Assembly: GCA_951406725.2 (NCBI GenBank)
Contig: OX597826.1
Coordinates: forward strand, 36,518,001 to 36,582,000
DNA from: Octopus vulgaris
Taxonomy: Eukaryota
Length of the DNA: 64,000 nt
Reading direction: 5' to 3'
The position numbers and the translations under genes are program-made. Below, piece after piece: positions 1 to 64,000 of this stretch. Every line of letters begins with the position of its first letter. Positions within the stretch are counted from its first letter, which is position 1. The notes beneath the pieces are model-generated. The model saw only the letters and a program-made list of their open reading frames with translations. It was not told the origin of the DNA and did not search any database.

Positions 1-214
1 AATTCTATCTTAAAGATGCAAAGAAGGAAGAATAATGGAACGTAATTTTATTAAAAAAAAGTTAATTATTCATAAACAACAAAAATATATAAATAAATGA
101 AATGGGAAAAAATTAATATTGAACATCATCAGTGACCAGAATTTGTTCCAATAACAAAGTATTATTGACGTTGTGGTTGGAATAACTTCTGTTATTATAA
201 TCATAATAATGTTT

Positions 215-1135
215 TGGTAGAACCAATAGAATAAATAGCAGTTAAAATGTCTCGTAGTGTTATTTCCAGCGGTTTATATTCTGAGCTCAAATCTCACTGA
301 GGTCAACTTTAATTTTGATCCTTCTGGGATCGATAAAATAAAGTGTCAGTAAAGTAAAAAGGGTCAGTTCCAGTGACCAACTCCTTTTCACATATTGGTG
401 AGCTGCTGCCAATATAAAACTTTAATTATAATGATAGTAATAACGGGCTGGCAGCTTTGCTCAAATGAAAGACTGCAGCTGCACTACTATGGACATCTGG
501 TAAAAATGTCTCGAAAGAGAATTGTTGGTTAGGTTTTGGGTGGATGGGTGGATGGGTGGGGGGGGGGCATGGCTGGGAGACTCAGGAGTAGACCATGAGC
601 AAGATGGTTGGATAGCATCCATGGGCTCAGCAAGTCTTGCTTCAGGTTCCAGCTGGATCAAATAAAGATGCTTACTTGTGACATGATCTGATGGAAAGAA
701 TGTCTGAGAACTCTGTCTCTACGTTCTCCCAAGGATTAAGTGGGCAAAGAAGATGAGATGGTGGGTTGGCAAAATTATTAAAGTATCACAAGAAATGACA
801 TGACATGTTTGTTCTAATTGTTTATATTCTAAGTTCAAATTATATTGGAGATAACTTTCCTTTCGTCTTCAATGAGATCAATGAAATAAGTAACATGCAG
901 ATATAAGGGGCACTTGAATCAGCAAAACCCTGCCCATAAATTTATGGCCTCCTACCTATGTAAGAAATTATTATTGGTATACTGGTTAGGTCATTAGAGT
1001 ATTGGTTAAAATGCTTTGCAGTATTTCTTCTGAGTCTTTATGGTTTTTGAGTTCAAACCCAGTTGAGGTCATCTTTGCTTTTCATTTTGGAGTTTGATAA
1101 AGTAAAACATTAAGTACTGAATTGGGATGGATGGT
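215..1135 (+). mobile_element. Three degraded copies of SINE family B (MetaSINE-like) at ~215-420, ~760-965, ~980-1135
   Basis: Each carries the family-B core: ttctgagttcaaa (B-box), gaggtcaactttgcctttcatcctt-like domain, then gataaaataagt. Confidence 0.7.
440..750 (+). mobile_element. RTE-clade LINE 3' fragment (degenerate end of RT ORF)
   Basis: Manual translation gives QLHYYGHLVKMSRKRIVG*VL...GRLRSRP*ARWLDSI, resembling the RTE C-terminal QLRWxGHxxRM...GRPxxRWxD pattern, with stops. Confidence 0.6.
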
Positions 1136-1153
1136 ATCAGGAAATAAAATAGT

Positions 1154-1188
1154 CTTTTATGTTTCAAGTCTACGCTCTTCCACAGAAA
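1154..1188 (-). ncRNA. Degenerate hammerhead-like motif in a Penelope-type short repeat
   Basis: Minus strand reads ttt-CTGTGGA-a-gagc-gtag-actt-GAAA-cata-aaag; core box is a variant (A6 to U). Related copy at 43268-43288 has gctc, restoring stem II. Confidence 0.35.
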
Positions 1189-1859
1189 CGAACACAGAAA
1201 GAAACAAGGAGACAAACACACACACACACGTTTGGTCACATAGATATCTGCAGAGTTTTAGCTATTAGTTTCCAGTATCTTGGCCAGAAATATAAAATGT
1301 GTAACAATTTCTAAATGCAAAATAATTTCTTAAAAAGCGAAAAAAAAATATCAAGAGATACTTCAGCTGAAGATGAAAAAGTTGTAAACAGAATCAGATG
1401 AAAGATCCATAAACTCATTCAGCTTATTCTTTTGTGCAGCAGACTGAAATTAAATGAAGCTTCCATTTCTTCTCAGGAACCCAAATACCAACTGATATTT
1501 TATCATTGGTTGGTAACAGGCAGAAAATAAATAAAAAAAAGCAACGTTAAACACATCCAATAAATATTACAGTTAGTATAATGATTGTTGTTGTTGTTGT
1601 TGTCATCGTTACTGTTGCTGTTATTATTTCTTACTGTGATGGTATATGTTGAATGGTTTATTATTATTATTTTTTTTATTTCTAGAACAATTATGTTTTT
1701 TCTTTCTATCCATTCTTTTTTTTTTTTTTTTCAGGATAATGTTCTATTTACTATTTATCCATCGGTGAAGTCAATAGTCAATGCTGAAATTGAGAATATC
1801 TTATAAATACAGGCATATACATCATCATCATCATCATCATCATCATCATTGTTTATGTG

Positions 1860-2120
1860 CACACTGATAAAAGTAAAGCCACTATGTTGGCTAGTCACAT
1901 ATGGGGTTTGAAAACCAACTGCACACCATGTACAATCAAATAGAGAATTGTAGAAAAATCCATGTCATATGTAAATGGATCTGAGAAATGCAACTTATGT
2001 GTAGCTGAAAGAAAGTACATTCTTATATTTATCCAAGAATTGCACCACACTACATAATTCCTAAACAAACATTGTCAGGAAATGCACAAACATAGACAAA
2101 AGTCTTTTGGCAAACTGAAG
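1860..2120 (+). pseudogene. Penelope-like element (PLE) GIY-YIG endonuclease C-terminal relic
   Basis: One frame from 1866 reads DKSKATMLASHIWGLKTNCTPCTIK*RIVEKSMSYVNGSEKCNLCVAERKYILIF...FLNKHCQEMHKHRQK, matching the PLE pattern LSxHIWxLK..IKW..Y..CxLCxxEK..LNK..xH; two in-frame stops. Confidence 0.75.
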
Positions 2121-2212
2121 GACACCACTATCTCTGAATCACAGAGTTTGGAATCCTGTCCCATGAATTATTTGACAAAAACTAGTTTAATTATGGTCAA
2201 AAGGGACATAAC

Positions 2213-2620
2213 TCTCTTTCTCTTTCTCTTTTTACTTGTTTCAGTCATTTGACTGCAGCCATGCTGGAGCACCACCCTTAATCGAGCAACTTGACCCTGG
2301 GACTTATTCTTTGTAAGCCCAGTACTTATTCTATCGATCTCTTTTGCCAAACCGCTAAGTGATGGGGACATAAACACACCAGCATCGGTTGTCAAGCAAT
2401 GCTAGGGGGACAAACACAGACACACACACATACATGCACATACATATATATACATATATACGACGGGCTTCTTTCAGTTTCCGTCTACCAAATCCACTCA
2501 CAAGGCTTTGGTTGGCCCGAGGCTATAGTAGAAGACACTTGCCCAAGGTGCCATGCAGTGGGACTGAACCCGGAACCATGTGGTTGGTAAACAAGCTACT
2601 TACCACACAGCCACTCCTGC
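2213..2620 (-). mobile_element. tRNA-derived SINE family A, full length
   Basis: Reverse complement begins ggagtggctgtgtggtaag (A-box) and ggttcagtccc (B-box), has an internal (TA/TG)n tract and ends gactgaaacaagtaaaaag; closely similar to copies at 20905 and 56553. Confidence 0.9.
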
Positions 2621-2745
2621 ACCTATTTTTCTTTATTGTAATGTTCTTTTCTTTTCTTTTTGTTTTTATTCACCCTTTCACTTTTGGTATCATGCTCAAC
2701 ACACATATACACACACACGCATATACACATATACATATAAATATA

Positions 2746-3562
2746 CTAGCTTAAAAGCTGCCCTATTGGGTGGCTTTTAAGTTAGTATATAGCTTTTAAG
2801 CAACTGACCCTGGTTGGGAAGATCTGCAAACAGATCTCTGACTGGTTTTGCAGAATTTGTTGCAATTGCTTCCTCTAGAGTCATATCCCAATGATGATCA
2901 TATTCGTTTCCAAAAAATCATGTCAAATTATCGCCAAAAGCAATCACAGTAATGTAAACCAAGGAATCCAAAATTTCAAGATTGCAGGTCCAGATTCAGC
3001 CTGGAATGGTTTTTATTTACTCATAGAGTTGGCTTTTAGATTGTAAACATTGTTATTATACAAGAAAATTTGTCGCAAAAAGTCAGATAAAGAAATTGCC
3101 ACAAACAATCACAGGAATGAAAACTTTGGAATCCAAAATTTCAGGATTGTGGGTCCGGATTCAGCCTGGAATGTTTTTAGTTTATTCATGGGATCAGCCT
3201 GATTCCAAAATGGTATGATTTGTTGGGCCATAGCCTCTAGGAGTAAAGTTGAAAAAGTGTGACACACTGACATCTATTACGTATTATATTATTATATTAT
3301 ATTAAGGCAGCGAGCTGGCAAAATCGTTAGCACACTGGGCAAAATGCTTAGTGTTATGTCATCTACATTAGGTTTTGAGTTAGAATTCCACTGAGGATTC
3401 TTTGCCTTTCATCCTTTTGGGGTCGGTAAAATTAGTACCAGTTACATACTGGTGTTGATGTAATTGACTAAATCCCTTCCTCCAACATTTGAGGCCTTTA
3501 TTAAAGGATTTATTTAAGTTGAAAAATTGTGACATCCTGACATTCACATTTATTATATTAGA
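2746..3562 (-). mobile_element. Non-autonomous Helitron-like element with internal tandem duplication and nested family-B SINE (~3305-3500)
   Basis: Minus strand begins tctaatataataaat at 3562; CTAG at 2746-2749 with hairpin ctagcttaaaagc...gcttttaagttag; ggaatccaaaatttc...gattcagcctggaatg occurs twice (~2963, ~3128). Confidence 0.55.
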
Positions 3563-4038
3563 TATGTTTAATTTTGGGGAAACTTTATTTCAATTAAAGT
3601 GTATTTTTATATGTTTATATGTGTGAGTATGTATATATACATGTGTGTGTGCTTATTAAAGAAAGCAAAAATAAAACAAAAATGACAGTGTTCAGTATGT
3701 TGGTGACAGGAATTTCTGTCCAAGAGACATGGTTAAACAAAATTGTACATCATTTCTCTCTGTCTCTCACATACCCACACTTTCTCTCCCACTGCCACCA
3801 TCCACACTACTACTTTTGATAAAACTCTCATTAAATTTTTTTCCCTCTCTTTCCCTCTCTTTTTCTTTTCTCTCTCTCTCTCTGTCTGTCTTTGTGTCCA
3901 CCCTCACCATCTCCATGCCTACTATTACTCTCACCCCATCATGAGGAATAGTAGGAGTGTCATTGAATAGTGAGAGGGGGTCTAAGTGTGACACACTGAC
4001 ACACAGAAATTAGGTTTCACATTTATTATAATAGATAC

Positions 4039-4100
<62 letters not shown>

Positions 4101-4625
4101 GCATATAGACATATATAAACATCTATACGCATATTTACACACATATATATATATATATATATATTTGAGTATGTATACATACATTTATACATATATATGC
4201 ATATATATATATACATATTTATATACACAAACACACATATATATATATATATATATATATTTGAGTATGTATACATACATTTATACATATATATGCATAT
4301 ATATATATATGCATATTTATATACACAAACAAACACATATATAGATATATATGCATACATATAAATACATGCACATAGAGTAACATCATAATGATGGGTT
4401 AAGCAGAAATTTAAGGTAAACTTATGTGCAAGTGTTTTTAATAAATAGAGATTTAATTTTGCAATGAAGAAGTCAATGCTGTAATTAGACTTGAAGTTTT
4501 TTTCCCTGAGGCCTGAAAGGGTGGTTACTCTGTCTAGCTCCAACTTTTATTAAAGCTTCATTAATGGTTCATTATGGATTCATGGTTAACGGAGATGATA
4601 TTAGACATTAGGTATTTCTAAGGCG

Positions 4626-5478
4626 CCAAGGTGTCATGTAGTGGGACTGAACTGAGAACCATGGTGGTTGGGAAGCAAGCTTCTTACCACACAGCCACGC
4701 CTGTGCCTATTCTTACCACACAGCTAGTGTTAGAACCTACAATGCTAGGTGTTCTATCTATATAACAGCCACTTATATTTTCATTGCTGGTGACTCCAAC
4801 TATCCTGAAATTGAATGGGAAACTTTTCATTGGCCACAAAGTGCAGGCGATTTCCTTGATGTAATGCTGGATGCAAACTGGTCCCAAGTAGCCACCTCTA
4901 CCACAAGAGGTAATAACACTTTGGACCTGTTCTTTACCACCACTCCTGAAACTGTTATCAGTGTTACGATGAAGGAATCTCTAGGCAATTCCGATCATGT
5001 TATGATCATTGCCAATCTGTCTCTTATAGGCTAAAACAAGAAGCACCACCACATTCAAACCATTTTGACCAACAATATAGCTTCTTCACCAGTGAAATCC
5101 AAACACTGCAACTACTGATGGAAGTGTGTGGACAGTAAGAGGAACTATGTTAAAAGATGAACTTCATTTGGCCCCATTCCATGAGAGCATCTTATTTGGC
5201 CTATGAACATTTCGGCCGACCCTTATAATGATAAATATTATTATTATTATACTTGCATTTGTTTTAAACATTGAAAAAATACACATTTTCATAAATAAAT
5301 TTGAACCTGGGTTTGCACTCCTAAGCAAATTTTTGCTGTTATATAGATAGAACACCTAGCATTGTAGGTTCTAACACTAGCTGTGTGGTAAGAATAGGCA
5401 CAGGTGTGGCTGTGTGGTAAGAAGCTTGCTTCCCAACCACCATGGTTCTCAGTTCAGTCCCACTACATGACACCTTGG
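4626..5478. repeat. Near-perfect 144-bp inverted duplication (arms 4626-4769 and 5335-5478)
   Basis: Arms are reverse complements with one mismatch by eye and include both a SINE head and its non-SINE flank. Confidence 0.9.
4771..5034 (+). pseudogene. LINE (CR1/Jockey-group-like) APE endonuclease fragment
   Basis: Open frame TYIFIAGDSNYPEIEWETF...TTRGNNTLDLFFTTTPE...LGNSDHVMI carries the APE motifs GD(F)N.P.I.W, TR..N.LDL and SDH; not in the ORF track. Confidence 0.85.
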
Positions 5479-5556
5479 GCAAGTGTCTTCTACTATAGCA
5501 TTAGGCTGACTAAAGCCTTGTCAGTGGGTTTGGTAGATGGAAACTGAAAGAAGTCC

Positions 5557-5603
<47 letters not shown>

Positions 5604-5815
5604 CTTTGTGCATGTGTTTGTGCCCCTAACATCGCTTGACAACCGATGTTGGTGTGTTTATGTCCCTGAAACTCAGTGGTTCAGCAAAAGAGACCAATAG
5701 CATAAATACTAGGCTTATAAAGAATAAGTCCTGGGGTCGGTTTGTGTGACTAAAGGCAATGCTACAGCATGGCCACTGTCATGACTGAAGCATGTAAAAG
5801 AGAATGAAAGAGAAT
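5398..5815 (+). mobile_element. SINE family A copy
   Basis: gtggctgtgtggtaagaagcttgc head, agttcagtccc B-box, (TG)n tract, gactgaagcatgtaaaag tail. Confidence 0.85.
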
Positions 5816-6199
5816 ACACACACACACACACAGTGAAACAAACAAACTGATTTAAAAATTGCACAGAAGGTAGCAATTTGAAAAATCACGTATAAGTAGT
5901 GGAGGATGTTGAGTGGAGTGGCAGCGGTGTAAGATGTGTGTTTTGGCATTGACTGGTGCTGCTTGTACAAATTGCATGTTTTGTCCCAGATAAATGAGTG
6001 AAATTACAGTGAAATTGCAGTTACTGCATTTGTACAGTCCCATACATTCAGAAAACTGGCATATTTTGGGGGTATCATGCATTTATAGAATTTATTTTAT
6101 TTACATTTGGCAGATTTATCATGGAACTGTGAGGTATACATTCAAATTGAGGTGGACAGTAGAATAGTATGGCAATGATGATGATGATGATGATGATTA

Positions 6200-6690
6200 T
6201 GGGTCACTTGTAGTATTCAATGGAAATGCAGAATGTGGATAGTTAGAAATGAAGGGCTTGATATCAAGAATATGTTGTCAAAGAAATTGGTGTCAATAAG
6301 AGTGAAATAAAGAATCCTATGGGTATACCTAGATTCTACCCTTATATAAGAGTGTGTGATCTGGAACGTGAACAATCCTATATGAAAGCTTATCAATGCT
6401 GCAGACACACGGTTCCGTAGAGAAATACTGAAAATATTCTCATACACAGATAGGCGAACAAATGTAGACGGCTTTAGACTAGCAGAGACTGTGTGGAAAC
6501 TTCTAAATAATCTAAGTAAGAAATAATTTTTTCACTGGACACCATATGAGAAGACAATGCTTTGGCATCTGGAAAAGTTTGAATAAGAAGGACAGAAATA
6601 AAAGATAAAGAACGGTCTTATCAGTTGGCTACAGAAATGCGAAGCTAGTAAGATGTTAAATTCTGTGGTACATGAAGGGCAGGGTGGAAG
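6200..6690 (+). mobile_element. Degraded RTE-clade LINE 3' fragment
   Basis: Piecewise translation such as KLINAADTRFRREILKI..YTDRRTNV resembles the RTE post-RT region; frameshifted. Confidence 0.5.
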
Positions 6691-6715
6691 TTAATAGCCA
6701 CTGATGCCTGTAGGC

Positions 6716-6951
6716 TTAACATATTTAGTTCTATAAAGATCAGTCCAACTGTGACCACCTCTGCTTTTATGATACAGACTTCCCGGTCTAAAGTGATCTA
6801 GACTAAAACACACCATCAAGATTTGTTAGTTTACATTCCAGACATCAGCTTCATAATGATGAAAGTTACTTTACTAAATTCTTCATTCTTTCGAAAATCA
6901 ATTGAAACAAAAGCAGCATATTTTAACAGAAATATGGCAACAAAAGGGTTA
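6716..6951. mobile_element. piggyBac-like MITE
   Basis: Ends caaaagggTTAA and begins at ttaac; related fragments at ~57270-57330 and ~57700-57785. Confidence 0.45.
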
Positions 6952-7145
6952 AAAGAAGCTATTTATAATATATGCGCACACAGACAGAACCAAATTAATT
7001 AGTTTGTCTAGTTTGCATAACGGTGAAAATGTTGGCCATGTGAATGAATTAAGTAAGAGAAGCTGAGCTGTTTTGAAACCACCATAGGACCCTGTGCAAA
7101 GAAATACACAGGAGCCCATACACACACAAACACAGTATCTCTCTC

Positions 7146-7184
<39 letters not shown>

Positions 7185-7189
<5 letters not shown>

Positions 7190-7400
7190 CAAACTGGGAC
7201 AAGAACGCAAAACATTTAGAAGACGATACAAAAAACACGGGGGGGACATTCGAAGCCTTCAATCTTCAGTCAAGAACTGGATCATCCTCGCAATTTCGGC
7301 TGATTAATCCAGTCTGGCCAGCCTCAATGAAAAACTAAGCTAAGCACATTAGATTCCTTGGAAAAAGCTTTGAATGTATACAAAACAAGGACGGAAATGT
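7185..7400 (-). mobile_element. Short repeat between (TA)n and (TG)n tracts, possibly PLE pseudo-LTR derived
   Basis: Minus strand has ggctg...cagcc-GAAA and a separate CTGAAGA, but not in canonical order. Confidence 0.35.
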
Positions 7401-7408
7401 GGCAGGGG

Positions 7409-7449
<41 letters not shown>

Positions 7450-8277
7450 TGTGTGAATATATGTGAATTAGTGTGTTGAATAAAGCATGTTCACAGTTTG
7501 GGCTTCCTGGTGTCATCCACGGTTGGGGTATATTTCTGTTGGATCTACTTCAGGAATGCTGCAGTATTAGTTGAGATGATAATAATAATCGATGAAGAAA
7601 ACAGAAGATGGATTTGGCATGAGTCTTTATTCAGTACGATGGCACAGCATCCCACCCATAAAGGATAGTCACAGGAGGGGTCAAAAAACGATCGTTGTAA
7701 GACCCTGATACTTAATTTATATAACTATTTTATGTTACAATAACAAAAGATTGTCTTCGACCTAAACGAGCTTGGATTAATATTATTTGAGATATATAAA
7801 AATATATTTTGATAGTTGTAGATTCTATTTACTTAATTATTTTGTCCATTACAATTTTGTTGTTTTTTAATGGTAATTGTTACATAGTTGAAAGTTAATG
7901 CTCACACTCATAATATATAGAAATTTGAATTAATTTTTTACAATCCAGCTGTCCTTTCACATGGAATTTCATCTATCTTTAAACCTTAGCTCAGTTGAGA
8001 TTTATATAAGTGAATTGAATTGTTTATATATCAAATAATGTATATTACTCAAAACAAATTGTTAACTTTTTTGATTTTTTAATGTTATCTTATATTATAT
8101 TATATTATATTATATTCATAGTATATGTTATATTATAATATAAATAAAATACTGTATTGTCAATTATATCTCTCTATTTAATTTATTGTTTGTGATTTGC
8201 ATTATACCCATGTACCAGTGAATTGAATGTTTTACACACCCGTTTGAAGGAATTCTTTTCCTTAGCTTGTTATTTTA

Positions 8278-8317
<40 letters not shown>

Positions 8318-8336
8318 CACACACTCACATACATAT

Positions 8337-8422
<86 letters not shown>

Positions 8423-8558
8423 TAATAATAATCCTTTCTATTAAAGGCACATGACCGGAAAGTTTGAGGAAGGGGGTTAATCAATTAGATCGACTGCAGT
8501 ACATGAGTGGAACTTAATTTATCGACACATAGTGGTATTTCATTGTCTTTATGTTCTG

Positions 8559-8890
8559 TTTCTAGTTGGGTATCTGACACAAGCGTTCTGTGTCCTTAAG
8601 GTTTTAAACAGGGGAGATAAGCACCTCCACCGAACAAAGTCAGCAGTCAGAGATTAGTCTCAGGGCAATTGCCCATCATCAGTTGGGTGAAGGTGCTTAT
8701 CTCCCTTGTTTGAAAACTTAAGGACACAGAACGCTAGTGTCGCATAGCCTACTAGAAATGGTGATTCTTGAGGCTAAATAACAGTAGCATTTTTCCTTTT
8801 CCTGGGACTGCCACATTAAGTTGGCAACAAGCCATCACTTTATCATGTTGCTACTGCATAACTCTCTCTCTTTAGAAATGCAATATTTAT
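8559..8890 (-). mobile_element. PLE pseudo-LTR-like foldback element, copy 1 (77-bp inverted arms around a hammerhead motif)
   Basis: 8559-8635 is the imperfect reverse complement of 8682-8758; 8650-8890 aligns with 13180-13425. Confidence 0.75.
8648..8686 (-). ncRNA. Minimal hammerhead ribozyme motif (decayed)
   Basis: Minus strand reads ccaa-CTGATGA-tggg-caattg-ccct-GAGA-ctaa-tc-tctg; with copy 2 the inferred consensus is CTGATGA-aggg..ccct-GAAA-ctag-TC. Confidence 0.6.
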
Positions 8891-8946
8891 ATGTGTGTGT
8901 GTGTATGTGTAACAATTTTGCCAGTTTGTCACCTTAAAAATTATTC

Positions 8947-9018
8947 TGGAGATGCCAGGGATTGAACCTGGGTCATTTTGCATGCAAAGTGAATGCTCTG
9001 CTACTGAGCTACTGCTCT
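8947..9018 (-). pseudogene. tRNA-Ala(TGC) pseudogene or SINE head
   Basis: Minus strand agagcag-TAGCTCAGTAG-cagagc-a-ttcac-tt-TGC-at-gcaaa-atgac-ccagg-TTCAATC-cctgg-catctcc-a follows eukaryotic tRNA-Ala(TGC); T arm intact, acceptor and anticodon stems disrupted. Confidence 0.8.
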
Positions 9019-9374
9019 CTTTATGTGTGCTTTGTGATCAATTCTTTATAGTTCAAAGATTTTGTATGTTTCTTTTACATCCATTTAATGAATAGGGTCT
9101 ATTTTAGGAGAAAATATTAAAAATAAAAGCATGATTTTGGAATTTTATTGATGCAGTTTTAAAACAAGATTGTCTTTTTGTACATATGAACACAAAACAT
9201 CTGATATATATATATATATTTTACTTAAAGATGTTTACTAATATCTCTACTCCAACTGGGTGTATAAAGTGTAGAAAAGTATAAAGTGTAGAAAATAGAA
9301 AGAAAAGTGAATTTTATTTCAGGATGTAAAATAAACCCAGTCACGAAACAAAACTTATTTCATTAGTGTTTTGA

Positions 9375-10028
9375 GGTTGGTGGTGGTGACGATGGTGATG
9401 ATGATCGTGATGATGATCGTGATGGGGATGATGATGATGATGATGATATTGTTGTGGTGGTGGTGTGGTGGTGGTGGTGATGACAGCAGCAGTAGTGGTG
9501 AAACCAAAAGAGGGAGAATGGCAAGGTTGTTGTTGTTGTTGCTGTTGCGATGGTGGTACTAGTGTTCATGATGTTGACAATGATGATGACGATGTTGATG
9601 ATAGAAAAGAGACATATGGAAGAGAGGTATGGACGATGACAGTAATAATGATGACAATGGTGATGACGAGGAGGATCTTAATGAGAGTAGCATGGATAAT
9701 ATTGATTACCATTAATCATCATTTGACGATGGTGATGATAGACAAACTTTGTGATGAAACCAGCAGTTAATAAGACTGAAGGTGTTACATAACAGAAAAG
9801 GAAGACAGGTGCTTACTTTAGTTACACATATATCTCGTTAGCAAATATTTCGTATTTCATATTTTCTCACATTGACCTTCCAAAACAACACAACTTAGTT
9901 GCAATCTAATACTTATTTATATAACTATTTATTATTATTATTATCATATTATTATTATTATCATTATTATTATTATTATTATCACTATTATTACTATTAT
10001 TATCATTATTATTATTATTGTTGTTATT

Positions 10029-10078
<50 letters not shown>

Positions 10079-10165
10079 TATTATTATTCTTATTCTTATT
10101 ATTCTTATTCTTATTACTATTGTTGTTGTTGTTGCTGTTATAGATGATGTTGTTGTTGTTGTTTC
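9375..10165. repeat. Compound trinucleotide microsatellites (GGT/GAT/GTT; TAT/CAT)
   Basis: Direct reading of the sequence. Confidence 0.9.
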
Positions 10166-10613
10166 CTCTTGTTTTGCTTTAATTTGTAGCTATTGTTTAG
10201 AACTTAATTAATTTCATTGTGATATTCAAATTGAAAGTATTCTAATGAAAAGTGGGGAAGACAGATTGTTAAAAGTTCTGATTAATAACACTAAATTTTA
10301 GAATTTATCAAATGTCATAAGTTCTAGTGTCTCTTTCTCTCTCTCTCTCTCAACAATTGTTAAATACCTGAATAGCTACAGAATAAACTACAAATTACTC
10401 GTTAATATTAACAACAAGCAGGTAATTCAATTTTCAACACAGCCTTAGTGCTCTGACTTTAATGAAAATTCATTAGAAGGGATACATTAGCTGCTTCGTT
10501 AATATTCTGCATGACCAAATTTGAAACTGCATCACCATACCATGAACTAAGGAGCCATATTATGGTTACTGGATTGGTAGAAATAGCAGGCAAATCTCTT
10601 CAAACTAATTCTT

Positions 10614-11220
10614 TTTACTGGCTGGCATTTTGGGCAAGTGTTTTCTACTACAGCCTCGGGCTGACCAAAGCCTTGTGAGTGGACTTAGTGGATGGAAACT
10701 GGGTGAAGCCCATCGTATGTGTATGTGTGTGCCTTTGTGTCTGTGTTTGTCTCCACAACATCACTTGACAACCGACGTTGGTGTGTTCACGACCCCATAA
10801 CTTAGCAGTTCAGCAAAAGAGACTGATAGATTAAATACTAAGCTGACAAAAAACAAGAGCTGGGGTCAATTTCTTCAACTAAAAAAAAACCCTTTACTGG
10901 CTGGGACTTTGGGCAAGTGTTTTCTACTACAGCCTCGGGCTGACCAAAGCCTTGTGAGTGGACTTAGTGGATGGAAACTTGGTGAAGCCCATCGTATGTG
11001 TATGTGTGTGTATATATTTATGTGTGTGCCTTTGTGTCTGTATTTGTCCTCACACCATCACTTGACAACCGACGTTGGTGTGTTCACGACCCCATAACTT
11101 AGCAGTTCAGCAAAAGAGACTGATAGATTAAATACTAAGCTTACAAAGAACAAGAGCTGGGGTCAATTTCCGCAACCAAAAATCCCCTTTCAGGTGGTGC
11201 TTCAGCCTTTCTGGCCATAA
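10614..11220 (+). repeat. Tandem duplication (~280 bp) of a 5'-truncated family-A SINE
   Basis: Both units begin tttactggctgg and share private variants (gacttagtggatggaaact, ttcacgaccccataac, gattaaatactaagc). Confidence 0.85.
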
Positions 11221-11289
11221 TGATATATATATATATATATATGTACATACATGTATATACATATATATATATATGTGTCTGTATGTATG

Positions 11290-11362
<73 letters not shown>

Positions 11363-11363
11363 G

Positions 11364-11422
<59 letters not shown>

Positions 11423-11740
11423 TATATATATATGTATACAGTAATACCTCATTTTATGAGGACTCTCTTTAGGAGAGCCAAGGTTTGCAAATTTTATTAT
11501 ATAATATATATAAAAAGGTTAATCAGCCATTTTGTGTGTGTGGCAATGTTGCAATATGTAACAACACTGGTTCTGTTGTGTCTACACAGCAACAGAGTAA
11601 AATGACAGCATAAAATTTCATTGCTACTATGGAAGATTATTGCTCTGCTTTACGAGTTTCTATTCTATGACCAATCTCCAGGAATAAATTAATTTGTATA
11701 TCAAGGCATTATTGTGTGTATCTGTATATATATATATAAA

Positions 11741-12535
11741 CAGGGTGCAGTGAATAAACTGTTGTCTAAATTATGCAAAAATGAAAATAACACTGACATT
11801 TCATTGTAACAGATATGTTTACCAAAATTACATAAAAATATCTTGAAATACTAAAGAGAAAATCTATTCAATAAAGCTGCTATTGGGTTCAACCATGGCC
11901 TCCAGCCAACTTCAGAATCTCCTGCAACTCTTCTGGACGGTCACCTTGTTTAAGTTGGTGAATGCTGCCATAATCCCTGCCTTCAGTTTATCTTTGGTGT
12001 TACAAGGAGTTTTGAGGGTCTCTTGCTCAATAATAATCAAACATAATAATCAAGGGGTTGTATTCTAGGAAGTTAAGTGGCCAAATGTTAGGGGTGTTAT
12101 AGTCACAGAAATTGTCTGACAGCCATGACTAGGGTCTTCCAGAAGCCACTCTGTTGACCCAGGGCAGCACTATCTCCTCCAGGCATTAGATGTAGGACTT
12201 GTGTTGAGTGCGGGGCCATGTGGGAAGATGAATGAAGGCATAAAATTACCATCATCAGTGATAACTCCATACAATATGATGTTGACTGGATGTTTGATTT
12301 TTAGCACTCTTGATGCATGTCCTCAGCTTGCACTGTCCTCAGATTGACATCTAGACACTCTGAAAAGCTTGTATTGGTATTTCCAAAATGAATACCAAGT
12401 AGTAAAGCATGTTATTTCCAAATATCTGGCAAAATGAATTGTGTCATGGTGCTGTTTTTCATATAGACGGTGCCCAACTGACCCTACTATACTGTGTAGT
12501 CAACAAAATCAAAAACCGACAATGTGCCTGTGCAA
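11741..12535 (-). mobile_element. Tc1/mariner superfamily (DD37D/maT-like) transposon relic
   Basis: Minus-strand translation SWLSDNFCDYNTPNIWPLNFLEYNP.DY...TPCNTKDKLKAGIMAAFTNLNKVTVQKSCRRF resembles the WPxNSPDLNPLDY region; terminus cagggtg at 11741. Confidence 0.7.
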
Positions 12536-12788
12536 AATTAAAAATATAAAATGTCAACAATTTATCCATCACAACCTCTCTCTCTGTTTCCCTTTCTCTC
12601 CCCTCTTTCTCTCTCTCTGTTTCCCTTTCTCTCCCCTCTTTCTGTCTCTCTCTTTCCCTTTTTCTCTCTCTCTCTTTCTCTCTCTCTCTCTAAAGCTTAT
12701 ATAAATACCATTATCATTATTTACAAGATGGTAAACCCTGGTGCTGTATAACAAAACTATTTGCACTGAAAGCATATATATATATATT

Positions 12789-12825
<37 letters not shown>

Positions 12826-12969
12826 CATTTTGGGGGAATGAATTTCCTTAAAATGATAGGCATATAAAAAGCATAGAGTTTATATCCAGTTAAACGAAGA
12901 AAAGAAAATGGAGATTAGGAAGTTAATAATTTTTTATTATTAACCACAAATTATCATCTTAACGTCTAA

Positions 12970-13027
12970 CAATTAATACTCAGTAATTTAATCACAAATT
13001 TGTAATTAAATTATTGAGTGTTAATTG
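12970..13027. repeat. AT-rich ~58-bp imperfect palindrome
   Basis: caattaatactcagtaatttaatcacaaa pairs with tttgtaattaaattattgagtgttaattg. Confidence 0.8.
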
Positions 13028-13072
13028 AAATAGCTGTAAGAAGCGAAGATGACCAATTATATAAACCATTAG

Positions 13073-13425
13073 CTTGTTGCCAACTTAATGTGGCAATCCC
13101 AGGAACAAGGAGAATGCTACTGCCATTTAGTCCCAAGAAACACCATTTCTAGTTGGCTATGTGACACAAGCCAATGTCCAGAGACTAGTTGAGGTTAATT
13201 TCCCTTCATCAGTTGGGTAGAGGTGCTTATCTCCCCTGTTCGAAAACTTATGGACATAGAACGCTTTTGTCACATAGCCTACTAGAAATGGTGTTTCTTG
13301 GGGCTAAGTAACAGTAGTATTCTTCTCTTTCCTGGGATTGCCATATTAAGTTGGCAACAAGACATCACTTTATCATGTTCCTACTGCATAACTCTCTCTG
13401 AGACATTTAGAAATGCAATATTTAT
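13073..13425 (-). mobile_element. PLE pseudo-LTR-like foldback element, copy 2 (99-bp inverted arms; hammerhead remnant at 13178-13216)
   Basis: 13073-13171 is the imperfect reverse complement of 13263-13361; minus strand reads ccaa-CTGATGA-aggg-aaattaa-cct-caa-ctag-TC-tctgg. Confidence 0.75.
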
Positions 13426-13691
13426 ATATATATATATGTGTGTGTGTGTGTTTGTGTATGGATGCAGTATATGGTGTGAAATGTTGGCATAAGAAAAGAC
13501 ATTCAGCTATAGAGAAGCCATGGTGAAACAGACGTTGGGGCACAACCCTGTCTTCATGCCCATCAGATCCTATCAAACTATCAAACCTATGTTGACAGCG
13601 ATGATGAGATTATCTATATTAGCCATCACTCATAGGTAAGTATAACACAGCAGGATATCAAGAGAGTGATGGTAAGAAAGAGGGAGAGGGG

Positions 13692-13880
13692 AAGCAGTGA
13701 GTTGGCAGAAATGTTAACACACTGGGCAAAATGCTTAGTGATATTTCATCTGTCTTTACATTCTGAGTTCAAATTCAGCCAAGGTCGACTTTGCCTTTCA
13801 TCCTTTTGGGGCTGATAAATTAAATACCAGTTGTGTACTGGGGATGATCTAATTGGGCCTCGTACATAAAGTAGAAAAGA
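13692..13880 (+). mobile_element. SINE family B copy
   Basis: gagttggcagaaatgttaacac head, gagttcaaattc B-box, ggtcgactttgcctttcatcctttt domain. Confidence 0.85.
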
Positions 13881-15240
13881 AAAAAAAGGAAAGAAGGAGA
13901 GGGCAGCATCAGCATTTGAGTTATATTAACTTTCGGCTGAGTGGACTGTGGCACTGGGAACTGAAGTACCTTTCTCAAGGGGAAAATGCACTGCCTGGTG
14001 CAGAGATCGAACTAAGGATCTTATCATCATGAGATAAATATCTTAACTATTTGGTCATACTTACACACTCACATATGTAAATATATATAAAATTACATGG
14101 ACATATAAATGTAGTCACACACATGTATATGTGTGTAGGTAGACAGACATATACATATATACACATTTATCTATTTATTTATTTATACATGCATATATAT
14201 ATATGTATATATATATGCATACACTTATAAAGAGACAGGATGAGAGAGGAGGAGAGGGGGGAATGCAAATATGTAGAAAAAAAAAAGTTACATGCTGCAG
14301 TCTGGCACTCTGCTTATAAATTATAATAATTCGATAATTAGTATTTTTAATTGAACGACAATGATTATTTTTTAACTCAATAATAATAATAATAATAATA
14401 ATGTTTCTTTTTATTCTTTCTTCACATAATCAATATCGTATTTTCTTGCTTTTCTTTTATCCCATGTTTTCTTTCTTTTTGTATAAAGAATATTCTGGAA
14501 GACAGCTTAAGTTAAGAACATTATCTTTTTTTGATTGTCTGTCTAATTTAATATCTCAATATTTATATGCAACTTGTTTGTCCACATTATACTTTTAAAC
14601 TTTTTCGTCTTCTATATTAATTGTTTGTATATACTACTAAATTATATATCAATTTGTAAAGAGAAATCATCTTTGTAAAATGTATTATTGTAAATCTAAT
14701 AGAATTCGCAATCAAATAAAATATCTTTTATTATTTTCTATCGTTATTATTTTCTCTCAATCAATAATGAGTTCAAACTTTATCACAGACTTTTTCGCCC
14801 ACACACTTCACCAAAACATGTTACTTAATTAACATGCAGAGGACTAATTATGAAAAATTCACAGAAACACTTAATTCCATATTGAATAATTAATATTGAA
14901 GTATAAAGAAGATTAGGCTCGCATTTGGATTTTCTGAAAGTTATTCAATCTTTATATAAAATATATTCTCTGTTACATCTCACTTATTCTCATAACCCCC
15001 TATGTCCCTCGAGGGAATGTCTTGACACATCTTCCCCTCCACCCCACCATCTCTCACTATTTATTACTCTCTTTATTTTACTTTCTCACTCACCCACTCT
15101 TCTTATCTCTAACTTCTTCCCTCTTCCTCCTTGGTCAGTCAGTTTCTCCTTTGATATTTATTGGTGTTTATGAAAACTGATCATAAAAATTCTTTAGTCT
15201 TTTATTAATGTAAAGTCGCTATCAATAATTCTTTCTATTA

Positions 15241-15697
15241 AGGTGGTGAGCTGCCAGAATCATTAGCACACCAGGTAAAATGCTTAGCGGCATTTCGTCC
15301 ATGTTTATGTTCTGAGTTCAAATTCTGCAGAGGTTGGCTTTGCCTTTCATCTTTTTAGAGTCGATAAAATAAGTACCTGTTATGCACTGGGGTCAATGTA
15401 ATCAATCAACCAAATACAGCATCCATATAATTAACTTACCCACTCCCTTAAATTTGCTGGTCTTGTGCCAAATTTAGATTAAAAGAAGAATTGGTTTCAA
15501 TTTCAGGCTAACAATTTCAGGGTGGAGCTTAATTGATTACATCACCCAAGTGATAAACTGGTACTTATTTTATTTACCCCCAAAAAGATGATAGGCAAAA
15601 TCAACCTCAGCAGAATTTGAACTCAGAATGTAAAGACAGATGAAATACCGCAATGCGTTTTGCCTGGCTTTCTAATGAGTCTCTTAGCTCACCATCT
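15241..15697. mobile_element. Tail-to-tail inverted pair of family-B SINEs (15241-15475 +, 15490-15697 -)
   Basis: ggtggtgagctg...gagttcaaattctgc on plus; gcagaatttgaactcagaatg...agctcacc on the opposite strand. Confidence 0.8.
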
Positions 15698-17303
15698 TGT
15701 GTCATGCTAACAATAATGATGGCAAATATACCCGACTTATAAAAATGTAATGAAATGATAATAAAAAAATATAATGTATAGAAAACTATATTTATTTCTT
15801 AATACAAATATTTACATGTTGTAATTGGTTTTGCATTGACCAATTCTGGAAAAATAAATTTTCTGTTTTCTTTTTTGGTTCAATATTAGCTTTGATAATA
15901 AACAAACTGAAAATTTTAGCTAATTGCAGAGAAACAGGCATGCAACAATTGCAGCTACGCAGAGGTTCTGCTGGTGCTATTTCATTTAATAATTCTTATA
16001 TTACTTCATTTTTAGTGCAAATTGTATTATCAAAAAAGATTTTCTTGATTGTACTTATTTTCTGCGTGCAGTTTCAAATTATTTTTATTTAATGTTCTGA
16101 TAACTTACTCAAAAGAGAAAATATGGAGAAAGCAGGTATATTTCTGCATTAGTAATTGAATAAACTTTCTAGTAACAAAAGGAGAGAACAGCAATGTGAT
16201 TGAAGCTATTTTAGTGTATGTGACACAAAATATATAAATACACAATTGTATTTATTATAAGAGTGGCTTTCATGATTTTGTATTCTGTTGTTTATTATGT
16301 AATAATGTTACCTCTAGATGTTTTTAGTCAACCTTTAATATTAGTTAGGTGCAGAAAGTGACCAATGACCAACATAATCATGACCTTTCACACACATCCT
16401 TCTGACCAATATGACTGTGTGAAGTTAACTGCAGAATCCTAGGTTCTCTCCATGACAACTTTTGAAAATTACCATCTAATGAAGTCAACATCTGAGAACG
16501 TATAAATTAAAGAATTAACAGTCATAGTGTATAGACAAAACCTGGTGGTGGTAGTGGTGGTGGTGATGATGATGATAACAACGACGACGATGACGATTAT
16601 GATGACGATAATGATGACGATGATGATGTTGATGATGGTGATGATGATGATGATGACAAGAACAAAAACGATGACAAGAAATGATGACAGTGACAACGAT
16701 ATCAATGCCAATGCCAATGCCAACAATGATGATGATGACAGCAACAATGATGATGAAGAGGATGACTTTGAAGCATTAAGTCTGAACACTTTGAGAACCC
16801 CGATACTGAACCTATCACAAAATCCGAAGCAGCCAATACAGAACAGCAACATCTTCACCCAGAATTATTCGCTATTGAGAAACGTAAGAGTTTCTGATAT
16901 TAAGGAATGAAACAGTTTCTTGTTGTTGCCTCACTTCCATTTCACTTAACTTTTGCTAACCCAATAAACATGGTAAGATTACTGCAACACCTGCCTGCTT
17001 CTCAGATTTCATTCTGACTGTTAACAAGCACTGAGGTTAGCTTCACTGGATTTAATTAAAATGGCAACCAGTTAGGAAATGTTATTATAGAGGATGTATA
17101 TATATATATATATATATATAAGTATACGTACACATGTGCATCTAGGAATGTATAAACAGGTGTGTATGCATGGACGCATGTTTGTATGTATATGTGTATG
17201 CATTAATGGATGAATATATATATATATATCTTTGTGCATATGTATATCTGTGTGTGTGTATATATATATATATATATAACTATATACACAAATATATATA
17301 CAT

Positions 17304-17351
<48 letters not shown>

Positions 17352-17374
17352 TTATACATATGTGTGTATATGTG

Positions 17375-17413
<39 letters not shown>

Positions 17414-17550
17414 TTGCACAGAGACACAAACACACATATGTACATACATATATATATGATTGCATATACATATGTATACTAGTGTGTGTGTGCATGTGTG
17501 TGTATGTATGCATGTACATCAATGCATGTATGTATACACACAAATGCATA

Positions 17551-17591
<41 letters not shown>

Positions 17592-17639
17592 ATGCGCATA
17601 CATGTATATATACATATATAAAGCATAAAACAACACTCA

Positions 17640-19110
17640 ACTCAAAGTAACAATTACAATTGCAGGAAAGCTAATAGAAAGAAAAGCAAAGATAATATAA
17701 CTGGGAACTATGGAACCAGAAATGGTAAATGGGAAGCAGGCACCAAACGTAGTGACATAGCAAAGAAGATATTTTCAAAATGGTAAACATATGGAGTTCA
17801 AGAAACATTTATATCAAAACAAGAAATTATTATTAAAATATTATTACCCAGGGCACTTTCTTCTATATGGTGCTGAAACTTGTACACTAATCAAAGGTAT
17901 TAAGGAACAAAAGCACCCAGAGAGTGCAAACCTCCACAAAGGCAACACCAACGTCTTCTCAAGGAATAGCCAGAGATGATTATTAAAACGAGGATATCTG
18001 AAATAAACTGAATTATTCTCACAAATGAGAATACTAAAACTGAACACGACTGATCTCAAATACTAAGTAAAAAGAAAGGAAAAATAATCTAGAATCCTTG
18101 TCCGGTACCGGATCGATCCGAAAATCTAATCAATTCATGCTAATCACAAGGTCAAACATCCCTGAAAGTTTCATTTGAATCCCTTCAGCGGTTCTTGAGA
18201 TATCTTGTCCGTGGACAAACATACAAACAAATGCAACTGAAAACAATACCTCCACCTTTGCTAAGGTGGAAGTAATAAATTAGAAGTACTAAAGATGTGG
18301 GAATTTGGAAGACTTTTGAAAATTTCATGAAGATGTAGTAAGAGATGAAAAAATACTAAGAAAACCTTATGGCACCATCAAAGAGAATATGAAAATATTT
18401 TCGGTACATAATTAGGGGAAAAAATGGCTTAAGTTATCATTGAAACCAGTCATGTGCAACCCAGATATTCTTCCTGTTTTATGTTAAAACCAATCAGTTC
18501 TGGCGTCTCTGACAATGTTATTCTCATTACTTCCATGTTCTTCCATGTGATGACCAAGGACATGACATGGAAGAAGAGCACAGTGTGTCTTGCTGCAGCC
18601 AGTTTGAAAGTTGTGCATTCAGCAGTGTCAGACACTGGTCAGATGCCGGTGATCTGTTGGGACTCAAAGCAAAATGTTGGCTCTGGACATGTATAGTTTG
18701 TGTTTTTTTTTTTGTGCCTCCACAATCTTGTTCTGTCCATAGGATGTGGCACCTCTGTTGGTGTAGCTTTGCCAGGCAGGGTGGTCAGGTGTTGGAGTTA
18801 ATCTAAAAGCTATTCTAAAAATATATATTCAGACCTTTGGAATTTCAGAGTCATGAGACAATGCATGATCAATTCAAAACAATGTGAATAAACAAGGATT
18901 ACATTTGACAGAGTAATCTCAATGTTGAAGGATTAATGGAAGGAGAAACGGTAGGGCAAAGTGGAAGAAAGAAATGAAGATTTATGTGGTGGGATGGAAT
19001 CGAGAATTAGAATGATCTAAATTATAATGAATATAAGACAGTACAGGTGTGTGTGGGGCGAGGGGACACTGAGATTATGATCCATGGCAGTCAATCTGTT
19101 GAGATCAAAT
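17640..19110 (+). mobile_element. Fragmented RTE-clade LINE 3' region interrupted by other insertions
   Basis: FLLYGAETCTL (LLYGxETWT motif) near 17860; KLEVLKMW..RLLKIS near 18280; 3' remnant ending at a (GAT)n tract near 19130. Confidence 0.6.
18088..18275 (+). mobile_element. DINE-1/HINE-like (Helentron-associated) non-autonomous element, 3' part
   Basis: cggttcttgagatatc core, gacaaacatacaaac microsatellite, terminal hairpin acctccacctt-tgct-aaggtggaagt followed by aa. Confidence 0.6.
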
Positions 19111-19220
19111 AATGTTTCATGTTGAGAATGATGATGATGATGATGACAACAATGATGATGTGATGATGCATGATATATTTATCCATGTACATACATACAT
19201 ACTTTTATATATATATATTT

Positions 19221-19274
<54 letters not shown>

Positions 19275-19278
<4 letters not shown>

Positions 19279-19457
19279 TGGTAAAAATGGTAAGATAACA
19301 AAAGAAAGAAAGAGACCTCAATATTATGTAAATGTAGGAAATTCATCTGTAAAGTGATATGTGACAAAAAGATGGTGGTGTGGATTTCCACCTCAGCATC
19401 CGACACTCAGAGTTTTATCTTGGCTACCGAATAATTGTCACATATTATTTTACAGAT
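19275..19457. mobile_element. Short foldback element in (TA)n, 23-bp arms (19345-19367 / 19435-19457), hammerhead-like remnant in loop
   Basis: atctgtaaagtgatatgtgacaa vs ttgtcacatattattttacagat; loop aaga-tggtg-gtgtggatttccac-ctcagcatcc-gaca-ctc. Confidence 0.5.
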
Positions 19458-19467
19458 ATATATATAC

Positions 19468-19532
<65 letters not shown>

Positions 19533-19538
19533 TATATA

Positions 19539-19573
<35 letters not shown>

Positions 19574-19594
19574 GTGTATGTATGTATATACACA

Positions 19595-20393
19595 CAGTGT
19601 TTGAACTAAATTTGACCTTTTTATATCTCCTTTTGTCAGAAATATCTTGATGTATTGGTGAATAGTCAACAACGTTGAAGAGCATAAAGATTAAAAGTTG
19701 TAGGTGATAAAAAGTTAGATGACGTGGAGGACTTGAAGCCATCAGAATATTGGTAAAGAGTTTCCTGTATCATCATGATCAGCACCGAGGGTCAAAATGC
19801 CAAACAGCATGACTGTTGTTCATGGACGACTGCAATAGAAAGTACAAAGACATGGCCATCAGGAATTCTGACTGTGTCCACATTCTCAAATTCGTCCAAG
19901 AACTAATGAACAGGCCTTAAGCTCAATTCAGCTGGCTGTGTGAAACTAACGGAAACTGTGTCAAATCCTGCCTGGAGTGGGTTGCTGCTGGAAGACCATA
20001 TATGTGTGGCAGCAGGATTCAGTTCCTGCCATGCTTCTGGAAAGCATCAGAAGTGGTTGTCAAAGAATTTCTACGACTTCACCTGATTCCACCCCCACCC
20101 CCACCCCCAATTGTAATCCCAAGGATTGCAATGTGTGGAGCGCATCTGAGAAAGACACCAACTGCACTACCAAGATCAAGGAAGATTTTTAGAAGATCTT
20201 CTTTGGAACACCGTAGGGAACACATGTGTCAAATTCCAGATTCGTCATGTGCAAAGGTTGACTACCTTAAGTAAACTGTTATCTTTCAGCCATAATCCAG
20301 TTGGTGGTTTTGATTTTAACCATACTTTTTGATTGGGATATTGTATTTTATATTCCTTGTATGCAAACTGTCAAATTTAATTCAAATACCTTG
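19595..20393 (+). mobile_element. Internally deleted DD37D/maT-like Tc1/mariner element with both TIRs
   Basis: TIRs cagtgtttgaactaaatttgac and gtcaaatttaattcaaataccttg; peptides YVWQQDSVP and PNCNPKDCNVWS. Confidence 0.75.
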
Positions 20394-20444
20394 CACGCAC
20401 ACACACACACACACATATGTACATCAACATCAACATCATATCAT

Positions 20445-20820
20445 CATCATCATCTAACGTTCATTTTCCATGCTGGCATAGGTTTGATGATTTGACAGGA
20501 GCTAATTCGAGGTTGACTTTGCCTTTCATCCTTTCGGGGCCGATTAAATAAGTACCAGTTACGCACTGGGGTCGATATAATCAACTTAATCCGTTTGTTT
20601 GTCCTTGTTTGTCCCTTCTGTGTTTAGCCCCTTGTGGGTAGTAAAGAAATAGGTTTGACAGGAGCTAGTAGGACTGTAAGCCATACCAGGCTCCATCATT
20701 CTTTTTGAGATGATTTCTACAGCTGGATGCCCTTCCTAATGCCAACCATTTTACAGAGTGCACTGAGTGCTTTTTACATGGTACCATCACCAGTGCTTCT
20801 TAAGTGACACCAGCACCAGT
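20445..20820 (-). mobile_element. SINE family C with a nested family-B fragment (~20505-20652)
   Basis: ttttccatgctggcatagg...tttctacagctggatgcccttcctaatgccaacc; tttgacaggagcta is repeated on both sides of the nested piece. Confidence 0.75.
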
Positions 20821-20904
20821 ATTTTTCATATAGTACAAAGAACAAACCAATTCTGCAGACATGTATTTCTGCTGAAACAAAAGCAGTCTTAACTTGAGCT
20901 TCCA

Positions 20905-21295
20905 GGAGTGGCTGTGTGGTAAGTAGCTTGCTAACCAACCACATGGTTCTGGGTTCAGTCCCACTGTGTGGCATCTTGGGCAAGTGTCTTCTGCTATAGC
21001 CCCGGGCCGACCAATGCCTTGTGAGTGGATTTGGTAGACGGAAACTGAAAGAAGCCTGTCGTATATATGTATATATGTGTATGTGTGTGTGTTTGTCCCC
21101 CTAGCATTGCTTGACAACCGATGCTGGTGTGTTTACGTCCCCATCACTTAGCGGTTCGGCAAAAGAGACCGATAGAATAAGTACTGGGCTTACAAAGAAT
21201 AAGTCCCAGGGTCGATTTGCTCGACTAAAGGTGGTGCTCCAGCATGGCCGCAGTCAAATGACTGAAACAAGTAAAAAAGTAAAGAGTAAAGAGTA
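20905..21295 (+). mobile_element. SINE family A, full length, CpG-rich (young)
   Basis: ggagtggctgtgtggtaagtagc head through gactgaaacaagtaaaaaagtaaagagtaaagag tail. Confidence 0.9.
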
Positions 21296-22489
21296 TCCCA
21301 GAGTTTCCTGAACGACCATACAAATGGACCAACTATTCTATAACTTGTTTATTTATCTATTTATTTTTTTTATCTAAAACACAGTAAAAAATCATCTGTG
21401 AAGAACTGTCTTTGGTAATGACTTGTCTCTTAGCAAAGTTGTCACCTATCAACAGAGAAAATATTTCAAAGACACAGAACCTGACGATTTTGATTTACAC
21501 TAAATTACATCCAATAAACGAAAAAACGAAAAAAAAACAGAAAGGTAAAAAAATATTTATTCTGTAAACAAACAATTTGAGTAATTTGTAATGACCTAGA
21601 AAAATTTGCTTTTGATGATGTCTGGAGAGTTTCACCTGTGCCTTCATGTCTCCGAAATATCTTTCAAAAATATTGATCTGTGTTAAGAGATTTTGCTATC
21701 ACTCAAGAAATATGTATCAAGGGAGAAGTCTAGAATTTGATGTGAGGCTTTCATGACAGATGGTTCTATGGTTATGACCTGCTACCACAATTCTTGTTAT
21801 TAACTAATGAGAGACTGCCAAGATGGAATAGGATTGACATTGCTCTCAAATGACAGCTTTAAAAAGAAAAACTATGGAAATCATGTAGTTTGAGATAAGC
21901 TATATCTGTATAGAAGGAATGGGCATGGAAAGAATGTCTTTGATAATTTGTTTGCACAATTGGGTCTGATATGAGATGACACCACAATGTCTTTTGTTAA
22001 CCCATTAGAAACCAGTAACATTACTGTATATATGTGGATGTGTGTGTGTGTGCTCGTTTTTGAGTGTATATGCATGTGCACATGTATGTGTATGTTTTTC
22101 TGTATTGCATATATGTGTGTGAGTGTGTGGTATGTGTGTGTGTGTGATCATGTATTTGAGCATGTGAAGCTTATTATGCAGATATAAGTAATCTGATACC
22201 ACCAAACCATGTGGTAACTCTTGTCTCTGAAATGCCAAATACTACAGAATGCCGACTAATTTATGCCAACATACTGTCCACTGTACCACGTGGAGCATGC
22301 AATGAAGCACCTGATGTTGCCAAATTAATGAAACACTAATGTAATCTAAACTGACCAGTGAAGGTCTAAATATTTTTACCTAGAAGCTATTTAAAATTCC
22401 TTTTAAATTCTTTCTGCACCATGACTCTGATCATCTGATGATGTGGACATATTCTACACCCATGAACGTTAAGTAACCAATATCCATCT

Positions 22490-22504
22490 ATCTATCAATC
22501 TATC

Positions 22505-22542
<38 letters not shown>

Positions 22543-22566
22543 TATATATCTATTTTATTCTTTCTT

Positions 22567-22607
<41 letters not shown>

Positions 22608-22826
22608 ACATATATGTGTGTACAGTTTATATATCTGTGTGTATGTACACATATATATATATATACATATATATACAGATATATATGTGTGTGGGTATGT
22701 ATGTATTTATGTATGTTTATATATATATAAAAATATTTATATATATGTATGTGTATATATATATATATATATTATGTATGTATCTATGTATGTTTATATA
22801 TATATATAAAAATATTTATATATATG

Positions 22827-22896
<70 letters not shown>

Positions 22897-23748
22897 TACC
22901 TACACACACACATGTCATATGTGTATATAAGTACATGTATATATGCACATATAACAGCCACATATAATATAAAGAAAAAGAATGAAATTTTTAAAAAATC
23001 TGAAGGAATAGAAGGATGGGAAACAAAACTATTGTTGGAATAATGGTTTATTCTCAGAAAAAAAGAGTGGCAATCCCACACACACACACGCATACACATG
23101 CACACACACACACGTACATGCATACACAAACATGCGTGCACACATACATGTGTGCATGTGTGCGCTTGCATGCATTCTACATCCCCATGAAAACAAACAA
23201 AGCAAATCTCTCCCTTCTATGGATATTCTAAACCAAAATCCCATTAGAAATATATGAAATGTTGGTTGACATGGAACTGAAAATACACAGCAGATGAATC
23301 AAAGTAATTATTTAATATTTCCTTGCAAAAACAATTCCGGTGTAATATATACGAAAACAACACAAACAACCATAAAAATAAAAACCAATTATATGTTGAT
23401 AAAATAAATAACTTAGAAGAATGAAACAATAGATGTTCTTAAAAAACACTGCTCATGTCACTAACTAGATTGTATATATTCACTTTATTTCGTGTTGAAT
23501 TTTCAAGCCAATCCTGTTAATGCTGCAAATAATGGAAAAAAGAATGATATCAAAACAAATGCTAAATATTTATTTTGTTGTTGCAGGTTTTTTTGTTTTG
23601 TTTTTTTTCACTTCTGCTTATACTTATCAATCTGTTTATCTGGTTATCTATCTGTCATCTATTTATCCATCCATCTATCTAGTTATCGTCTTTCTACATA
23701 CCTGTCTATTTGTCTGTCTTTTATCTATCTGTCTATCAATCTACCTCC

Positions 23749-23825
<77 letters not shown>

Positions 23826-25050
23826 CACATATACATATATATATATATATATATATACATGCCTGTCTGTCTGTCAGTCTATCCACCCATCTATTTATCT
23901 ATCTATCTTTTCATATATATATGTATGTATGTGTGTATGTATATATATATATGTATATATATATCTATATATATATATATACCAGTCTCTTGGTCTATAT
24001 AACTATCTGTCTATCTATATATTTATCTGTTTATTTATCTATCTGTCTTATCTGTCAGTTTTTCTATATCTCTACCTGCCTGTCCTGATAGAAAAAAAAA
24101 AACAAAAAAATATGCATGTTCATGTGTTCTGTATATATTTGCATATACGTGTGTTTCTGTGTGCGTGCGTGATGTGTGTGTGTGTCTGTGTGTCCTATAC
24201 ATTTTTTTCTTTATTTAATTACACATATCTATGATATACTCACATTTCTTTGTATATGATTGATTAGGTTCTTCACATGAACATACCACCCATGTATGCA
24301 GAAAGAATTGTGTACAATTTTAAGCATACATATGCATATATATATATGTATGTATGTATGCATGTATGTATGTATGTATGCAAAACCATACAAACATACT
24401 TCACATACACCACATGCATACACACACATACATATTTGTTACACGTATACATACACACACACACAAACATATATATATATAAATAGATAGATATAGGTAT
24501 GTATATAAATGTGCTTATGTATATACATAATATATACACACATATATGTATGATGTATGATGTATATATGTATGTATGCATGTATGTATGCATATATATG
24601 CATAAATGTATCTATATATGTGTGTATATATACATGTTCATATATGCATGCATATATATGTATATATATGTATCATACATATACATATATATATATGCAT
24701 ACATGCATGCACACACACACAGATGCAAACAAACACACACACGCACGCACACGCACACACACATGCACACACACATACACACATATATATATATGCTTGT
24801 GTTGATGGATTTGAATCTATGGACACTTCAATTCTGATATATAAACATGGGTGTACATTTATAAATATTCAAATCTATTACAACAGTTACAAATCTATTT
24901 GAATATAGAATCATATATTTGCACAAACACACAAACACACAGAGTCATGCACACACACACACAGACACACTCACACACACACATACATGTACGCACATTG
25001 AACATTAGCTCATTCAATACACACACGTCAGATATACGCACACACATAGA
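22490..25050. repeat. Extended (TA)n/(TG)n/(TAGA)n microsatellite field
   Basis: Direct reading; accounts for the many Y/I/C/V-rich ORFs here. Confidence 0.9.
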
Positions 25051-26452
25051 GTGACTATGTTCTATTGAAGCTTGACTTAACTCGATCTAAACATATTCGA
25101 TGATGTATTCAAAACCCTGTCTTTTTAAAACATTATTGAAAATGGGGGTGTTTACAAAGAGTGAATGACCAGCTGAATGGTTGTATATAATATTCCTTTG
25201 TCGAGTGATGCAACTGAACTGAGGAAGATAGAGTCGATGGTAGCCATGGGAAAAGAATAGAAGAGAGATCAATATTTTGGTGTTGTTGTTGTTTAACCCT
25301 AGGTCAGTCATAATTGAGTAGGTCTATGATGAAAGGTGTTCTACCCATGGCCAGCCACTCAGTTTTAAGTAATACTTACATCTTTGTCTTGAAGTTCATT
25401 ATAGAAATGTAAATATAGCTGTGAGGTGAAGAATTTTGCTTTATAGTCATGTGGTTTAGGGTTCAATCCTCTTGCACAGCACCATGAGCAAATGTCCTCT
25501 GTTATAGCATCGAGTTGCCCAAAGCCTTGTGTCCAAGTTTGCTTCATGGAAACTGCGCAGAAGAGTCATACAGGGACTGGCATGGCTGTGTGGTAAGACG
25601 CTTGCTTCACAACCAGATGGTTCTGGGTTCAGTTCCATTGCATGGCTCCTTGGCAAGTGTCTTCTAACATAGCATTGAGTCAAAAGAGGGTGAGATAGAG
25701 AAAGAAGCAGATGATGGAATAGTGGAGGTGAGGTATAAGTGGAACAGAGGGGGGATAGAGGAGGATGTGAGGGGAGAAGTGGTGGTGGTGGTGATGATGA
25801 TGATGAAGATGATGATGATGATGATGAGGAGGAGGAGGAGGAGGAGGAAACTTTTATGCAATTCCCTATTACTCTCACGAAACTCTTTTTCAGGCTGTAT
25901 CAATATTTGAAGAGACTCAAAGTGCCAAACAATGAGATGGAACCCAAAACCCCATGGTTAAAATGCAAGCACCATAATCCCTACAGCCATTCCAGTGTTT
26001 AGTATTTATGAGTTCTTTTTTGTATTTTTTTTTTCAAAGAAAGACTTCAAGAAACTGAGTCTGTATACAATAATGTTTTATGTGGTCTTGTACAGTTTCT
26101 AAAGATTCACTTCCATTAAAATGCTTTCTTGGAACAATTTCAAGCAAACTTGTTTCAATTTTCTTGAACTTCTTTCAATCTTTGCTCTAAATTTGAAAGT
26201 CAAATCGGGAAGCCAAATTCTTCAAAATCTTGTTTGTTTTTACATCTTAATTATTATTTTAATTATTAATTATATTTGTGTTTCCTTTATTCCTTGAGTG
26301 AAAGGTTCCCAAAATACAAAAGGATTCCACTGTTGGCCATAAAAACAGCCAACAGGAGAACTTTTATGTTGACAATTATTATGCTAGACACATGAGCTAA
26401 ATTTCCATCAAATCATACACTCTACCATCTTACAAATAAACAATAGATATAT

Positions 26453-26670
26453 TGGAAAGTTCCTGGCTTTGGATAAAAAACGAAAAATACAGGAGGATCA
26501 GTTAATTATGATCTTTATTCAACATATTCCCTACTCAGATTCACACACTTATTGCAGTGGCCCTTCAGTTTTTCTGAGCCCTGTAAAAGAACTCAGAAGG
26601 TCGGGCCTCCCGCCAGACCTTTCGTAGTACTCTCTTAAAACCAGGAACTTTCCAGCCACCCCCACATGTA
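26453..26670. mobile_element. mariner-type MITE
   Basis: Inverted repeats tggaaagttcctgg and ccaggaactttcca; ends at a TA. Confidence 0.65.
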
Positions 26671-27087
26671 TCTGAATATGGATGTGATTGCTAAGGATGA
26701 AATGTTTTTCTTCATACATCTTTTTGATCAGAGTTGATCTGAGAATACTTTAAACAACAACAGCAGCGGCTATAGCAGCAGCATCAGTAGCAGCAGCAGC
26801 AATAGCATAAGCCCTTCACTATACCAGGTTGTCTTGTAAACCTGTTTCATTAGATTTTTCTAAATCTGAACAACTTTATATGGTTTTGACTTCTTGCAAC
26901 CATTCTGATCTGGTCTTTGTTATGTTCAACCAAGAACTGACAATTATTATCTCATTTATATCTGCATAGATAAATATGTTGCATGTAACGTTATAACTTA
27001 TATTTTTCTACATGAAAAGATATCTAAGGAAAAATATATCTGTGCAAATATATGCATAGATTAGAAAACTATATCTACTTACATACA

Positions 27088-27142
<55 letters not shown>

Positions 27143-28521
27143 TAATATGCCTAAGCATAAGGTGTGTATGGGTGTGTGTGTGTGTGTGTGCCATTGCATC
27201 ATATAGTTAAAACAGCTATATATATATATATATATATATATCTGCATTTAGACTATTATTAATATATATATATGGAGATAGATAGATACATATATAATCA
27301 TACATAAATATATTAGACAATCATGTGTGTGTGTGTGTGTGTGTGTGTGTAACTGCACATATATGTATTTATAATTTTTGTAACTATGTACATGGTCTCC
27401 ACATATATGTGTGCATATAGAAGAGAGATGGATGCTTTCGGATCACAGAGTTAAAAGTATTTCCTTGTACAAAACACAACAAAAGCCTTAACAAATAAGT
27501 GTAGAATGTCAAAGAGACAAAAGACAAGTGAAATCACAGGAATGGCCATTATAACTTAACACTTGCCAACAGAAGATAAAGAAGAAATCAATCATTAGAT
27601 CAAATCAGAAAACTAATCACCCTTAAAGAACAGCGATGCTTCACGATGTCAAAAATGTCTGTTTCCGTCAAAGAGCACCATTTTCTTTTGATAAAGCAGT
27701 GAAGCAATATAGAAAACATCAATTTCAAAATATCAATGTGCAATTTGATTTATGGTCATTCAGTGATGGCTTCTTGCTATACAAATGTAAAAACATGCTT
27801 TTTTTTATATCTAGTTTGATTTTTGTCTTTTCATCTTTTTTTTCTTTTTACTTTCGTTTTGCTTTTCAGCATGAAATGACAAGGAAATACTTCTTGAAAT
27901 CTTCTACAAGTAAGATCAAACCAATTAGTTATAGTAGGAACGTATTGAAATGGTTTTCTTGAATTCTCTGGTGATATTTTACATGATTACACCAAGTTCC
28001 TTCATACTTTCTCATCTAATTCACTGAACCATTACATGACAAGCAATTATCAAACAAGCTTCTTAGAGAATTTGCTTTTTATGTGAAGGTATATTTACTG
28101 AGCATATGAAGGATTGGTTTGCAATTATCAAAGATGCTGGGTTGAATTTCGATCATTAAAGGCTTTGTTTATGCCTGCTTATATCATGCTATAACGCCTT
28201 TGTTAACAGTTAGCAACTTCAGCATGTCATTATTTGTAACAAGAAAGATATCATTGACATTCCTCTCTTTTCTTTTTCACAAAAGAGATCATCTCCCATT
28301 ATCTAACTGGATTTGAGACACCAACCTCTGTTCTTTATAAACTGTTTCACAAAGCTTTGAATAATATTAAATTGTAATTAAAATAAAATACATGAACTTT
28401 TCAAAAACTCACGGAAACGTATTTGATTTAACTCGGATGCATCTTTGTTGTTTTATATTTAAGGTAGGAGAGAAGGCATTGCTAAAGACCCTTTATAGAG
28501 ACTGCAGGACCGGTGGAAAGC

Positions 28522-30878
28522 AGGGACTGAGAGAGGAAGTTGTCCTTAATCCAGAAAACTTGCTGAAATGATTGCAGCACAGTGGGGAACACTAAAGGCA
28601 GTCACGATGCCAGATGGTTGTGTTAAACTGTGAAATGGTTTAAGCATACAAGCAAGTAGGCCACAATAGGATTTGAACTCAGAATGCAAATGGCCAGAAC
28701 AAATACCAAAAAGTATTTCGTATGACAATCTTACTGTTCCTCAAATTCCCCATGCTGGATGGTTGCCCATTTTATCAGCACCGAAAAGTCAAGGGTTAAA
28801 TTTGACTTTGGTGATAAAAATGAAAGCACAAATATCATAATTTATTTTGTTACAGGAGATGACAAAGGACATAATCTAAACTATTGTTCTGAGCCAGTCT
28901 CTTTCTCTTACAGAGACATCTACAGAAAGAGAAGAATTGGCTGTTGAAGATCCTCAATTGTTACAGCATTTGTACTAATTCTTATTGAACTTGGCCATTT
29001 TAGAAATTAAATGTCTTGGTTACAGCCTACAGGATGCAAACCACCAACTGTTACCCTCGTTATCCTGTTTGATACCCTATTAATTTTACCAGGAGTTCTC
29101 TTAGATTAGTTATACATGCAAATGAAATGCAACGAGGCAAAACAAAGTTTGTACAGGAAGAAGTTCCATTAAATTCCGATTCATAATATGAATAAAAATA
29201 CCATTAAATAGAATGGATAAAATCTCATTACTTTCAAGTTATTGAATTATTCATTAAGTTAAATTAAGTCCCCAGGAAAGAAACCAGAACAAAGTTCTAG
29301 CATATTCTGGAGTCTAAGTTGTGATTCTGACTGCAGAATGACAACATAATAATTGTACAAAAGAAGAGACATTACAAAGAATTGAAACCAGAATTACAGA
29401 AGTAAAAGAGAAAAAAATGAAGACATTGGGGAGCGGGGATTATGACCAAAAAAAAAACACTTTAGAACTGAATGTGACCAGGAGTGGCTGTGTGGTAAGT
29501 AGCTTGCTTACCAACAATATGGTTCCAGGTTCAGTTCCACTGCATGGCACCTTGGGCAAGTGTCTTCTACTATAGCCTTGGCCTGACTGAAGGCTTGTCA
29601 GTGGATTTGGTAGATGGAAACTGAAAGAAGCCCGTCGTATATGTATATATATGTATATGTTTGTGTGTCTCTTTGTCCCAGCACCATCGCTCGACAACCA
29701 ATGTTGGTGTGTTTACGTACCCGTAACTTAGTGGTTTGGCAAAAGAGACAACAGAATAAATACTAGGCTTGTAAAGGTCGATTTCTTCGACTAAAGTTGG
29801 TGCTCCAGCATGGCCACGGCCAAATGACTGAAACAAATAAAAGAAGAATAAAAGAAGAACACAGTTATTTAGTATTGAAACAACCGTAATAATGTTGGTG
29901 TAATAGTAGTGACACTATCAATGAGTTCATAGCAAGAAAGAAACCTGAAATAAAAATAAAAGATGAGAACGAATAAGTTGCAGGATAAAATATGAGAATA
30001 AAACTTGAAGATAGAAAATTACTTTATAATAATACAAGGATATGAAAACGATTCAAAGTGGTGCATGCTAATGAAAGGAACTAAGTTGGTGCCGAAAATA
30101 ATTAAAGCTGAGAAATTAGAAATGGTAATCGACTTTATGCCTCACCCAGAATTGCTGGTTTTGTGCCAAAATTTGAACCCTATCTGTGTTTGCAAGAATT
30201 AGTTCATAGGAGAGTTAATGAAATCGTTTGATTAGTTCCATTGGGAATACTCTGTTCTGGGATCTTGCTGCTCATAAATAAAGAGAACCCAGAATACTAT
30301 ATTTTACATGGCAATAACAAATACTTGAACAGGAAGATTAGTTTTCTGTATCTATTGGATTGCTCATGGAACTGGAATACCATTCTCATCAATAATTTAG
30401 TTGAGAGTTACATATCAGAGGCTGTAATCCACCCATCAAATACTGTGGTAAGATCAAAGGAAAGCAAGCATTTAATAAACGTACATATATCTTTGTAGAA
30501 ACAGCAGTAGAGACAGCTATTGTCATTAGTAAATTGGTAGGTCTGAAGATCAAACATTATGTGTGTCTACATCAAAAGAGACAAATGAATTACATTCTTC
30601 TATCACCAAAACAACACAGTTGGATCATACAGCATCTTTTTAGCTCTGTCATTTTCCTACACCCTCAACTTTACGTTTGGGACATACACTGTGGTATTTG
30701 TTCTGGCTATTTGCATTCTGAGTTCAAATCTCACTGTGACCTACTTGCTTGTAGGCTTAACACATTTTACAGTTTAATGCCACCATCAGCCATCATGGCT
30801 GTCTTTAGTGGTCCCCACTCTACTGCAATCATTTCAGCCAGGTTTTTGGATTAAGGAGAACTTCCTCTCTCAGTCCCT
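28522..30878. repeat. Diverged ~190-bp inverted repeat pair (28522-28715 and 30690-30878)
   Basis: agggactgagagaggaagtt..ccttaatcca matches tggattaagg..aacttcctctctcagtccct; the ORFs at 28546 and 30534 end in similar peptides (AIISAxFLD). Confidence 0.85.
29480..29858 (+). mobile_element. SINE family A copy
   Basis: ggagtggctgtgtggtaagtagcttgc head to gactgaaacaaataaaag tail. Confidence 0.9.
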
Positions 30879-31791
30879 TCATTGCTGACTTAAATACATA
30901 TCTGCTAAATGGGTCAGGCAAATATCCACCTTAACTTAGAAGGTACTGTTGTCCAGTTTCATATCAATCTAGGACATTCCGACCCACGAGCAGCAGCTGC
31001 TTTCTGTGTATAAATCCCAAACAACAGGTGAACAGGTTCAAATATAAAATGGGGTAAAAAGTATAAAGTGAAAGTAAGACATTTGTTTCCACAACTTTAA
31101 CTAACCAATATGACAAATCTTAAAGACATTTGACAAAATTTCAATTATTTATGCAAAATACTATTCATTCAAATGAATTTTGTTTTACAATAAGTTAATC
31201 AGCAAAATGCTTATAGTAATGTCACCACAAAAAAAAAGAAAGAAAGATACCCACATATATATATATATATATATATATATTGCGGATGATTTTTGAATTG
31301 CATCCGTAATGAAGTCATAGATGCACAACAAAACCTTTTAATACTTTATAGAACTTTCCAGACTTTTAACGGTAGTAAAACTTTTTCTAAAAAAAATTAG
31401 AATTTTCCACGACACACTAAGTTTTATTTGCACTTAAATATCACATCAACAGTTACGTGTGATGTACTTAATCATACACATTTCTGTCAGTTCTCAAATA
31501 TATTTCACAGTTGGTTCGATTTGACTTGGATACTCACTTCAAAATTTATTGGTGACATACAAAAGTGCTGCAATGCAAAGCTTGAAAACCATTGTTTCAG
31601 AATATAAAATAAGGTATCATAAGATATATATTTATATATAAACAACTTATAAATAAGGGCAAACGGAAAAATTTCTAATGCCAACTATGCCGAAAATTGG
31701 ACATAGTGTCCATTACCATATAATTTATCACAATACATATGCTACTCGAAAAAAAGCTGACAGATATTTCTAAAATATTCCATTATTACCA

Positions 31792-31844
31792 TATCGGACC
31801 GATTTCAGGGTTAGTTCGTAAGAACCCTCCCTTCTTCAGTGATA
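31792..31844 (-). ncRNA. Minimal type-I hammerhead ribozyme motif, both core boxes intact
   Basis: Minus strand reads tatca-CTGAAGA-aggg-agggttcttacgaactaa-ccct-GAAA-tcgg-TC-cgata: stem I tatc/gata, stem II aggg/ccct, GUC triplet. Confidence 0.75.
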
Positions 31845-32139
31845 AATGTTATAAAGAAATAAATGAGATACTCATACCCATGGAAGAAGCAAAACACTAA
31901 GTCATGAGCACAATTAAGTACCCCAAATCCATCCAAAATCGAAATACTCCAGCCCATTCAAGACACGTGCGATTTGAACTGAGGCTCTCACAGAGTGAGA
32001 GAGTGCAGAAGTGAAAACTTAAATTTATATTATATCATTAAATATATATATATATATATATATATAATACATATATTATATCATTAAATATATGTATATA
32101 TATCATAAGATACATACACACACACATACATGTAAACAG

Positions 32140-32380
32140 CATGTCCTGATGCCATGTATAAAACACCCATGCTGGTGCCATATAAAAAGCATCTGTACTG
32201 GCGCCACATATAAAGCACCCTGTACACTCTGTAAAGTGGTTGGCATTAGGAAGGACATCCAGCCATAGAAGCCATGTCAAAACAGAGAACTGGAGCTTGC
32301 TGCAGCTCTCCAGCCTTGCCAGCTCCTGCCAAACTATCAAACCCATGCCAGCATGAAAAACACACATTTAATGATGATGA
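32140..32380 (+). mobile_element. SINE family C copy
   Basis: gtggttggcattaggaaggacatccagccatagaa...cccatgccagcatgaaaaa followed by a (GAT)n tail. Confidence 0.75.
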
Positions 32381-33119
32381 TTATCTCCGAAGTCATTTAT
32401 ATATATACATATATATATATATGTACTTAATTTATCGACCCCAGAAGGATGAAAGTCAACGTTGACCTCAGTGAAATTTGAACTCAAAACATAAAGATGG
32501 ATGAATTGTTTCTAGTTTGGTGTGGAAACAATTCTGTCCATTCACCACTTTAATCTGAAATATATAATGAAATGTTATTTTTAAGTTTAGACAGCTCAAA
32601 CCCAGAACATTAACCACAAGGCATAAGTCATTTATTCTTAGAATATTCAAACAACTATGCTAATTAGCCACTTTTATTTCATGATGCTCATTATGAAAAT
32701 TAATTATAAAAACAGATTCTATTATTTCTGAATTATTTTCTTAACACTTTTACTGATTATCTTACTAAGTACCTGAGGAATAATTTCACATCTTATTTTC
32801 TAGGAACCCTGTATATGACTTGATTTCCAACAACTAGACTGTTTACAATTCTTTTTCCTTTTTTCTTTTTTTTTGTTCATTTTTCATTGTAATCATTATT
32901 TTGAAGGGTTTTACTAAAATTTCTGTAATTTAATATATTATCATATTGCAATAGTGTTGATCAACAGAAATCCCACAACATCATTCTTGTTGTAATGAGA
33001 TTCGAGTTGAGATTTTCCTTTAATTAGGATTACTTTAGTGTGGTTGGTCTCAAGCAGGTTAGGATTAAAAGTGTAACGTAATTAAATGTTAAACAATCTC
33101 TCTACAAAAACGGTTGGCA

Positions 33120-33440
33120 ATTTCAATTGTTCCTATGAGAGCTTCTGTTCCTTGGAGCTGTCTGGTCTTTTATTTCCATCATATACACACCCCAGACCTG
33201 TTTGGCATTCTACCTCTCATATTTCTTGTTGTGTCCAACCTCACCTAGCACTGCATTAACAACTAGTTTTGGTCCTTTCTTCCCAGAGCATCAATCCTCT
33301 AGAATCTTTTTCCTGCTCATATCTTTCCTGCACATTTTAATCTTCAACAGCTTAAATGGAAAATTAACAGCATGAAGCTCACCAGTCTTGGAGGATCTGC
33401 TAAGGTCATGGTCATTTCTATTTCTTCCACACTCAGGGAA
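33120..33440 (-). mobile_element. Highly degraded RTE-like LINE 3' fragment
   Basis: Purine-rich minus strand with residual RTE-like 3' text; no intact frame. Confidence 0.35.
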
Positions 33441-33569
33441 CTAAAAAAACAAAAAGACATTTTACAACTTCTTCATATAAATTTTGTCTTTCAAACCCTT
33501 GACACCCTCTTACATTATAAACTTGCAAATTTACAAATAAAACACAAGATATACTATATTGAAGTATTT

Positions 33570-33935
33570 TTTCTACTCTAGGCACAAGGCCTGAAATTTT
33601 GTGGGAGGGGGCCAGTCAATTAGATTGACCATAGTATGACCATAGTATGGTACCTAATTTATCAACCCCAAAAGGATGAACGGCAAATCAACCTCGGCAG
33701 AAGGTAGATTTAAATAGTGCTACACTACAAAGTTGGTGAGCCGGCAGAATCATTAGCACACTGGGCTTTGCAGCATTTTATCTGTCCTCATGCTCTGAGT
33801 TCAAATTCTGCTGAGGTTGACTTTACCTTCACCCTTTCAGGGTCACTAAAATAATTACCAGTTAAGTACCAGAGTCGATGTAATTGATTTATCCACTTCA
33901 TCAAAATTGGTGGCCTTGTGCCAAAACTTAAAACC
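33570..33935. mobile_element. Inverted pair of family-B SINEs (33570-33705 -, 33730-33935 +)
   Basis: aaaggatgaacggcaaatcaacctcggcagaa vs ttctgctgaggttgactttaccttcaccctttc. Confidence 0.75.
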
Positions 33936-33953
33936 AATATTGTTACCCTACAG

Positions 33954-34123
33954 CACCGTTTCTCAACTAGGGTTCTCTGGAACCCTAAGGTTCTGAAAAA
34001 ACTTCTTAGGGGCTCCGTGAGAAAGAGTGAGATAAGCTAATGCTAATTTCATAATTGCAATATAACTATACATGCACAACATATTATTGGTTATTGTAAT
34101 ATTGTAACATTGTAATATTACAA

Positions 34124-34157
<34 letters not shown>

Positions 34158-34400
34158 GTATATTGTCAGACCCCAAAACCTGTTGGCCTAAAATATATGA
34201 TATTTACCATGTGAACTACTATGAAAAAATATGAGAAAGATACAGTATATAATTTACATTATTTACATTTAACAGATATTTGACCTCATCTTGTTTGTTG
34301 TTAACACAACATTTCAGCTGATATACCCTCCAGCCTTCATTAGGTGTCTTGGGGAAATTTCGAATCTGGATTCTCATTCCTAAGGTATGTTTCGATGTTG

Positions 34401-34443
<43 letters not shown>

Positions 34444-34616
34444 CATTATTATTATTATTCAGGTCGCTGCCTGGAATTGAACTCAGAATCTTGGGGTTAG
34501 TAGTCCGCACTCTTAACCACTACGCCATAGTAAATAATTTTTTTTTGTGCAGGGGTTCCTTGAGACATGTAAATTATTTTAAGGGTTGCACAAGGGTAAA
34601 AAGGTTGAGAAACACT
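33954..34616. mobile_element. hAT (Charlie-like) MITE containing a nested ribozyme-bearing SINE
   Basis: Ends caccgtttctcaac and gttgagaaacact; internal gggttc/gaaccc subterminal motifs. Confidence 0.65.
34250..34528 (-). mobile_element. tRNA-head + (TAA)n + hammerhead-tail SINE, copy 1
   Basis: Minus strand has A-box TGGCGTAGTGG, B-box GAGTTCAATTCC, (TAA)n, then acac-CTAATGA-a-ggctg-gagggtatat-cagct-GAAA-tgtt-gtgt at 34304-34347. Confidence 0.85.
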
Positions 34617-36304
34617 TCCCTATGCCAATACCATTCCCAAATAATGGTAGGTTCCAAACTCTACAATATCTGTTCATCAGTCCTACAATATATGATCGGA
34701 TTTTGCTATCTTATTGTTTTATAGAAGAATCTTTAAAAAACCATGGCTTTCTGGTTGATTATTGAAATTATGTTGTGTTATGTATGATATATCGAATATT
34801 TTACATAATGACAACATCATTTCTACATTTAGAAAGTGAAATCATAGACACGTTGAATTTCCAGTGATTTATCATAGAATTCCTGCTGAATATAAAGCAA
34901 CCATTTCCTATCATGGCCTGTCACCCCCACCGGCCACCACTTCCTACAAGAACTCTGTTTATAATATAAAATGATTTAAGTGTTCTTCATTGTAGCTTCG
35001 TCCATCTGTGAGGAATATAATTCCTCAATATATAAATCAACTATTAACTATGAAAATTTACAACAGAAATTTAAGTTGATGGATGGAAATAGACAAGCAA
35101 AATATTCAATATAATCTAGATAAATCCTTACAAATACATTTTCTAATATTTGTATGTTTGTATATTCTATGTAAGGGGTGTATTCATATGTATGTCTTTG
35201 TGTGTGTGTATGTATGTATATGCACGTGTGTAAGTTTATGTGTATGTATGCTTTCATGTGTGTGTGAGTGTGTATGAGATGGTGTGTCTGTGTGTGTGTG
35301 AGAGAGAGAGAGAATGAGAGAGAGAGATATAGTAAGTGTGTGTGTTGTGGCTAGAAAGATCAAAGTTTGTTTAACAAATAAAAATATATATTCTTCTAGA
35401 ACTTCTGACTCCACCCTATCAAGAAACCAGACAAGTTTCTTCCTTCAGACAATCATTCAAAGATCAGTCAAATCATTTTATTCCAAATGAATTCTTCAGT
35501 TTCAAATATTCTATTCAGATATTCATTTGACAAATTTTATTTTATATTTTTGGTTCGGTTTTGTTGTTTGGTTCCAATTTACTGTTCTTCATATATTCAT
35601 GAAACCAATTTTCAACCTCTTTCTAACTACGGCCTTGACAGGTCACTAGTTAGTAAGACATGTATGCGTGTGTCTGTCTGCATGCGTGTGTCTATATGTG
35701 TGTATGTCTGAGTATGTGTACAGCTGTGTATGTTTGCACTTTGGTGTAAATATCATTACACTATAATATACCACAAAATATTTCAATTCCACTTTAGTTT
35801 GTAACAGAGGTCAATATCAGAATTCAATAGCAATGAATGGTAAAAATTTCAATGCAACTTCACTGATAGAAGTATGAAGATGTATTTGAAAATATCTCAC
35901 TTTCTGTATGAGGATATCCAAAATTATCCTTAATTCATGGATATGAAGAGAACAGACATGATTCAATTCTATCAGCATGAAATTACACCCTAATTCTTCA
36001 GTTTTCCTTATATTTCTCTAGTCTTGGCATTTGGTCTTCTGACATTGTGACACAGATAATGCAAGAAACTTCCACCAGGATGGTCATTCTGTTGCATATG
36101 TTGTTTTGACTCCTGTCCATCTGTCCTTGTGCATTTCAGGTTTTCCTGGAATGCTTGAAACTAGATGTTCTTGGATCAAGCTCATTTGCCATTTTCCTTC
36201 TTCCTGTGTCCATTCCTTGTTACCTTTGCATGCTGTGTGTCTGGCAGCTGCAAAGTATGACCTGTTAAGCCAAATCAATGCCAATGTTTGGTAGCACCTG
36301 AAAA

Positions 36305-37100
36305 GCAGTGATCTGGCGGAATCCTTAGCAGCATTTTGTCCATCTGAGTCCAAATTCTGCAAGGGTCATTTTTGCCTTTTAACCTTTTGCCCCTCACCCA
36401 CAAAATTGCTGGCCTTTTGCCAAACTTTGAAGTCAATTTTTTGTAGTGACTGGAATCACAAAATGTTGATAATTTTGATTTTATATACTAAAAATAATTC
36501 TGTCTAACAAAGGCACAAGACCTGGAACATGTGGTGAGGGTGTGTTGATTACATCGACCCCAGTGCTTGACTGGTACTTTATTTATCGACCCTGAAAGGA
36601 TGACCAGCAAAGTCAACCTTGGGGAATTTGAACTCAGAATGTAGTGACAGACAAAATACTACTAAGCATTTCACCCTGCTTGCTAACGATTCTGCAAGCT
36701 CAGAATAATAATACTACTAATATTAATAAATTTTTTTTCAATAAAGCCACAAAACCTGAAATTTGGGTGAGAAGGGTTTGTTGATGACATCAACTCCAGA
36801 ATACAGCTGGTACCTATTTTATTGACCCTGAAAGGATTAAAGATAAAGTCAACCTCAGTGGGATTTCCAATCAGAATGTAGCGACAGACAAAATGGTTAG
36901 CAGCATTTTGTCTGGTGTGTGAATGATTCTGTCTTCTAGCTGACTCATGGCTTCAAATTTTGGCACACAGCCGGCAATTCTGAAATAAGGAGAAATTCAA
37001 CTACAACAACACCAGTTCTCAGCTGGTCCATATTTTATCAAATCCAAAAAGATAAAAAGGCAAAATTAATCTTGATAGAATTTGAACTCAGAATATGGTG
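36305..37100. mobile_element. Cluster of family-B SINEs (one + at ~36305, three - at ~36505, ~36735, ~36950)
   Basis: Repeated gaaaggatga..aaagtcaacct..gaatttgaactcagaat motifs. Confidence 0.75.
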
Positions 37101-37263
37101 AGTCAGAAAATGACTTCCAGGGTAAATACATGCACCCAGGTTTTTACATTGTTCTTGTCTGCCTGCAGTAATATTCTTTTCTATTCCAGGCAGAAGGCCT
37201 GAAATTTGGGGGAGGGGGCCAGTCGATTAGATCGACTCCAGTATGCAACTGGTACTTAATTTA

Positions 37264-37522
37264 CATTATTTGCATTTGACAGATAATTGTCCTCATCTTG
37301 TTTGTTGTTAACACAACGTTTTTAGCTAATATACCCTCCAGCCTTCTTCAGGTGTCTTGGGGAAATTTTGAACCTGGGTTCTCATTCCTAAGGTATTTTT
37401 CGATGTTGTTGTTGTTGTTGTTGTTGTTATTATTATTATTATTATTATTATTCAGGTCACTGTCTGGAATTGAACTCAGAATCTTGAGGTTACTAGCCTG
37501 CGCTCTTAACCACTACACCATG
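37264..37522 (-). mobile_element. tRNA-head + microsatellite + hammerhead-tail SINE, copy 2
   Basis: Minus strand has tggtgtagtgg A-box, gagttcaattcc B-box, and acac-CTGAAGA-a-ggctg-gagggtatat-tagct-aaaaa-cgtt-gtgt at 37311-37355. Confidence 0.85.
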
Positions 37523-37626
37523 GGCATAAATTAGTCATGTCCTTACTGGTTTAAAAACTATACTGCTATATTGAAGTGGGCGTTATAATAATTTGATATT
37601 AAGGATTACAACTGTTGTAATCCTTA

Positions 37627-37702
37627 ATGTCATAGTAGTTAAGAGCACGGGTTACTAACCTGAAGACTCCGAGTTTGATTCCAGGCACTGACCTGAATAA
37701 TG

Positions 37703-37760
<58 letters not shown>

Positions 37761-37949
37761 CAACAACATTGAAAAATACCTTAGGAATGAGAACCCCAGT
37801 TCGAGATTTCCCCAGGACACTTGATGAAGGCTGGAGGGTATATCAGCCGAAACATTGTGTTAACAACAAACAAGATGAGGACAAATATCCATCAATTGTA
37901 AAAAATGTAAATAATGTACATAATTCCTCATCTCTTAAATATAGAACTG
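37627..37949 (+). mobile_element. tRNA-head + (TAA)n + hammerhead-tail SINE, copy 3
   Basis: Degraded A-box, gagtttgattcc B-box, (TAA)n, and acac-TTGATGA-a-ggctg-gagggtatat-cagcc-GAAA-catt-gtgt at 37817-37860. Confidence 0.85.
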
Positions 37950-38341
37950 GTACTTAATTTATCAACACCCAAAAGGATAAAAGGCAAAGTCGACCTCAGC
38001 AGAATTTGAACTCAGAACGTAAAGACATGAAATGCCTGCAGTAATGTTGGTGCTAAGCTGCATCAGAACTTGCCTTTCTCTTGGCTAAGATTGGTGGCAT
38101 GGAAAGATGAGACTCACATCAACAGGAAACTGCTATTCTTCTGTATGATCTTGTGTGTGCCTGACCCCCTGGAGAGGGCCTTTCTATATACATAGACATG
38201 GTCAACCCTGATGACCATTAGGTGTCAATAAGCCACTACTAAAAGGTTGAATGTCATCTGCTTTTAGCAAGTTACAGGACATTAAGTAGCCCTCTGTGTT
38301 TGACCAATCCATTTCTACAATACAATACATTTCTGAGAAAG

Positions 38342-38679
38342 TACTTGTGGCGACATTCACCCTGGGCGGGTTGAGTCGGCATCTTCTACTCATGGAAGAA
38401 GTTTCGTGGGAATATGTGGATTTCCCAAGCAGTCCCCAACAATCCCGCATGTGGAGACATCCTGTCCGCCGCAGATTGTCTGCAGACGCAGGGACAGAAT
38501 GACTGAGGAGCCGCTGATTGCCAAAGCAGACACTGTGAGGATTTTCTGCTGGTTTGTGGCCCTAATGCCACTCAGTGTCAGACCAATCTGCCTTGGGAGG
38601 CCCTACCAGGAACCGAAGTTCTGACACTGCCCGTTGCCAGCGTCCCCACCATGGTGAGGAGGGAATGGACTATGGGGAC
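38342..38679 (-). mobile_element. RTE-clade LINE 5' UTR-like fragment with 15-bp target-site duplication
   Basis: acatttctgagaaag at 38327-38341 and 38680-38694; GC-rich insert with cctggtagggcctcccaaggcaga, which I recognise as RTE/Expander 5' UTR-like. Confidence 0.65.
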
Positions 38680-39831
38680 ACATTTCTGAGAAAGGCATGA
38701 ATATCACAACATCAATTTAAAAGTTCATGGGACATCCTTGCAGGGTTTCCTTTCTTAGCTACTATTAAATAACCCTTCAAAGTTACATGGGAAATAAAGA
38801 CAAGTCATTTTAAGAGATTATTTCATAAATCAGAGAAGAATTGCAAGTATTGTCCGCAAAGTTTCCTATATTTCAATCAGCCGTCATACAGAGAAGCTTT
38901 CTATTACTTCTTTTAGAAATTATAAAGCAGACACAACACAATACATCGAATCTTCTCACACACCAAATACTGAACAACCAAAAACCTAATGGGCTGATGG
39001 CTAAAGTCAGAGAATAGATTTCTATTTTTTTTCTCCTTTTCTCTTCTTTTATTTCAGTTTCTATCAATGAATATTGGAAAATTAAGTTGGTTCAGACATA
39101 ATTCTGAATATGTATGTGACAATACTTCAATACTAATGAGTTGACACTTACAGACTTTACCATCGCTGCTCGCTAACTTCTACAAAATAGCAATGTAAAG
39201 TAAAATACAATTTATGTTGCTTACTTTCACTTAATATAACAGTTCCAACGAAAACTGTGTTAAATTGAAAAGGGAGGTCAAACGTATAGAAACAGAAAGA
39301 AGCATTGTTGTGCTTGTAGTTGCAGTTGTTGCTATTGTTATTGTTGTTGTTGTTGTTGTGGTAGTTTAACCCAAGGTTAGCATCGATGATCAAGCAGACC
39401 TATAATCAACGATCTTTCTGCTGTGATCACTCGGACTCTTTTTCCAGTTATCTATGATTATTTAGAACTACATTGTCAAACGTGGACACTCTCATATGCA
39501 TAGAGATACACACACATACACATATATATACATATATATATATATACATATGAGTATATATATATGTGTACATATATATGTGTGTATATATATATATATA
39601 TATGTGTGTATATACATACATACATACATACATATATATATATATCGAAAAGGTTGCAAGATGCAATGAAAATTTTAGGAAAATTAAAATAAGAAATAAG
39701 GGGAAATTTTACCGGTGAGTGTGTTGCATTATAAGACAAAAAAAGAAAATGACTCTCCTCAGACACAACAGAATATGCTTCAACACACGAACTCATATGA
39801 AGAATCTTGCAAACCAAATCCCAAAACGAAA

Positions 39832-39862
<31 letters not shown>

Positions 39863-39969
39863 GCATATGCATAGATAGAAAACTACATAGAGTCCTATAT
39901 ACATATATATATATAAATGCATGTGTGTGAGTATGTGTGTGTGTATGTGTGTATCAATCATCATCATCA

Positions 39970-40330
39970 TGATCCTCATCATTCAACGTCTGCTTTTCCT
40001 GCTGGCATGGATTGGATGGTTTGACTGGAAACTGTTAAGCCAGTGTGCTGCACCAGGTTCTGATCTGTTTTGGCAAAGTTTCTACAGCCCGATGCCCTTC
40101 TTGACACCAACCACTCCAAGAGTGTAGTGGGTGGTTTTTATGTTCCACTGGCAGAGGGAGGTGCCATTGACCTGACACCAGCATTGGCCATGACTACAGT
40201 CTCACTTGGCTTGACAGGTCAACACAAGCACAGTATATTGCCAAATGTCTTGTTCCCCTGTCACTGCCTCCATGAGGCCTGAAACTCAAATGGTGCTCTT
40301 TACATGCCAATCAGACAGCATTGGCATTGG
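39970..40330 (-). mobile_element. SINE family C copy
   Basis: ttcaacgtctgcttttcctgctggcatgg...tttctacagcccgatgcccttcttgacaccaaccact. Confidence 0.75.
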
Positions 40331-40706
40331 CTTCAGAATTAGAGCAATAATAACACTTCTATGCTGAAGTATAGACAGCATGTTCTTTGTCTATCTCCTT
40401 ACCTTCTTTGAGATTTTAGGTAAAACTATACTATTGTGTAACCATCTGTTTTAATTTAATTAAATTCTATGCCTTTATGCAGCTGAGGATTGCTCTGCGT
40501 CTAAATTGATGTAATGATTGAATTGTTCAATTAAATGGAGTTGCTTGAAACGACCGTACTGCATTACCTCTGGATATTCTTGTTGCTTATCTTGATTTTA
40601 GTCACCTTATTTTGAAATTGCATGGATAACACCGTACTAAATTCTGGTGCCTCAACTTAAGTACCATATTCATCTGAATCTAAATTATATATACATGTAT
40701 GTATGC

Positions 40707-40745
<39 letters not shown>

Positions 40746-41487
40746 TGGTGGATGCATATGAAGAGTAAAAAGTGATTCAAGAAAGATTTTGTTGCTATTT
40801 TTAGTAGGTTTTATAATATCATAGAAGCTCTGTTGTTGAGTTTTGTTCTCATCTATATTTCTAAATACTAAAAAAAAAAAGAAAAGAGAAACTTATGCTG
40901 GAATAGATATCTTGATTGCATACTTTTGAAACACTTGTATCTTTTTATCATTAGAGATATAATTAGTCCAATATTTTATCGTAATTATTAACTCTTGATA
41001 CTGTCAAGTGATTCTGCACTAGCTGGTTTTTTTATGCTACATCTCTCAAGAATCTTTTATGCTAAATAATAAGTAAAAGATCAATATAATTCTAGGATAA
41101 GACATTAATTTATTTGGAAGTAACATATTCGGGTGAACTGATGTCATTTACCTACAGCTTAGTGGCCTGAGACACATAGAATTATTGAATTAATATCTCT
41201 GGCTGGCAGACAATGATCTCCTGACTTATGAATAATATAACTTCTCATCCGTATGAATATTTTGTGTATGCATAGACATACATACATAAATACATATGAA
41301 GAAAATTACACACACAAACACAAACACACACACACACATACACATGCTCACGTTTATATATCTATATACGTATTCATGTATATATTTTGTTTTAATAATG
41401 GCAACAATACTCTTTTCATAGCCAGATATATTTATACACACACACACATATATATTTGTGCATGTATGTGTGTGAGTGTGTGTATGC

Positions 41488-41569
<82 letters not shown>

Positions 41570-42123
41570 ATATATGTATATATATATACATATATATATG
41601 CATACATTTATATATATATATACATATATACACACACGCACACACACACACATATATATATATGTATACATGCATACATATACATACAAATACATTCATG
41701 CATACACACACACACATGCAGTGACCTACCAAAAGGTTTTATTTATTTCTTCCTTTCTTTTTTCTAATTAAATATCAAATATGTTTTCATTTCTTTGCCG
41801 TCCCATAATAGGAATTTGTGTTTTGGGGATTAATTGTAATTTTAATTTCATAAAAGTATAACAATGAAAACCATTGGGGTAAAAAAACGATATTGATGAA
41901 TGTACACATGGCTACACCATTGTATCATGCTATCAATGTTGAAAGTCGAATCAAGAATATATTTCAGACTTTATAGACTATTGAAAAAGTCTTAAATTCA
42001 TCTTAAATATCTTAAATACCTTAACTTCATTTTCCATTTTAGATTTGGCTTGCAAGATTTGATACTTGATGACAATTTGAGTGTTGAAATAAATTTTGTT
42101 GTCTTGGGAAGGTCGTCATGCCA

Positions 42124-42623
42124 ATGATAATAGTAACACACACTGGTTCAGCATCACTTCTCCATTGTTAGCCAATTGCTTAAGTATCTAACCAACTAAC
42201 AAACTGATCATCTGTCTAATGTGTTGGTTAAGCAGTTAATCAGTTGTTTGTTAGTCTCAAAGTCCTTTCATTGCAGTTCATGAACTTTTCAATAACTTTC
42301 TCTCTTCAAGGTCTGAATCTGTCCAAGAATTGGTCTCATGTGTGTGTGTGTGTGGGTGTGTGAGTGCACATGCATGACTGCTTCTATGTGTGTTAGTAGC
42401 CACCTGATACCCCTTTAAGGGTCATGTAAATGCATTATGGCAAGGTCTGTTATTAAAGCATGGTTATATCTACCTAGATACCAATCAAAATATACTTGGA
42501 AGACATTTTCAAGCAAAATATCTACAAGAGGAAGAATATTTTGTGTGTGCATATACATAGATACATACACACATAAACATGTATATAAGTGTGTTGTTTC
42601 CATCATTAAAACTATATACATGC

Positions 42624-42667
<44 letters not shown>

Positions 42668-43132
42668 GCCTGTTTCTGCACTCATTCTTGATCACTCTCT
42701 CTCTTACCTTCTCTTGCTCTTTCCTCCAGCTAGGTAACCAAGTATCTCCTTTACATCAGTACACCTGTTTCTGCTTCTCTATTTCTCTATCACACTCTAA
42801 TCTTGCATTGTCTTTGTTAGTTCAGTTTGGTAGTAAACTAACAAACCAACAAAGTAACAAATTTATTCAATGATCAGCAAGGGTCACAGAATCATGAAGA
42901 TGCACATCCCGTTGGATTTGAATGTTTTGCAATGTTGTGGTTGATTTATTCGCCTGAAGGAAATGTTATTTTTTTCTAATGATGTATTGTCTGCATTAAT
43001 CAATTAAAAATTCGTTGGAAACAGCTGTAGGGAATCAACACATTTTCATCTGTTGTTATTCATTCATTCACACGCACACATACACACACACATATATATA
43101 CATATATATGTATATTTATATATATATAAACA

Positions 43133-43181
<49 letters not shown>

Positions 43182-43439
43182 ACAGTTTACAAAAAAACAA
43201 AAGACGAAGACAGGTGGTGTACAAAACAAACAGATGTATTAGCATAACGATCAGGAATAGAAAAAGTCTTTTATGTTTCGAGCCTATGATAATAGTAACA
43301 CACACACTGGTTCAGCATCACTTCTCCATTGTTAACCAATTGCTTAAGTATCTAACCAACTAACAAACTAATCATTTGTTTAATGTGTTGGTTAAGCAAT
43401 CAGTCAGTAGTTTGTTAGTCTCAAAGTCCTATCATTGCA
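42124..43439 (+). repeat. ~150-bp direct duplication (42124-42275 and 43286-43439)
   Basis: atgataatagtaacacac..tggttcagcatcacttctccattg...gtctcaaagtcct.tcattgca occurs twice with few differences. Confidence 0.9.
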
Positions 43440-43662
43440 AGAAAGGGACACAGAAAAAACAAGAAGAGAAAAAAGATATATATATATATATATATATATT
43501 TATACATATCCTCAAGTATTTTATATGTAATAGAGAAATGTAGAATATACATATATATATAAATTAAAATAATGAGGGTAGAAATTGCTATCAATCAATT
43601 AACATCAATTTAAACCAGTGGTCTAGCATATTCAAAAAAATCCGAAGATTTAAAAACTATAT

Positions 43663-43839
43663 TACAATTAATAAGAGGAATGACCACTAAAGTGGATTCC
43701 TATATGCTAAAGATAGACAAAGAGTGTGTTCTCACGAAAAAGTTTTGGCATTTGCTGGGTCTTATTCTTGAGAACGCACTCAATTTGATATCTATCTCTA
43801 GCATATAGGAATCCACTTTAGCGGTCATTCCTCTTATTA

Positions 43840-43845
<6 letters not shown>
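43663..43845. repeat. ~183-bp foldback hairpin at the end of a repeat inserted in (TA)n
   Basis: tacaattaataagaggaatgaccactaaagtggattcctatatgcta pairs with tagcatataggaatccactttagcggtcattcctcttattaattgta; inner arm gagtgtgttctca / tgagaacgcactc. Confidence 0.9.
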
Positions 43846-43891
<46 letters not shown>

Positions 43892-44434
43892 TACATGTGT
43901 GTGTGTGTGTGCATATGCATGTGTTTGTGTGTATGTATGTTATGTAAGTATGTTTGCTTTAGTATTGCTTTTCAAGTAGATTATCAATATTTTCTTATAT
44001 TTTTCTTTCTTGAAACACATTTTGTTAAATATTCTTCCAAGAGAAAACATGTATTCAAGAAAAAAAAAACAAACTACTTATGGATTTTATATTTGTGTTT
44101 TGTTTCTTTATTTTTTATCTTTTATTTTCTTTTCTTCTATTTCTGACTTTATTGATTTCTAATAAAACATAATTCAACTGGTGACATGAAACTCAAGAAA
44201 TAAATTGATATCAGATTTGAAACGTAGGTAGAGGTTTATAGAAAGAAAACACTGGTAATAATGTTGTTGTTTCTTCTTCTGGTTTTAGGCCTTGGTCAGC
44301 TCTGATTGAGCAGAACTATGATTGATGCTGTTCCATCCAGGACAATTTTGCCTTTTTCTCAAATCTCAGTGTGAAGGCAGCATCATCCAATATGCCCCCT
44401 CATTTTTATAATGGTACGAAGGGTATAATTTGAA

Positions 44435-44670
44435 GATCTGGCAGCCAGTTGACAGTATCATTAGCATGCTGGACGAAATTCCTTGCAGTATTTTGTCTGC
44501 TGTTACATTCTGAGTTCAAATTCCGCCAAAGTTGACTTTACCTTTCATCCTTTCGGGGTTGATTAAATAAATACCAGTTATGCACTGGGGTTGATGTAAT
44601 CAACTTAATCCCTTTGTCTGTCCTTGTTTGTCCCCTGTATGTTTAGCCCCCTGTGGGCAATAAAGAAATA
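44435..44670 (+). mobile_element. SINE family B copy nested in a family-D SINE
   Basis: gagttcaaattccgccaaagttgactttacctttcatcctttcgggg; aatttgaagat repeated at ~44428 and ~44671. Confidence 0.75.
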
Positions 44671-44811
44671 AATTTGAAGATATGGCTGTTTTCTTTACCA
44701 AGTAACCATTTGAGAGATCTTGTCTTATGTCTGTTGTTGATCTGTGGTCATTGTTGTTGTTGCTGCTGTAGTTGTTAGTATTTATCCCCCTGATTCTATG
44801 CCTCCATGGAT

Positions 44812-46038
44812 CTCCCTCTTTCATTACTTCCATTGTCTTCTCTACATTGCCGCCACCAATGGTGACACACTTCTCCTATTGCTTTATGCAGCTGTGAAGA
44901 CCTCAGCTGTAGAAGTCATTAGGTTGCATCTGGCACCAAGACTTTACCTCAGAAACAAGTTTCATCATCATCCAAAAAGTGCTTCTTCTTCAAAAACGAC
45001 TTCATGGCTGGAAAGAGGTGGAAGTCAGATGGGATGAGGCCAGGAGAGTAAGTGGAGTGAGGAAGGATTTCATCTGGGCAACATGCGCGTTGTGAACTGG
45101 GGGTGTTGTCTTGGAGGAGGCAGACTCTTTTGATCAGCATGCCACACCTCTCTGCTTCGATGGTATCTTGCAATTTCTGCAGTAGAGAAGCATAATATGC
45201 CCTGTTAATTGTGGTGCCCTTTGCCAGAAAATCCATCATCACTACTCCGCACTGATCCCAAAAGACTTTGAGTTTTACCTTACCTGCTGAGGGTTGGACA
45301 CAAGCCTTCTTTGTATGTAGTGAGTAATCATGCTTCCATTACTTCAACTGGACTTTAGTCTCAGGATCAAAGTGATGGGCCCATGTTTCACCCTGTGAGA
45401 TAAGTCTGCCGAAAAAGTCCTCCTCGTTTTCTTGGCACAATGCTAAAAAAGTCTAAGAGCAACTGCCTCATTCCTGCTTCTGTAAAGGTGTGAGCATCTG
45501 GGGAATCCATCATGCAGACAACTTCCACATATGCGAATGATGTGAATGATTTTTTTTCCATGGACCCTACACTTATCTTCACTTCTTGGACTAGTTGCCA
45601 ATTAGTTATGTGGCAATCCTCCAAAAAAAACAGTTTCCACTTTATGGATGGTGTCATCATCAATGGCAGAATGTGGCCATCCACGAATAGGTGAAGTTTC
45701 CACCGACGGCCAACCACATTGGAACTGGTGATGCCAGTGCTTGACTACAACATATGATGGTGCATCGTCACCATAAACTTCTTTTCATTTCATCAAAAGT
45801 CTCTTTTGGTGTACGACCATACAGGTATAAGAACTTGATCACTGATCTGCATTCAACTGCCTCCATTATATAACACCTTAGTCCACTTCAGCATCAGTAA
45901 AAGACAAATGAATACTAGCACAGAGCTGAAATTTACAATGTGATGTGTAGAGACATGTATGATTATATCTGTACAAGTTCCGTTTCCTGCAATAAATGGA
46001 AGTGGGTCAAGGGAAATCTTTAATGAACATCCCTCGTA
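44812..46038 (-). mobile_element. Near full-length degenerate mariner (DD34D) transposon
   Basis: N-terminal VIKFLYLYGRTPKETFDEM..YGDDAPSY..VKHW; ORF 44949-45242 has LLQDN and YSPGLIPSDFHLF (YSPDLAPSD motif); ends EKCVTIGGGNVEK; one end reads tacgagggatgttc; frameshifted. Confidence 0.9.
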
Positions 46039-46060
46039 TGTGTGTGTGTACATACATACA

Positions 46061-46116
<56 letters not shown>

Positions 46117-46132
46117 AATATGTATATATATG

Positions 46133-46167
<35 letters not shown>

Positions 46168-46506
46168 AAGGTGCATAGTTTAGTGGTGAGTGTGTTGCAC
46201 TCATGATTGTGAGATCATTGGTTTGATTCCCAGACTTACTATCTTAGATATGGAGAGACTCAACTGATAATACTGAACTCATGAGATTACTATGCTTAGG
46301 AAATAAGCCAGATGGTCATGAATGGAATAGTGCTGAGCTTGACTTTGCTCAATCAGAGCTGACAGAGATACATACACACATACAGGTATTTAGAATAAAA
46401 TCCTCAATGTATCAGAGACCTGTGCATGCACCCTTGAAATGGATGGATGGCTGGATGGACGGATGGGCAGGTAAGTATAGGTGGGCAGATAGATTGACAG
46501 ACAGAC

Positions 46507-46542
<36 letters not shown>

Positions 46543-46543
46543 T

Positions 46544-46577
<34 letters not shown>

Positions 46578-46578
46578 G

Positions 46579-46617
<39 letters not shown>

Positions 46618-47420
46618 CTAACAGACAGATAGATACATGCATAGGTGCCTATGTGTGTATGTATATATATATATATACATCTATATCTGTATTCATGTGT
46701 GTGTGTGTGTGCACGCACACATTCGAGTAAGATATACATATCCATGTAACTTGTAGGTATGTAAACACAAGAGAAGAAATCAAACCAAAACCCAATTATC
46801 TTATAGAGCTTTTAAAGGGTCAGTTTTCCTCTCCACTGCTATGTCTGTTGTCCAAACAAGACAACAGAATTGTTTTCAATACAAAATATCATTACAATCG
46901 TTGCATGTGGCATCAAATCTTAGTTCAGAATTCAATTTATTTCAAGCACAATGTAATTGTTAACTAATAAACCATTTTTGTGTTCTACTTATGTATTTCA
47001 TGATTTTTTTAATGCTTTTTTTTGTTTTTTTGTTTTTTTTTCATTTATTCAGTGTGTGTTTTAGTTGTTTTAGTTGTTTTAGCATTACTGGTTTCTGAAG
47101 ATTGTTGTAGTTTGGACCAAGGAATACGGTAAACAACTGCAGCCAAATGAAATATCAACAGAATATATTTCTATACAGCATGCTATCACTACAATACCTG
47201 ATATCCAGAGAGATCACATAAATAATATCTTTTTTTTCTGTTGACAGTAAATGAATATTTATAACAATTATCTTGGAATCAACCATATTGAAGGAGGAGA
47301 TGAAGTTATAATAAAAATAATGATGGTGTTGTTGATGATGATAATGATGATGATGATGATATTAACAAAAGAATAATAATAACAATAATAACAATAATAG
47401 CGATAATAACAATAACAATG

Positions 47421-47463
<43 letters not shown>

Positions 47464-47477
47464 TGATGATGATGATG

Positions 47478-47520
<43 letters not shown>

Positions 47521-47534
47521 TGATGATGATAATG

Positions 47535-47605
<71 letters not shown>

Positions 47606-47614
47606 AAAAATGAT

Positions 47615-47803
47615 TTCAAATTTTTGCCACAAGGGCAAAGAATTAAGTCGATTACATCAACCCCAGTGTTCAACTTGTACTTAGTTTATTGACTCCGAAA
47701 GGATGAAAGGCAAAGTTGACATAGGCAGAATTTGAACTCAGAACATAGCGACAGGCGAAATACCACCAAGCATTTCATCCAGCATGCTAACGCTTCTGCC
47801 AGA
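47615..47803 (-). mobile_element. SINE family B copy within (TAA)n
   Basis: ccgaaaggatgaaaggcaaagttgac..gaatttgaactcagaac...gctaacgcttctgccag. Confidence 0.85.
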
Positions 47804-47823
47804 TAATGATAATGATAATAATG

Positions 47824-47881
<58 letters not shown>

Positions 47882-47912
47882 TAATAATAATTATGATAAT
47901 AATAATAATAAT

Positions 47913-48170
47913 AAACAATTCCTATCATAGTAGGTGCATTAGGCATGATAAAAAAATATTCAGACAAATACATAACAAAAACACCAGGACTTACAAACAC
48001 ATATAACATACAGAAAATTGCACTACTAGGCACTGCACACATCCTACGCAGAACACTTTCCATACAATAACCATCAGAGCATCACAACAAATCACAGCAC
48101 ATACCCAAGGCACACAGAGCTGCGCTCGGTAGTGAAGTGAAAGCACGCTATAAAAATAAAAATAAAACTA

Positions 48171-48175
<5 letters not shown>
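47913..48175 (+). mobile_element. Dong/R4-clade LINE, 5'-truncated 3' end, in (TAA)n
   Basis: IPIIVGALGMIKKYSDKYITKTPGLTNTYNIQKIALLGTAHILRRTLSIQ* matches the R4/Dong C-terminus (PxxxGALG...QKxxLLGTAxILR); (TAA)n on both sides. Confidence 0.85.
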
Positions 48176-48269
<94 letters not shown>

Positions 48270-48273
48270 TATG

Positions 48274-48332
<59 letters not shown>

Positions 48333-48357
48333 TATAATAATAATAATAATGATGATG

Positions 48358-48411
<54 letters not shown>

Positions 48412-48414
<3 letters not shown>

Positions 48415-48939
48415 TGCCCTGATGCAGTACCAGGCAGTGGCTCTTGTGGCTTCTGATCTTAACTGATTGGAAGTGCTATCATGTACATTGTTTCGTCTTG
48501 GTATAAAAGATGAGCTACAGCAAATATTCTGCTCAATACTACAGATTCACTTGTCAGTTGTTTGACCAGTTGAGCTTATCCCTTGGTGGTTGATGATATG
48601 TGGATCTCTGATCATGAGCAGAAATAGTGGTAGAGCATCATAACCATGTGTTGAGAGGAGTTCTTAGAGGTTTAGATAATTCACCTCTGGAAACATGGGT
48701 GTTTCGTTCAACATCCTTAAACAACCCTTATTCAGGGATCTTTTGAACAGGATGGGCTACTCGTGTTGAAGAAATTTCTAACTGGGCTCCATCTTGATAC
48801 GAGTTCACCATGCCGCACACATGTGGTTGTGATGTATGTGCCTGGTGTGCTCTTATCAGACGGGTAGTCATGATGGGTATACTGGGCTTCGTATATGTAA
48901 CCCAGTGTCACTTTGATGGCATGCACTGCTCTCTCACTC
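48412..48939. mobile_element. Non-coding-looking ~530-bp insert between (TAA)n and (CAA)n tracts, probable TAA-targeting LINE derivative
   Basis: Sharp boundaries with microsatellite on both sides and higher GC than flanks; family assignment is inference. Confidence 0.45.
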
Positions 48940-48982
48940 AATAACAACAACAACAACAACAACAACGATAATATTAATAATA

Positions 48983-49505
48983 TAGCATGGATTGTCCATT
49001 GCAGACTTTGCAACAAGTATTGGTTTGACAGAGCAAAAAAGGGGTACAAACATAAAGCCGAAGGCATCATCGAAAATGATAAGGCAAAGATCCTATGGGA
49101 TTCTATGATTCAGTGCATCCATGAGACAGAGAATAGGAAGCCAGACATAAGCATAATTGAGAAAGAAAACAAACTATGCTGGATCATAGGATGCCCAGCT
49201 GACAGCAAGGTATGTGATAAGGAAGAAAGAAAAGTTGATAGATATGACAGGTTAGCTTGGGAGGTTAAGCAGTTGTGGTCACTGAAAAAGGTGGTAGTAG
49301 TGCCAATAATTGTCGGAGCCCTGGGAACAGTAAGTTAAAAAATCTTGAGAAGTACATGAAACAAACAGTGGCTGCAATAAGGGTGGAGCACTTGCAGAAA
49401 ACGGCACTGTTTGGAGCTCAACAATAAGAGGTGTTACCTTATTTCACAGGTGGTGAAAAGCTGATACTGTGGTACATCTCCAACATTAGAAGCTGTATAA
49501 AGACA
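48983..49505 (+). mobile_element. Dong/R4-clade LINE 3' fragment with restriction-like endonuclease domain
   Basis: ORF 48913-49338 has YKHKAEGIIENDKAKILWD...RKPDI...KVDRYDRLAWEVKQLW...VPIIVGALG; ends before a (TAA)n tract. Confidence 0.9.
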
Positions 49506-51493
49506 ATAAATAATAATAATGATTTTTTTTCTGATTTTGTAATATATCAAGCCTCAGTTAACTTTGATCTCATTTTCATTTCCAACATTAGAAGCTGTAT
49601 AAAGCAATAAATAATAATAATGATTTTTTTCTGATTTTGTCCCAAGACCAGAAGTTTTGAGGTGAGTGGTAAGTTATTGACACTGCTGCCCAGTGGTCAA
49701 ATGGTTCTTCTTCCATTGATCCTGAAAAAATAATATATCAAAAAAAAAAAAAAAAAGTCAGCCTCAGTTAACTTTGATCTCAAAACATAAATAACTGAAA
49801 GAAATGTCACTAAATATTCAATGTGGCCCTTTGATGGTTCTAGCAGCTTGGGATAATGGTGTCTCATTCAAGCAGAATTCCAGCAAGGGTTGAGAAACAG
49901 AGTTACCCAATACCATCAACCCAAGAATTATAAATTTGGATGAAAATCAAAGTTTACCTTGGTTGTAAAGAATGAAGCCGTTCTTCTTCTCTCTCTCTCT
50001 CTCTCCCTTCAAATCCCCTGATCTCTGCTTGGCTACTATAATCCATAGATGTCAGCCAGTTCCCAAGCCTGGTTAAAAGTGGATAGGAATTAGTCCTTTT
50101 TTCCATATCTTCTCAAAAAAAAAATGTAAAAAAAAGTAACTTCTGACAGAACCTGTCTAAGAAAAACCAAAGGAAGTTCGTACAGCCCTGAGTCAGTAAT
50201 GGTGGTGGGGCATGGATGGACTAATGTATAGAGTATTAAATAAACCAAGGACTTACTTCCATTTGGGACTTTAGTGCTTTTAAGAGGGCCCATTGTATTG
50301 CAAGCATTCAAGTTTGGTTTTCCAGTCTGAAAATAACCTCCTGCTTTCAACCCATCAGTCTGAGAGGCTCAGGTCAGAGGTCATGTATATTGACCTCACT
50401 CATTTGCATAAGACATTTAAAAACAAAAAAAATTAAAAGGAGACAGATTGATTGTTTATAGAAATATCAACTGTACGGTTCATTTGATGAACTAGCAGTG
50501 TGGCATTGAATCGGTCTGTAGAAGCAGTGTTGATCAAAGACACTCAACAACAACAACGACGACGACGACGACAACAACAACAACAATGAAAACATCATCA
50601 ATGACAAAAGAGATATATTTACTAATTGGACGATGTGAAATGTTAAATGAGATGGAGAAATACATCAAGTGACCTTTGCGTTTAATTGTCTGCGAAATAA
50701 AGAAAGAATTTGTGGAAATAACATATTTGAGATGCAAGAAGTGAACTGACTTTCTTGATGCTGCCATTTATCAATAGCTACACCATTCATGCCACTACAT
50801 CCTCCTTCGTCACCACCAACATCAACACCATTATCAGCCATCATTGGGTACTGTCATCGTATCAGACAATGCAACCATGGCCAACAATGACCACCACCAT
50901 CTCCGTCATTGCAACCACTTCTGCTTCTGCTATGTTTAATGATGTGGCTGTGATGACAGCATAAACATCGCTCTAACCGCCACTACCTCTGCCACCACCA
51001 CCTCCGCCACCACCACCACCATCACTACTGCCACTGCCACCGCTACCGACAACAACATCACTGTAACTGACCACCACCACCACCACCACCACTAAATAGC
51101 TCACTGTCACCACCAACACCAATAACAACAACCACGGTGACAGTAACAGCAACCAACAGCACAACCACAACCACCACAAACACTACCACCACCACCACAA
51201 CCACTACCACCATTGCCAACACCACCACCACCACCATCACCAATGTCACCAAACCTTTCAAATGCTGTTCCTCCACCTGTCTCGAACAGTAGGATGTCTT
51301 GTGAAACAAGTGAATTGTTTAAAGAGCAATTTAGATTTTATGAGAGAAATTTCAGTTAAAAGAATGTTTGTGTGTGTGCGTGTGTATGTGTGAGTGTATA
51401 TCTGTGTGTATGTGTGTGTCTGCATGTCTGTGTAGATGTATGTGTTCGTAAGTATGGATGTATCTATACATATGTACAAGTGTTTATATAATA

Positions 51494-51891
51494 CTAGCAG
51501 TATCGCCCGGCGTTGCTCGGGTTTGTAAGGGAAATAACTATATAAGCATTTTTAGAGATGTAAAGTATAATAGCCATCTCAATATGGCTAACCACAAAGG
51601 GGGGGTTGTTACTGTAGCTTTTTATGTTCTGAGATTTAATAATAAATTTTTAGAGAGTTACTTCCCTTATATATGCCAAAAATGCATTAAAAAATGGGAA
51701 AAATCGATGGTAAATTTTTTTTTAAATCGTAGACTCATCGTAGACGCGCGCTAATACCCAGAAGGGCTCGATATGAATCACGACTATAAGATACCCGGTT
51801 TTGGTTAAACTGCACCGCAAAATGTGGGAGTAGTTAGGAATCTAAATCGTAGGAGACAGACAGTACACAACCTCTCTTTTATATATAAAGA
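51494..51891 (-). mobile_element. Complete non-autonomous Helitron (~398 bp)
   Basis: Minus strand begins a|TCtttatatataaaag and ends with hairpin cccgagcaacgccggg then CTAG|t: 5'-TC, 3'-CTAG, A|T insertion site. Confidence 0.9.
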
Positions 51892-52060
51892 TATACATAC
51901 AACCTTTCTATTATAGGCAAAAGACCTGAAATTTGGAGGAGGGAGATAGTCAATTACAGCGACACCGGTAGTCAACTGGTACTTAATTTATCTATGCCGA
52001 AAGGATGAAAGGCAAAGTCGACCTCAGCGGAATTTGAAATCAGAAAGTAGCAATAGGCAA

Positions 52061-52111
<51 letters not shown>

Positions 52112-52409
52112 ACAAGTCGAGGCAATGATGGTTTCTACAGAATGCTTGTGTTAAGACAAAACAAACACTTCTGAGTTTGTCGTAGGTTAGCCTACACGTT
52201 GTTAAATTTCTTTTAGAAATTCTCCCTAAGGATATACACAATTCATTGATTTCGTATATGGAATTTTATTTCTGAAATTAAAGAATTCTGTATGGAAACA
52301 ACTGTAGGTAGGCATTCCTATATATAATTTCAATGTTTTTAGATAAAAACAGCTGTATGTAAATTTTTTCCATTTTCTTCATTTTCTTATTTTAAAGTTT
52401 ACACACACG

Positions 52410-52441
<32 letters not shown>

Positions 52442-52459
52442 CACACACTCTCTCTCTCT

Positions 52460-52495
<36 letters not shown>

Positions 52496-52660
52496 CACAC
52501 ATACATACACATATGTGTAGATGCAGCAAGGTTGTGGTTGAGAAGTTGCAACCTCATGTTTCTGGGTTCAGTTCTGCCCTGCTGCACAACATCCTAGGCT
52601 AGTGTCTTCTACTATTGTTCCAGTCTGACCAATATCTTATGGAAAGAACTGATCATGTAT

Positions 52661-52950
52661 GTGCCTGGCTTAGGGGTTAGGGTATTGTGTTCATGATCGC
52701 TAGATCGTAATTTCAATTCCTAGATTGGGTGGTGTTGTATTCTTGAGCAAGACACTTCATCTCACATTACTCTGTGATCACTTCGACACCTGATGCTTGG
52801 TACACCGTGCACTTGTTCAAGCAACATCGATTTGATGAAGAGAGAGCTAATGTACGACACGGACATTTGATAGCTTTGAACAAATCATTTGTGGAGGTCA
52901 TTTGGCAAAAGCTGAATGCTAATATGTTGTCTTCGACAGGAGAATCCATC
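52661..52950 (+). mobile_element. tRNA-derived SINE (another family; related head at 46168)
   Basis: tggcttaggggttaggg A-box region, tttcaattcc B-box, cttgagcaagacact segment. Confidence 0.65.
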
Positions 52951-53225
52951 ATATATATATATATAATAATTATTTGAGGGAATATTATTCCGAACTTACA
53001 GGGAAAAATTCAATTTAGAAATACTAAATCAAATTTCACAAAATGTAATATATACATATATATAAAAATTAGAAAAATCCACCTTTTATCAATTCAAAAT
53101 TAACAATTAAATTACACCATCTAGAAAATTACATATAATAGAAATCTTAAAATTGAAATAACAATAACATACCGAAGATTAAGTAAATTGCAAAATAATA
53201 ATAAAAACGTATATATTTATTAGAA

Positions 53226-53332
53226 TAACGTCACGTGTTTCGTGGCTATATTTAAGAAATGATTATAGTAGAAAATTAATTAATAGTAGTAGTAAAATCA
53301 CTTCGATATAAATATAGCCACTCATTAGGTTA
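53226..53332 (-). ncRNA. Minimal hammerhead ribozyme motif with long stem II (two core mutations)
   Basis: Minus strand reads taac-CTAATGA-gtggctatattta...taaatatagccac-GAAA-cacgtg-ac-gtta: stem I taac/gtta, 13-bp perfect stem II, palindromic stem III. Confidence 0.75.
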
Positions 53333-53500
53333 AAAATAAACTAGAATAATAAAATAATTAAATAATAAATATACTTTAATGTACAAGCCATTAATATTGT
53401 AATCAAAATAAGAATAGGTTCAAATATAGACAAACTCATTAAATAAGCTAACTATATAATTAATATATATGTGTAGCATCTATATATTTATTATATACAT

Positions 53501-53876
53501 ATTCTTCATGACAATGGTTGAGCACATGCTTCACTTATGATGTTTCTGAAGTTGAGGGAACTTGGCTACGAAGTTCTTTCCTACCCAACTTATTCCCCAG
53601 ACCTCTCTCCTACTGACTACCACTATTTCAAGCACCTTGATGGTTTCCTGCGAGAGAAGGAGTTCAAAAATCAAACTGATGCTGAAAGTGCGTTCAAAGA
53701 GTTCATCAGCTCCAGAACTCCAATTTTTTTTTTTAGTGGAATAAATAAACTTGTAACTCGTTGGCTGAAAATCTGTTGATTGTAATGGTACTTACTTTGA
53801 TGAATAAAATTTCCGCATTGTTGAAATATATTGTGATGAATTACATGTTTCAAAACGTTGCTTACTTTTACTCAGC

Positions 53877-53881
<5 letters not shown>
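53501..53881 (+). mobile_element. mariner (DD34D) transposon 3' fragment with terminus
   Basis: LHDN...LGYEVLSYPTYSPDLSPTDYHYFKHLDGFL...GINKLVTRW; ends ttacttttactcagcctga at (TA)n. Confidence 0.9.
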
Positions 53882-53925
<44 letters not shown>

Positions 53926-53967
53926 GCATATATAGATATATATATAGACAGACAAACAAACAGATAG

Positions 53968-54160
53968 AAATGCTTAGCGGTATTTCGTCTGCTGCTACAT
54001 TCCGAGTTCAAATTCCGCCGAGGTTGACTTTGCCTTTCATCCTTTCGGGATCGATTAAATAAGTACCAGTTATGCACTGGGGTCGATATAATCGACTTAA
54101 TCCGTTTGTCTGTCTTGTTTGTCCTCTCTGTGTGTAGCCCCTTGCGGGCAGTAAAGAAAT
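53968..54160 (+). mobile_element. SINE family B copy
   Basis: gagttcaaattccgccgaggttgactttgcctttcatcctttcggg. Confidence 0.85.
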
Positions 54161-55019
54161 AAGATAGATATGTGTGTAAATGAGACAAAACAAGTGTTGT
54201 GTAGTATTGTATTTATAGCATGTCTGTGAAGCAAACTTATATTCAAATTTTGGTTGCTGATTCCAGCAGTTACTTTCACAAGTGTGCGTTACACAAATCA
54301 AATAAGGAAAACACCTATTTCGATAACGACTTCTTCTTTGGCACAGCCAGAAGCAACAGCGATTCCACAACAGAACTTTCAAGATAAACCAACATTTCAA
54401 ACCCAGTTTATATAACCAGACACATTAGCTAGCACAGAAATGCAATGGTACCAGGAATCAACCATTGAAGTAGTGGCTGCCTCCTCAAGGGTTGTCAGAG
54501 TAGACCAGCTACTGTGGTATAAACTTAAAGACATCTTAATTTGAAACTCAGAGCAGCAATATCAGACTAACAATAGGAGGCCAACTATAAGGAACCAGCT
54601 CAGATACTATTCATACCAGCCAGCCAGCCAGCCAGCCATATATCGCTATGCAGAGCAGCTATCAACCCCACAACAGAAAATCCTATAACACATGCACATA
54701 TCATGCAGAATTACTTGCATGTTGCACACACATCATGCTGATTCACTTGCATGCCACATACACGTGCACATACGTGTGTATTTATGTGTGTATGTAGGTA
54801 TACAAAGGTATCTATTATTTACATATGCATGTATCACTCGTTAAGAAACTTTGCAAAACATTATGTTCGTCTGTTTAATATATATCATTCACTTGTTTCT
54901 GTTATTATTCTTTATGTTGAAATCAAGCATCACATTGTATTTAACATTTATTTTACTGTGGTCAATTAAACTTGTCATAACTAAATTGAATCAGCAACCA
55001 GTGGGAATAGTTATATATA

Positions 55020-55055
<36 letters not shown>

Positions 55056-55385
55056 TGTATGTATGTATGTATGTATGTATGTATGTATGTATGTATGTAT
55101 ATATATATATGTGTGTGTGTATATATATATATGTGTGTTATGTATATATGTAAGTATATTTCCATTTTGAGATTGTAATAGTTGTAATAGCATAAATATT
55201 TTTTCATGTTTATGCAGATTTTTTGTTAATTTGGTTAAGTTATGTTCACTCTGTTCAAGCTTACACACATACACATACACATATGACTGTGTACATAAAT
55301 GTATATGCGTATGTATGTATCTATAGACGTATGTACATATGCATGTATGTATATATAGATGCAGAGAGAGAGTGAGAGATAATGT

Positions 55386-55815
55386 GAACGTCGGTGGTAG
55401 AGCAGTGCAAGAATGAGGGATAGCAGGCACATGGAGCAATAGGAGTGGGCTGTCAACGGTTTGTGGGGTGCTTGTTCTGCAAAGGTGTGAATGGGCTTAG
55501 AGTTACTGGTACAACAAAGAGGGGGACTATAAATTCTTTCACTGAAGCTGCAGAGAAGGCCGCTAGATGGCTTTGGATGAAGAGAGCAAGCCAGTGTTTT
55601 GTTGCCATTGGGATGCAAGCTGATGTTGACCTTCGCTGAGTAAGCTGCATAAGGGGACCTAATGTCAAAGATCTAAAACTTCCTGGGATCCCAGAAATAT
55701 CACTGACAAAGTATCCCAAAGAAGCTGCCTTGGAGTTACCAGTCACTACTGGGAACTGACCAGATGACAACCAAGAATAACCTGATGTCTACTGGAAAGT
55801 CAGTTGAAAGCATGG
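55386..55815 (+). mobile_element. HERO-like (RLE-type) non-LTR retrotransposon 3' end
   Basis: VEQCKNEG*...IGVGCQRFVG...TEAAEKAARWLWMKR resembles the EVGCRGF...EAAExASRWLWxKR C-terminus; frameshifted. Confidence 0.75.
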
Positions 55816-55943
55816 ACGGGTGGCTAGGTAAAGGGACACACAGACAAATAGACAGGTAGAAAGATAAATAGATATGTAGACAGACAGACAAATAGATAGA
55901 TAGATAGATAGGTAGATAGATAGATAGATAGATAGATAGACAA

Positions 55944-56014
<71 letters not shown>

Positions 56015-56552
56015 CAGAGACACAGACAGATTCATACATACACAAATGCAAGCAGAGAGGATATTATTAAACATACAATGAGAACTAAAGGCACAAGATA
56101 AGTGTTACCAAGACAATATGAAATAGTTCCCTTCCTTCTCAAGGAACTTCTGCCAGACTAAAGAGGATTTCCAAAGTATTCTTCCAAAATTCCACTGCCA
56201 TTGCATAAAAAAGGCATTTATTTCACTTGGTTTGCTTTTGTTCGTAGCAAAGCTATTACCAAATTTTTGTCAATCAGAGTTCCAAATAGCGATGCACATG
56301 TTAAACATATTTAGGGATACCTTCTATGTTTTGTACTAAGAAAAATCAATGCTGGTTATCCTGATCTTGCTTCTTATCAAGTTGTGATGGGGAGGAGAAC
56401 ACTTGGGGCAGTTTTGCAAAGACTCAAAAATAAAAAGTAAATAATGTAAATATAAACAAAAGGAGAACAATAAAACAGCAAAAAAAATGAGAATTCTTCT
56501 AAAATTGTGAAATGTTAATTTGGGAACAGAAAGAGACTGTTCGTAACAAATG

Positions 56553-56795
56553 TTCTTTTATTCTTTTATTCTTTTTTTTCGTTTCAGTCATTTGACTGTG
56601 GCCATGCTGGAGCACCACTTTTAGTTGAACAAATCGACCCCAGAACTTATTCTTTGTAAGCCTAGAACTTATTCTATTGGTCTCTTTGCTGAGCCACTGA
56701 GTTAGAGGAATGCAAACACACCAGCATCGGTTGTCAAGCGATGTTGGGGGGACAAACACAGACACACAAATATACACACACACACACATATATAC

Positions 56796-56860
<65 letters not shown>

Positions 56861-57020
56861 CGACAGGCTTCTTTCCGTTTCTGTCAACCAAATCCACTCA
56901 CAAGGCTTTCGTCGGCCCGAGGCTACAGTAGAAGACACTTGCTCAAAGTGCTGCACAATGGGACTGAACCCGGAACCATGTGGTTGGTAAGCAAGCTACT
57001 TACCACACAGCCACGCCTGT
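56553..57020 (-). mobile_element. SINE family A, full length
   Basis: Reverse complement of the family-A pattern; gggactgaacccggaaccatgtggttggtaagcaagctacttaccacacagccacgcc. Confidence 0.9.
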
Positions 57021-57164
57021 TGTTTAAGGGTTTCATCTTTCCTTTTTTGATCAATCATTTATTTTACATTAATACCAAATTTCATTCAATTGTTTTGATA
57101 CCAGCCTTCCAGAGACAGTTCATCATTCTATGATACAAACTTTGTGTTTTAAAGTGAACATCAT

Positions 57165-57321
57165 CGTAATTATCATCGTTTAATGTCCGCTTTCCATGTT
57201 AAAATGGGTTGGACGATTTGACTGAGGACTGGCAAACCAGATGGCTGCACCAAGCTCCAATCTGATGTAAATTAAAATCTTCTGTCAAAATTTCATGTCA
57301 ATTTATGTGAAAAACACTAGC

Positions 57322-57383
<62 letters not shown>

Positions 57384-57660
57384 CATTTAACATCTGTTTT
57401 CCATATGGGCATGAGTTGGACGATTTGACCAGAGCTGGCAAGCAGGAGAACTATACCAGGTTCCAGTCTGATTTGGCCTGGTTTATATGGTTGTATGCTC
57501 TTTCTAATGCCAACCACTTTACGGAGTGTTTTTAACATGGACTGGCACAGATGCATTTGGCATGAGGGCTCTTGCAGGGCAAAAACCTCTTCAGGGTTCT
57601 GTTAATAATTCTGCTGTGGTGGGCAGGTCTTCTCGGGTGCAGAAAAGCACCAGATATCTC
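57165..57660 (-). mobile_element. Two family-C SINE fragments
   Basis: tttaatgtccgctttccatg...ggttggacgatttgac at ~57180 and a second version at ~57385. Confidence 0.7.
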
Positions 57661-58116
57661 AATCCTTTGTAAATAAGGTGCCAGATATTTCGTTCCCTTG
57701 TAAAGTTATTTCATCTAATTCTCCCTTATTTTAAAAATCATTTCAACCAAAAGGCATTTGAACAGAAATTTGGTAATGAAAAGGTGACAGGGAAGGTGTA
57801 TGCGAAAAAGAGAATGTTTCTGTTTCTGTGGGCCTCAACACAAGCTTTAAATGGTCACTTGCTATATTAATTGCAAAAGTATCCTAGCCAGAAGGTGTCC
57901 AAGAAAAGTTTCTCAAAAATTGCATTTAAACAAAAGTGAAAAAAAAAGAAACGAAAAAGAAAGAAAGCAAACATGAATATAATACAAATAAATCATAATT
58001 GGTTTCTGGTGGCTAAATTAAATGTTGACTCAGCAAAGCAGAACACTTTTCAGATAAGAAAAAGAAGATGACAACAAATCGAAAACAACAACAACAACAA
58101 TAATAATAATACAGTA

Positions 58117-58150
<34 letters not shown>

Positions 58151-58844
58151 TGATAATAATAATAATAATAATAATAACAATAATGATGATGATGATGATG
58201 ATGAGGATGATAATAATAATGATAATAATAAATCAACAAGAAGTGTATTAGAAAACAAACCCTCAAAATTGCCAAACATTATAACTATTATTTGCCCAGA
58301 GAATATTTCTCTGGGGAGTATTTGGTGTGGACATATTTTGGCAGCAATGTACCAAAAAATGAATTCTATGATTAATTATGCTCAATAATTCTTTTATGTC
58401 TCATACAACATTTATTTGTAGATTTGTCATGATTTTTCAATTTATATACCTTTTTATTATGTATTTTTACATACGTTTTTTTTATATATTATTTTTATAT
58501 ATTTTTTTATAACTGTTTTTATTCTTTTCTATTTATTGTTTAATTCTGGCCACCATGATGTTTTTTTTTTCATTTGTTTTTACCATTTTCTCATACCTTT
58601 ATCCCCGTTGGGTTCCAGATTTGGTTGTTTCTCTCAGATAATTTATTAATTCCTCCTTTATTTATTTATTTATTTATTTATTAATATTTTGGGTGGGTTT
58701 GGGAAGAGTTAGATGGGGAGGGAGGATGTCAACACATCAAATTCTTATTTGCAAACCAAAATATCCTCTCAACTATCTTCCAGACCAGACAGCATCAGTA
58801 ACAACAACACCATCATTACACAACTTAATATCATTGCAATGAAC

Positions 58845-58860
58845 CCTGCTGCTACTGCTG

Positions 58861-58906
<46 letters not shown>

Positions 58907-58929
58907 CACTATTGCTGCTGCTGCTGCTG

Positions 58930-58961
<32 letters not shown>

Positions 58962-58972
58962 GCTGCTGCTGT

Positions 58973-59016
<44 letters not shown>

Positions 59017-59225
59017 CTGATGATGGTGATGATGACGACGATGATGATAACGATGATGATGATGATGATGTTAATGATGATGATGACGATGAGGATAATG
59101 ATGTTGATGATGATGATGAGAGGATGATGATCATCATCATCATATTGCTTCTGCTGTTGCCAACACCACCATGACTACTACTACAACTACTACTACTACT
59201 ACTGCTACTGCTGCTGCTGCTGCTA
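58845..59225. repeat. Compound (CTA)/(CTG)/(GAT) microsatellite
   Basis: Direct reading of the sequence. Confidence 0.9.
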
Positions 59226-59499
59226 TCAATGGTGCTATACTCGCTAACAAAAGAGGCTTCTTTGAAGTTGTACCCCTTGTTAGAAAGAGCAACTAATTCT
59301 CCCTCAATGATACCCTACCATCAAGGCAAAGAATGCATGAGCAACATGTACTTTGCCAAGGCATCTGAGGGGAAGTTGACATGCTATGAGGAGACTGTTT
59401 TGGGGTCTCCAGGTGAAAGGGAAGGACCTTTTAAAATTCATGGTGGGGTGGGGCTGTGGGAGAGGTTCCCAAGTGATGTTATGGTCAAGGGTATTTCTT

Positions 59500-59732
59500 G
59501 CGGTGTGATTGCAGAAACGTTAGCGCGCTGGGCGAAATGCATTCCAGTATTTCGTCTGCAGTTACGTTCTGTGTTCAAATTCCGCCAAGGTCGACTTTGT
59601 GTTTCATCCTTTCGGGGTCGATTAAATAAGTACCAGTTGCGTACTGGGGTCAATGTAATCGACTTAATCCGTTTGTCTGTCCTTGTTTGTCCCCTCTGTG
59701 TTTAGCTCCTTGTGGGTAGTAAAGAAATAGGT
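59500..59732 (+). mobile_element. SINE family B copy
   Basis: gcagaaacgttagcgcgctgggcgaaatgc...gttcaaattccgccaaggtcgactttg. Confidence 0.85.
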
Positions 59733-59949
59733 ATTTCTTGGCTGTGGTCTTGGGTACCTCACATCCATGTAGAAGAGCTCATCACCAAGGCCAGACCATC
59801 TCTGATCATGGGTCCACTTGAATGAGGCTGACCTGAGCCTTAAAACTGACATCAGCTACAAAAGCAACAACAACAACAACAACAAACAACGTTACTAATA
59901 GCATGCAACTGTCATCAATACCATCATCACCAGCAGCATCAAGAGCAGG

Positions 59950-60252
59950 AGGTGCAATAGCCCAATGGTTAGGGCAGTGGCCTCGCGGTCGGAGGATCGC
60001 GGTTTCAATTCCCAGACTGGGCGTTGTGTGTGTTTCTTGAGCGAAAACACCTAAAGCTCCACAAGGCTCTGGCAGGGGGTGGTGGCGACCCCTGTTGTAC
60101 TCTTTTGCTCCAACTTTCTCTCACTCTTTCTTCCTGTTTCTTGTCCCTGACTTCCTATGCAACTGCTGAGCCTGGATGCGCATTCATCCATCCGTCGATG
60201 CTCTCTACAGAGGCGCGATCTTGCGAGCTCTGGAACGAAGACCGCTTCGCTC
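59950..60252 (+). mobile_element. tRNA-derived SINE, CpG-rich, with (AAAC)n tail
   Basis: A-box tagcccaatgg, B-box ggtttcaattccc, GC-rich body, aacaaacaaac tail. Confidence 0.75.
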
Positions 60253-60319
60253 AACAAACAAACAAACAAACAAGCAGCATCAACAGCAACACTGTAACTA
60301 AACAAAACATGTAACTGAG

Positions 60320-60498
60320 CAACTACTACCACCACCACTACTACAGCTACTATTACTACTACTACTACTACTACTACTAATAATAATAATAATAATAATT
60401 ATAATAATAATAATGATAATAATAATAATAATAATAATACCGGTGCCAACACCACCACCACTAACAACAACCACCACTGACAAAACCACAACCTACTT

Positions 60499-60542
<44 letters not shown>

Positions 60543-61562
60543 GCTACTACTACTACTATGCTTCCACCATGACCTCAACTTATCAACTTGTTGCAACAAC
60601 AGAAATAATTTTTACAATTACAACCATTTATGGTACCACTGTACTACTACCAGAACTATCACAAATACAAACATCACATACAAGACCACAACATATATTT
60701 CAACAACATACCATTATAGCATATACCATCCCCACCACCACCACAAACACACATTAGTACAACAGCTACCACTGCCAGCACCACCATCACTACTGTAGCC
60801 ACAACTAACAAAAAAACTACCACCACAACTGTATCTATACTGTCACTAACAATACAACCACCACTAAAACGACCACCAACACAATTATACAACACCATCA
60901 CCACTACCACCACCAGCTACACCTGGCCACCACCACCATAACTAGTATCACCACCACACTACTACCACCACCACCACCACCACTACCACCACCACCACCA
61001 CCACCACACCACCACCACCACCACCACCACCACCGCCATAACCACCAACATAACACCCCCACAATCACCACTACCATGACCACTGCCATCACTGCCACCA
61101 GCACCATCACCACAACCACCACCACCACCACCATCGCCACTACAAACACTACCACAGTACCACTACCACCACCACCACCACAACCACTGCCACCAACACC
61201 ACCACCACCACAACACCATCACCATCACCACTACCACAATCACTGCCACCACTGCCACCACCACTAACCCCACCACCACCACCATCACAACACCACCACC
61301 ACCGCCGCCACCACCGCCTCTATCCATCAGTGACAATTATTAGCCAAGCTTTTAAACAAATTACATTACTGATAGTTTTGTTTTTATTGGTGTTTTTTGC
61401 TCTTATTTATTTATCTTTATTAATTTATTCACAAGTCTATTCATTTGTTTATTTACTATATACACATTATTATTATACAGCCCTGGCTGCATATCTCTGT
61501 GTACGTGTGTATGTGGATGTGCATGGATGTGGGTGTGCTCATATGTATATACGTACGAGTAC

Positions 61563-61593
<31 letters not shown>

Positions 61594-61720
61594 GACACAC
61601 ACAAATACATGCACACATATATATATACACAATATATAAATACATATACATATATACATACATGTATGCATATATCTGTATACATATTTATATATATGTG
61701 TGTGTGTGTATGTATATAAG

Positions 61721-61768
<48 letters not shown>

Positions 61769-61880
61769 TGTATATACATATATATCTGTATATATATATG
61801 TGTGTATATATATCTATATACATACACACACACATATATACATATATTCACATATATATATATATGTGTGTGTATGTATG

Positions 61881-61916
<36 letters not shown>

Positions 61917-61953
61917 CATACACATATATATGCATATATACACTTATATACAT

Positions 61954-61985
<32 letters not shown>

Positions 61986-62041
61986 ATAGATAAATATATA
62001 TGCATATACATACATACATATATATGTATACACATACATGC

Positions 62042-62091
<50 letters not shown>

Positions 62092-63660
62092 ATATAATCT
62101 CAAAGACAGTTATATTCATGCATGAATGTGGTGTAGACAGATGTGTGTTGTGAAGCATTTTAGAATCTGTGTGTATGTGGGCTCTATGAATGCGTGTGCC
62201 TGTGCGCGCACACACACACACGAACACATCCACACACACACCCACCCACCCACATGTATATTTATGCCGGTGTCTCCTCCTTTCCGTGACACTTTGTATT
62301 CAGTTTTCACTTGGTCTCCTCTTTATAATCGAATACACAGTTTTTATTTCTTTGTTTATTTAAAACATTACCCACCCCCACCAACCTTTTCCTCTTCCCT
62401 TCCTTCTTCTCCATCACCATCATCACCATCGTTATCATGATCATCACAGTTGTCATCATCATGGTCATCATCATTACCGCTGTCGTCGTCCTCACCATCA
62501 ATACCACCACCACTACCATCATCATCTTCATCATTATCCTCATTAACATCATCAATGCCATCATCATCATCATCTTCATCATCATCACCATCATCATCCA
62601 CATGAACACCACCACCACCACCACCACCATCCTCATCCTCATCATCATTATCATCACCCTCCTCAACACCACCATCACCACTACCACCACCATCATCATC
62701 ATCATCTTCACCGTCATCACGAGCATTCTGCTCTCTTTATCCCAGACTTCATATTATTCTATGATAATTCCGCCTCCACCTCTTCATCCAATACACCATC
62801 CCAATTCCACCCCACCCCCATCTTTCGATGATGCTCACCCCACTGGTTTCATATTAACAGGACGTTGATCAGAATTAATAAAGTGTAGATGCTATGAAAC
62901 TGGGGGGTGGCGATGGTGATGAGGTAGATGATGGTGGGGTGGGACACTGACGAAGGAATTTGGTGGGGTGGTGTTTAGAAGCACGAATGCTTTAGCCTCA
63001 TTCAAAGAATGTGCACATGCATCTATTGTTGTCTCCTGCTGTCAGCGTCATCACTGAAATCCTCACACATCGACTTTTCCTACCGCTACCACCACCACCA
63101 CAAGCATCATCACCACCACAAGCACCACCACCACCCTGCTAAAACTACTACCCACCCCCACTCCATCAACACTAACACCTCTACAAACAGTTGCACTACC
63201 ACTATCATCATCATCATCATCATTATCATCATCAGTATCAGTTTTATCACCATTGTTAGTGAGGGGTCTTGTATGTAGTCTCTAGAACTGCTAGAAATAG
63301 CAACATATTTCCATTAAATCCTTCTCTATTTAAGGACATGTTGGATAATGTGTTCCTAAGATCCTAGTATGTAAGAAAAAGACAGGTTGATCACACTTGG
63401 ATTGTCTTTGATTATGGGCGTATTTTCTCAGGACAGACCTAGGGCTAAACAACTGTAGAAAGCGACAAGTATCTCCTCCTCTCCCTCTCCCTATCCCTAT
63501 CCGACATCAACTTTACTTCTACCCCCATCAACACCATCATTTACATCAGACGATACAAATCCATACCATCCTCAGAACCACCTCCACCACCACCACCACC
63601 ACCACCGCCACCACCACCAGCAACAACGACGTGCAACACTGCAATGTCAGTGCACAAGAG
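60320..63660. repeat. Low-complexity field of (CAC/CAT/CTA)n and (TA)n repeats
   Basis: Direct reading of the sequence. Confidence 0.9.
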
Positions 63661-64000
63661 CACCAACACCAGTAATACTTCAGATATTTTATTTAAATGA
63701 TATTCAAATCAAATTGAAACCGATCATGGTGTTGCATAATTTTGGTTGATAGTGTGCTTTTGGCTGCATAACTATTGTTAATGTCAAGGGACCCTGCTGA
63801 AGGAGGAGTTGAAGAATGTAAAGCGTTGGTTTGGTGAAGAGGTGGGGGTTAGTTAGGGTTTTCAATTAATCGTGCCACTCCACCAATCGACCAACACCAC
63901 CAGTCCAAGAGAGAGAAAAGCAGGGATTGGGAAGTACAAGTTGGTTTGAATTGGAACTGAAACAATACGTGATAGATTCTACATATTCCTAAATGGGAAT

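What the first reader, a model, noticed from the sequence alone, without database searches (positions are those of the whole stretch)
34250..37949. SINE family with a Pol III tRNA head and a minimal hammerhead ribozyme tail (three copies, intact consensus core)
Seen: three copies (34250-34528 -, 37264-37522 -, 37627-37949 +) share an A/B-box head, a (TAA)n spacer and a ~170-bp tail. The motifs at 34304-34347, 37311-37355 and 37817-37860 carry different defects. Combining them and restoring CpG gives acac-CTGATGA-a-ggctg-gagggtatat-cagcc-GAAA-cgtt-gtgt: stem I, CUGAUGA box, stem II, GAAA, loopless palindromic stem III, GUU triplet. Established: such minimal type-I hammerheads mark Penelope-like element pseudo-LTRs and retrozymes and cleave as dimers; Schistosoma SM-alpha is a precedent for a tRNA-SINE with a hammerhead. 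Inference: this is a ribozyme-bearing SINE mobilised by a Penelope-type rather than a LINE enzyme. I am not aware of it being described in cephalopods but cannot check.
Basis: partly seen in the sequence, partly recalled or inferred. Interest (0 to 1): 0.85.

Follow-up and report, generated by a model that had tools for sequence, protein, structure and literature searches.

The report
tRNA-headed Penelope retrotransposon end repeats
The three "SINE" copies are stand-alone end repeats of a protein-coding Penelope-type jumping gene; that repeat joins a tRNA-derived head to a hammerhead-ribozyme motif, so the element is likely switched on by RNA polymerase III, an arrangement I did not find described for this class.

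Summary
Three copies are present, each with a damaged hammerhead.

The interpretation needs a change: this is not a separate SINE that borrowed a Penelope tail. Head, (TAA)n spacer and tail together form the pseudo-LTR of an autonomous Penelope/Poseidon-type element. The head follows the ORF end in 19 of 19 loci. The 838-codon ORF starts inside the "tail" and runs through the hammerhead. Solo and ORF-linked repeats share every majority base. Copies show Penelope signatures: two 3' ends about 30-40 nt apart, and head-to-head pairs with one of each (88 of 101). Window copies 2 and 3 are one such insertion.

What looks new is the tRNA-derived A/B-box head. 59 of 65 copies stop at it, and the whole 2.6-kb unit lacks TTTT terminators (P about 0.02). 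Solo copies are therefore likely run-off cDNAs of RNA polymerase III transcripts. Pol III transcription and ribozyme cleavage are untested; the RNA-seq laid was uninformative. Minimal hammerheads in Penelope repeats are known. Verdict: new variant of a known kind.

The parts
34245..34529 (-). Copy 1: solo pseudo-LTR (head, spacer, ORF start, hammerhead); lacks the outer ~30-nt 'tail'
34303..34348 (-). Copy 1 minimal hammerhead motif, damaged (G5>A, C11.1>U, C15.2>U)
37247..37263 (+). Left copy of a 17-bp shared word (target-site duplication, partly microhomology with the element ends), inside a different, abundant SINE
37259..37525 (-). Copy 2: inverted, tail-less pseudo-LTR; left half of one head-to-head insertion (3' end ambiguous, 37252-37264)
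37310..37356 (-). Copy 2 hammerhead motif, damaged (G12>A, 1-nt insertion, stem II changes)
37526..37626 (.). About 100-nt filler between the two heads, not from the element; holds most of a near-perfect 39-bp palindrome (37594-37632)
37627..37697 (+). Copy 3 tRNA-derived head; A-box remnant about 37628-37638, B box 37673-37682
37698..37764 (+). (TAA)n(CAA)n spacer, variable in length between copies
37787..37949 (+). First 163 nt of the Penelope ORF (start codon 37787-37789), ending at the outer 3' end (predicted outer reverse-transcription start)
37816..37860 (+). Copy 3 minimal hammerhead inside the coding sequence, damaged (C3>U, G16.2>A); predicted cut at ORF nt 70
37945..37961 (+). Right copy of the 17-bp shared word

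Best explanation
The three copies are solo pseudo-LTRs of an autonomous Penelope/Poseidon-type retrotransposon whose repeat begins with a tRNA-derived A/B-box head, and they are likely run-off cDNAs of RNA polymerase III transcripts that start at that head. Shown: the unit is head, (TAA)n, start codon, hammerhead, rest of an 838-codon RT-endonuclease ORF, stop, 22 nt, next head; copies have two 3' ends and form head-to-head pairs. Inferred: Pol III starts about 13 nt upstream of the A box. The element's protein binds the start of its own ORF and begins reverse transcription at two sites (about ORF nt +163 and +120 to +140), one on each nicked DNA strand, as shown in vitro for the Anolis element PAc. 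Starting in the upstream repeat copies only about 300 nt back to the RNA's 5' end and gives the SINE-like solo copy; starting in the downstream repeat of a read-through RNA gives the longer 5'-truncated ORF copies. The two cDNAs join at their ends, often through the small GCCC/GGGC palindrome at the head. The hammerhead is predicted to be inactive as a lone monomer and to cut only as a dimer or with protein help; a cut would separate the start codon from the ORF. The family is old (about 8% from its majority sequence) and the three motifs here are likely dead.
For: Head directly behind the ORF end in 19 of 19 RT-selected loci that retain the ORF end (29 examined). L184 has head-spacer-tail directly upstream of the ORF, 93% identical over 1095 nt, with unrelated DNA before the head. 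The ORF is open from the ATG in the tail through the hammerhead, and 2 of 22 full-length homologues begin with the same hammerhead-coded peptide. 3' ends are bimodal: 123 of 276 at -5..+9, 128 at -45..-21, 6 in between; 88 of 101 head-to-head pairs hold one of each; a shared flank word of 10 nt or more occurs in 37 of 101 pairs vs 1 of 200 shuffled. PMC8557442 and PMC11167929 describe this tail and inversion as Penelope signatures. 5' step: of 65 head segments reaching the A-box region in 90 loci, 6 continue upstream (control 15 of 16), and those run on for 103-802 nt; peaks lie at +1 (14) and +7 (12). None of 25 copies starting at +1..+6 keeps the element's own upstream bases in full. No TTTT in the 2645-nt majority unit: P=0.027 by codon shuffle, 0.017 by base shuffle; other Penelope families of this genome have 28 in 8313 nt; 47 relatives average 3.9 per kb. 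No TATA or CCAAT word near the head, unlike the Neptune-type family. Stem II covaries across 15 relatives (57 of 60 cells paired vs 36.6 shuffled; first pair G-C in 14 of 15).
Against: No direct evidence of Pol III transcription or of cleavage. The one recorded RNA run shows both orientations equally and no pile-up of starts or ends. The T-run test is modest: one relative without a tRNA head also has none in its ORF, 6 of 47 have 0.7 per kb or fewer, and a single decayed copy (L161) has 3. The palindrome at the head could by itself cause fold-back and a pile-up of 5' ends. No single intact repeat-ORF-repeat copy was seen; the unit is tiled from overlapping copies, and only one locus (L184) shows head-then-ORF. 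How an uncapped Pol III RNA would be translated is unexplained. Pfam gave only a sub-threshold RT hit and no GIY-YIG hit for this ORF. The 90-locus sample was chosen on an exact hammerhead and comes from two contigs; a few loci overlap in the pair count; the covariation set was picked by pattern and by eye.
Confidence: 0.65

Rival explanations
1. The element is an ordinary Pol II-driven Penelope element. A tRNA-derived SINE once inserted into its repeat and rides along; the pile-up of 5' ends comes from cDNA fold-back at the hairpin or from a Pol II start at the same place.
For: An imperfect 10-bp hairpin spans the head start, and many copies show a short inverted remnant there. The (TAA)n behind the head looks like a SINE tail. 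Characterised Penelope promoters lie in the repeat with an intron (PMC8557442 passages). T-run depletion is only P about 0.02-0.03.
Against: Canonical A and B boxes 13 nt downstream of the boundary. Many head-start copies have no partner, or a partner that starts in the tail. No TATA or CCAAT word. No TTTT over 2645 nt. A 4-bp fold-back should not out-compete an RNA:DNA hybrid unless the RNA ends there (inference).
Confidence: 0.18
2. One reading: an independent tRNA-SINE lineage, amplified from its own solo master copies and mobilised in trans by the Penelope enzyme.
For: Solo copies outnumber ORF-linked ones about 10 to 1 and meet SINEBase's practical criteria: short, more than 100 copies, 60% or more identity to a tRNA. 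Solo copies with intact boxes could be transcribed and some may have served as templates.
Against: The head is part of the autonomous element (19 of 19). No position differs in majority base between 47 ORF-linked and 98 solo copies. In PAc the RNA must extend beyond the start sites into the ORF (PMC11167929), which solo copies lack.
Confidence: 0.15
3. A LINE-dependent SINE whose hammerhead-like tail is chance or a relic.
For: Rfam has no hammerhead hit.
Against: The tail is contiguous, in-frame Penelope coding sequence. There is no poly-A or simple-repeat 3' end, and the two-ended tail signature is present. The same motif with covarying stems lies behind related ORFs.
Confidence: 0.01

Closest known systems
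Penelope/Poseidon-clade PLEs, especially PAc (Poseidon of Anolis carolinensis; Frangieh et al. 2024, PMC11167929, parts 1-2 of 4 read)
   Same: Single RT-endonuclease ORF whose start overlaps the hammerhead in the pseudo-LTR; two 3' ends inside the ORF start (the 30-40-bp 'tail'); inverted 5' partners; no RNA-seq ends at the cut site.
   Different: Here the repeat begins with a tRNA-derived A/B-box head and (TAA)n, the ATG lies 34 nt upstream of the hammerhead core rather than inside it, and most copies are solo repeats that begin at the head.
Minimal hammerheads of metazoan PLE pseudo-LTRs (Cervera and de la Pena 2014, PMC4209133, parts 1-2 of 4 read)
   Same: Loopless palindromic helix III, extra base before G10.1, G10.1-C11.1 pair, 5-bp helix I, 6-bp helix II; mostly dispersed single or opposite-strand motifs.
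   Different: No tRNA head or Pol III promoter in the parts read; activity of this motif not assayed.
Schistosome Sm-alpha / Sj-alpha SINE-like elements (passages of PMC2770079 and PMC6765202)
   Same: tRNA-type Pol III promoter followed by a type-I hammerhead, at high copy number.
   Different: Those carry canonical hammerheads, often lie in tandem, and no autonomous partner sharing the whole unit is named in the passages read; here the unit is the end repeat of a protein-coding element and copies lie head to head.
TRIMp3: Cassandra, Helenus, Ajax (Kojima 2024, PMC10886601, passages)
   Same: A small-RNA-derived Pol III promoter inside a terminal repeat, proposed to arise by SINE insertion.
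   Different: Those are short non-autonomous LTR elements; here the carrier is an autonomous PLE with a 2.5-kb ORF.
Non-LTR retrozymes (bioRxiv 10.64898/2026.07.22.740005, part 1 of 5; PMC7761336, passages)
   Same: Non-coding, hammerhead-bearing sequence derived from PLE pseudo-LTRs.
   Different: Retrozymes are head-to-tail tandem repeats making circular RNA; these copies are single or head to head and have a tRNA head.
Octopus SINEs OK, OR1, OR2 (Ohshima and Okada 1994; seen only as a reference entry)
   Same: tRNA-derived heads; an Arg origin for OR1/OR2 is recalled, and tRNA-Arg is the best match here among 7 isotypes sampled.
   Different: Could not compare sequences; the short form may already carry one of these names or a Repbase/Dfam name.

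Membership tests
Penelope-like element (EN+), pseudo-LTR | Single ORF with RT and C-terminal GIY-YIG endonuclease contiguous with the repeat | tested here: met
   838-codon majority ORF; head behind ORF end in 19 of 19. RT by Pfam E=2.7e-6, below cut-off; no Pfam GIY-YIG hit for this ORF; endonuclease read from motifs and from PF01541 on three listed homologues.
Penelope-like element (EN+), pseudo-LTR | Partial-tandem repeat upstream of the ORF | tested here: met
   L184 (whole repeat) and L206 (part) lie directly upstream of the ORF; no complete repeat-ORF-repeat copy seen.
Penelope-like element (EN+), pseudo-LTR | Inverted 5' partner and a 30-40-bp tail at one end only | tested here: met
   Inverted partner in 51 of 90 loci; 88 of 101 pairs are full plus tail-less.
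Penelope/Poseidon clade | No cysteine zinc-finger linker between RT and EN (present in Neptune and Nematis) | tested here: met
   Absent here, present in L073 and L066 (criterion from PMC8557442). No named reference sequence was in the tree.
Minimal type-I hammerhead | CUGANGA and GAAA boxes, extra base, G10.1-C11.1, palindromic 15.2-16.2, NUH cut site | tested here: met
   887 exact copies; descriptor match and covarying stem II in relatives.
Minimal type-I hammerhead | Self-cleavage as a dimer or with protein help | not testable with these tools
   The dimer fold is only allowed, not favoured (-22.3 vs 2 x -12.0 kcal/mol); no RNA ends in a fragmented library.
Rfam hammerhead families | Covariance-model match | tested here: not met
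   No hit at E<=10.
SINE (SINEBase definition) | Short, interspersed, more than 100 copies, 60% or more identity to a tRNA over 60 nt | tested here: met
   About 270-330 bp; 887 exact and about 25,000 estimated copies; 67% to tRNA-Arg (definition).
SINE (SINEBase definition) | Transcribed by Pol III from the internal promoter | tested here: inconclusive
   Indirect only: A/B boxes, 5' step, no TTTT; RNA data uninformative.
SINE (SINEBase definition) | Depends on a partner LINE and ends in a simple-repeat tail | tested here: not met
   The partner is a PLE and the 3' end is PLE coding sequence.
SINE (SINEBase definition) | A non-autonomous lineage distinct from its partner | tested here: not met
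   No diagnostic majority base in 47 vs 98 copies.
Non-LTR retrozyme | Head-to-tail tandem units with a hammerhead in each | tested here: not met
   Copies are single or head to head.
Non-LTR retrozyme | Accumulates circular RNA | not testable with these tools
   No suitable library.

The most novel reading that the evidence does not exclude
An autonomous, protein-coding retrotransposon whose whole 2.7-kb RNA, 838-codon ORF included, is made by RNA polymerase III from a captured tRNA promoter, kept free of TTTT terminators, translated without a cap, and gated by a hammerhead inside its own start. Its run-off copies would be a SINE being born directly from its partner's end repeat, and a second, unrelated Penelope element (L274) may have done the same independently.
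Probability: 0.35. Interest if true: 0.85.

Novelty: new variant of a known kind. Interest (0 to 1): 0.6.

Why it matters
The promoter is a little-studied part of Penelope biology, and autonomous retrotransposons are taken to be Pol II-transcribed (PMC3531059, PMC10886601). A Penelope repeat with a tRNA-derived Pol III promoter would be an exception, and it offers a direct route from an autonomous element to a SINE-like family, which may also explain tRNA-plus-hammerhead elements such as Sm-alpha. Thousands of solo copies give a natural map of the RNA's 5' end and of both reverse-transcription starts, matching the in vitro model for PAc on genomic scale. In practice it shows that a repeat that looks like a tRNA-SINE can be a Penelope end repeat and be misfiled. 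The hammerhead itself is of a known kind.

Tried and rejected
Rfam and ARAGORN scans found neither hammerhead nor tRNA; the head was shown with a profile built from the genome's own tRNAs instead. The first partner hunt, by GIY-YIG profile, returned Neptune-type families that do not share the tail: no hit in 30 loci, and in 20 more only one unrelated inserted pair. Two same-strand copies 3 kb and 5 kb apart (L111, L112) did not flank an ORF. The 5' classes were inflated by the palindrome and were redone with a unique upstream probe. The fold energies used a mis-set structure and were discarded; one search replaces them. Extensions of L184, L206 and L185 held no 3' repeat. The run search listed no holder on record as RNA. 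The RNA run laid showed no start or end pile-up, which a fragmented library is not expected to show. Relaxed ARAGORN on relatives gave only noise. A strict A/B-box pattern found nothing behind 47 related ORFs; the profile found only L274, weakly (E=0.055; its T-run deficit P=0.17). The tree is the quick one, with no named references. The repeat finder was swamped by microsatellites. The SINEBase supplement could not be read, and bioRxiv supplements are closed; either may list this family.
Full report
Observation. The three copies are at the stated places and align at 83% mean column identity. Each hammerhead motif is damaged in a different way. It occurs exactly 887 times in the 2.8-Gb genome against 0 for the reversed pattern, and its bases are the majority at every column in 139 copies not selected on it, 5 of which match exactly. 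That ratio gives about 25,000 copies (range 11,000-75,000); 2 copies in 225 kb of loci picked for another family agree. Copies average 91.5% identity to the majority sequence, so the family is old. The stretch is held by 20 listed runs under 6 organism labels and 10 studies.

The head is tRNA-derived. It scores E=3e-7 against a profile of 8 of the genome's tRNA genes and is 67% identical to two tRNA-Arg genes, the best of 7 isotypes sampled. It has canonical A and B boxes but no cloverleaf that ARAGORN or Rfam accept.

Copies 2 and 3 are one insertion. They lie head to head inside a different abundant SINE, with a 17-bp word at both outer ends. Copy 3 has the full 3' end; copy 2 lacks the last 30 nt.

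The partner. Neptune-type elements found by the GIY-YIG profile do not share the tail. One hammerhead-selected locus, L117, had the tail joined in inverted form to a truncated reverse transcriptase. Searching with that fragment gave 150 scored matches of 5571 candidates. Of 29 such loci examined, 19 retain the ORF end, and all 19 carry the head directly behind it, 22 nt after the stop codon. L184 has head, spacer and tail directly upstream of the ORF start. The majority ORF is open for 838 codons from an ATG at tail position 23, through the hammerhead. Two of 22 full-length homologues begin with the same hammerhead-coded peptide. The ORF lacks the cysteine linker seen in the Neptune-type proteins, which places it with Penelope/Poseidon by the criterion in PMC8557442 (passages). 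So the 'SINE' is the whole pseudo-LTR of an autonomous element. No single intact repeat-ORF-repeat copy was seen; the unit is tiled from overlapping copies. Pfam gives this ORF only a sub-threshold RT hit.

Insertion signature. Of 276 3' ends, 123 lie at -5..+9 of the outer end, 128 at -45..-21 and 6 in between. Of 101 head-to-head pairs, 88 hold one of each kind. A shared flank word of 10 nt or more occurs in 37 of 101 pairs against 1 of 200 shuffled pairs (a few loci overlap and were not all removed from the pair count). PMC8557442 lists the inverted partner and the one-sided 30-40-bp tail as PLE features. PMC11167929 (parts 1-2 of 4) shows that the Anolis enzyme nicks both strands and starts reverse transcription at two sites inside the ORF start; that its hammerhead overlaps the start codon, cuts only with protein, and is not needed for insertion; and that no RNA-seq reads end at the cut site.

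Why most copies begin at the head. I took 90 loci selected only on the exact hammerhead (of the first 100 places listed, contigs C1 and C2). Of 65 head segments that reach the A-box region, 6 continue into the ORF end, and these run on for 103-802 nt; the probe detects 15 of 16 positive controls. Boundaries peak at +1 and +7, 13 and 7 nt before the A box. Solo (98) and ORF-linked (47) repeats have the same majority base everywhere, so there is no sign of a separate SINE lineage. The simplest reading (inference) is that the RNA starts at the head, and that reverse transcription starting in the upstream repeat runs off after about 300 nt.

Is the whole element a Pol III transcript? The 2645-nt unit has no sense-strand TTTT (P=0.027 by synonymous-codon shuffle, 0.017 by base shuffle). 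Seven ORF stretches of other PLE families in this genome have 28 in 8313 nt, and 47 of the 78 metagenome relatives (near-duplicates and short ones dropped) average 3.9 per kb. Against: 1 of 47 has none without a tRNA head, and 6 of 47 have 0.7 per kb or fewer. No TATA or CCAAT word lies near the head, whereas the Neptune-type repeat has them. Of 52 other downstream stretches, only L274, a young tandem element 38% identical to the query and not a sister in the quick tree, has a weak tRNA-profile hit (E=0.055), followed by a short TAA repeat, ATG and hammerhead; it has 2 TTTT and no longer run in its ORF (P=0.17). This is suggestive only.

Hammerhead. The motif has all features that PMC4209133 (parts 1-2 of 4) lists for minimal PLE hammerheads. 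Fifteen motifs behind related ORFs keep the boxes with different, complementary stem II sequences (57 of 60 cells paired, shuffle mean 36.6, 0 of 5000; the set was picked by pattern). Activity is untested. Inserted copies hold both sides of the cut site, so their templates were uncut or re-joined.

RNA. In the one recorded RNA run, from a related organism, depth is about 630-2500 over the repeat and 1-18 over the ORF start, equal in both orientations, with no pile-up of starts or ends. This fits passive transcription of many copies or an unstranded library and decides nothing.

Literature. Eight searches (listings and abstract starts only) and the passages read showed no PLE with a tRNA-derived promoter in its repeat and no octopus hammerhead element. 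A 2026 octopus repeat annotation has no 'hammerhead' or 'ribozyme' in its text and no 'hammerhead' or 'pLTR' in its supplement (PMC13282606; part 1 of 3, passages, supplement search). Sm-alpha is a precedent for tRNA head plus hammerhead (passages of PMC2770079 and PMC6765202), and TRIMp3 for a Pol III promoter in a terminal repeat (passages of PMC10886601). Also seen: the Definitions section and passages of PMC3531059, passages of PMC4758252, PMC8967140 and PMC7761336, and part 1 of 5 of bioRxiv 10.64898/2026.07.22.740005. Ohshima and Okada 1994 and Lunse 2017 were seen only as reference entries. Repbase, Dfam and the SINEBase supplement were not available and may already name the short form.

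Verdict. Observation confirmed; interpretation partly supported. The hammerhead and the Penelope link are of known kinds. The tRNA-headed repeat on an autonomous PLE, with SINE-like run-off copies, is a new variant as far as I could search. Pseudo-LTR identity about 0.95; Pol III run-off model 0.65; whole ORF made by Pol III 0.35. Interest 0.6.

Noticed in passing
L274:2741-3030 (metagenome contig JGI1357J11328_10009043): Young tandem Penelope-type element (repeats 100% identical) whose repeat has A/B-box-like words, a CCA, a short TAA repeat, then ATG and hammerhead: possibly an independent tRNA-headed PLE (profile E=0.055).
   Followed up: partly
L073:2449-5600 (G000:C16:33680715-33688978) and relatives: Neptune-type PLE family with intact 781-codon frames (16 of 150 rows), so probably young; its repeat has multiple CCAAT, TGACGTC and TATA words, a Pol II-type promoter.
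   Followed up: partly
L034, L057, L058 (downstream of GIY-YIG hits): Other hammerhead-like cores behind further PLE families of this genome.
   Followed up: no
window 37181-37258 and 37945-38030, and about 17 other places such as 13751-13832, 15556-15638, 51908-52049: A different, abundant SINE-like repeat, into which copies 2 and 3 inserted. Not identified.
   Followed up: partly
window 37594-37632: Near-perfect 39-bp palindrome in the filler between the two heads, with no match to the element or to any fetched locus.
   Followed up: partly
L167-L170 (contigs C31 and C7): Near-identical ORF fragments of this family at several places, each with an inverted piece and no repeat; they look like segmental duplications.
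   Followed up: no
L185 and L206: Both copies break from the unit at the same position (1774), which may mark a deletion subfamily or a further reverse-transcription start.
   Followed up: no
L258-L273: Many slightly changed tRNA-Lys(TTT)-like copies among the top tRNA hits, possibly an amplified pseudogene family.
   Followed up: no
window, many places such as 3959-4413, 47289-47709, 60790-61340: Dense AT, TAA and CAC microsatellite tracts.
   Followed up: no
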